Shown: positions 1-41,234 of the stretch, in pieces
Layout: every line of letters starts with the position of its first letter
Position numbering within the stretch: position 1 is the stretch's first letter
IMG/VR virus record: IMGVR_UViG_3300045006_000100
Span: 1-41,234 of that record
From: a virus
Taxonomy: Duplodnaviria; Caudoviricetes
Reading direction: 5' to 3' (one strand)
Length of the DNA stretch: 41,234 nt
The notes under the pieces: model-generated
What the model saw: the letters and a program-made list of their open reading frames with translations, nothing else
What the model was told of the DNA's origin: nothing
The model's database searches: none
Program-made: the position numbers and the translations under genes

Positions 1-83
1 GGTACTGCAGGGCGTCGCTGTCTTGCATCATGCCGGTTTCCAGCCCCTGTTAAGCCAGGTGCTTGTTAATTGCCATCACCTGG

Positions 84-102
84 TTGTATCATTGTGATAC
101 AA
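84..102. promoter_or_regulatory. Operator copy 1 (TTGTATCA-TTG-TGATACAA) over the probable terS promoter and start
   Basis: Perfect 8-bp inverted arms. Candidate promoter TTGTTA(63-68)-N18-TATCAT(87-92). ATG at 102 has no SD, so the mRNA may be leaderless. Confidence 0.7.
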
Positions 103-809
103 TGCGCCTTAACAAAGCATCATGGGCCAAGGAATTCGCAGTCAGCCGCGCCGCCGTTACCCTGGCTGTCCAGTCGGGAAAGCTGGTCGCCGGCCCTGAT
201 GGCTGGCTGGATACCGACGACCAGGCCAACCGCGAATGGATCGAGCGCCGAGCCACCGTCAAGCCAGTGCAACCGGCCGTCGCCCCGGCGCCCAAGACAT
301 CAACCAAACCGAAAACGAAGAAGACCACGCCAAAGGCCGTGGCAACGCAACCTCGGACGCCAGCCGCCGCCAAACCACGCAAGGAACGCCGGCCGGCGGA
401 GCCGAAGTTACCGGAACCAGGCGCCGAGCTGCCTGATGATCCGCCGGACCTGCCCGACACGCCGGACACCGAGCTGACCGCCGAAGGCATCGGCGCGCTG
501 TCCATCCAGAAGATCAAGGCAGAAATCAAGTACAAGACCGAGGCGGCCGAGGCCTACCGCATAAAGCGCCTGGAGCGCCTGGGCTTGCTGATCGAGCGGG
601 AGCACGTGCGCAAAACCATTGGCCGCTACAACGCCGAACAGAGGATCCGGCTCCTGGAGATGCCGGGAACCATCACGCCTCGCCTGGTTGCTATGGCGCG
701 GTCCGGCGCGGCAGAGCATGAGGTCGCCGGCGTCCTGGAAGACGAAATCGCCAAGGCCATCGACTACGCCCTGGCGGTGTTCGATCGGGCCGGGCTGGGT
801 GCACCATGA
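102..809 (+). CDS. terS: Terminase small subunit (Nu1-like)
   Basis: N-terminal HTH-like segment (WAKEFAVSRAAVT), Pro/Lys-rich linker and helical C-terminus. Overlaps the terL start (ATGA). Start placed at ATG 102 rather than TTG 63. Confidence 0.8.
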   Translation: MRLNKASWAKEFAVSRAAVTLAVQSGKLVAGPDGWLDTDDQANREWIERRATVKPVQPAVAPAPKTSTKPKTKKTTPKAVATQPRTPAAAKPRKERRPAEPKLPEPGAELPDDPPDLPDTPDTELTAEGIGALSIQKIKAEIKYKTEAAEAYRIKRLERLGLLIEREHVRKTIGRYNAEQRIRLLEMPGTITPRLVAMARSGAAEHEVAGVLEDEIAKAIDYALAVFDRAGLGAP

Positions 810-2740
810 GCCGGAGCATCACCGTCCACAAGACGGCGAACGTTGGGAAGTCCACGGTCATCACCGTTGTGACCGATGACGACCGGGCCCACCTGGCCAA
901 CTGGTTGGGCGACCCGCGCGAGCTGATCGAGACGCGCATTACCCGCCTGCGGCCGTCGCAATGGGCAGAATCCAAGCGCATCATGCCGACCGGCCTGACA
1001 TCGTTGCCGGGGCCGTTTCGCTGGGAGACGACACCATATCTGCGCGAGATCATCGACCTGTTCGCGCCAACCAGCACGGTGCAGCGGGTCGCCATCATGA
1101 AGGGCGCGCAGCTGGGCTTTTCTGTTGGCGTCCTGGAAAACCTGATTGGCTGGATCATCGATGCCGAGCCGGGGCCAACCCTGTTTGTCACCGCCGACAA
1201 GGAGCTGGCCGAGTCGGTCATCGAGACCCGGGTGGACCGGATGATCGAGACTGCCGGCATTGCCCACAAGATTTTTAGCCAGGTGGAGAAGGCCCACGGC
1301 CGCAAGACCGGCGACACCAAGAGCAAGAAGGAATTCCCGGGCGGGTTCCTGCTGCCGGTGGGACCGAACGTGGCCAGCAAGTTGCGCAGCTACAGCATCA
1401 AGACCATCCTGTTCGACGAGGTCGACGGATTCCCGCTGGAGGTTGGCGCCGAGGGCGACCCGATCAAGCTGGCCGAGCGTCGGACGGACGCATTCAGCCG
1501 GAATCGGAAAATACTCTACATCAGCACGCCAACCATCGAAGACACCAGCCGCATCAAGCCGCTGTACGAGTCTGGCGACCAGTCGCGGTATTTCGTCCCG
1601 TGCCCGCACTGCGGTGGTATGCAAGCGCTTCGCTGGGAGCGGATGCGCTGGGCCACCGATGACAACGGCCGGATGGTATGGGGTTCGGTCCGATACGAGT
1701 GCGAGGCCGATGGATGCGGCCGGGCGTTCACTAACGACGACAAGGCAACGTTCTTGCCGCGGGGGCAGTGGCGGCCTACCACGCAAGCGGCCGAGCCTGG
1801 CTTGCGGTCGTTCCACCTGTCCAGCTTGTATTCTCCCATCGGGTTCCGACCGTGGGAGTCCATCGTCCAGGAATGGCTGCAGGTCAAGGACGACCCAGCC
1901 CGCCTGCGGGTGTTCGTCAACACAGTCCTGGGCGAGACTTGGCAGGAGCGCGGGGAGGCACCGCGCTGGGAGCGCATCATGCTCCGCCGGGAGGACTACC
2001 TGACCGGCACGCTGCCGAAATACGCCGAGCCGCTGATACTGACGCTGGGCGCCGACGTGCAGGCCGACCGTATCGAGGCGGAGGTGGTGGCCTGGGGCCG
2101 CGACAAGGAAAGCTGGTCGGTCAGCTACCACCTGTTGGAAGGCGACACCAGCGACCTGCAGGGGCGCGCCTGGCGCGGCCTGCATGACCTACTGACCGGT
2201 GACCACGCCGGCCTGCCCATCACCATGGCGCTGGTGGACGCCGGCTTCCGGACGTCGACGGTCTACGCATTCGCTGAACAGTTCACCGGTGGCGTCATGC
2301 CTTGCATGGGCGACAGCACCAGCGCTTGGGGCCGGCGCACCTTTGCCATCAGGGACGTCCCTGGCTTCGCCTGCCGGCGTGTGGACATCCAGACTGGGCT
2401 CCTGAAGTCGGAACTGTACGGATACCTGCAGCGCGGGGCGCCGTCCGACGGCGAGTCGTTCCCGGCCGGATATTGCCACTTCCCGACGGAGTATGGCGAG
2501 AAGCATTTCATGCAGCTGACCGCCGAGGAGCGGGTCAAAGAGAAGACCAGGAACGGCGGGGCCCGCTACGTCTGGAAGCAAATCCGCAACCGGAATGAGC
2601 AGCTTGACGCCCGGGTCTACGCCATGGCGGCGCTGTACGTCTTGGCCTCCATGGTCCGAGAGGAAATCGACCCGGAGAATCCGATTAACTGGGGAGACTT
2701 CTGGAACCTGGTTAGCGGCCGGGGAGTGGTGACGGCGTAA
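806..2740 (+). CDS. terL: Terminase large subunit, lambda GpA family
   Basis: TPYLREI, Walker A-like MKGAQLGFS, Walker B ILFDEVD, ISTPT, CPHC zinc motif, FVNTVLGETW, GADVQ and RNEQLD nuclease motifs. Confidence 0.96.
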   Translation: MSRSITVHKTANVGKSTVITVVTDDDRAHLANWLGDPRELIETRITRLRPSQWAESKRIMPTGLTSLPGPFRWETTPYLREIIDLFAPTSTVQRVAIMKGAQLGFSVGVLENLIGWIIDAEPGPTLFVTADKELAESVIETRVDRMIETAGIAHKIFSQVEKAHGRKTGDTKSKKEFPGGFLLPVGPNVASKLRSYSIKTILFDEVDGFPLEVGAEGDPIKLAERRTDAFSRNRKILYISTPTIEDTSRIKPLYESGDQSRYFVPCPHCGGMQALRWERMRWATDDNGRMVWGSVRYECEADGCGRAFTNDDKATFLPRGQWRPTTQAAEPGLRSFHLSSLYSPIGFRPWESIVQEWLQVKDDPARLRVFVNTVLGETWQERGEAPRWERIMLRREDYLTGTLPKYAEPLILTLGADVQADRIEAEVVAWGRDKESWSVSYHLLEGDTSDLQGRAWRGLHDLLTGDHAGLPITMALVDAGFRTSTVYAFAEQFTGGVMPCMGDSTSAWGRRTFAIRDVPGFACRRVDIQTGLLKSELYGYLQRGAPSDGESFPAGYCHFPTEYGEKHFMQLTAEERVKEKTRNGGARYVWKQIRNRNEQLDARVYAMAALYVLASMVREEIDPENPINWGDFWNLVSGRGVVTA

Positions 2741-2741
2741 C

Positions 2742-2770
2742 TTGCGCGCATTATATCACTGTGATACAAT
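2742..2770 (+). promoter_or_regulatory. Sigma70-type promoter with operator copy 2 (TATCACTGTGATA, 2754-2766)
   Basis: TTGCGC-N17-TACAAT with TG extension, in the gap between terL and gpW. Confidence 0.8.
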
Positions 2771-2788
2771 TGGTCGTGAGGGGACCAC

Positions 2789-3025
2789 ATGCGCAACAGT
2801 GCCGAGATCAAAGTTGACCTTGACGCCGCATTGACCGCACGCCGCACGGCGTTGCAGGCGCAGTCCTACAGCCTGGACACTGGCCAGGGAAAGCAACAGG
2901 TCCAGCGCGCCGACCTGGGCGCCATCAACAAGACCATCCGCGAACTGCAGACCGAGTACGATGAGGCCGTAGCCTCCGAGTCGGGCGACACCGGTATCAC
3001 AGCCGGGTCGTTCCAGAGGTATTGA
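2789..3025 (+). CDS. gpW-like head-tail adaptor
   Basis: 78 aa between TerL and portal. QSYSL...RADL...IRELQ pattern. SD GAGGGG. Confidence 0.8.
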   Translation: MRNSAEIKVDLDAALTARRTALQAQSYSLDTGQGKQQVQRADLGAINKTIRELQTEYDEAVASESGDTGITAGSFQRY

Positions 3026-3028
3026 CGC

Positions 3029-4672
3029 ATGGGGCTGATCGACCGCGTCCGCCTGGCCGCCGCCGCCATCGCTGGCAATGTCAGCGCGTCATGGAACTGG
3101 CGCGGGGGAACCAAGTCCGGCCACATGTTCGACGGCAGCAAGTTCAAAGGCTCCGCCGTCTACCCATCCAACTACGGCAAGGACGTTGCCACCCTGCGCG
3201 AGCGTAGCCGGGTCGCCTATTGGGATAGCACGCAGGCGCAGGCCATGATCGGCCGCCTGGTCGACAACGTCGTTGGTACCGGTCTGGCGCTGGAATGCCG
3301 GCCAATATGGCCACTGACAGGCGACCAGGGAAAGACCGATGAGGAGCGTCACGCGTGGGTCATCGACGTAGAGCAGCGCTTCAACCTATGGGCCTCGTCC
3401 CATGAGCCGGACGCCGCCGGCCGCATGACACTGTACGAGCTGCAGGCGTTTGAACTGCTGAACCGCCTGCGCGACGGCGAGACGTTCCACATCCTGCGTT
3501 ACTCCGGCGACGCCCGGCGCATGTCGCCACTGTCACTGCAGAAGATTCTGCCCGAGCAGGTCGTCACACCAGCCGACCGCCTGGCAGACGAGTACACCAA
3601 GTACACCGGCGTCCGAGTATGGGAAGGCATCGAGATCGACGAGTACGGCGCCGAACTGGCCATCCACATCGCACCTGACCCGTTGAAAACCGACACGACC
3701 CGCATCCCGGTATTCGGCCCATCGGGCCGGCGGTTCGTGCTGCACCCTACCAACGATGACACCCTGGCGAGCACCCGTGGCACGCCGATGCTGGCCAACT
3801 GCATCCACGAGTTGCAGAAGATCACTGACGGCACCGTCGCCGAGTTGGAGGCCATGGTCCTGAACGCTATCCTGGCGGTATGGGTCAAGCCCGGCCCGGA
3901 TGCCCCTGCCTCCCGGGCGCTGGCGGGAGTCCAGCGCCGCGGCGTCGGAGACGCTACCGAGACCAAGGCTGCCACTGAGACCAGCCAGACCACCTTCGAC
4001 AAGCCAGGGCTGATCGTCCAGAGCTTGAAGGCCGGCGAGGAGCTGGTCAGCTATGACACCAAGCGCCCGAACATCAATGCCGCCACCTTCGTTGACCATA
4101 TCGTCAAGCATATCGCCGCGAGCAAGGGCGTACCAATCGAGGTTGTCACCGAGTCGTTCAATGCCAACTACTCGGCCAGCCGGGCCAGCTTGCTCCTGTT
4201 TTGGAAGAAGGTCGAGATCGAGCGGGCCCGGTCTGCGTCGCAGTTCAATGGCCTAATCTTCGAGGCTTGGTTCACCGAGGAAGTCCGCTCCGGCCGCATC
4301 CAGGCCCCTGGTTTCGATGCGTCGCCGGTCATCCGACGTGCCTGGCTGAACTGCGCCTGGAACGGAGACAAGCAGCCGAGTATCGACCCCCTGAAAGAAG
4401 CGCAGGCCGACGACGTCCGCATCGCGCAGGGTGCAACCACCCGCGAGCGCGTGGCCATGGAATACAACGGCAGCGACGCCATGGAGAATATCCAGCGCCT
4501 GGCCACCGAGAACGTCGAGTTGGCCGAGGCGAACGCCCCGCTTGCCAAGACGGCACCTACCGCACCCGCAGCGCCAGACACCCTGGCGGTTGACCAGAAC
4601 GCAGACGACCAATCAGACGGCACCGAAGCCGACAACACCGACGACAACCAAGGGGAAACCGATGGCGCTTGA
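3029..4672 (+). CDS. Portal protein, lambda family
   Basis: LRERSR, DNVVGTGL, RDGE, NYSASRASLL and IDPLKEAQA motifs; position after gpW. Confidence 0.95.
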   Translation: MGLIDRVRLAAAAIAGNVSASWNWRGGTKSGHMFDGSKFKGSAVYPSNYGKDVATLRERSRVAYWDSTQAQAMIGRLVDNVVGTGLALECRPIWPLTGDQGKTDEERHAWVIDVEQRFNLWASSHEPDAAGRMTLYELQAFELLNRLRDGETFHILRYSGDARRMSPLSLQKILPEQVVTPADRLADEYTKYTGVRVWEGIEIDEYGAELAIHIAPDPLKTDTTRIPVFGPSGRRFVLHPTNDDTLASTRGTPMLANCIHELQKITDGTVAELEAMVLNAILAVWVKPGPDAPASRALAGVQRRGVGDATETKAATETSQTTFDKPGLIVQSLKAGEELVSYDTKRPNINAATFVDHIVKHIAASKGVPIEVVTESFNANYSASRASLLLFWKKVEIERARSASQFNGLIFEAWFTEEVRSGRIQAPGFDASPVIRRAWLNCAWNGDKQPSIDPLKEAQADDVRIAQGATTRERVAMEYNGSDAMENIQRLATENVELAEANAPLAKTAPTAPAAPDTLAVDQNADDQSDGTEADNTDDNQGETDGA

Positions 4673-5069
4673 TGCTCAAGACGTTGAAACCATTCGCAGG
4701 ATTTTCGATGAGCGGGCAACGCGCACCGAAGAATCCGTGATTCGGATGGAAGAGAAGATCTTCGCCGAGATCGAGAAAGTCAGCGACAAGGTCGACTGCC
4801 TGGCCAACATCCAGCAGGACATGGCCGAGCGCGTTACCAGGCTGGAAGAATCCAACACCGTCCTGAAAGACAGCCGGAACAACCAGGGCGAGCGCATCGG
4901 CCGCGTCGAGGAATCCATTGTGGCCATCCGCACCAAGATCGAAACCATCGACAAGGTGAGAAGCGCCGGCGGCGAGTGGACGAAATGGGCTGTTGGCCTG
5001 ATCGTCGCCGCCGTGCTGGCGGTCATCGGGTTTTTTATCGGTCAAGGGACCGGAGGGGGCAAACCATGA
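4662..5069 (+). CDS. Coiled-coil protein with C-terminal TM helix (XhlA/holin-associated-like)
   Basis: SD GGGG before ATG 4662. Heptad-rich helix followed by WAVGLIVAAVLAVIGFFIG. Confidence 0.6.
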   Translation: MALDAQDVETIRRIFDERATRTEESVIRMEEKIFAEIEKVSDKVDCLANIQQDMAERVTRLEESNTVLKDSRNNQGERIGRVEESIVAIRTKIETIDKVRSAGGEWTKWAVGLIVAAVLAVIGFFIGQGTGGGKP

Positions 5070-5356
5070 GCGACACCACTACCACCGAAAAGCCGGTCGG
5101 CATGCTCCAGAGCACCGACGCCGACGGGCGCATCGTGAACAGCTCTAAGCGCTGGATGGGTACCGCCCTGATCATAGCCGGAGGCCTGCTGCTGGTCGCC
5201 ATCGGCGTCACAGCCATCTTCCGCGAGATCGCCGACCAGGCGGCCGCCCTGTCTGCCGGGCAGTCGTTGGTCATCACTGGCGCCGCGCTGTTGGGCGTCG
5301 GTGTCCTGGACGGTTTGGGCCAGTCCATCGGCAAGGCCATCGGGGGCGGGAAGTGA
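5066..5356 (+). CDS. Two-TM small membrane protein, putative holin
   Basis: 96 aa, SSKR followed by two hydrophobic helices; coupled to both neighbours. Confidence 0.55.
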   Translation: MSDTTTTEKPVGMLQSTDADGRIVNSSKRWMGTALIIAGGLLLVAIGVTAIFREIADQAAALSAGQSLVITGAALLGVGVLDGLGQSIGKAIGGGK

Positions 5357-6636
5357 GCCGCAAGTACGCCATCGAGCGCGGATTCCTGGACAAGCTCCGG
5401 GCCGGCCGCCGGGAACTGACCGCCTACGCCCGGAGCGTGAAGGTCGCCGAAGACCTCCGCGCCAGCCGCGACGAGCTGATGGCCAGCGTCCAGATTCACC
5501 GCACGCCGCTTGCTGGTGAGTCCATCACGTTGGACATCCGCGACGGCGTGGCTCACATCCCAGTCGTCGGCCAGTTGACGCCGTCGGCTGACCCGTGCGG
5601 CGCCTGGATGGGCCAGGCTGAAACCGAATACGGATTTATCCAGGCCCACTTAATCGCCGCCGAGGACGACAAGAGCGTCCGCGAAATCGCTCTGGATATC
5701 AACAGCCCGGGCGGCTACATCAGCGGCTTGGACGAGACCGCGCAGCTTCTGGGAGCCGTCAGCAAACCTACCACCGCCTATGTCAGCGGGTTGGCCGCCT
5801 CTGCCGCCTATTGGCTTGCCAGCCAGGCCGACCGGATTGTGGCGCTGTCGCCGGCCACCGAGGTTGGGAGCATCGGCGTGGCCATGGAGGAGTACGACGA
5901 CGACGCGGCCCTGGCTGCCGATGGCATCGCCCACCGGGTCTACACCAGCACCGACGCCCCTGACAAGCGGCCGGACACCAAGACCGAGGAAGGCCGGGCC
6001 AAGATCGTGGCAGAACTGGACGCGCTGCACAGCGTGTTCGTCCGCCGGGTAGCCGAGGGCCGCGGGGTGAGCCAAGAGACGGTCAACAAGGACTTTGGCC
6101 GCGGCGGTGTCCTGCTGGCCGAGAAGGCCATGGCCGTCGGCATGGTCGACGAAGTGCGCGGCTCGCACATCAACCGGCGCGATGCGCAGGACACCACCAA
6201 AACCAAAGAAAAAGCCGGCGTTGCCGGTTCGGCCGGCCAGACCGGCAAAACCAAACAGGGGAGGGAAACCATGACCCTGGAACAATTGAAGGCCGAACAC
6301 CCGGACGTCGCGCAGGCTCTGCGCGATGAGGGCATCCAGGCCGAACGCAAGCGCGTCAACCAGCTGGCAGCCTGGAAGGGCCAGAACGCCGACGCCGACA
6401 AGGTGGTCGAGGAAGCCGTCGCCGCCGGCAAGACCTACGACGACGTCGCCCCGCAGCTGGTCGCCGCCGTTGCCCGTGGCAACAGCAAGCAGGCCAATGG
6501 CGACAATGCGCCCGCCGTGACCACCGCCGCCGCCCAATCCGATGGCCTGGACGACATCGACCGCGAAGCCATGGCCATGTTCGGCACTGATCCCGCCGAA
6601 TACCGCAAGCACATGAAGGGGGCTAAGAATGGCTAA
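5353..6636 (+). CDS. S49 (SppA/lambda gpC-type) prohead protease fused to scaffold
   Basis: LDINSPGG, AASAAYWLAS and VGSIGV motifs; helical C-terminal scaffold region. Confidence 0.93.
   Translation: MSRKYAIERGFLDKLRAGRRELTAYARSVKVAEDLRASRDELMASVQIHRTPLAGESITLDIRDGVAHIPVVGQLTPSADPCGAWMGQAETEYGFIQAHLIAAEDDKSVREIALDINSPGGYISGLDETAQLLGAVSKPTTAYVSGLAASAAYWLASQADRIVALSPATEVGSIGVAMEEYDDDAALAADGIAHRVYTSTDAPDKRPDTKTEEGRAKIVAELDALHSVFVRRVAEGRGVSQETVNKDFGRGGVLLAEKAMAVGMVDEVRGSHINRRDAQDTTKTKEKAGVAGSAGQTGKTKQGRETMTLEQLKAEHPDVAQALRDEGIQAERKRVNQLAAWKGQNADADKVVEEAVAAGKTYDDVAPQLVAAVARGNSKQANGDNAPAVTTAAAQSDGLDDIDREAMAMFGTDPAEYRKHMKGAKNG
6271..6636 (+). CDS. Nested in-frame scaffold protein (Nu3-like internal start)
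   Basis: Strong internal SD GGGAGG followed by in-frame ATG 6271 (MTLEQLKAEHPD...), matching the lambda C/Nu3 arrangement. Confidence 0.7.
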   Translation: MTLEQLKAEHPDVAQALRDEGIQAERKRVNQLAAWKGQNADADKVVEEAVAAGKTYDDVAPQLVAAVARGNSKQANGDNAPAVTTAAAQSDGLDDIDREAMAMFGTDPAEYRKHMKGAKNG

Positions 6637-7072
6637 CCTCACCGCACCGCGCCAGCTGGAATTCGTTGGCGAACAAGAAGAAATCGCGCCCAAGCTAACC
6701 GCCAGTGTCACCTACTACAAGGGCGGCCTACTGGTCTACACCAGCGGTTACGGCGCCAAGCCCACCGACGCCGCTGCCCTTTATGGTGCTGGCATCCTGA
6801 CCGGCGAGTTTTCCGGAGTCGGGGCCGAAGGCCTCATCCGCGACGATGCCTATGCCATGGGCGCCACCGCCCTGCGCGGCAAGATCAAGCGCGGCAAGGT
6901 TTGGCTGCCTGTCTCCGGTGCCGTTCAGGCTGACGTCGGCGTTCTGCATTACATCGCGGACGACCAGACCATGACCAAGACCGCCGGCACCAAGACCATC
7001 GCCTACACGGCCTTGGACTTCAAAACTGGCTTCCTGTTGTTCGACCTGCGCCAGCCGATCAAGGCCGCCTGA
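6629..7072 (+). CDS. Head decoration/cement protein
   Basis: 147 aa between scaffold and capsid; MANLTAPR, YYKGGL and YIADDQT patterns seen before Mu-type capsid genes. Confidence 0.7.
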   Translation: MANLTAPRQLEFVGEQEEIAPKLTASVTYYKGGLLVYTSGYGAKPTDAAALYGAGILTGEFSGVGAEGLIRDDAYAMGATALRGKIKRGKVWLPVSGAVQADVGVLHYIADDQTMTKTAGTKTIAYTALDFKTGFLLFDLRQPIKAA

Positions 7073-7101
7073 TAGCGGCCGCATGAAGGAGTGACAAGAA
7101 A

Positions 7102-7998
7102 ATGGCACTGAATCCCGTTGTCATCGAACGCGGTATCCGCGTCGAATTCGCCCGGCAGATGGCCGCCTTCCTGGCTGCTCGCAATCTGAACCCGGGCCTG
7201 ATGGCGCTGGTGATGATGATCACCAGCACCGGAGCCTATGAGAAAATGAACTGGCTTGGCGCCGTTCCCGGTGTCCAGGAGTGGATCGGCGAGCTGAACG
7301 CCAGCGAGATGGCCGGCAACAGCTACACCATTCGCAACCGCGACTGGGCTGCCTCCGTCCCGATCAACCAGAACGACATCGATGACGACCAGACTGGCGT
7401 CATCCAGATGATCCCGCAATACCTGGTGCAGCGTATCATGGCCCACCCTGTTGAGTTGATCATTGACCTGATCACCAACGGTACCACCAACCCGGCCTAT
7501 GATGGCGTTGCCTATTTCAGCGACGTTACCGGCGCGCGGACCATTGATAACCTTGCCGCTGGCACCGGAACTACCCTTGCCCAGATCGAAGCCGACCTGA
7601 ACACCAACTTGGCGACCATGGCCAGCTTCAAGGATGACAAGGGCAAGGTGCTGAACATCCAGGGCAATCTGATTGTCTGCCCCATGGCCATCGTCAACAA
7701 GATGAAGCGCTTGGTCGGCAGCGACACAGACCCCACCGCGGCTGTCGCCGGCACCCTTAACCCGTACGCCGGCCGCTTCACCGTCATCGGCGACGCTCGC
7801 CTGGATGCCGTGGATGCCAACGACTGGTATCTCTTCGCTACCGGCGAGATCATCAAGCCGTTTGTGTTCTCTATGCGCCAGGAAGCCCAGCCGCAAATGG
7901 AAAAGATCACCGCCACCAAGTCGTGGTTGGCGTCGGCCAACTACCGGGGCAACGCCGGTTACGGTCTGCCGCACTTGGGCATCAAGATCGTCAACTGA
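7102..7998 (+). CDS. Major capsid protein, Mu gpT-like
   Basis: WLGAVPGVQEWIGE, YTIRNRDW, NDIDDDQTG, YDGVAYF, WYL and RGNAGYG motifs; strong SD AAGGAG. Confidence 0.93.
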   Translation: MALNPVVIERGIRVEFARQMAAFLAARNLNPGLMALVMMITSTGAYEKMNWLGAVPGVQEWIGELNASEMAGNSYTIRNRDWAASVPINQNDIDDDQTGVIQMIPQYLVQRIMAHPVELIIDLITNGTTNPAYDGVAYFSDVTGARTIDNLAAGTGTTLAQIEADLNTNLATMASFKDDKGKVLNIQGNLIVCPMAIVNKMKRLVGSDTDPTAAVAGTLNPYAGRFTVIGDARLDAVDANDWYLFATGEIIKPFVFSMRQEAQPQMEKITATKSWLASANYRGNAGYGLPHLGIKIVN

Positions 7999-8005
7999 TG
8001 ACGTC

Positions 8006-8029
8006 GCCAGGGCCGGAGACGGCCCTGGC
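8006..8029 (+). terminator. GC-rich hairpin after the capsid gene (stabiliser or weak terminator)
   Basis: GCCAGGGCCG-GAGA-CGGCCCTGGC: 10-bp stem with GNRA loop; no U tract. Confidence 0.55.
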
Positions 8030-8049
8030 ATCCTGTGGAGGATGACAGC

Positions 8050-8190
8050 ATGAGCGTGAAAGTTGAATTCGAGAACGGCTATATCGGCACCGTGTCCGAG
8101 AAGGTTGCCGAGAAGCTGGAAGCCAAAGGCGCCGCCAAGGTCATTGACGTGGCCGACAAAGCCAAGCCCAAAGGCGAGGTCAAGAAATGA
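8050..8190 (+). CDS. Small hypothetical virion-region protein (46 aa, not in the ORF track)
   Basis: SD GGAGGA; MSVKVEFENGYIGTVSEKVAEKLEAKG...; stop overlaps the next ATG. Confidence 0.7.
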   Translation: MSVKVEFENGYIGTVSEKVAEKLEAKGAAKVIDVADKAKPKGEVKK

Positions 8191-8369
8191 CCTACGCCGT
8201 CAACCAAGGCGTCCGCATCCAGCATAACGGCCTGGTGTTCGTCGCCGGCGACAAGATCGATGACGGCCAGTTGCCAGCCGAACATGTTTCCGAACTGCTT
8301 GAGGCCGGCCACATCGTCAAGGATGAGCCGGAAGCCGCCAAGCGCAAGCGCGGAGGCGCCGAGGAATGA
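8187..8369 (+). CDS. Small head/neck-region protein
   Basis: 60 aa, ATGA-coupled at both ends. Confidence 0.7.
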   Translation: MTYAVNQGVRIQHNGLVFVAGDKIDDGQLPAEHVSELLEAGHIVKDEPEAAKRKRGGAEE

Positions 8370-8710
8370 GCCTGCGCGAGCTGGCCGAAGCCGACAACCT
8401 GCTGATGGTCGAGGACGACATCATGGGTTTTGCCGTCGGCATCAAGCTGACCAGCCCGGAAGGCACGGTCTACCTGGTCAAAGGCCTGGTCAACCGCAAA
8501 GGCGTCGACATCGACCCGGAGACCGGCTTGCTGGTTCCCGGGAGCTGCACCGGCATCACCGTCCGGCTGTCGAGCCTGGGCGGCGCGTTGCCTGATGATG
8601 GCTGGATCGTCGAGACCACCGACATTGCCGGAGACACAGTCAAGGGCAAGGCCATGGCTGTCATGCTGGACCGCACCGCGGGCCGCGCGACGATGGTACT
8701 GAGGAAGTAG
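8366..8710 (+). CDS. Head-tail joining (head closure) protein
   Basis: 114 aa, beta-rich, IDPETG motif; neck position. Confidence 0.7.
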   Translation: MSLRELAEADNLLMVEDDIMGFAVGIKLTSPEGTVYLVKGLVNRKGVDIDPETGLLVPGSCTGITVRLSSLGGALPDDGWIVETTDIAGDTVKGKAMAVMLDRTAGRATMVLRK

Positions 8711-8713
8711 AGC

Positions 8714-9301
8714 ATGGCCGAACTGCTGGGGCGAAGCGCCGACGACATCATCATCGACAACATGGTCACAGCCTTGCAGGCGTTCGCCGCTGAGCAGGCC
8801 GGGCTGGATCCCAACGTGGCGTTCCGCGTGGAGCGCGACCGGGTACGGCCGCCGTCCATGCGCGACATGCCGCTGGTGAATATCTGGCTGGAGTCCCTGG
8901 ACCCGCAGTCCCAAGGGAGCAGCGCGCGCACCGTTGAGCAGGAGCTGGCCCGCATCAACGTCGACTGCTACGCCAAAGGGGCCGACGGCGACGGCGATGA
9001 CCTGGATGACCAGACCGCCATGGCACGCTTGGCCTACCTGAAAGAACAGGTCAAGGCCGGGTTGTACCGCCTGGTGAACGTTGACTTCGGCCTGCCGGCC
9101 GGGGCCATCGGCCGTAAGCGATGGCCGTCCTGGAAGCTGTTCCAGAACGACTTGAAGCTGCCGGAATCTGAGGTCGTGGCTGGCCGCTGGTCGGTGGAAA
9201 TCGACTACCAGTGGAAGCCCGAGGCCATCACGGGAACCATCCTGGCCGAAATCAAGGTCGACGCCGGGCTGTGGTCCGCCGCATACAACTACGAGGAGTA
9301 A
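8714..9301 (+). CDS. Tail completion/terminator protein
   Basis: 195 aa immediately upstream of the sheath gene. Confidence 0.65.
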   Translation: MAELLGRSADDIIIDNMVTALQAFAAEQAGLDPNVAFRVERDRVRPPSMRDMPLVNIWLESLDPQSQGSSARTVEQELARINVDCYAKGADGDGDDLDDQTAMARLAYLKEQVKAGLYRLVNVDFGLPAGAIGRKRWPSWKLFQNDLKLPESEVVAGRWSVEIDYQWKPEAITGTILAEIKVDAGLWSAAYNYEE

Positions 9302-9307
9302 AAGGAA

Positions 9308-10792
9308 ATGAGCATAGCCTTTGACCTGGTCCCGTCCAACGCCATCGCGTCCGGCGTTTTCGTGGAGCAGAAGTACAAGCGGGCCGGCGTTCCCGGTCCC
9401 ATCCCGCAGCGCATCGCCGTGCTGGGTCAGTACAACGCCGGCAAGACGCCGACCGTCAACGTGGCCAAGAACGTGACCAGCGCCGACGAAGCCGCCAGCC
9501 TGTTCGGCTACGGCTCCATGTTGCACCGCATGGCCAAGAAGCTGTTCGACGCCATGGGCGCCGGAGCGGTCGACGTAGATTGTTTCCCGCTGGCCGCCGG
9601 AACCGGCGCCGCCACCGGCGGAACCATCACCGTGAGCGGTACCGCCAGCGCCGCTGGCACCATCAGCCTGTACATCGCCGGAGACCTGATCCAGGTTCCC
9701 GTTGCGTCCGGTGACAGCGCCACTACCATTGCCGCGGCTATCAATGCCGCTATCAATGCCGCTACCAGCTTACCGGTAACGGCTACTGTGGCTGCCGCCG
9801 TCGTTACCCTGGCGCCGCGCTGGGTAGGCCTGTCGGCCAACAGCATCACCATCCGCCAGGACCTGGGTAGCGGCCAGGCCAGCGCCGAGCCCACTGGCGT
9901 CACCCTGACCATCGTGGCATTGGGCGGTGGCGCCACCGACCCGGCTATTGATACCGCGTTGGCCAACTTCGGCGACACCTGGTACACCTGGGTGGTAACC
10001 CCGTACAGCACCGACACCAGCTTAGTGATGCTTGAGGCGGCCGGCGAGACCCGCGTGGGCCCCGGCGTCAAGCGGCCGTTCGCTGGCGTCTGCGGCTACA
10101 TCGATACCCGCACCAACTTCCTCACCTGGCTAAACAGCCGCAACAGCCCCTGGACTTCCGCCATTCCGGTGGAAGGATCGCCAAACCTTCCCGGCGAGAT
10201 CGCCGCTTCCGCCGTTGGCAAGGCCGCCGTGAGTGCCCAAGCCAACCCGGCCCGGCCGTTCAAGACTCTGGCCATTCCCGGAATCATGCCGGGCACCGCC
10301 GCCAACTGGACCTACGCGCAGCGCAATGCCGTCGAGGCCGCCGGTGGTTCGTCCACCTTCCTGGCAGCCGATGGCCTGGTGCACATCCACGACATGGTTA
10401 CCACCTACGTCACCAACGCCCTTGGTGCTGTGGACGAGTCTTGGCGCTTCACCGTCACCATCACCAACGTGCAGGCCAAAATCTACAGCCTGGACCAGCT
10501 GTTCCTGTCGGCGCCGTTCGACCGGGCCATCGTGGTGGACGACGCCGCGGTCACTGGCCTGGACTACGCGGTCAGTCCCAAGGTGGTCAAGGCCTTCATC
10601 ATCGACTTGATCGACAAGCAGTGGATTCCGAACGCCTGGAGCAAGGAGCGTGACAGCATCGTGGCCGGCATCGTGGCCGAGATCGACGTTGCCAATCCTG
10701 GCCGCATCAATGTCTTGGTGCCGGACGTCATCGCCGTCGGCCTGCGCATTATGGCCGTCAAGTACCAGTGGTCCTTCGCGGCCGCCGCCTGA
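9308..10792 (+). CDS. Tail sheath protein (Mu gpL-like)
   Basis: FGYGSMLHRM, AGTISLYIAG, GGATDP, PARP and GRINVLVP motifs; 494 aa. Confidence 0.95.
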   Translation: MSIAFDLVPSNAIASGVFVEQKYKRAGVPGPIPQRIAVLGQYNAGKTPTVNVAKNVTSADEAASLFGYGSMLHRMAKKLFDAMGAGAVDVDCFPLAAGTGAATGGTITVSGTASAAGTISLYIAGDLIQVPVASGDSATTIAAAINAAINAATSLPVTATVAAAVVTLAPRWVGLSANSITIRQDLGSGQASAEPTGVTLTIVALGGGATDPAIDTALANFGDTWYTWVVTPYSTDTSLVMLEAAGETRVGPGVKRPFAGVCGYIDTRTNFLTWLNSRNSPWTSAIPVEGSPNLPGEIAASAVGKAAVSAQANPARPFKTLAIPGIMPGTAANWTYAQRNAVEAAGGSSTFLAADGLVHIHDMVTTYVTNALGAVDESWRFTVTITNVQAKIYSLDQLFLSAPFDRAIVVDDAAVTGLDYAVSPKVVKAFIIDLIDKQWIPNAWSKERDSIVAGIVAEIDVANPGRINVLVPDVIAVGLRIMAVKYQWSFAAAA

Positions 10793-10804
10793 TAGGAGGG
10801 CATC

Positions 10805-11188
10805 ATGGGAGTGAGAGCGGGCGACATTCGCCAGGTAAAGATCAACAGCCGGGAGTTCGACCCGAAGGGTGAGGACGGCAACGTCAACATCGACGTGGGC
10901 GGCTTCACCAATACCTACGCGCTGAACGGCAACGGCACCGGCCACATCACGCAACGCCGCAAGGCTGCCGGGTTCAGCGACCTTCCGCTGTCGCTGGACG
11001 ATGCGCGCAAAGACCTGGAATTCCTCCAGAAGATCGCCGACGACGGTGACCCGGTACCGGTGGTCATGGTCCTGGCCAGCGGCAAGACCTACAGCGGCAG
11101 CCTGGTCCTGGTCGGCGACCTGGGAAAGGCCACTGGTGACGGAATAGCCACTGTGGAGATGCGAGGACAGAAGTTCGAGCAAATCTGA
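10805..11188 (+). CDS. Tail tube protein
   Basis: 127 aa after the sheath; SD AGGAGG; LASGKTYSG motif. Confidence 0.85.
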   Translation: MGVRAGDIRQVKINSREFDPKGEDGNVNIDVGGFTNTYALNGNGTGHITQRRKAAGFSDLPLSLDDARKDLEFLQKIADDGDPVPVVMVLASGKTYSGSLVLVGDLGKATGDGIATVEMRGQKFEQI

Positions 11189-11193
11189 TAAGC

Positions 11194-11211
11194 CGCCGGC
11201 GAAAGCCGGCG
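11194..11211 (+). other. GNRA hairpin after the tail tube gene
   Basis: CGCCGGC-GAAA-GCCGGCG. Confidence 0.7.
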
Positions 11212-11216
11212 CACTA

Positions 11217-11288
11217 CCTGGGCGAACGCAGTGGAGCGTGGCCGGTTCCTCCGGCCGGCCTGACGCGGTTCGAGCCCGCGGCCCGGGA
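11217..11288 (+). ncRNA. tRNA-like cloverleaf (non-decoding) in the tube-chaperone intergenic region
   Basis: Acceptor CCTGGGC/GCCCGGG+A; D arm ACGC-AGTGGA-GCGT; GCCGG-TTCCT-CCGGC arm; T arm CGCGG-TTCGAGC-CCGCG. No CCA, G at position 8, aberrant anticodon loop. Confidence 0.7.
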
Positions 11289-11312
11289 AAACCGTTTCGG
11301 AGGCGGGAAACC

Positions 11313-11726
11313 ATGAGTAACGAAAGCACCATAGGCGAAGACGTGGCGCTGGCCGAGATTGCCAGCATCAGCCAGGAATTCGACATCACCATCGACCACG
11401 ACAAGCAGCAGACCATCCTGCCGGTCGTCATGCAGGGGCGGCTGTACCTGGACGGCGACGTCATTGTCTACACGCTGGCGCGGCCCGTCGGGCAATTGCT
11501 GGAGTTGCGGTTCAGCGAGCCCACCGGCGGCCAGGCCGAGCGGGCTGGCAAGGGCGTCAAGGCCATCAAGCGGCCGGACGGTAGCAGCGAGATTGACGTA
11601 GGCGAAGCCACCCGTATGGTCAACCAGCTGGCCAGCGCCATGACTGGCGTGTCGGTGGGCCAGTTGCTGGACCTGCGCGCCCGCGACCGCAAGATCATGG
11701 AAGCCATCGTCGGTTTTTTCGACTAG
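11313..11726 (+). CDS. Tail assembly chaperone (G/E-type)
   Basis: SD GGAGG before ATG 11313; lies between tube and tape measure; ends ...GFFD on a slippery T run. Confidence 0.85.
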   Translation: MSNESTIGEDVALAEIASISQEFDITIDHDKQQTILPVVMQGRLYLDGDVIVYTLARPVGQLLELRFSEPTGGQAERAGKGVKAIKRPDGSSEIDVGEATRMVNQLASAMTGVSVGQLLDLRARDRKIMEAIVGFFD

Positions 11727-11899
11727 GCGACCCGGAGGAAATCCGACGGACGATATGGGCCGTGGGCGGCCGGTTTCACCTGGACGCCCGCGCCATGCCG
11801 CTTTCGGTCCTGCGGTTCTGGTATGAGGGGCACGTCGCCATGGCCGAAGAAGAGGCGGCAGAAGTCGAGAAGGCCAAGGCAGCGGCCGGGGGGAGATAG
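11712..11899 (+). CDS. -1 frameshift extension of the tail chaperone (GT/E'-type)
   Basis: GGT TTT TTC at 11712-11720. The -1 frame is open (RLGDPEEIRRTIWAVGGRFHLDARAMPLSVLRFWYEGH...) to TAG 11897-11899, which overlaps the tape measure GTG. Confidence 0.8.
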
Positions 11900-13728
11900 T
11901 GGCCACCAAGTTCACCATCAGCACAGTGTTCAACGCCATCGACCACATGACCGGCCCCATCGAGAAGATGAACGCTAAGGTGGGGAAGCTGGGCGACAAG
12001 ATCGACAACGCCGGCAAGGCGGCATCGTCCAGGTTTGGCAACCTGGGGGGTATCGCCAAGGGTGTTGGCGTGGCCATGGGCACGGCCGCAGTGGCCGCCG
12101 GTGCCGCCGTCTGGAAGCTTGCCACCCACGCGCAGGAAGCCGCCGACAGCGTAATGGACACCGCTGGGGCGCTTGGCATCAGCACCAGGGCCCTCCAGGA
12201 ATACCGGTATGTCGCCCAGTTGTCTGGCATGGAAACCGCCGACATGGACGCGGCCCTCACCAAATTGACCGTCAACCTGGGCAAGGGCGGCAAGGAAATG
12301 GACGCCACCCTTGCCATGCTGGGCCTAACCGCTGAGCAACTACGCGCGGCAGGCCCTGACCAGGTGCTGGAGTTGGTGGCGGAAGGTTTCAAGAACGTGA
12401 GCGACCCGGCGGCCAAGGCAGCCATCACCACGCAGCTATTCGGCAAGTCGTCGGTCAGAATGGTCGGGGCGCTGTCAGGAGGTGCCGAGGCAATTGCCAA
12501 GCTTCGCGAGGAAGCGCAAAAGTCTGGCTACGTCATGGACGAAACTGCCCTGGCAACTGGTGCTCGCATGGGAGACGCCATCGACCGGATGAAATTTGCC
12601 GCCGAAGGCGCGGCCAACAAGCTGGGGATTATGTTCATACCGGTGATGGAGAAGATGATCACCAGCGCCACCGGATTCCTGCAGAAGGCTGGGCCCGGCC
12701 TGGCTGGAACACTGGGCGGCCTGGGCGACATCGTCTCCACCACCTTCGACGCGCTGATGCCGGTGCTCAATTCCGTGTTCGGCATCCTGGGGCCGGTGCT
12801 TGGCTTGGTCGCCAGCGTCATGGGTGGTTTGGCGCCGTTGTTCGCCATGATTGGAACCCTGCTGGGCAAGATCATGCCGCTGGTCGGCGGACTGGCCGAG
12901 CTGGTCGGCGCCGTCTTGGCACCTGCATTCGAGCTGTTGATGCCGGTGTTGGAGCCGGTCTTCGACATTCTCGGCTTGGTCTTCGAGATCGTGTCGCCGA
13001 TTTTCAAGGTGCTGACCGCCGTGGTCCGAGGGGCCGTCAAGGTATTCAAGGACTTGCCGTGGCCGATCAAGGCGGTCATCGGCGTCATATTCCCGTTCAT
13101 CGGTATTCCCATGCTTATCAAGGCGGCCTGGGAGCCGATCAAGAAATTCTTTGGTCCAATATGGGACACCATCAAAGCCGGCGTGGAGGTGGCATGGACA
13201 GCCATTGAGGCGTTCTTGACTGGCCTGTGGGACAACATCACCAAGACGGCTACCGAGGTCTGGAACGCCATTCCGGAACTTGCGCAGTCTGCGGCCGCGG
13301 CGTTCATGTCCGCCTGGCAGGCCGTCGGCGACTTTTTCACTGGGCTATGGGGCGGAATCGTCAAAGCCTTCGATGATGCCGTCGCGTGGATCTTGCAGGC
13401 AATCCAGCCAATCTTGGACGTCATCAACACTGTCGGCAACGGACTGCAGGCGATCGGCATTGGCGGGCCCGTACTGACACCGGCTGTGGCTGGGGCCGGT
13501 CCTACCAATGCCCCCGCCTCGTCCACTATCGGCGGTGCAATGCCGGCCTGGATGAAGCCATCCGTCCCAATCTCGTCGCAGACCACGACCATCAACCGCA
13601 ATACCACCACGACTGGCACGCTGAACGTCAATTTCCCGAACGCCCCGGCCGGTACATCGGTCAAGCAGACCGGCCAAGCGCCCGGCATCAAGGTCAACAT
13701 GGGCAAGACAACAGGGGGGAGCCGATGA
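11899..13728 (+). CDS. Tape measure protein
   Basis: 609 aa, Ala/Gly-rich helical, Trp/Phe periodicity; follows the chaperone. Confidence 0.92.
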   Translation: MATKFTISTVFNAIDHMTGPIEKMNAKVGKLGDKIDNAGKAASSRFGNLGGIAKGVGVAMGTAAVAAGAAVWKLATHAQEAADSVMDTAGALGISTRALQEYRYVAQLSGMETADMDAALTKLTVNLGKGGKEMDATLAMLGLTAEQLRAAGPDQVLELVAEGFKNVSDPAAKAAITTQLFGKSSVRMVGALSGGAEAIAKLREEAQKSGYVMDETALATGARMGDAIDRMKFAAEGAANKLGIMFIPVMEKMITSATGFLQKAGPGLAGTLGGLGDIVSTTFDALMPVLNSVFGILGPVLGLVASVMGGLAPLFAMIGTLLGKIMPLVGGLAELVGAVLAPAFELLMPVLEPVFDILGLVFEIVSPIFKVLTAVVRGAVKVFKDLPWPIKAVIGVIFPFIGIPMLIKAAWEPIKKFFGPIWDTIKAGVEVAWTAIEAFLTGLWDNITKTATEVWNAIPELAQSAAAAFMSAWQAVGDFFTGLWGGIVKAFDDAVAWILQAIQPILDVINTVGNGLQAIGIGGPVLTPAVAGAGPTNAPASSTIGGAMPAWMKPSVPISSQTTTINRNTTTTGTLNVNFPNAPAGTSVKQTGQAPGIKVNMGKTTGGSR

Positions 13729-14963
13729 GCTACTTGGACCGCCTGCGCACCTGCGCCTACCGCTCGCCGTCCGGATCAACCTTCAACCTGCAGTTCGACG
13801 AGGTCAGCCGCAACGGCGCCAAGAAGGCCGCCATCCATGAGCTGCCGCAACAGAACAAGCCGGACGTGCAAGACTTGGGCAACGCCGGCGAGCGCTTCAC
13901 GCTGGACGTTTACATCACCGGAGCCGACTACGACCAGCAATCCGACCGGTTCTACGCGGCCCTGGGCGAGAAGGGCCCCGGCGGACTGGGCCACCCACGC
14001 TATGGCGACATCACCGTCCTGCCGCTCACCTGGTCGCAGACTGAGAGCTTTGTCGATGGCATGGGCCGGGCCGATTTCTCCATCGAGTTCATCGCGGCAC
14101 CAGCGACGGTGGCGTTCCCGATTACGACCGTCATGCAACGGGAGTCGATCAACATCCAGGTGGCCGACGTGGCAGCGGCATCATCAGCCGCGTTTATCGA
14201 AGATTTCGCACCAATTGATGCGGCCGACTTGTCCACCTGCAAGACGTCCATCCTGGACACCCTGCAGAGCATCACCGACGGTTTTGCCGCCATTGCCAAT
14301 GGTTTCGATGAGGTTGGACGCGAGATCGCCAGCCAGATTTCGGCCATCGAGTCCACGATTGACGACCTGATCGCCGCCCCCGGCCGCCTGTTCGACTCCA
14401 TGCAGGGCCTCTACAATCTGGTAGCCGACCTTCCAACTAGTATCCAGGACAAACTCTTGGCCTACGGTGCGCAGATCGAGGACCTGGTCGAGCGTATTGT
14501 CGGTTCCCCGCCAACCACCACCTCGCAGGCCGCGCTGGCGGTTGCCACCGCCTCCATGATCGTCACTTCGACGGCCATGTCCACTACTACCGGCGACACC
14601 GCCAGCCGGCAGGAGGCGGTCGCCAACGCCGAACAGATCGCCGCCATTCAGGCGACCGGCCAAGCCGTCGTCGAGCAGACGGAGGCCGCAGTCGCCGCAA
14701 CTGGATACCAGCCCGACCCGGTCGCGTTGGCTGCCGTGGTCGACCTGATGGCCAAGACCAGCGCTGCCGTGCTCCAGTCGTCGTTCAATCTACGCAGCGA
14801 GCGCCGCGTTGTCCTGGAGGCTGAGACGCCAATCCCAGTGTTGCTATGGCGCTTCTACGGCGCCCTGGATGCGCTGGACGAGTTCATCGCGTCGAATGAC
14901 TTGCAGGGCGACGAAATCCTGATAGTGCCAGCCAACCGGGAGGTGGTCTACTATGTCGGATGA
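13725..14963 (+). CDS. Mu gpN-like DNA circularisation / tail initiator protein
   Basis: Start at ATG 13725. HELPQ...VQDLG and GPGGLGHPRYG N-terminal motifs; C-terminal LysM-like end (FIASNDL). Confidence 0.88.
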   Translation: MSYLDRLRTCAYRSPSGSTFNLQFDEVSRNGAKKAAIHELPQQNKPDVQDLGNAGERFTLDVYITGADYDQQSDRFYAALGEKGPGGLGHPRYGDITVLPLTWSQTESFVDGMGRADFSIEFIAAPATVAFPITTVMQRESINIQVADVAAASSAAFIEDFAPIDAADLSTCKTSILDTLQSITDGFAAIANGFDEVGREIASQISAIESTIDDLIAAPGRLFDSMQGLYNLVADLPTSIQDKLLAYGAQIEDLVERIVGSPPTTTSQAALAVATASMIVTSTAMSTTTGDTASRQEAVANAEQIAAIQATGQAVVEQTEAAVAATGYQPDPVALAAVVDLMAKTSAAVLQSSFNLRSERRVVLEAETPIPVLLWRFYGALDALDEFIASNDLQGDEILIVPANREVVYYVG

Positions 14964-16029
14964 CGTGCGCCTCACCATCGGCGCGCTGGATTTCAAGGGA
15001 TGGGAAGGCGTCACCATAACCAGGGCGCTGGACACAGTGGCCGATGCATTCAGCCTGTCAGCACCGTTCGACCCCGGCCGGCCGGAGCTTGTCCAGGCGT
15101 TCAAGCCGTTCAGTTACCCATTGGCGACCATCAAGATCGACGACGACCTGATACTCACCGGGCGCGTCGAAGTCGTCGACCCGGCCAGTTCCGCCGATGA
15201 CCGAGTCATCAACGTCCAGGGCCGCAGCCTCACCGGTGCGCTTGTCGATTGCCAGATCGACGGCCAGGGATACCAGTTCCAGGGAATGAGCCTCAAGGCC
15301 ATTGCTGAGAAGCTGTGCCGGCCGTTCAGCATTGACGTGGTCAGCCAAGTTGGAGCCGGTCCGGTCAAAGCTGCGGCGCTTGGAGCGTCCACAATCGCCG
15401 ATGCCGAGAGGGCGTTGGAGGAGTCCCGCGCCGATCCCGGGGCCACCGTATTCGACTACCTCCAAGGCATCGCCAAGCCGGCCGGGCTTTTGCTGACAGG
15501 TGACGAGCGCGGGCACCTGCTGATCATCAGGCCGGCTGCCAATACACCGCCGGTGGCGGCCCTGGTCGAAGGCATTGGCCATTGCAAGGCCTTCTCCGCG
15601 AGCTACAATGGCGCCGCCCGCTGGAGCCGCTACAAGATCGTCATGCAGGTTGACGGGGCCACCAATATCAATGGCATGGCCTTTGACAGCGGCGTCGGAA
15701 TCTACCGGCCCAAGGTCATCACCGGGGCTGATGGCGACGCTACGGCCATCACCAAAGCAGCGGAGATGCAACGCGCGCTGGCCTACGCCGGAGCGGTTGT
15801 CGTGTCGGTCATCGTTACAGGCTGGCGCAATACTGACGGCACCGTCTGGACGCCTGGCCAGGTAGTCACTGTGAAGGCGCCGGGCATTTTTATCACGCGG
15901 GAGACGTCGTTCATTGTGCGCCAGGCGACGCTGTCGCTGGATGCGTCCGAAGGCCGTACCACCGCGCTTGACCTGGTATTGCCGGCCACCTTCTCCGGCC
16001 AGATGCCGGCCGTAGAGCCGTGGGCGTAA
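14953..16029 (+). CDS. Baseplate hub (Mu gpP/gp44-like)
   Basis: FKGWEGVTI, GRSLTGALVDC, GWRNTDGTVWTPG and G.TT.L.L motifs. Confidence 0.9.
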   Translation: MSDDVRLTIGALDFKGWEGVTITRALDTVADAFSLSAPFDPGRPELVQAFKPFSYPLATIKIDDDLILTGRVEVVDPASSADDRVINVQGRSLTGALVDCQIDGQGYQFQGMSLKAIAEKLCRPFSIDVVSQVGAGPVKAAALGASTIADAERALEESRADPGATVFDYLQGIAKPAGLLLTGDERGHLLIIRPAANTPPVAALVEGIGHCKAFSASYNGAARWSRYKIVMQVDGATNINGMAFDSGVGIYRPKVITGADGDATAITKAAEMQRALAYAGAVVVSVIVTGWRNTDGTVWTPGQVVTVKAPGIFITRETSFIVRQATLSLDASEGRTTALDLVLPATFSGQMPAVEPWA

Positions 16030-16039
16030 GGGGTAGGCC

Positions 16040-16462
16040 ATGGGATTGATTGCCACACTGGTCAAACTGACCGACGCAAGGTTCGACACCAAGGGCAACG
16101 CGCCCGGACAGTCTGTTGTCGCCACCGCCGAAGGTATCGACGGCCAGACGCTGACGCCGGAGGTCTACCAGGCACCCGGCATGGCGGCGGTTCCACCAGA
16201 CGGCGCGCGGGCCGTCTACATCCAGGTCGGCGCGTCCGGCCGTTACGGGGTAGTCATCGCCGTCCAGAATTACCAGATCGAGCTTGACCTGGCCGCCGGC
16301 GAGGCCGCCATCTACAGCACTACCAGCGATGGCAAGACGGTAAAGGCCAAGACAGTCCACAAGGCGGATGGCAGCATCAAGGCGGAAAACGACAACGGGT
16401 ATTTCGAGCTGCAGCCCAACGGCAAATTCAGCGCCAACGGCAACCTGGAGGTTGATCCGTGA
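16040..16462 (+). CDS. Baseplate spike (Mu gp45/gpV-like), short
   Basis: YQAPGMAAVPPDG and LAAGEAAIYS motifs. Confidence 0.82.
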   Translation: MGLIATLVKLTDARFDTKGNAPGQSVVATAEGIDGQTLTPEVYQAPGMAAVPPDGARAVYIQVGASGRYGVVIAVQNYQIELDLAAGEAAIYSTTSDGKTVKAKTVHKADGSIKAENDNGYFELQPNGKFSANGNLEVDP

Positions 16463-16842
16463 GCCTGAAAACCATAGCTGTCGACGGTTTCAGCTACGAG
16501 CTGTCCGACCCGGCCGTGTCCGCCACAGTTACGCTGACCGGCCAGCCATCGGCGAAATGCAAGGCCGGCGGCAAGGGAATCTGCAAAGACGGGTTCTCCG
16601 CTACCATTGCGGCCATCACCAAGCCCCCGGCAACCATCCCGGACCCGGGGCCGTACAGCGTCCAGTTCAGCGCAACGGCGGCCAAGGCGAAGGCTGATGG
16701 CAGCCTGGTGCTCCGGGTTGATGACACGACGGGCGACGTCACAGCCACGCCGCAGGTGCCAGGCAATCCGCCGTCACCGTCACTGGTGACGTTCCACCTT
16801 AAAATCAGCGCGGCAGGCCAGACAAAAGCCAAGGGGGCTTGA
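16459..16842 (+). CDS. PAAR-like spike tip protein (probable)
   Basis: 127 aa after the spike; KCKAGGKG...KAKADGSLVLR...ISAAGQTKAK pattern. Confidence 0.6.
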   Translation: MSLKTIAVDGFSYELSDPAVSATVTLTGQPSAKCKAGGKGICKDGFSATIAAITKPPATIPDPGPYSVQFSATAAKAKADGSLVLRVDDTTGDVTATPQVPGNPPSPSLVTFHLKISAAGQTKAKGA

Positions 16843-16871
16843 TTGCGGTTATTGCATCACAGTGATACAAT
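16843..16871 (+). promoter_or_regulatory. Sigma70-type promoter with operator copy 3 (TTGCATCACAGTGATACAA, 16852-16870)
   Basis: TTGCGG-N17-TACAAT, the same geometry as the 2742 promoter. Confidence 0.8.
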
Positions 16872-16877
16872 CGAGGT

Positions 16878-17306
16878 ATGGCGATGAGCTTTGACGGAGA
16901 CCCGAAAATCATAGGCGCAGGCGACTGCGACTTGCAGATCATCGACGGTCAGCCTGTCATGGACGCCGGCCTGGAGAACGCCGTCACCCTGTCGCTGTTT
17001 TGTTCGTCCAACTGGTGGGGCAACGCCATCGCTGGCGACTATGGCGCGACCGGTAGCGTGTTCGAGGACATTCTGGCTGGCCCCCTGACCGCAAAAACCA
17101 TTTTGGACGCCGAGGCCGCCGCCCGAACGTCGCTGGCTTGGTTGATTGACCAGGGTATCGCCAAGTTGGTTGATGCGGCAGCCACCATCCCGGCAGTCGG
17201 CATGCTTGGCTTGGCTATCACCATCGAGCAACCGGACCGGTCCATCCAGATCCGGTATTCCATCAACTGGCAGACCATGGCGGTCAGCGCGGGGGCAGCG
17301 GCATGA
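16878..17306 (+). CDS. Baseplate wedge protein (Mu gp46-like)
   Basis: GLENAVTLSLF, WWGN and ARTSLAWLIDQGIA motifs. Confidence 0.9.
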   Translation: MAMSFDGDPKIIGAGDCDLQIIDGQPVMDAGLENAVTLSLFCSSNWWGNAIAGDYGATGSVFEDILAGPLTAKTILDAEAAARTSLAWLIDQGIAKLVDAAATIPAVGMLGLAITIEQPDRSIQIRYSINWQTMAVSAGAAA

Positions 17307-18394
17307 TCACCATCCCGACCATCAACCAGATCCGTGACCAGATCATCGCAGACATTGAGGGCAAGATCGGCCAAACCGTGCCAGCCTTGCCGAAGGCGTT
17401 TTTCCGTGTCTTGGCCACCGCCATGGCCGGGGTAATCGCCTTGCTATACCGGTTCGGGGCCTGGTCATATCGCCAGATTTTCCCGCAGACAGCCGACGCC
17501 GAAGCTTTAATGCGCATTGGCGCCCAGTACGGCATCAACCGCAAGTCGTCGGTTTCCGCCGTACTGACCGCACAAGCGACCGGAACTGATGGCGCTACAA
17601 TCCCGGCCGGAACGCTCTGGACGCGCAACGGAATAGTCTATCAACAGACTGCCTCCGTCGATATTGCCGCAGGCGTGGCGGCCATCACTTTGATGGCCAT
17701 GACCGCAGGTTCCGCTGCGAACATCGCCAACGGGCAGATTGTTGCCATCGGGTCGCCGCTGGCTGGTGTTGGCGACCAGGCCAGCGTTACCGCGACGACC
17801 ACTGCAGGCGAAGACCAAGAGGACTTGGAAACATACCGGCAGCGCATCATGCAGCGCATGGCCAACCGGCCGCAGGGTGGGGCCGCTCCGGACTACATCA
17901 GCTGGGCGCTGGAAGTAGCTGGTGTGGTCAAGGCGTTCGCCTTCCGGACCGCCGCCGGAGAGGTCACAGTCTACCCTTTGCAGGCGCTTACTGGCGTTCG
18001 GATTCCGGATGCGGGGAAACTTGCCGAGATCCAGACCTACCTCCAGGACACTCACCGCCGGCCGCTGTGCGCCAACGTCCTGGCGTCGGCAATGACGGAG
18101 CGAGTGCTTGCCGTCACGGTAACCAGCGTCAGCCCGGATACTTCGGCTGTCCGGTCAGCTGTGGCGGATGCCTGGGCGGCGTACTTGCTTCGTGCTTTCC
18201 CGATGCAGTATCCAGATGAGGCATTGCCAACGTGGCAAGTTACGTTGGCAGCACTATACGCGCAGGCCTTTGCCGCCGGTGCCATAGGGATTGTCATTAC
18301 GATGAGCATTGATGGAGTCCCTGGAACAATCCAGTTTTACACCTTACAGTCGTCAGAAATCATCAAGTTAGGGACCGTGACGTGGCCGGCGTAA
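17303..18394 (+). CDS. Baseplate J-like protein (Mu gp47)
   Basis: QIFPQTAD, GEDQEDLETYRQR and PQGGAAPDYISWALEVAGV motifs. Confidence 0.93.
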   Translation: MITIPTINQIRDQIIADIEGKIGQTVPALPKAFFRVLATAMAGVIALLYRFGAWSYRQIFPQTADAEALMRIGAQYGINRKSSVSAVLTAQATGTDGATIPAGTLWTRNGIVYQQTASVDIAAGVAAITLMAMTAGSAANIANGQIVAIGSPLAGVGDQASVTATTTAGEDQEDLETYRQRIMQRMANRPQGGAAPDYISWALEVAGVVKAFAFRTAAGEVTVYPLQALTGVRIPDAGKLAEIQTYLQDTHRRPLCANVLASAMTERVLAVTVTSVSPDTSAVRSAVADAWAAYLLRAFPMQYPDEALPTWQVTLAALYAQAFAAGAIGIVITMSIDGVPGTIQFYTLQSSEIIKLGTVTWPA

Positions 18395-18954
18395 GTAGCA
18401 AGGCTATGCGCCGGCTGTTACCAGCTGGCCAAGCATTTCGTGGCGGGGAACATCTGGATGCCATAATTGAGGCGTTAGGGTTATCGCTTGATCGTGTCCA
18501 CGATTTCATAACCGCTGTCCAAGCAGAGTCGGTCCCTGCTACGGCCGATAAGGTAATTGACGAATGGTTGGCGGCGCTTGGGATTTCCATTTCGGCTGAC
18601 TCCAGCTTGGGCGATAAGCGCAACATCGCAGCAGCGACGTATTCGTCAATTGGCGGGCAGTCATTGGAATACATCAGCGGGCAGGTGCGCGCGGTATTCC
18701 CGAACGTAACAATCAAGGAAATCGAAGAGATCGGGGAATTCACCTTTTTTTACAAGGTTGAAGGCAATATTCCTTATAGCCGTGATTTTCAAAAACTGTT
18801 TGCGTTGCTAATGCGCATTGCACCGCTACACCTGGATCCAGTCTATCAAGTTCGCCCCGTCTACGACGGAGACGTAGCGCGTTGCGGCATCGGAAGCACC
18901 GGGCGCGCAATCTGCGGTCGATCTAAAACAACCATTCAAACAGGGGGACAATGA
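18382..18954 (+). CDS. Baseplate protein (Mu gp48/YmfQ-like)
   Basis: LLPAGQAF, P.TA...IDEW...LG, GGQSLEY and IAPLH motifs. Confidence 0.85.
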   Translation: MAGVSSKAMRRLLPAGQAFRGGEHLDAIIEALGLSLDRVHDFITAVQAESVPATADKVIDEWLAALGISISADSSLGDKRNIAAATYSSIGGQSLEYISGQVRAVFPNVTIKEIEEIGEFTFFYKVEGNIPYSRDFQKLFALLMRIAPLHLDPVYQVRPVYDGDVARCGIGSTGRAICGRSKTTIQTGGQ

Positions 18955-19973
18955 TGCACAGAACAACCGCACAAGGTTCTGTTGACGGGAAATATATCGA
19001 CGATGACATCGTGCATGGAATTGTTGGGACCATGCTTATTGCGAAGGATCGCAACACGACTCAGGAGGAGCTGGCTAATGCAGTTGAAGGTGCTGGTATT
19101 ACACTCGATCCCGAAAAAGACGATCAATTATTGGAAGGATTGCGCAAAGGCCATGGCTCTACATTCAATGCTGATTCTGTAGATGGATTACATGCAGTTG
19201 ATTTAGAGCGCGCCATGAAAATTGGTGCCGTGATGATGTTCGACGCCAACTCGGTTCCGGTGGTTTTCACCGCTGGTCAGTTTGTTGTTGGCCTGCGCTA
19301 CAAGATCGTCAGCCTGGGGACAACCAATTTCACGTTGATTGGCGCCGCGCAAAACGTGATTGGCACCGTGTTCACCGCCACGGGAGTGGGCGCTGGAACA
19401 GGGACGGCATCCAGCGAAGAAGGTATCTCCGGGGCCTGGGTGGACGATGTAACGATGCCGGGCTGGTTTGCATGTGTGGCGGCCAATACGGTGTGGGGCT
19501 GCAAAGACATGACCGGCAGATTCGTGATGGGGAAGGTGGTTGCAGGTGTTGGCGGAACTGGCGGTACCAACAGCTACCAAATATCAAGCGCTCAGTTACC
19601 GACGCATACTCATACGATTGATCATGACCACGGGGCCGCGAATACAGGGGGTCGTGGATCATACCACCAACACAGTGATAGTGGTCATACCCACGATATT
19701 CGTTGTGCCGCGAATGGTGGCACGTACTTGGTTTGGAATACCAGTATATGGGCAGCAGGCACGGGCGACGGGCCACGTGATTCGGTTTCAACAGTTAATA
19801 AATATACGGCGTATACCAGCTATGCTAATATCGGTAATGATAATACGGACCATGTCCATGCGTTCGACATGCCAGCCTTTTCAGGTTCATCAGGCAATGG
19901 CGGGTTTGCCAATAGCTCAGTCGATAATCGGCCTGCCTATTATGAAATGATTTTCATTCGGAAATGCAAGTAG
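18951..19973 (+). CDS. Tail fibre / receptor-binding protein with collar domain and HxH tip
   Basis: QEELANAVEGAGITLDP..DDQL N-terminus; ADSVDGLHA; collar motifs IGAVMMF...GWF.C...GRFVMG; several HxH motifs; NRPAYY..IFIRK end. Confidence 0.88.
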   Translation: MMHRTTAQGSVDGKYIDDDIVHGIVGTMLIAKDRNTTQEELANAVEGAGITLDPEKDDQLLEGLRKGHGSTFNADSVDGLHAVDLERAMKIGAVMMFDANSVPVVFTAGQFVVGLRYKIVSLGTTNFTLIGAAQNVIGTVFTATGVGAGTGTASSEEGISGAWVDDVTMPGWFACVAANTVWGCKDMTGRFVMGKVVAGVGGTGGTNSYQISSAQLPTHTHTIDHDHGAANTGGRGSYHQHSDSGHTHDIRCAANGGTYLVWNTSIWAAGTGDGPRDSVSTVNKYTAYTSYANIGNDNTDHVHAFDMPAFSGSSGNGGFANSSVDNRPAYYEMIFIRKCK

Positions 19974-19984
19974 AAGGAGGAACT

Positions 19985-20464
19985 ATGAAAGTTGTAAGCA
20001 TTGGAAATGGTTTGGTTCTCAAAGAGACTGGCCGTATGGTGGATCGGGTGCGGAATACCATTCAGGTACAGCTTGCAATCGAACCGATTTATGGCCAGCC
20101 CTATACCGCTGATGTGGCCGCCAAGGAACTGCGAGACGACATCTTCGTGTCCCAGGTCTCCAACCCGCTTCGCTGGAACCAGATGAAAGATACCAGCCAG
20201 CAGGAGATGGTCGAGTTCATTCATGACTTTCTTTCCGGGTATTACATGGTCTGGCGTGCCTACAAGGTGTGGCAGGAAAACCCTGAATATGACGAAGAGC
20301 CTAACCCTATCCCCAACGGCGATCCCATCCGCACCCTAATGCCATTCCCGCAACAAGATGCCATAGACGCTCTACTGGCTGAGAACATCGTGGATCGGTC
20401 ATTCCGGCTGTTCAGCTTGCTTGACTCCCGGGGAGTCACCGCCGTCGAACTGGTGGAGGTCTGA
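19985..20464 (+). CDS. Hypothetical protein, possible tail fibre chaperone
   Basis: SD AAGGAGG before ATG 19985; directly after the fibre gene. Confidence 0.6.
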   Translation: MKVVSIGNGLVLKETGRMVDRVRNTIQVQLAIEPIYGQPYTADVAAKELRDDIFVSQVSNPLRWNQMKDTSQQEMVEFIHDFLSGYYMVWRAYKVWQENPEYDEEPNPIPNGDPIRTLMPFPQQDAIDALLAENIVDRSFRLFSLLDSRGVTAVELVEV

Positions 20465-20465
20465 T

Positions 20466-20966
20466 ATGGCCTTGACCCCAGGGAAACATGCCTGCCCCCA
20501 CTGCGGGGCTTTTCCTTTGATGCTGGCATCGGCCGGCCGCCAGCCCGGTGTCAGCGATTCCATCGCAGTCTGTGCCAAGTGCGGAACGCCCATGGAGACA
20601 CTACATACCATGGTTGCCAGTTTCGACATCCGCGTTCACCCCACGGCGTTCGCCAGGCTGGAAAAAGTCTTCGCCGATTCAGTGCTGGACAAAGATGTGG
20701 TGTCATTGAATTCCGATCCGTCCGTTGATCGCAAGATTGGCGGTGTGGTCATGATCCATATGAATGGCCGAAGCACCCAGTGGACGTCCGGTTTGCGTCA
20801 CGTCGAAAGCTTCGTCAAACTGGGGTACGTCAACATTCAGAAGGTTTGTCCGCACCGATACATTTTTGGAGCGATCCCGCGCAAGTGCATCGGTGAAAAG
20901 TGCCAGTTCAGCATCTTGCGCAATTCCACCCGCGACTGCGCCCATATCTGGATGGTGATGAAATGA
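20466..20966 (+). CDS. Cys-rich hypothetical protein (probable zinc ribbons)
   Basis: SD GGAGG; CPHC and CAKC near the N-terminus, CPH...CIGEKC...C near the C-terminus. Confidence 0.7.
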   Translation: MALTPGKHACPHCGAFPLMLASAGRQPGVSDSIAVCAKCGTPMETLHTMVASFDIRVHPTAFARLEKVFADSVLDKDVVSLNSDPSVDRKIGGVVMIHMNGRSTQWTSGLRHVESFVKLGYVNIQKVCPHRYIFGAIPRKCIGEKCQFSILRNSTRDCAHIWMVMK

Positions 20967-21313
20967 GCATCACTACCATCATCATTCTGATATTGGCGGC
21001 GCTGTCCATTGTGGCCGGAGTAGTCGCCTATGCCTTCGCGCAGGCCGCCGCCGGCGCACGCCGCGACGCCGACGACTACAGGAAGCAGTGCGGCGAGTAT
21101 GCCAAGCAGCTGACCATCATGCAGGCGCAGGTCGCACGGCGTGACCATATCATCGAATCAATCCAGGGGGCAAACCATGAAGCCGAACAGCAACGCGACA
21201 AGATCGAACAGGCTGGTCCTGATCCTGCTGGCCGCCTTGACGCTATCAATAGCGTCCTGTCTGACATCGCCCGAACCGGCGCCGGTCCCGACACCCCCGC
21301 CGGTAAAGCTTAA
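20963..21313 (+). CDS. Putative i-spanin (Rz-like)
   Basis: N-terminal TM helix then coiled coil; 3' part overlapped by a lipoprotein ORF in another frame. Confidence 0.7.
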   Translation: MSITTIIILILAALSIVAGVVAYAFAQAAAGARRDADDYRKQCGEYAKQLTIMQAQVARRDHIIESIQGANHEAEQQRDKIEQAGPDPAGRLDAINSVLSDIARTGAGPDTPAGKA

Positions 21314-21470
21314 CCTCACCTGGCCGGTGTTCCCTGATCCGGCCGGCCAGGTCACATTGACGCCGGACAACCGCGTCACCATGCCGCTCGACTACTGGCA
21401 GGCCGTAGCGCGCTACGTCGTCGCCATGGAGCGGAACCGCAAGATCGTCGAGGCGGCCGAAGGTGAGTAA
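21177..21470 (+). CDS. Putative o-spanin lipoprotein (Rz1-like)
   Basis: Signal peptide ending LSIAS-C followed by a Pro-rich stretch; overlaps the i-spanin candidate. Confidence 0.72.
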   Translation: MKPNSNATRSNRLVLILLAALTLSIASCLTSPEPAPVPTPPPVKLNLTWPVFPDPAGQVTLTPDNRVTMPLDYWQAVARYVVAMERNRKIVEAAEGE

Positions 21471-21819
21471 CTCCTATGACCTGCGCATCAAGCAAGGTGC
21501 CACGTTCCGCCGGTCTGCGATATACCGCAATAGCGATAGAGTCGCCATCGACCTGACCGGCTACTCCATCAGGGCGCAGATCCGCGCGACCTACGATGCC
21601 GCACAGCCTCTGGTGGCGCTGACCTGCGCCATCGATGACGGACCTGCCGGAAAGTTCAGCTGGTCGCTGTCCGCCATCCAGACAGCCGCGTTGGCTGCCA
21701 CCGGGTCAGCCCCTGGTAAGCGCGCAAGCTATGTGTGGGATATGGAACTGGAGCAGGCCGGCGTCGTTACCCGCATACTGCAGGGCGCCGTCTACGTCTC
21801 ACCAGAGGTCACCCGATGA
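21463..21819 (+). CDS. Beta-sandwich virion protein (fibre adaptor, BppU/LtfC-like)
   Basis: I.QGATF, IDLTGY..RAQIR, YVWDMEL and RILQG.V.VSPEVT pattern typical of genes upstream of collagen fibres. Confidence 0.7.
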
Positions 21820-22442
21820 TCGAGATCATCGAGCAGATCAATACCGTCGAGATTGCTGAGGACGCCTCTGCTGTCGAGGTCATCGAGTCCGCGGCGCTGG
21901 TCATCGAGGTTTCCACCGGACAGCAAGGGCCAGCTGGTGCCACTGGGCCTGCGGGCCCGGCAGGGGCCGTAGGGGCTCAAGGTCCGCAGGGAGACGTTGG
22001 TCAGCCTGGCCCAACCGGGGCTAAAGGCGATACCGGAGAGCAGGGACCGCAGGGCAGCCAGGGTGCAACCGGACCGGCCGGGCCTGGCGTGCCGACTGGT
22101 GGCAACGCCGGGCAGGTCTTGGCAAAGACCAGTGCCACCGACTACGCGACTGCCTGGCAAGATCCATCAGGCGGCGGACGTGGGGCCGTCGGCCAGGCAA
22201 TGGTCGACTTTGGCGCGTTCCCGGGATCAAACGTCGCCACTATGGCCATTACCGGTCAGTCTGGCATCCTGGACACTGACCATCCGACGGCGCAGATCAT
22301 CACAGCGACTGACGAGGGCAGCCTGCTGGCGTCGCTGATCAATGTCACATGCACCGCGCCGACTGCCGGCGTCGGGTTCACCATCCGAGCGTTCAGCATG
22401 GAAAAAATTCAAGGCCAGATAGCCGTCCGTTGGCGCTGGTAA
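21816..22442 (+). CDS. Collagen-like fibre protein
   Basis: About 18 consecutive Gly-X-Y triplets followed by the [10 protein letters not shown]...DYATAW fibre motif. Confidence 0.85.
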
Positions 22443-22454
22443 TAGGGGGACATC

Positions 22455-23492
22455 ATGGCAATTAGTTTCAACCTGGCGGACGCTGTATCAGGATTGTTTG
22501 CCAAGATTTTGGGTAGCGGAGTCGCGCCGCAGACAACTGACAATGCGGTGGTAGTGTTACACCGGCCAGACGATCCACTCATCGCCGGGCAGGCCAGCTA
22601 TGTCATCGGCCAAGGGGCGCAGTTGGCACTTGGGCAGAACGTCGTCCTGGCAAGCGCTGGGGCTGGAGCATTCGACGTCGGGGTTTTACGGTCTGTAAGC
22701 CTTGAGATAGTTCCGGCGGCCGGCACCGTGACCGCTGGGGCAATCACGTTTGAAGGGTCCAACGACGGAGCAAATTTCGTACCGATCATCATGTACGACC
22801 GCGCCGCACCAGCAGCCGCTCCTGTTTCGACGTATAACCTGGCCGCTTCCACCCCCCGCTATTTCGTCGGGGACGTCTGCTGGAAATACTTCAGGGCGCG
22901 AATTAGTACCGGCATCACCGGCACTACTACCGGCGTCCAGTGCTTTAGCTTGTGGGCGGCGCAGGACTTTACGCCGATCATTTTCGGCGTCCGCCAGACC
23001 GACGGGACCAACGTGGCGCCAACCATGGACGCCGCAGCCCGGCGCGGATACTTCCAGGTCAGCGACGGCACCAACAGTCCGGCCATCAAAGCGGCCAGCA
23101 CACCGGTCGCTGCGGCCGACCCGACATTGGCTGTGGCTCAGTCGCCCAACCTGCCGACAGCCAGCAAGTACAGCGCACTGGCCGCCGCGACCAATAACGC
23201 CGCCAACATCAAGGGCAGTGCCGGCAAGGTGCTTAACATCAGCGTAGCCAACTACAAGGCGACTGCCATCCTGGTGAAGCTTTACAACAAGGCCACCGCT
23301 CCTGTCCCTGGAACTGATACGCCGCTCCTGTCGATCATTGTCCCCGCCACGTCATCGAAGGAAATTGCCTGGGGAGTGTGGGGCAAGTATTTTGCCACCG
23401 GTATTGGTATAAGCATGACCGGAGCATTGACCGACGCTGACAACACGTCGCTGGCCGCAAATGATTGCCGTGTCGACCTGGACTACATCTGA
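22455..23492 (+). CDS. Virion structural/adhesion protein (beta-rich, Ala/Thr-rich)
   Basis: SD AGGGGG; FEGSNDG.NF and VKLYNKATAP..GTDTP...FATGI segments typical of phage accessory fibres. Confidence 0.65.
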   Translation: MAISFNLADAVSGLFAKILGSGVAPQTTDNAVVVLHRPDDPLIAGQASYVIGQGAQLALGQNVVLASAGAGAFDVGVLRSVSLEIVPAAGTVTAGAITFEGSNDGANFVPIIMYDRAAPAAAPVSTYNLAASTPRYFVGDVCWKYFRARISTGITGTTTGVQCFSLWAAQDFTPIIFGVRQTDGTNVAPTMDAAARRGYFQVSDGTNSPAIKAASTPVAAADPTLAVAQSPNLPTASKYSALAAATNNAANIKGSAGKVLNISVANYKATAILVKLYNKATAPVPGTDTPLLSIIVPATSSKEIAWGVWGKYFATGIGISMTGALTDADNTSLAANDCRVDLDYI

Positions 23493-24130
23493 TGGCAAGC
23501 GCTGATCGGTTCGAGACCAAGCAATTCAAGGCCTACAAGCGCAAGCTGGAGATGCTTGGCGCCGACGTGCTGCCGCGCGTCATCGCCGAGACTATCAACG
23601 TAGTCGCCGGGTTTGCGCATGTCCAGAGCATCCGGAACGTGCGCAGCCGGTTTGTCAACCGAAACCGATACACCGAAAACAGCGTCAGGTTCTACAAGGC
23701 CAATCCCAAGGCGAAAATCTGGAAGATCAACGCCATAAGTGGCAGCATAAGCGACTACATGGACGAGCAGGACTCCGGCGGCGAACGTGTGCCGAAGCAA
23801 GGCGGAAAGGTGCCAGTGGCGACACTGGCCGCACGCGGTGGCGACCCTAAGCGTGTGGTCCGCAAGGCCAACAAGGCCGGACAGCTTGGGCCAAACCAGT
23901 TCATAGGAACGCCGCGCGGTAGCCTTTCCCGTCCGCACGGTGTCTACCAGCGCAACAAAAAAAACAAGTACCTCGTCATGATCCGCAACATCAGTCGCGT
24001 CCGGGTCGAGATCGAGGGCCGGCACTGGCACCGCGACGCGGTGGAATTCCGATACCGACGCGAGGTGCTGACCGGGGAGTTCATCCGGCAGGCCGAGCGC
24101 GAGATTGCGAGGCTTCAATCATCCACTTGA
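23492..24130 (+). CDS. Basic neck/tail completion protein (lambda gpZ-like), probable
   Basis: Arg/Lys-rich; A.TIN..A...RF..RN.YT and YM..Q..GG.R.PK pattern; TGATG-coupled. Confidence 0.55.
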   Translation: MASADRFETKQFKAYKRKLEMLGADVLPRVIAETINVVAGFAHVQSIRNVRSRFVNRNRYTENSVRFYKANPKAKIWKINAISGSISDYMDEQDSGGERVPKQGGKVPVATLAARGGDPKRVVRKANKAGQLGPNQFIGTPRGSLSRPHGVYQRNKKNKYLVMIRNISRVRVEIEGRHWHRDAVEFRYRREVLTGEFIRQAEREIARLQSST

Positions 24131-25368
24131 TCCGGTTCCGGTAGGCCCAGAGCCGCCGCGATACCGTCCTGCACTTGCCTGATGGGCGCCATGGCCTGCG
24201 GCCGGTAATACAACGCCGTCATGGCATCGCTGGTGTGGCCAATCGTGTGGCGTATCATGGCCGATGGCACCGCCGCCTCAAGTAGCGCCGTGTTGGCAAA
24301 GGCCCGCCAACTATGCATGCCAATGTGCCGGACACGCCACGCATCAACGCCGATTACCTGGTCGATCCGATCATGCAGCGCCTTCGTCAAATCGCGCTGG
24401 TCCATCGCCCGGTCCTGGCTGCCATTTGACCAAAAGACAAACGGATCGGCCACCCTGCCCCGCCACGGGTTCGCCAGGATGAGCGCCTGCAGCATACTGA
24501 TGACCGCCGCTGGAGCCGGCACACGACGGCTGCCGCCGCCCTTGGTGGTGTCGCTGACAATCCCGGTTTTCGGCCGCCAGGTGCCCACGACTTCGACATG
24601 GTCAGCCTGCACCCTGGACGTGCGCAGGCCGCAGATTTCCCCGGCGCGTAGCCCTGTGGTAACCGCCAGGAGGTTTCCGGCCATCGCCCGGGCGTCGGGC
24701 CACGGTTCGGCGAAAATGACAGCAGCCTCCTGCATGGTCAAGACGCCGCGTTGGTTCTTCACCTTGCCGCTGATCGGCTCATACTGGATCGGCCGCCGCA
24801 GATGCCCGTCACGGAAGGCAGCCTTCAAAACGAGGCGCAATGTCATGGTTCGCTGGTGGATGGTCTTCGGGGCCAAGCCGGCGGCGGCCAGGCGCAACTG
24901 CCAGGACGCGACGGCGCGGTCGTCTATCGCCTCAAGGCGCATCTTGCCGATCTTGTCGTCCTTGATCCAATTGTCAAACGCCAGCGCGTGGAGCCGGGCC
25001 TGTTCCTGGCTGTACCTCCTGCCGCGCAGGATCCGCTCCTGGGCATAATCGCCCGACCAGTCAAAGAACCCGGTGCCGTAGTCAGCCAGCGTGGTGTTCG
25101 CTCCGGTAGTCACCTGGCCGCCCGCCAGGTACTGTTCGCACCAGGAGACTGCCAGGTCGCGCGACCGCGGCTTTCCGGTGTCCTCTACGCCTGTGGACTT
25201 CGCCGAACCGAACGATCCGTCCGCTTCTCGAAACCGGGCATAGTAGATTTTCGCGCCGCTGGCGAGCTGGCGGGAGACAAGGGAATATGGCTGTCCGCGT
25301 CGTTTTTGTAACACAATTGTCACACTTCGCAAAATCACACCTACATACATTTTTCTGCATACTGGCAT
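24115..25368 (-). CDS. int: Tyrosine recombinase (integrase); real start may be GTG 25314
   Basis: Catalytic motifs TGLRAGE, HSWR and IGHTSDAMTALY; adjacent to the tRNA-derived attP. Confidence 0.95.
   Translation of the reverse strand: MPVCRKMYVGVILRSVTIVLQKRRGQPYSLVSRQLASGAKIYYARFREADGSFGSAKSTGVEDTGKPRSRDLAVSWCEQYLAGGQVTTGANTTLADYGTGFFDWSGDYAQERILRGRRYSQEQARLHALAFDNWIKDDKIGKMRLEAIDDRAVASWQLRLAAAGLAPKTIHQRTMTLRLVLKAAFRDGHLRRPIQYEPISGKVKNQRGVLTMQEAAVIFAEPWPDARAMAGNLLAVTTGLRAGEICGLRTSRVQADHVEVVGTWRPKTGIVSDTTKGGGSRRVPAPAAVISMLQALILANPWRGRVADPFVFWSNGSQDRAMDQRDLTKALHDRIDQVIGVDAWRVRHIGMHSWRAFANTALLEAAVPSAMIRHTIGHTSDAMTALYYRPQAMAPIRQVQDGIAAALGLPEPDQVDD
25301..25325. repeat. Integrase arm-type sites, left pair (TTGTAACAC, TTGTCACAC)
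   Basis: The 25-mer matches 25558-25582 at 23 of 25 positions; the pairs flank the att core. Confidence 0.75.
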
Positions 25369-25390
25369 TTTCTTGCTTTATAATGATTTA

Positions 25391-25449
25391 TGCCGGAGAC
25401 GGGACTTGAACCCGTACGCACTTTTTAGGTTGCGGGGGATTTTAAGTCC
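25391..25449 (-). other. attP core: 3' half of tRNA-Leu(TAA)
   Basis: Minus strand reads GGACTTAAAATCCCC, long variable arm, ACGGGTTCAAGTCCCGT, CTCCGGCA. The 5' half is absent. Confidence 0.92.
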
Positions 25450-25557
25450 AGTCACGGCGCGCGAACTACGTTCGCTTTGTCCATTATGTACGCAAAAACA
25501 CGGCAAAATCAACCAAAATCTACACGAAAAAACGCCTTGCTAACGATGCGGACGGGG

Positions 25558-25660
25558 CGTTTTTGTCACACAATTGTTACACGGTGCTCCGGCTGGTATG
25601 GCACGCATTACAGGGGACTGAAATCCCCTGGGTGGCCAGGCAAGCCAATTCGTGTGACAA
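25558..25660. repeat. Integrase arm-type sites, right group
   Basis: TTGTCACAC 25563-25571, TTGTTACAC 25574-25582 and inverted GTGTGACAA 25652-25660. Confidence 0.75.
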
Positions 25661-25699
25661 TCAACGTTTTTTTCGGAATTCTTGAAGCAGGGAAACGGA

Positions 25700-25894
25700 A
25701 TGGCCCGTCTTCCAGGCATGATGAAAGAACGCGAGGAACTGGACAGGATCGCCATGCGCTTGCGCATGCTGTCGTATCGAATGGGCTTAAAGGATGCTCG
25801 GCGGCTGGACGAGATCGCCGCCGAGCTTTGGGACATGGTGGACCGGGTGCCGGAGAGCTTGGATGCCACGCAAATAAAAAGGCCGACAGGTTGA
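25700..25894 (+). CDS. Small helical hypothetical protein
   Basis: 64 aa (MARLPGMMKEREELDRIA...); start uncertain. Confidence 0.55.
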   Translation: MARLPGMMKEREELDRIAMRLRMLSYRMGLKDARRLDEIAAELWDMVDRVPESLDATQIKRPTG

Positions 25895-25933
25895 CTGGAA
25901 GCTTTATGAGCTTATGCGTCTGACTCGTTTGGG

Positions 25934-26317
25934 TCAGCGCGGTTTGCGTAATGCGGTTATGATCGATCCGGCCATGGCCACAGCCCCGGCGATGATGGCG
26001 GAAAAGCCGGCAATGTCTTTCCCGTTCATGGCCAGGATGAATCCGAAGGTGAGCGCAAGGATTGATACCAATGCCCCCAAGATGGGGCCGGCATAGTTTT
26101 GGAAAATCTGACTTTTTACCAGCGATCGGGTATTCGTGCGGCGTTCGACCGCTTCGAGTTCGGCCATGGATAGGATACGGTCGGCTGACCCCGGAAGGGT
26201 GGCTTCGTATCCTTTGAATTCATCGGCCATCGGCAACGGGCCGGAGATTATCTGCTGTTGCGTAGCAATGATCGCCGATTGCCCCTGTCCCTGGCGGGGC
26301 TGCATGGCCTTGCCCAT
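25934..26317 (-). CDS. DUF2335-like membrane protein
   Basis: SGPLP....GYE..LPGSADRILSMAE.E motif plus two C-terminal TM helices; TGATG coupling at 26317. Confidence 0.85.
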   Translation of the reverse strand: MGKAMQPRQGQGQSAIIATQQQIISGPLPMADEFKGYEATLPGSADRILSMAELEAVERRTNTRSLVKSQIFQNYAGPILGALVSILALTFGFILAMNGKDIAGFSAIIAGAVAMAGSIITALRKPR

Positions 26318-26541
26318 CACCGTACCACTGTTTCCTGGCGGATTTTGTCCATTGACCGGCGCAAGTCCATACCGACGGCGCACCAGTCACCACGCAGGGC
26401 CAGCGCGTCGCGCTGGGGGCCGTTCTGGAGGTCTTCGACGGTGATTATCTGAGAGGTGCCAAAAAGGTCGAAGGCCTTGGCCCATCCGGACCAGAAATGC
26501 CGGTGGCTTGCTTTCGCTTTTCTTTTTTCGATGCGCTTCAT
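26317..26541 (-). CDS. Small partner protein upstream of the DUF2335 gene
   Basis: SD GGTGGAG; F.SG....FDLFG...DALALRGDW.AVG.DLR motif. Confidence 0.75.
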   Translation of the reverse strand: MKRIEKRKAKASHRHFWSGWAKAFDLFGTSQIITVEDLQNGPQRDALALRGDWCAVGMDLRRSMDKIRQETVVR

Positions 26542-26681
26542 ATCTCCACCTACTTCCATTATATCCCGTTTGTCCTGGTTGTGCTTATTTAACATACAAT
26601 CCGCACAATAGCAACGGCAAGGCGCTGGCCGGCCATGCAATCGATACAGATTTATCAATTCAACCTATTTGATAAATTGGA

Positions 26682-27074
26682 TTATCCTACAGTTTTGGAT
26701 GATTGGGTTGATCGGATTGACTCAGCTTTGGCGTGGATAAGCAACGGAATATCCCCGAGCTGGTCGTCGGGTATCATCATCAGGTCGGAAATCAGCGATT
26801 CATGAGCATCAACCCACTGGATGAAAAACGGGTCAAATTCGTTTGACTCTTCAACCTGGGCCGTCCCGATATATTCCCAACCGTTCAAAAGGAACTCGAT
26901 GCGCACATCGAACACCTTTGCAATTTTCCGCAGCATTTCATCCTTGGGTACGCGCTTCATCCTTTTCCAAGTCGATACCGTCGAATGTCGGACACCAAGC
27001 TGTGCACTTAGCCACGCATCGTTTTTTTCACCTTGGAGCTTGTTGACTCGGCTCCAGAACTCTTCAGCACTCAT
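26682..27074 (-). CDS. XRE-family HTH repressor (CI-like, no S24 autocleavage domain)
   Basis: LSAQLGVRHSTVSTWKR...P....LRKIAKVFDV..EFLL.G; divergent from the early operon. Confidence 0.88.
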   Translation of the reverse strand: MSAEEFWSRVNKLQGEKNDAWLSAQLGVRHSTVSTWKRMKRVPKDEMLRKIAKVFDVRIEFLLNGWEYIGTAQVEESNEFDPFFIQWVDAHESLISDLMMIPDDQLGDIPLLIHAKAESIRSTQSSKTVG

Positions 27075-27086
27075 GTCACCAGTCTC

Positions 27087-27169
27087 GACGCGTTTGCGTA
27101 GAATCTTTAATGATTCTATTGACAACGACGCGTTTGCGTCCTACGATTGCCTTACGACGCAAACGCGTC
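27087..27169. promoter_or_regulatory. Genetic switch: three GACGC-N4-GCGT(C/A) operators and a rightward promoter
   Basis: Sites at 27087-27100, 27127-27140 and 27156-27169 (inverted). TTGACA(27119)-N17-TACGAT(27142) carries site 2 in its spacer. Confidence 0.88.
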
Positions 27170-27179
27170 CGGAGGAAAT

Positions 27180-27374
27180 ATGGGCATCAAAATCATGAGA
27201 GCCAGCGCTGTGATGACGAGCGACAAAACCTGGGGGATGACCATACCCAAGGTCTGGGCCGATGACATCGGGCTGAAGAAGGGCGACAAAATCGACATCT
27301 ACCGCGAGCAGGACGACTCCCTTGTCCTTGTGCGCGTCCCGGCCAGCGAGATCACCAAGGAGGCCGCGTCGTGA
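27180..27374 (+). CDS. AbrB/MazE/SpoVT-family DNA-binding protein in the Cro position
   Basis: SD GGAGG; MTIPKVWADDIGLKKGDKIDIY....LVL signature. Confidence 0.85.
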   Translation: MGIKIMRASAVMTSDKTWGMTIPKVWADDIGLKKGDKIDIYREQDDSLVLVRVPASEITKEAAS

Positions 27375-27862
27375 CCACAAAACAGATTGCTGAGGCAGTC
27401 GGCCAAACTGAGAGAAGTGTCCAAATGTGGGCCAAAAAGTCCGGCGAAAAAATTTCGTCCATCAACGAAAAAATTTCGTCCAGCTCATCCCGCTACCCTG
27501 CCGACTACACCCTGGATGAGGTCTGCCAGATCATCGAGACCGGCCTGGGCAAAGCCGCCGCCGACGTGTACCGCACCAATGCGGCCACCGCCGAGCTGTT
27601 GACCCGACCGCAGCCAGTTACCGATCGGTTGCCGTCCGGAGCGCAGATGAACGCCATGGCGCGCATTTACGGCCCACAGGAAGCCGGACGCATCATCAAG
27701 CAGCTGATCGGTGTGCGCTTTGCCGAGTCCGATTTCGCGGCGGAAGGCACCGAGTCGGTCAAGCGCGAGATCATCCGCCAGACTATCGGCGCAGCACACG
27801 CCATCGCCACCAGGGAAATCGCCAAAGCCGAGCGCGAATCGAAGCAAGGGAGGCTGTTGTGA
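27371..27862 (+). CDS. N-terminal HTH DNA-binding protein
   Basis: MTTKQIAEAVGQTERSVQMWAKK; internal 17-bp direct repeat. Confidence 0.72.
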   Translation: MTTKQIAEAVGQTERSVQMWAKKSGEKISSINEKISSSSSRYPADYTLDEVCQIIETGLGKAAADVYRTNAATAELLTRPQPVTDRLPSGAQMNAMARIYGPQEAGRIIKQLIGVRFAESDFAAEGTESVKREIIRQTIGAAHAIATREIAKAERESKQGRLL

Positions 27863-28605
27863 ACACCGCCGCCACCTACCGCCCGAAGGACAAAAGCCTG
27901 ACCATGGACAGCCGGGAAATCGCAGAGATCGTCGGCGTTCGTCATGACAATGTGCTTAGGGATATTCGGACACAGCTTGGACAGCTTCCTGGGGGTGTCC
28001 TCAGATTTGAGGACACCTACCAGAACGAGCAGAACGGCCAGACCTACCGCTGCTTCAAGCTCCCCTACCGGGAGACCATGATCCTGGTGAGCGGGTACAG
28101 CGTCGAGCTTCGCGCCAAGGTGGTGGACCGCTGGATAGAGCTGGAGCGCCAAGCCGCCATCGACTGCTTCAATGTACCGCGAGACTTCGCGTCGGCCTTG
28201 CGCCTCGCGGCCGAGCAGGCTGACCAGATTGCTGCACAGGCGAAGCAGATCGAGGTAATGGCCCCCAAGGCCGACTACTTTGACGCGGTGGCGTCCAGCA
28301 AGACCGCCATCCACATGAACGACGTTGCCAAGTCCATTGACGTGCCCGGAATGGGTCGAAACAACCTGTTTTCCTTCCTCCGCGAGCATGGCGTCCTAAT
28401 GCTGGATAACCGGCCCTACCAGGAGCACGTGGATTCAGGCCGGTTCCGCGTCGTGCAGGCAAGCTACCAGAACAGCAAGGGCGAGACGGTCATTACCCAC
28501 ACCACGCTGGTGTACCAGAAGGGCGTCGCCTACATTCTCAAGCTGCTGGCCGACAATGGCCACAATGTCCGCGCCAAAGTGGCGCCGGAAGGGGGCGCCG
28601 CATGA
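27859..28605 (+). CDS. Rha-domain / ANT (KilA-C) antirepressor
   Basis: MDSREIAE..G.RHDNVLRDI (Rha); PKADYFDAV...VAK...GRNNLFSFLRE...PYQ...KG (ANT). Confidence 0.92.
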   Translation: MNTAATYRPKDKSLTMDSREIAEIVGVRHDNVLRDIRTQLGQLPGGVLRFEDTYQNEQNGQTYRCFKLPYRETMILVSGYSVELRAKVVDRWIELERQAAIDCFNVPRDFASALRLAAEQADQIAAQAKQIEVMAPKADYFDAVASSKTAIHMNDVAKSIDVPGMGRNNLFSFLREHGVLMLDNRPYQEHVDSGRFRVVQASYQNSKGETVITHTTLVYQKGVAYILKLLADNGHNVRAKVAPEGGAA

Positions 28606-28760
28606 CCGCAGCCACCTTCCGCCGTAAAGCCGAGCTGTGCCGCCTGGCCGCCCGGCGCTGCACCAATACCGCCATGGCCGCTGTCTGGATGCGGCACCAT
28701 GACCGCCTCATTACTAAGGCCCTGCGCATCGAGCGCGAGTTCGGGAGGGTGCCGGCATGA
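28602..28760 (+). CDS. Small basic hypothetical protein (52 aa, not in the ORF track)
   Basis: ATGA-coupled at both ends; MTAATFRRKAELCRLAARR... Confidence 0.6.
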   Translation: MTAATFRRKAELCRLAARRCTNTAMAAVWMRHHDRLITKALRIEREFGRVPA

Positions 28761-28969
28761 GCGCCAAGCCCACCATGACCATCGACACTGCACCCGACCC
28801 CATGACACCCGCCGAAGTCGCGGAGGTTCTGCGCATCGGCCGTACTAGCGTGTTCGCATTGTGCAACGGTGGATTCCTGCGCCACCTGCGCGTCGGCATG
28901 GGCCCACGCGGCCGCGTCCTCATATACAAGGACGACCTGCGCAAATGGATCGAGGCGAACAAGCGATAA
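28757..28969 (+). CDS. Excisionase-like HTH_17 protein
   Basis: MTPAEVAEVLRIGRTSVFAL...G.L...RVG...LI.K.DL..WI. Confidence 0.85.
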   Translation: MSAKPTMTIDTAPDPMTPAEVAEVLRIGRTSVFALCNGGFLRHLRVGMGPRGRVLIYKDDLRKWIEANKR

Positions 28970-29008
28970 ATCCGCCGCCGTCACATCGAACGAAAACTGG
29001 GGGACACC

Positions 29009-31633
29009 GTGGCCGGCATCTTCGACCAGGCCAGGGCCTGCATCAACGCGGGACTGGTCGAGCATTTTACCAACTCACCCGGGGCGTACTGGCAAGGCCC
29101 GGAATTCTTCACCCGCAACCCTCTCCGGGGAGACCAGAACATTGGCAGCTTCTCGATCAACGAGAACGGTCTGTGGCACGACTTTGCTGGGCCATCATCC
29201 GGCGACCTGGTCGACCTGCTGGTTGACATGCGCGGGTACGAGAAGCGCCAGGCGGCCGAGGAGATCATCCGCGCAGCAGGTGGCGTAGTCCAGGACGATG
29301 GAGCGCCAGCCAAGACCGGCAGGGCACCCAAGAAGGACCGGCCCAAGCCCGTCCTGCCGGTGCCGGAAGCCAAACTGGCGCGCCTGCAGGATACCTTGAA
29401 GTCGCCCTGGGCAACCGAAAAGCACGGAAAGGCCGTGAAGGGCTGGACCTACCGCCAGGCCGACGGCGGCGCCGTGTTCTGTGTCGTCCGCTGGGAGCGC
29501 CCGGACGGTAGCAAGGACGTCATCCCGTACTTTTACGGCGCCGACGACAAGTGGCACGAAGGCAACGCCTACGAGCACGGCCGGCCGCTGTTCAAGCTTG
29601 ACCAGGTGGTCAAGGCGGATAAGAGCGTGCCGGTGCTGGTCGTCGAGGGCGAGAAATGCGCCAGCATCGACGTGGCCGGCTACATGGTCACTACCTGGCC
29701 GGGCGGGTGCAGCGCCACCGGCAAGGTGGACTGGGCGCCACTGGAGGGCCGCCAGGTGGTTATCTGGCCGGATGCGGACAACCACAAGGACAAGTCCGGA
29801 CGCGTGTTGCCGTGGGCCGACCAGCCGGGCATGAAGGCCGCCATGGCCATCGCCCGCCGGTTGCCTGGTGCGCGAATTCTGAACGTCAAGGAAAAGGCCG
29901 TAACCAAGAACGGCTGGGACATTGCCGACGCTGTCGCCGATGGTATCGACCCGGTGGCATTCATCGCCGCCAACATGCCGCGGGAGGCTGACGCATCAGG
30001 CGACCGCCCGGGAGACGCCGGCGAGTTCGCGTGTCTGGGCCATGATGGGGCACACCACTGGTTCCTACGCCGAGGCGTGCGCGTCCTGTACAAGATCGCG
30101 CTGGGGTCGTTCAACGCCAGCAAGATCGGGACGCTGGCGCCGCTGGAATACTGGCAGCGTTCGGACATGACCAACGACCAGAACAACATCCGCGTGGCCG
30201 CCGCCCAAAACTTTATCGAGGGCCTGTCGTTCGGCGTTGGCCAGTACCGGCCGGAGCGCATCCGGGGCGCCGGTGTGTGGCGCGACAAGGACGGGTTCCT
30301 GATCAACGATGGTAGCCGCATCATCATGCACGACGGCGCCGTCACGCCGTTCGATGAGTACCGGACCGAGCACCACTACATCAGCTCCAGCGTGGAGTTC
30401 GCCGGCATGACCGGGCCGGAGTCGACCGCCGCAGAGGGCAAGACGCTGGCGCGCTTGTTCGACGTGCAGGGCTGGGCCACTCCGGCGCAGGCTGTCCTGG
30501 CCATGGGCTGGTCGTTGATCGCTCCGTTCGGCGGCGTGTTGCGCTGGCGCCCGCACATCTGGGTGACCGGCCGGCGCGGTTCCGGCAAGACCTGGGCGCT
30601 GAACGACCTGATCTACCCGCTGTGCGGACAGTTTGCCCACAAGGGTAGCGGCAAGGACTCCGAGGCGGGCGTCCGCCGGTCCCTGGATATGGACGCCCGG
30701 CCGGTCATCCTGGACGAGATGGAGCCCAAGGGCCAGCGGGCCGCCGACCGGGTGTCGGCCATCCTGGACCTGGCGCGCAACGCCAGCTCCGACGGTTCCG
30801 GCTACATCACCTTGGCCAGCCACGACGGGGGGACGCAGCGCTTCGTGGTCCGGTCCTGCTTCTGCTTTGGTTCCATCCAGACACCGGACGAGGGAGCGGC
30901 CATCGCGTCGCGCATCAGCCGCCTGGAATTGAAGGCACCGACTGACCAGGCCGCGAAGTTCCGCGCGTCGGCCGCGCTGTACGCCGAGTGCATGGACGAC
31001 CCGGGCCGGTATCGCCGGCGCATCTTCCGGGCCTTGCCGCGCATTCTGCAGGACATCGAGTGGCTACGCTCCGACTTCCTGCACCTGTTCGGCGAGCAGC
31101 GCCGGGCCGACCAGTACGCCCCCATGCTTGCCGCCTCCTGGGCCGCCCAGTCGGACGACTCCATGCAAAGCCCCGCCGGCTTGGACTGGTTCGCCGCGCT
31201 GACCCCGCACCTGTCGGCTGACACCGACACGGCCCGTGACGACGAAGAGGCGGTCATCGACCATATTCTGGCGGCCCACGTCCGGCACGATACCGGGATT
31301 CTCACCATCGGCGAACTACTGCACAAGGGCTATGTCGAGCACGTCGCCTGGGCACAGGACTTGCTGGCCCGCTACGGCCTACGGGTCTACAGCGGCGGCC
31401 TGGCCATCCAGGCCAAGTCCGACCAGATCCGCACGCTGTTGAAGGACACCCCATATTCAAGCGGCTATGGCGCGCAGATCCGCCGCCATCGCTTGAGCCT
31501 TGGCGACACCACCAAACAGGTGCGCATGGCCGGTCAGGCCCGGGCGCAATGCTACGTCCTGCACTGGGCGCAGTTCAAATCTGAGTACATCGAGGAAGCG
31601 GAGCCGGAATTACCGGACCTGCCGCCATTCTGA
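29009..31633 (+). CDS. DNA primase-helicase (TOPRIM plus P-loop ATPase)
   Basis: NPLRGD..GSFSIN...WHDF N-terminus; VVEGEK and IWPDAD (TOPRIM); GRRGSGKT and VILDE (Walker A/B). Confidence 0.9.
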   Translation: MAGIFDQARACINAGLVEHFTNSPGAYWQGPEFFTRNPLRGDQNIGSFSINENGLWHDFAGPSSGDLVDLLVDMRGYEKRQAAEEIIRAAGGVVQDDGAPAKTGRAPKKDRPKPVLPVPEAKLARLQDTLKSPWATEKHGKAVKGWTYRQADGGAVFCVVRWERPDGSKDVIPYFYGADDKWHEGNAYEHGRPLFKLDQVVKADKSVPVLVVEGEKCASIDVAGYMVTTWPGGCSATGKVDWAPLEGRQVVIWPDADNHKDKSGRVLPWADQPGMKAAMAIARRLPGARILNVKEKAVTKNGWDIADAVADGIDPVAFIAANMPREADASGDRPGDAGEFACLGHDGAHHWFLRRGVRVLYKIALGSFNASKIGTLAPLEYWQRSDMTNDQNNIRVAAAQNFIEGLSFGVGQYRPERIRGAGVWRDKDGFLINDGSRIIMHDGAVTPFDEYRTEHHYISSSVEFAGMTGPESTAAEGKTLARLFDVQGWATPAQAVLAMGWSLIAPFGGVLRWRPHIWVTGRRGSGKTWALNDLIYPLCGQFAHKGSGKDSEAGVRRSLDMDARPVILDEMEPKGQRAADRVSAILDLARNASSDGSGYITLASHDGGTQRFVVRSCFCFGSIQTPDEGAAIASRISRLELKAPTDQAAKFRASAALYAECMDDPGRYRRRIFRALPRILQDIEWLRSDFLHLFGEQRRADQYAPMLAASWAAQSDDSMQSPAGLDWFAALTPHLSADTDTARDDEEAVIDHILAAHVRHDTGILTIGELLHKGYVEHVAWAQDLLARYGLRVYSGGLAIQAKSDQIRTLLKDTPYSSGYGAQIRRHRLSLGDTTKQVRMAGQARAQCYVLHWAQFKSEYIEEAEPELPDLPPF

Positions 31634-31643
31634 GGAGGAACGC

Positions 31644-32042
31644 ATGGGCAGCAAAGAAGGCAACGTCATCGCGCGCGTCCTGGTCGACGTGAGCGCCAAG
31701 GGCTGGCGCATGTTCCGCAACACCGTGGGGCAGGCATGGGCCGGCAAGGCCGAGCAGGTGGTTGGTGGCGGTGTCATGATCAAGCGACCGCAGCGCATCA
31801 CTTACGGCCTGGCTGTCGGGTCGTCCGACCTGGTGGGCTGGCGCACTGTGCGCATCACCCCGGACATGGTGGGCAAGACCATTGCCCAGTTCGTGGCCAT
31901 CGAGTGCAAGACCGCGGCCTACCCGGACACCACCCTGGAGCAGGACAACTGGCTGGAGGCTGTGTCGGCCGCCGGCGGAGCGTCGTACCTGGCATGTGAG
32001 GATCCGGACGGCATCCGCATGTACGAGATCGACGCGCCATGA
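31644..32042 (+). CDS. VRR-NUC domain nuclease
   Basis: FRNTVG, GSSDLVG, AIECK and EQ.NW...V..AGG motifs; SD GAGGAGG. Confidence 0.9.
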   Translation: MGSKEGNVIARVLVDVSAKGWRMFRNTVGQAWAGKAEQVVGGGVMIKRPQRITYGLAVGSSDLVGWRTVRITPDMVGKTIAQFVAIECKTAAYPDTTLEQDNWLEAVSAAGGASYLACEDPDGIRMYEIDAP

Positions 32043-32182
32043 AAATCTGGATAGTCCCGACCTGCCGGCTGTGCGGACGGCCGCTCAAAACCAGGGAGTC
32101 GATCAAGCGCGGTGTAGGGCCGGAGTGTCTGCGGCGCGACAAGCAACAGTTTCGGCTATTCCCGGAGGATGAGAAGAAATGA
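32039..32182 (+). CDS. Small zinc-finger protein (DUF6011-like; not in the ORF track)
   Basis: CRLCGRPLKTRESIKRGVGPEC; ATGA-coupled at both ends. Confidence 0.8.
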   Translation: MKIWIVPTCRLCGRPLKTRESIKRGVGPECLRRDKQQFRLFPEDEKK

Positions 32183-33687
32183 TCGGCCTGCGCCAATACC
32201 AAGACGACCTGGTCAACCGCATCCGCGCCAGCTTGGGGGCCGGCCACAAGGCACCGCTGGTGGTGGCGCCTACCGGAGCGGGCAAAACTAGGGTGTTCAG
32301 CCACATCGCCGCCGGCGCACGGGAGAAGCGCAACCATGTGTTGATCCTGACGCACCGGCGGGAAATCCTGCAGCAAACCATCAAGACGCTGTATAGCCTG
32401 GGCGTGCCAGCCGGCCAGATCATGACCGGCAAGCCGATGACCTCCGACCTGATCCAGGTGGCGAGCGTCCAGACGCTGGTGCGCCGGCTGCACCTGGTCA
32501 AGCGGCCGGAATTGATCATCACCGACGAGGCCCACCATACCACCGAGAAGAACACCTGGGGCCGGATCCACACCTACTGGTCGAGCGTGCCGAACATCGG
32601 TTTCAGCGCGACACCGGCACGCCTGGACGGACAAGGCCTTGGTGACTGCTATGACGACCTGATCGTCGGACCGTCGCTGCAGTGGCTGGTTGACCAAGGT
32701 TGGCTATCCTACCCGGCCCTGTACCGGCCGCCGGAGGAAGTCGCGCAGACCTACCACGTCAAGCGCGGCGACTTCGACGCCGGTGAGCAATTCCAGGCCA
32801 TGAGCAGCCGCAAGATCGTCGGCGACGTAGTGACCCACTACCGCCGGCACATGGACGGCCAGCCGGTCATCGTGTCATGCGTGAGCGTCGAGCACGCCAA
32901 GTTGATGGCCGACGTGTTCACCGAGGCCGGCTACCGGTCGCGGCCCGTGTGGGGCGACATGGACGACAAGGAGCGCGAGGTCAGCCTGGGCGGCCTGGGC
33001 GACGGTAGCGTCCAGGTGGTCACCTTCGCCGACCTGATCGGCGAGGGCGTCGACATTCCGGCAGTTGCCGGCGTCATCCTATTGCGGCGGACGCTTTCCC
33101 TGAGCTTATACCTCCAGATCGTCGGCCGGGCCCTGCGGCCGGTCTACGCCGCCGGCGCCGACATGGACAGCATCGAAGGGCGTCTGGCGGGCCAGCACGA
33201 GGGACCGAAGCCGAAGGCCATCATTCTGGACCACGCGGGCAACTATCACCTGCATGGTCATGTCCTGGCCGCCAGGGAATGGAGCCTGGAAGGCGTCAAG
33301 CGGGCCGCCAAGACCGAGAAGCCACCGACGACGACCGCTTGTCCGAAATGCTACGGCGTGTGGCCGGGGACTCCGCGCGTCTGCCCCGCCTGCGGCTATG
33401 CCTTCACCGAGGCCGCGCCGCGCAAGACCAAGGACATCAAGATCATCGCCGGTGAGCTGGTGGAGGCTGGCCTGGGCGAGGACGCCGCCGACCAAGCCGC
33501 GGCCTTTGTCGCGTCGATCATGCGGATGGACAGCACGCAGCGCCAGAAGGCCATGTTGGGCCGGGCCTTCGCACTGGCCGGCCAGGACGGCGGCCGAGAC
33601 ACCATCAAGGCCCTGGCGGCGGCCGTTGGCTACAAGCAGGGCTGGGCAGACTGGGCGTGGAAGTACACTCAAGGCCGCCGGGCATGA
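32179..33687 (+). CDS. SF2 DEAH helicase with C-terminal zinc finger
   Basis: LRQYQ, PTGAGKT, DEAH, SAT, EGVDIP, QIVGRALR and CPKC...CPAC motifs. Confidence 0.95.
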   Translation: MIGLRQYQDDLVNRIRASLGAGHKAPLVVAPTGAGKTRVFSHIAAGAREKRNHVLILTHRREILQQTIKTLYSLGVPAGQIMTGKPMTSDLIQVASVQTLVRRLHLVKRPELIITDEAHHTTEKNTWGRIHTYWSSVPNIGFSATPARLDGQGLGDCYDDLIVGPSLQWLVDQGWLSYPALYRPPEEVAQTYHVKRGDFDAGEQFQAMSSRKIVGDVVTHYRRHMDGQPVIVSCVSVEHAKLMADVFTEAGYRSRPVWGDMDDKEREVSLGGLGDGSVQVVTFADLIGEGVDIPAVAGVILLRRTLSLSLYLQIVGRALRPVYAAGADMDSIEGRLAGQHEGPKPKAIILDHAGNYHLHGHVLAAREWSLEGVKRAAKTEKPPTTTACPKCYGVWPGTPRVCPACGYAFTEAAPRKTKDIKIIAGELVEAGLGEDAADQAAAFVASIMRMDSTQRQKAMLGRAFALAGQDGGRDTIKALAAAVGYKQGWADWAWKYTQGRRA

Positions 33688-34181
33688 GCGAGCATCCCGT
33701 CCAGCCATTCCAGTTCGGCATCGCAGGCCGCCACACCGCGGTGGGCAATGGCCAGAAGCCAGGGATCGGACATGCCGGGAATGCTCGCCGCCAACGATGC
33801 GCGCTTTTCGGTCGTGTCGGCCCGGTATTGCTCCAGGTAGGCGACCTGGTCGGGGCGTGGCACCATGTCGAACAAGGCCAGCCGCAACGTCAAATCGTCT
33901 TTGATGCGCACTTGGCAGCCGCAGGGTGATGCGAGCCATTCCGCCAAGGTGGCCCGTCCGGCCGGAGTGATGCTGTAGACATGCTTGCCGGATGCGCGCT
34001 CGCTGGGCTCGCTGGATTTTTCAACCAGGCCGGCGACTTCCAGTCGGCCGAGGGCCGGGTAGAGTTGGCCGAAGCTGATGGACCATTCACCGCCGAGGGA
34101 CTGGCCGAAGCGCTGGCGAATGTCGTAACCGTGCAGTGGCTCCCGGGAGAGTATCCCGAGAAGGGCGTGAGTGAGTGACAT
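33669..34181 (-). CDS. PadR-family transcriptional regulator (long, AphA-like C-terminal domain)
   Basis: LLGIL...PLHGYDI...F......W..SFGQLYPAL.RLE..GLV, KHVYSIT..GR..L.EWL and AELEWL. ATG 34181 has no SD. Confidence 0.93.
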   Translation of the reverse strand: MSLTHALLGILSREPLHGYDIRQRFGQSLGGEWSISFGQLYPALGRLEVAGLVEKSSEPSERASGKHVYSITPAGRATLAEWLASPCGCQVRIKDDLTLRLALFDMVPRPDQVAYLEQYRADTTEKRASLAASIPGMSDPWLLAIAHRGVAACDAELEWLDGMLAHARRP

Positions 34182-34205
34182 ATCTATATATATCGGATAT
34201 AACTC

Positions 34206-34233
34206 TTGCAACTTTATATCACTGTGATATAAT
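34206..34233 (+). promoter_or_regulatory. Strong promoter with operator copy 4 (TTATATCACTGTGATATAA, perfect, 34214-34232)
   Basis: TTGCAA-N16-TATAAT with TG extension, between the divergent PadR and exonuclease genes. Confidence 0.88.
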
Positions 34234-34258
34234 TATCTAACAGGAGGACGGCAGATAA

Positions 34259-35311
34259 ATGAACCGTTACACCAAAATACGCGACTTCCACGGCGAACGC
34301 GCCAAGGGCGTCGGCTCCAGCGACATCCCGGTACTGTCCGGGCTGACCAAGCAATACGGCAGCACACCACTCCGGCTGTGGGAGCAGAAGACCGGCCGAA
34401 CCGAGCCTTGGTCCGGCAACGCCCGCACCGCCTGGGGCCACAAGCTGGAGGGCATGGTCCTGCGGGAGTTCCTGGCCAACCGCTATGGCGAGGAAGCGGC
34501 CGACCAGTTCCTGACCGCGAAGCGCCGGGGCAAGTCCATCGGCCCCTGGAAAACCGACACCGAGTGCCGCCACCCGGAGCGGGAATACTGCCTGGCCCAT
34601 GCTGACCTGTTGGTGGACGGAAACGAGCCTGGGGCACATGAAATGGAGCCTTTCATTGTCGAAGCCAAGACCACCGGCATGATGGCCGGCAAGCGCCGGG
34701 AAGGCCACATCTTCACCGGCTACGACCCGGACGACCTGACCGCCCAAGGGATTCCCGACAGCGTGTTCCTGCAGGTCCAGTGGCAAATGTACGTCTACGG
34801 TGTGCGCCTGGCGTGGGTTGCCGTCCTGATCGACACCGCCGACTACCGGGAGTATGGGCCCATTGTCGCCGATCCGCGCGTCCAGGAGAAGTGTCTGGCG
34901 CTTGCCGAACGGTTCTGGCAGCATGTCACCGACGACAAGCCGCCGGCTCCGGAGACATGGGACGACGTGGCCCGGCTATGGCCAGGCCAGACCGACACCA
35001 CCCGCCTGATCGCCGGCGACGAGGAAGCGCGCGTCCGCGAGATGATCGAGCGCGACAAGGCCTTGGCCGACCGGGTCAAGCAGTTGACCGCCGAGCGCGA
35101 CGACATCGAGAACGCCATCGGCATCCTGATCGGCGAAAACGCCATCCTGGCCAGCGCCGCGGGAGACGTCCTGGCCCGGCGCGGTATGTCAGCGCCGCGC
35201 TCCAGCATCGCCCCGTCGAAGGTGGAGAAGCAAGCCCCGGACCTGTTCAAGCAGTTGCAGGCCGCCGGCCTGGTCAGTGTGTCGGAATCCAAGCCGACGC
35301 TGAAATACTGA
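34259..35311 (+). CDS. YqaJ/lambda-exonuclease family protein
   Basis: GVGSSDI, LWEQKTG, WGHKLE, AHAD, EAKT and QVQWQM motifs; SD AGGAGG. Confidence 0.92.
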   Translation: MNRYTKIRDFHGERAKGVGSSDIPVLSGLTKQYGSTPLRLWEQKTGRTEPWSGNARTAWGHKLEGMVLREFLANRYGEEAADQFLTAKRRGKSIGPWKTDTECRHPEREYCLAHADLLVDGNEPGAHEMEPFIVEAKTTGMMAGKRREGHIFTGYDPDDLTAQGIPDSVFLQVQWQMYVYGVRLAWVAVLIDTADYREYGPIVADPRVQEKCLALAERFWQHVTDDKPPAPETWDDVARLWPGQTDTTRLIAGDEEARVREMIERDKALADRVKQLTAERDDIENAIGILIGENAILASAAGDVLARRGMSAPRSSIAPSKVEKQAPDLFKQLQAAGLVSVSESKPTLKY

Positions 35312-35318
35312 GGCCACT

Positions 35319-35543
35319 ATGGGTCGCTCGAAAAAAGACAAGGCCGCCCGCCGCATCGCCGCGCAGGTTGCCCGCGAGGCCCCCGGATTCGTCCCGCTGC
35401 CCCCGCGCTGGTGGGAGCGCTTACCGTTGATCGGCCGCAAGTTCACCGCCCGGCGCGAACGCCGCAACGTCCTGGGCTTGAAGGTGTTCCTGGCTGCCAA
35501 GCGCCACGCCCAGAAGAAGATCGCCCGCATTGTACGGTCATAA
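35319..35543 (+). CDS. Basic hypothetical protein
   Basis: 74 aa, SD GAGG. Confidence 0.6.
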   Translation: MGRSKKDKAARRIAAQVAREAPGFVPLPPRWWERLPLIGRKFTARRERRNVLGLKVFLAAKRHAQKKIARIVRS

Positions 35544-35552
35544 TTCATTCAT

Positions 35553-35571
35553 ATATATCACTGTGATATAT
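35553..35571. promoter_or_regulatory. Operator copy 5 (ATATATCACTGTGATATAT, perfect)
   Basis: 9-bp inverted arms in an AT-rich intergenic gap. Confidence 0.82.
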
Positions 35572-35618
35572 GCAAGCGACAGGAACGCATAGCGCATCTG
35601 AAAACCAAGGAGGTCATC

Positions 35619-35990
35619 GTGAACGTCGAGTCGAAGATCGTCACGCTGGACACCATCAACGGCGGCGCCGTTGTCGACCTGTTCGAGGAGGAGCTTACCA
35701 AGCTCTTGAAGAACATCGCCGACGACAACACCGACGCCGGAAAGGTCCGGAGCATCAGCATCAAGCTGTCGGTCAAGCCGAGCAGCGACCGCAGCAAGGC
35801 GGACACCAAGGTCGAAGTCACCAGCCGCCTGGCCCCGTTGAAGCCGCACGAGTCGTTCATCGTGCTGTCCAGCGACGGCAAGAGCATCCAGGCATTCACC
35901 ACGGCGCCCGTCAAGCAGCAGGAGCTGCCAGGCGTCAGCGACAACGTCCGGGAGTTCCCGGGGCAACAGGCCAGCGGAGGGGCCAAGTAA
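35619..35990 (+). CDS. Conserved-looking phage hypothetical protein
   Basis: SD AAGGAGGT before GTG; GGAV...F..EL...L.NIAD.NT....R.I.IKL pattern seen in phage early regions. Confidence 0.8.
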   Translation: MNVESKIVTLDTINGGAVVDLFEEELTKLLKNIADDNTDAGKVRSISIKLSVKPSSDRSKADTKVEVTSRLAPLKPHESFIVLSSDGKSIQAFTTAPVKQQELPGVSDNVREFPGQQASGGAK

Positions 35991-35991
35991 C

Positions 35992-36738
35992 ATGGACATC
36001 AGCAAGGAAGCAATCGAGAAAATCCAGGGCCTGGTGGAGCAGAACCAGGTCATCGAGATCGACGGCAAGAAGTACTCCCGCGGCGAGTACAGCGCCATCG
36101 ACATCCGCCACCCTGACCGGCCCGGCTACCTGGCGGGATCCACCCTCACCAGCTTGGTGGATTACCTGAAGGCCAACGTCGAATGCATCGACTACAAGCA
36201 GCTGATGATCCAGGTCGTCGACTTCAAGTCCGTCCAGCTGATCGAGCGCTTCACCGGCGACGACAAGATCCGCACCGAGTATTTCCGCAGCGTTCTGGAC
36301 AGTTCGTTGCAGTCGTACCGGTTCGGTGAGTACGTCGGCGTCGAGGAGTTCATCATCAAGACCCGTGCCTTGTTCCAGCCCACCGAAGACCTGGAAACCG
36401 TGGTTGCCATCGTGTCCCGCGTCGTTCAGCAGGATGAGATCAACGCGGCCGACGACGGCCTGTCGCAGACCATCCAGGTCAAGAAGGGCGTCAGCGGTGC
36501 GCTGTCGCAGGGCATCCAGACCAAGGGAGTCTACGACCTGCGGCCGTTCCGCACCTTCCGCGAACTGCAACAGCCTGCCAGCAAGTTCATCCTGCGCCTC
36601 AAGGCCATGGACGGTGAGCTGCCGCGCGTTGCCCTGTTCGACGCCGAGGGCGAGTCCTGGAAGTACAACGCCATGTTGGACATCCGTGATTACCTGGCCG
36701 ACGCGCTCAAGGAAACCGGAATCCCGGTACTCGCCTGA
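35992..36738 (+). CDS. Conserved-looking phage hypothetical protein (partner of the preceding gene)
   Basis: TLTSLVDY, DDGLSQT...KKG, LRPFRTF.E..QP.S.FILR and LFDAEG..W patterns. Confidence 0.8.
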   Translation: MDISKEAIEKIQGLVEQNQVIEIDGKKYSRGEYSAIDIRHPDRPGYLAGSTLTSLVDYLKANVECIDYKQLMIQVVDFKSVQLIERFTGDDKIRTEYFRSVLDSSLQSYRFGEYVGVEEFIIKTRALFQPTEDLETVVAIVSRVVQQDEINAADDGLSQTIQVKKGVSGALSQGIQTKGVYDLRPFRTFRELQQPASKFILRLKAMDGELPRVALFDAEGESWKYNAMLDIRDYLADALKETGIPVLA

Positions 36739-36744
36739 TCAACC

Positions 36745-36768
36745 GCCGGCCGCCATCGAGCGGCCGGC
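36745..36768 (+). terminator. Intergenic GC hairpin
   Basis: GCCGGCCGC-N6-GCGGCCGGC; weak U tract. Confidence 0.45.
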
Positions 36769-36788
36769 ATCTTCACAAGGAGGTCCAC

Positions 36789-37013
36789 ATGGACAAGATC
36801 AAAGCGGCCGAGGCCGCAGTGGACAAGGCGCTGGACGACCTGGCCGCCGCCGTAAAAGAGCAGTTCCCGATCGGGATGGCGGTCAAGGCGGCCGGACTTC
36901 ACGCGCCCATCGAGTGCACCGTGAGCGGCTACGGTGAGCCCGGCGTGCTGGTGCTCGCCGTCACCAAGTCTGGCAAGACCATGTCGCGGCATTACTCCCG
37001 CGTGGGGGCCTGA
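36789..37013 (+). CDS. Hypothetical protein
   Basis: SD AAGGAGGT, 74 aa. Confidence 0.7.
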   Translation: MDKIKAAEAAVDKALDDLAAAVKEQFPIGMAVKAAGLHAPIECTVSGYGEPGVLVLAVTKSGKTMSRHYSRVGA

Positions 37014-37014
37014 C

Positions 37015-37956
37015 ATGGCCGCCAACAACCAGAACGAGGCCGAATTCTTTGCCGTCGCCACCACGGGCCGCCGTGGCCTGGAGGAGATGACCGCGAAGAT
37101 GGGTGGCGAGCTGATGAGCATCGCCGCCAAGTCCGTCCGCGACGCCGGCCAAACGTGGATCCAGCGCGCCGTGGTCAGCATCGCCAACAATGACCAGCTG
37201 GCCGACGTCATTAAGACCAAGACCGGTCTGTTCAGCATCTACAAGGGCCTGGCCAAGGCCGCCACCATGGGCTTGCAGATCGGCGGGCAGTTTCCGCAGG
37301 CCTACCTGACGCCCTATGACGGCAAGGCCGAACTGATCGTGTCCGCCGAAGGCTACAAGCACGCCGCCGTCCACGGTCCGGGCGCGGTCCTGGCCGACGT
37401 GGTGTTCCGCCGCGTCTACGATGGCGAGCAGTTCAGCATCGACTTCGCCCGGGCCGAGGTCAAGCATAGTTACGACGGTAAGGCTGACCGCGGCAAGCTG
37501 GTGGGTGTCTATTGCGTCATGACCCGGCCCGACGGCGCGCAGGCGGTCGATTACATGACCAAGTTGGAGGCGCTGGCTATCCGCGATGGTCACAGCCGGG
37601 CCTACAAGATGGGCAAGGGCCCATGGAAGACCGATGAGGACGCCATGATCGAGAAGACGGCCGCCAAGAAATTCCTGCGCAAGTACGCCGCCGAGGCCGA
37701 GGGCCTGGCCATGCTTTTCGCACAGGACAGCGACGAGCCGGCCGAAGACACCACCCCGCCCCCGCGCGACGTGTCCGACCGCATGGCGGGCCGCCTGGAC
37801 AGCCAGACGGCCAAGATGGAGGCCAGCGCCGCCCGGCCGGCCGAGCCTGCCACCAAGGCGCCGCAGGATGACGCCATCCAGGGACAGGCCGAGGCCGTTG
37901 ACGACGAGCCCGGGGACGCTCCGGGTGCCGCGCCTGGCAGCAGCAGCCTGTTCTGA
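37015..37956 (+). CDS. recT: RecT-family single-strand annealing protein
   Basis: AA.MGL......AYL.PY....A.LI...GY, VYDGEQF, RGKLVG.Y and PW.TD.DAM.EKT motifs; in the YqaJ operon. Confidence 0.9.
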   Translation: MAANNQNEAEFFAVATTGRRGLEEMTAKMGGELMSIAAKSVRDAGQTWIQRAVVSIANNDQLADVIKTKTGLFSIYKGLAKAATMGLQIGGQFPQAYLTPYDGKAELIVSAEGYKHAAVHGPGAVLADVVFRRVYDGEQFSIDFARAEVKHSYDGKADRGKLVGVYCVMTRPDGAQAVDYMTKLEALAIRDGHSRAYKMGKGPWKTDEDAMIEKTAAKKFLRKYAAEAEGLAMLFAQDSDEPAEDTTPPPRDVSDRMAGRLDSQTAKMEASAARPAEPATKAPQDDAIQGQAEAVDDEPGDAPGAAPGSSSLF

Positions 37957-38156
37957 TGGCCATCAAGTGCCAAGGTCACCGCGACGGCGTTCTGTGCGCC
38001 GTCCGGTTCACCTGCCTGCACTGGCTGGACCAAGTCCTGGGCGACGAGTTGCGCGCTCCAAAGTCCGCCGTCGCGGCCACCGGCTGTGCCGGATACAAAC
38101 GCATGAGCATCGAGAGGTTCAAAGATGAGTATCGAAAAAATGCCGCAGCCAAATGA
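37956..38156 (+). CDS. Cys-rich hypothetical protein
   Basis: TGATG-coupled to recT; four Cys residues. Confidence 0.5.
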   Translation: MAIKCQGHRDGVLCAVRFTCLHWLDQVLGDELRAPKSAVAATGCAGYKRMSIERFKDEYRKNAAAK

Positions 38157-38343
38157 CGACATGCTGACGCCCGGCGAGGTCGCCACCATGCTGGGTGTGT
38201 CAGTCATGACAGTCAACCGGCTGGTCAGGAGTAACGACCTGCAGGCGGTCATTGTCACGCCGCGCGCCAGGCGGTTCAAGCGGGTGGAAGTCATCCGCTA
38301 CATCCAAGATCACACCACATCAGGAGTCCACCATGGCGACTAG
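38125..38343 (+). CDS. Second excisionase-like HTH_17 protein
   Basis: MLTPGEVATMLGVSVMTVNRL....L......RRF....V..YI. Confidence 0.85.
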   Translation: MSIEKMPQPNDDMLTPGEVATMLGVSVMTVNRLVRSNDLQAVIVTPRARRFKRVEVIRYIQDHTTSGVHHGD

Positions 38344-38641
38344 GAAAATTTACGACCTAGCCGTCGCGGTCGGCAGCTACACCGACAACAGCGGCCAGTC
38401 GAAAAACCGCTACCAGACCATCGGCGCCGTCATGCAGAAGGATGACGGCGGCAAGTTCATCATCATGGAGCGCTGGTTCAACCCGGCCGGCGTGCCGTTC
38501 GATGCCGGCCGGGGCAACAGCTTTCTGGTCAGCATGTTCGAGCCGCAGGCGCGCAACCATGGCGGACAGGGACATCAATCTGGCAGCGGCACGACGCACG
38601 GGCCAAATCCGCAGGGGTATCAAGATGACATCCCCTTCTGA
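38333..38641 (+). CDS. Putative non-canonical ssDNA-binding protein
   Basis: SD AGGAG; short beta domain, Gly/Gln linker and C-terminal DDIPF. Confidence 0.7.
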   Translation: MATRKIYDLAVAVGSYTDNSGQSKNRYQTIGAVMQKDDGGKFIIMERWFNPAGVPFDAGRGNSFLVSMFEPQARNHGGQGHQSGSGTTHGPNPQGYQDDIPF

Positions 38642-38939
38642 CCGCCGCCTGGGCCGCGGCATGGCGGAAATCCAGGACGACATCAAGGCCGCCGGCTTCG
38701 ACCTGGAGCCGGACACCAGCGACGTCACCTGGCCGGACAGATCACGGTCTGCACAAGCCGCCGAGTCGCGCGCCCGGGCCGCTTCCTGGGTCATGCGCCT
38801 ATTCGGAATCGTCGCCGGGTGCTGGATGCTCGCCATCGGCCTGCAGATCGCCGTGGGGCCTTGCATGACGGCCCCGCCCAAGTTCCCCGCGCATGGTTAC
38901 GACCGCGCCAGCGTTCCGGCGGACTGGAGGTATCCATGA
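38625..38939 (+). CDS. Hypothetical membrane protein
   Basis: One hydrophobic segment; overlaps both neighbours. Confidence 0.5.
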   Translation: MTSPSDRRLGRGMAEIQDDIKAAGFDLEPDTSDVTWPDRSRSAQAAESRARAASWVMRLFGIVAGCWMLAIGLQIAVGPCMTAPPKFPAHGYDRASVPADWRYP

Positions 38940-39202
38940 CCACCGAGCGCCGGATGCAGCGCCGCAACGTCCTGCTGTCCATCATCGCCCGCGGCGCCAT
39001 CAGCAAGCAGGAGCTGGTCAAAGTCCTGGGGTGCAACTTCAACGCCGACGCCTGGCTGGCTGACAACCGTGACCTGCCGTTCTTCGAGACCAAGGACGGC
39101 CGCATCAAGGTCATGCCGGCGGGCGACAGGCGGCGCGGCGATCCTCTGATACGTGAGATCGATACAAACGGCATGGGCGGAATCCATGCTGTGAGGGGGT
39201 AA
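38936..39202 (+). CDS. Hypothetical protein, possible winged helix
   Basis: SD GGAGGT; LLSII...GAISKQELVKVLG. Confidence 0.6.
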   Translation: MTTERRMQRRNVLLSIIARGAISKQELVKVLGCNFNADAWLADNRDLPFFETKDGRIKVMPAGDRRRGDPLIREIDTNGMGGIHAVRG

Positions 39203-39205
39203 TTC

Positions 39206-39451
39206 ATGGATAAATTAATAGAGCATTTGAAAGATTTAAAAATTGATTTAATGGTTAATAGTCAACTGTGTCAGCATTCATCAACGATTGATGCTGCTAT
39301 TGAATGTATTTCAGAACTACGAGATATAAGCAATAAATCAACATCTTGCTTAATTCAATTATCTGAAACACATAAGGCAATGTTTGAAAATATGGAAATC
39401 TATGCAAAACAATTTTCTCAAATAATTCTTAAAACCATGGGGGATAAATAA
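39206..39451 (+). CDS. AT-rich hypothetical protein
   Basis: SD GAGGGG, 81 aa; much lower GC than its neighbours. Confidence 0.65.
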   Translation: MDKLIEHLKDLKIDLMVNSQLCQHSSTIDAAIECISELRDISNKSTSCLIQLSETHKAMFENMEIYAKQFSQIILKTMGDK

Positions 39452-40069
39452 ATGAACACCATCATCGGCCTGCCGCGCTGGCAGGCGCCTGACGCTTACT
39501 ACAGCCAGACCAACAACGTCGTCGAGGCCATCCTGGCCAAGACAGGAGCCAACCGCAAGTTGGAGTCATGCGGCCCGACCTCAGCCGTCATGCTGGTCGA
39601 TGCTCTGGGCGCGTTGCACCCGACCATGACCCCGGGGGGCTGGCAACCGCAGCCCGAGGACCTGCTGGCCGCCTGGATGAACGACCCGCGCAACTATGGC
39701 GCCATGCGGCACATCCGTAGCGACATCGACCCGGCCAACATCATGGGCAACGAAGTGCCGCAGTGGTACGAGGTCGCTGTGCCTGCCGTGTTCGGCGTCA
39801 AGGCGCGCTTCTACTGGGGATCCGGCACTGCCGAAATCTGCAGGGCCATGACCAACGGGCGTGGCGTGATGGTCGCCCTGAAAAAGCCAGGCCACTTCAT
39901 CGCCATCGTCGCCGTCGACATGGACATAGGAGAGGCCATCTACCACGACCCATGGCCTGACAACGCCTGGCCAATCTACAACCAGGGCAAACCAGGCGCT
40001 GGTCGCCGAGTCAAGTTCGCCGACCTGGCCGACAATCTGCAGGGATACCGGGTGGAGATCGGGACATGA
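39452..40069 (+). CDS. Papain-like C39-family peptidase, candidate endolysin
   Basis: YYSQ, SCGPTS (catalytic Cys), GHFIAI (His) and YHDPW (Asp). Confidence 0.85.
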   Translation: MNTIIGLPRWQAPDAYYSQTNNVVEAILAKTGANRKLESCGPTSAVMLVDALGALHPTMTPGGWQPQPEDLLAAWMNDPRNYGAMRHIRSDIDPANIMGNEVPQWYEVAVPAVFGVKARFYWGSGTAEICRAMTNGRGVMVALKKPGHFIAIVAVDMDIGEAIYHDPWPDNAWPIYNQGKPGAGRRVKFADLADNLQGYRVEIGT

Positions 40070-40221
40070 CCAGGCTCAAGGAAATGATGCGAATTGACGG
40101 GCATGGTCGCAGACGGGCACGAATGCTATGCCATGCTGCCGACCAATACACCAAGGCCCTGCGCCGGATACCTGGAAACCAAGACATATACCGAGAAGCC
40201 AGGCACAAGAGAATGGCCTGA
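40066..40221 (+). CDS. Small basic hypothetical protein (51 aa)
   Basis: ATGA-coupled to the peptidase gene; ends before the terminator. Confidence 0.4.
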   Translation: MTRLKEMMRIDGHGRRRARMLCHAADQYTKALRRIPGNQDIYREARHKRMA

Positions 40222-40239
40222 ATGACCGAATGCGCTGTC

Positions 40240-40275
40240 AAAGCCGCCTGGGCATGTCCTCGGCGGCTTTTTCTT
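40240..40275 (+). terminator. Intrinsic terminator between convergent units
   Basis: AAAGCCGCC...GGCGGCTTT followed by TTCTT. Confidence 0.75.
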
Positions 40276-40276
40276 G

Positions 40277-40612
40277 TCACCATCCGCGCTTATTACAATA
40301 GGTCCGCCAGATCAAGCGTAGATCGTCATCGCTGATGACAATTGGTCCAAGACATTTCACGCCAAGGCTATTGGCGACTGCCTCCAGATCCGAGCGCTTG
40401 ACCTCAACATTCCTGGCGAAATCCAGTAACCCAATCGGACCCAACCCGGTCAATATCGCCAGGCCTTCATCCATTCCAATCGAATCCGGAAATGGCTTCC
40501 GTGTTTTGTTGACTGGCTTAGTTGTAGGGCCAACATCCACATCAAGCTGTATACCAAGTTTTTCGGCAATCTGCACAAGCAGCCGGTCACGCTGTTCAGT
40601 TGTCAGTCGCAT
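40277..40612 (-). CDS. Hypothetical protein downstream of the AbrB-like gene
   Basis: SD AAAGGAG, 111 aa; overlaps the upstream gene. Confidence 0.75.
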   Translation of the reverse strand: MRLTTEQRDRLLVQIAEKLGIQLDVDVGPTTKPVNKTRKPFPDSIGMDEGLAILTGLGPIGLLDFARNVEVKRSDLEAVANSLGVKCLGPIVISDDDLRLIWRTYCNKRGW

Positions 40613-40784
40613 TTTTATCTCCTTTGACCATTGGCCTAATCACCAGATGACCAGTTTCAATTTCCACCATGACGAAGTCTCCGGCTTTCAAATTATGGGA
40701 CTGGGCCCATAATGCCGGAATCATTACCTGGACAGACTTGCCTGTCCCTGCCTTGCGCAGCTTATAAGCCTTTTTCATTACCAT
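40596..40784 (-). CDS. Second AbrB/MazE/SpoVT-family protein
   Basis: KLRKAG.GKSVQVMIP..W.....LKAGD.V.V......LVIRP. Confidence 0.88.
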   Translation of the reverse strand: MVMKKAYKLRKAGTGKSVQVMIPALWAQSHNLKAGDFVMVEIETGHLVIRPMVKGDKNATDN

Positions 40785-40797
40785 ACCTCATACATCT

Positions 40798-40826
40798 AAT
40801 TTAGGTGGTAATAATACATGTGTCAA
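40798..40826 (-). promoter_or_regulatory. Sigma70 promoter of the AbrB-like operon
   Basis: Minus strand TTGACA-N17-TAAATT. Confidence 0.75.
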
Positions 40827-40837
40827 TACATATAACA

Positions 40838-41150
40838 AATCTGACAGATTACCCAATTTTCTGACACACTCTGACAAGATTCTGACAACCATGCCTCTAT
40901 CTATCTATCTATTTTATAAGTAGATAGTAGTAGTAGAGAGGCGTTTGTCAGAATTGTCAGAGTGAAACCATGATATACATATGCGCGCATATGTGAATAT
41001 CTCCTCGCGCGTGTGTATAGGGGCATGCATGTCACTGACAATGCTGACAAGCATTGCAAATGGCTGTTATTTCATTACAATGCAATTACTTGCGCTGTCA
41101 GAGTGTTTGTCTTTATGACTTGACGTGTCAGAGCTTGATTTTCTGACAAG
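40838..41150. repeat. Iteron-like CTGACA/TGTCAG array (11 copies) in AT-rich non-coding DNA; candidate origin or packaging region
   Basis: CTGACA at 40841, 40861, 40871, 40882, 41035, 41044 and 41143; TGTCAG at 40946, 40955, 41096 and 41126. Confidence 0.8.
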
Positions 41151-41234
41151 AGTGTAAGTCTTTACGTTGTAAACAATTAGAGATTTTCTAAGGTACTGTG
41201 GAGATTTTGGGTCGTCAAAATGGGTACTGCATGG

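Follow-up and report, generated by a model that had tools for sequence, protein, structure and literature searches.

The window, i.e. the whole stretch of DNA analysed, is an entire virus record of 41,234 bases from a lake phage, a temperate myovirus whose head is of the lambda type and whose tail is of the Mu type. Its tail operon, whose features all lie on the + strand, contains (i) a tail sheath gene (Mu gpL-like; 9308-10792; phrog_165, E = 1e-115), (ii) a tail tube gene (10805-11188; phrog_4699, E = 2e-18), several homologues of which match PF10618, (iii) a gene encoding the tail assembly chaperone G (11313-11726, with its ATG at 11313) and (iv) a tape measure gene (11899-13728; phrog_8462, E = 4e-32). 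The match of the chaperone to PF10109 (TAC_7) is weak here (E = 0.021, under the cut-off); the chaperones of the relatives L018 (E = 2e-9) and L004 (E = 9e-7) pass it. The chaperone gene ends in the slippery sequence GGTTTTTT, which is followed by an open -1 frame predicted to encode the GT extension (11712-11899), and the TAG of this frame overlaps the GTG of the tape measure gene (to 11901). Because of this arrangement, the chaperone ribosome binding site (RBS) likely feeds G, GT and, via coupling, the tape measure.

A spacer of 124 nt, longer than any other non-coding gap in the set of tail genes compared, separates the tube and chaperone genes. It contains (i) a GC-rich GNRA (GAAA) hairpin predicted by folding (11194-11211), (ii) a tRNA-like cloverleaf without CCA (11217-11288) and (iii) a hairpin enclosing the chaperone RBS (11292-11306), with the Shine-Dalgarno sequence (SD) GGAGG (11299-11303) placed in its loop and 3' stem. 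A scan of the spacer detected no sense-strand promoter and no U-tract terminator, and a terminator reading of the spacer hairpin was rejected for lack of a U-tract. It is likely that the GNRA hairpin protects the 3' end of the sheath-tube message. A hairpin of the same design, with 10 bp, a GNRA loop and no U-tract (z = -3.9), is located immediately 3' of the capsid gene (8006-8029).

The cloverleaf was predicted by both the MFE and the centroid folds. It is composed of (i) an acceptor stem of 7 bp, one of them U-G (11217-11223/11281-11287), (ii) a D stem (11226-11229/11236-11239) with the loop AGUGGA, preceded by G8 and A9 and followed by G26, (iii) an anticodon stem (11241-11245/11255-11259) closing the 9-nt loop UUCCUCCGG (11246-11254), which shrinks to 5 nt (CCUCC) if two U-G pairs close, (iv) the variable loop CUGA and (v) a T arm (11264-11280) with a 5-bp stem (11264-11268/11276-11280) and the loop UUCGAGC, which forms a 12-bp top half with the acceptor stem. 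A73 follows. A sequence-only reading of this DNA had described a 72-nt cloverleaf with a 7-bp acceptor stem and a canonical T arm, a non-canonical or 5-nt anticodon loop, G at position 8 and no CCA, between an upstream GAAA hairpin and a hairpin occluding the SD, all of which is borne out by the sequence and the folds. The stability of the fold relative to shuffled sequences is unremarkable at 72% GC (z = -1.33 for the core and -1.09 for the spacer). The evidence that the window cloverleaf exceeds chance comes from its relatives, through the z-scores of the elements in five of them (-2.7 to -3.8), the match of a model built from two sequences, and stem covariation.

Tube homologues served as the entry point to viral, metagenome and genome collections, in which 284 loci had a complete tube gene. 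Of these, 274 had a callable next gene and gave 166 distinct junctions, and 10 were dropped. At 44 junctions (20 overlapping, 14 short and 10 long), tube identity to the window is 40% or more, and 6 of the 10 long ones carry a cloverleaf: the window, L018, L020, L067, L072 and, in a looser form, L045. Its position is constant, after the tube stop and before the chaperone start. Of the 44 near relatives, 34 have abutting or overlapping genes and no long spacer, which argues that phages can do without the element in the course of evolution. In a sheath tree, all six cloverleaf phages fall within one 12-row clade (99*) beside six short-spacer phages, with at least 3 changes of spacer state; L045 was placed there via the sheath gene of its own contig, L108. 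L045 also has a short U run, and true terminators are located upstream of the elements of L003, L152 and L160.

A model whose only members were L020 and L072, which are close kin, placed the window copy precisely at 11217-11315 (41.4 bits, E = 6e-7) and also recovered L067, L018 and a real tRNA in L104; it missed L045. A second match in the window, T-arm-like (38425-38492, E = 0.96), is weak and was treated as probably due to chance. MAFFT did not bring the cloverleafs into register, and columns anchored on motifs were therefore used to count pairs. The five copies that align best keep all 35 acceptor pairs and all 25 T-stem pairs despite heavy sequence change, with double changes at 7 of 7 acceptor and 3 of 5 T-stem positions (10/12 in all); L045 keeps 5/7 acceptor and 4/5 T-stem pairs. 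Thus, the comparison with relatives proposed in the sequence-only reading has uncovered compensatory stem changes in an element present at the same junction in five relatives, within a set that totals only six copies. The motif GGUUCRA occurs in the T arm of all six. The D and anticodon arms differ in length, and the D-loop GG is absent from L067. A GC hairpin 3-8 nt upstream of the cloverleaf and a CCGY-loop-GCGG hairpin over the SD are each found in 5/6 copies. The nucleotides after the acceptor stems are AAAA, CAAA, CAAA, CAUA and AUCC, and RCCA is absent from this class.

The sole variant obtained from DNA contigs, a strain variant of the window element (depth 2.9), differs by 10 substitutions and 2 indels. 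Five of the substitutions were located; these and both indels lie outside the stems. The GNRA hairpin and CUCCG are kept, with the loss of one loop C. A single-protein scan of viral contigs with the tube gave no match; the same scan with the chaperone protein gave one weak unrelated locus, and that with a chaperone alignment only the contig of L020. A pattern scan returned 21 stretches; just two of them were tail junctions, and the locus set included both beforehand. The class-specific cloverleaf pattern was found in 0/151 Spirochaetota genomes; a tube alignment matched 16 of 401 genomes of this phylum, and none of those junctions folds as a cloverleaf. One Spirochaetales MAG carries a related prophage without the element.

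ARAGORN calls the window element tRNA-Gly(TCC), and not a pseudo or undetermined tRNA, as had been anticipated from the sequence. In addition, the copies of L020 (40.8 bits) and L072 (37.4 bits) exceed the cut-off of the Rfam tRNA family (RF00005). A functional tRNA-Gly is expected to have U8, a 7-nt loop with a purine at position 37, the acceptor pairs G1-C72 and G3-C70, and U73; the four tRNA-Gly genes fetched for comparison start with GCGGG and have U73. The window copy is at odds with these features, having C1-G72, U3-G70, A73, G8 and a 9-nt loop, and a search of Rfam with it gave no tRNA or other credible match at E<10. Rfam families other than tRNA gave no match to the element. ARAGORN reads four of the copies as Gly, unassigned, Trp and Ala, and therefore no anticodon is conserved among the orthologues. 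These results support the earlier view that the cloverleaf does not decode. Decay of a former tRNA gene is not indicated either, because the stem changes are fully compensated. The reading as an ordinary tRNA-Gly gene is thus already contradicted, and an ordinary or decaying gene of this kind is extremely improbable.

A detailed inspection of the anticodon loop revealed a feature missed by the sequence-only reading. In the window, the loop sequence CCUCCG (11248-11253) is complementary to CGGAGG of the chaperone RBS (11298-11303), with one additional G-U pair. The corresponding pairings are CUCCAU/AUGGAG in L020, CUCCAUU/AAUGGAG in L067 and L018, and CUCCA/UGGAG in L072; the register differs in L045 (UCCUU/AAGGA). 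A CUCC:GGAG core is therefore present in 5/5 well-formed copies. This core cannot covary, because the SD sequence is fixed, but the extended pairs do: pair 7 is G-C in the window and A-U in the four others, and pair 8 is G-U versus U-A, which amounts to approximately two independent events. The duplex of the window loop with its own RBS (-11.1 kcal/mol) is more stable than those with the RBSs of the relatives (-8.5 to -9.0 kcal/mol). Among 65 loops of real tRNAs, none pairs as far with four of the RBSs, and 2 do so with that of L072. L020, L072 and L045 fall below the 6-bp pairing cut-off of our automatic screen. The SDs of the cloverleaf class are strong (median -9.3 kcal/mol).

The interpretation of the spacer as an mRNA device was therefore only partly adequate: a conserved, non-decoding tRNA-like mRNA element does lie at the boundary between the tube and the chaperone-tape measure genes, while its pairing with the RBS had been overlooked. 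The proposed separation of abundant tube from low-copy chaperone also needs care, because gpG is not simply scarce: in lambda, many gpG are described to bind per gpGT, at a ratio of 30:1 (PMC5009743). The suggested alternative, a released decoy tRNA acting against defences that target tRNAs, such as anticodon nucleases, is weakened by the same comparison, because the "anticodon" is unconserved and changes together with the RBS. Such a decoy would be abundant late in infection and the elbow is kept in most copies; nevertheless, with a loop that tracks the RBS, no promoter of its own and a location fixed at one junction, we consider it very unlikely.

Comparison with 70 tRNAs identified initiator tRNA-fMet as the best match for L020, L072 and L067. 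The T arm and the 3' side of the acceptor of L020 share 23 of 24 bases with E. coli tRNA-Met, and the loop CUCCAU equals CUCAU of tRNA-fMet plus one C. In contrast to tRNA-fMet, the elements lack CCA and have loops of 7-10 nt, and the best matches of the window, L018 and L045 copies are to other tRNAs and are weak. This suggests a tRNA-fMet origin for L020, L072 and L067, and not for the window copy.

The search was extended to spacers of 60-170 nt in the wider tube family, using as the criterion a hairpin loop, nested in an outer helix, that can form 6 or more base pairs with the region of the RBS. Such pairing was found in 53 of 70 spacers (33/48 clusters), compared with 2-19% when cores were shuffled and 17-27% when RBSs were swapped, and 39 clusters contain 31 distinct loop-RBS helices. 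Loop-RBS pairing, and not the tRNA elbow, is the trait common to the wider family. The majority of the scaffolds are three-way junctions (e.g. L004:1882-1987, L002:1882-1964, L003:1867-2026 and L384:1073-1163), which occur in the cultured phages VP16T, AeroV_348, SppYZU01, PY6, SFCi1 and PD0307 and in approximately 40 viral contigs; in Vibrio phage H188 a terminator takes the place of the element. Other scaffolds at the same junction (L147:1876-2028, L198:1882-2010, L348:1567-1695, L040:3364-3450 and L331:1564-1654) show long stems and, in L147, the T-arm-like GGUCCGAAUCC; most contain an RBS-complementary loop. At L075:1314-1600, an extra ORF apparently lies between the tube and chaperone genes.

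The three-way elements resemble the cloverleafs in the flanking genes, the position, the nested loop that pairs with the RBS of the chaperone and the closing stem of about 7 bp with a stacked 3' arm. This third arm is stacked directly on the closing stem, with a gap of 0 in 39/46 cases. They differ from the cloverleafs in lacking a D arm and a T-loop, in often having ACCA, in the upstream copy or look-alike of the RBS (30/46) and in the weakness of the paired RBS (median -3.5 kcal/mol). NCCA is placed exactly after the 7-bp stem in 7/27 clusters (approximately 0.4 expected from composition) and is absent from that place in 20/27; G+1 is present in 23/27. A model of the three-way class gave no match to the cloverleafs and thus lends no support to homology between the two classes. 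The consensus of HDV-like ribozymes includes J4/2; an assignment of the three-way class to these ribozymes was rejected by inspection, as J4/2 is lacking.

It is rather likely, judging from this comparative sequence evidence, that the tRNA-shaped element, conserved and carrying a loop complementary to the chaperone SD, lowers the translation of G, GT and the coupled tape measure gene. In the late polycistronic RNA, the loop would dock on the RBS hairpin, either by a kissing interaction or once the hairpin has opened, and would compete with the 30S subunit; output from a strong SD would thus be held down, with expression of the tube gene unrestrained. We place translational control of the chaperone at the core of this reading because loop-RBS pairing is common to all scaffolds. 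The strong SDs of the cloverleaf class would fit such a brake. The three-way class fits repression less well, because its paired RBSs are weak, and the effect may have either sign there. Relatives devoid of the element would likely reach the same balance via stop-start coupling.

An opposite, positive role, in which the loop-RBS helix would mimic a tRNA-mRNA pair or keep the start region open and thereby aid ribosome loading, was also considered. The repZ pseudoknot and the dicistrovirus IGR IRES are RNA elements of such a kind, and the weak SDs of the three-way class, the fMet-like top half of three copies and the CAU:AUG pairing in L018, L020 and L067 would agree with it. However, the helix of the cloverleaf class includes GGAG itself, the CAU:AUG pairing is lost in the window and L072, the distance to the start keeps no fixed frame and there is no conserved leader ORF, and we judge a positive role to be quite unlikely. 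Control by a leader peptide and pseudoknot of the repY-repZ type presumably needs a conserved leader ORF with a fixed frame or stop. This model was rejected for the three-way class, in which the frames are distributed 8/5/2 and the stops range from -44 to +414 (15/27 clusters); in the cloverleafs, a scan for leader ORFs found no SD-led start.

The geometry of the proposed brake deserves attention. Only 2-5 nt separate the acceptor stem from the closed RBS hairpin, or 8-10 nt from the first paired base if the hairpin opens. Given the dimensions of the canonical tRNA L-shape, a kissing loop formed in cis across such a linker is hard to reconcile, and docking in cis would therefore need an opened hairpin or a fold more acute than the L of tRNA. 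Occlusion of an RBS by the middle loop of a four-way junction has a precedent in the cobalamin riboswitch of the env8 class (L5-L13 kissing loop), described as a four-way junction with a T-loop docking between the outer arms, in which the loop of the middle arm pairs with the loop of a downstream hairpin holding the RBS (PMC10907184). The tail element is likewise predicted, from pairing potential and covariation, to be a four-way junction with a middle loop able to pair with the RBS hairpin. It differs in having the T-loop on the 3' arm, as in tRNA, in the lack of an evident ligand pocket and in its site inside a phage tail operon, and the cobalamin models of Rfam gave no match to it. By its predicted structure, it is an element with the cobalamin kissing-loop topology and not a member of that family.

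This topology, the alternative RBS states (own hairpin or loop pairing), the upstream look-alike of the three-way class and the known autoregulation of phage genes by pseudoknots (PMC3014915) would all suit an operator gated by a ligand or protein, where docking would depend on the binding of a phage protein (the chaperone or the tube protein) or of a tRNA-binding host factor, as in the case of T4 gp32 or the cobalamin riboswitch. Against this, few junction nucleotides are conserved beyond those of tRNA type, the scaffolds are very diverse, the three-way model gives no match to the cloverleafs, and neither a ligand nor a binding protein is indicated. We regard gating of this kind as improbable.

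Plant mitochondrial t-elements and mascRNA are tRNA-like processing signals. They share with the tail element, as do the C4 RNA of phages P1 and P7 and the phage M3 RNA, both reported to be RNase P substrates (PMC11143913), a non-coding tRNA fold within a longer transcript and a 12-bp acceptor-T arm; the tail element differs from all of them in the pairing of its anticodon loop with the RBS of the next gene and in the lack of RCCA. The 12-bp acceptor-T helix capped by a T-loop, typical of t-elements, is thus present, and the 3' RCCA is absent. RNase P is described to measure 12 bp from the T-loop and to cut acceptor-T minisubstrates, with ACCA as its other determinant besides the top half and T-loop (PMC11143913). 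CCA terminates only 8 of the 70 tRNA genes fetched, which derive mostly from Spirochaetota. A second layer of the brake may therefore be processing, plausible because the 12-bp top half and T-loop are kept, ACCA occurs in the three-way class and a GNRA hairpin lies upstream: RNase P would cut at 11216/11217 and RNase Z perhaps after 11288, so that the GNRA hairpin would form the 3' end of the sheath-tube message. We consider the presence and the absence of this layer about equally probable.

Processing might even be the sole function, with RNase P and/or RNase Z cutting a tRNA mimic and parting the sheath-tube message from the genes downstream, and with an incidental match between loop and RBS. 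The top half and T-loop are indeed strictly kept while the D and anticodon arms vary, in agreement with the substrate preference of RNase P (PMC11143913); the protective hairpin 3-8 nt upstream (5/6 copies) and the excess of NCCA and G+1 in the three-way class point in the same direction. Punctuation alone would leave the loop-RBS complementarity and its covariation unexplained, however, and it is at variance with the lack of RCCA after the cloverleaf acceptors, of the D-loop GG in L067, of NCCA in 20/27 three-way clusters and of a T-loop on their third arm. We hold it to be improbable as a full explanation.

The brake on the chaperone may be part of a broader scenario, which we find possible but doubtful. 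The lineage would have captured a tRNA (probably tRNA-fMet) that gained an anti-SD by insertion of one base into its loop, giving rise to a processing-gated switch with the topology of a cobalamin riboswitch. The intact RNA would shut the RBS, and cleavage by RNase P/Z or a phage protein would change its state, setting both the time and the scale of the synthesis of G, GT and the tape measure relative to the tube. The cloverleaf, the three-way junction with ACCA and stop-start coupling would then be interchangeable ways of setting the tube:chaperone ratio.

Our literature searches returned no description of the element, although the supplement of PMC5737381 and the alignments of PMC10690425 may bear on its novelty. 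Among the candidates presented by Fremin et al. (2023), DNAVirus_2722, 5800, 6391 and 8604 are located upstream of Phage_TAC_7 genes and share with the element a structured RNA within 25 nt of such a gene; compared by description and not by sequence, they differ in length (37-60 nt) and in their gut, plant and built habitats (PMC10690425). The element is real and conserved, has no Rfam family of its own and would exert anti-SD translational control on a tRNA fold, with possible processing by RNase P/Z. If so, it would clearly exemplify the reuse of a tRNA fold as a regulator within an mRNA, in which the anticodon loop recognises the SD of the same message. Apart from the G/GT frameshift, little is known about how tailed phages adjust chaperone to tube dosage when both genes share one late transcript; the element provides a mutable handle on it, and the three-way form is available in cultured phages. 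Throttling of the chaperone and tape measure could, speculatively, also matter for defence, because Avs17 and Avs18 are reported to sense both proteins (PMC12803255). The results also caution that, among the "tRNA genes" annotated within the tail operons of phages, some may be regulatory RNAs. At L104:2430-2590, in an unrelated phage, a degenerate tRNA-like stretch adjoins real tRNA genes, with its T arm directly before the RBS GGAGGCGG.

The window also contains four perfect copies of the palindrome ATCACWGTGAT (2755-2765, 16856-16866, 34218-34228 and 35557-35567) and 7 copies at one mismatch (0.41 expected). Those at 2755-2765 and 16856-16866 overlap a TACAAT -10-like box in spacers of the late region. 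It is likely, from their sequence and placement, that these palindromes are repressor operators, two of them within the structural region.
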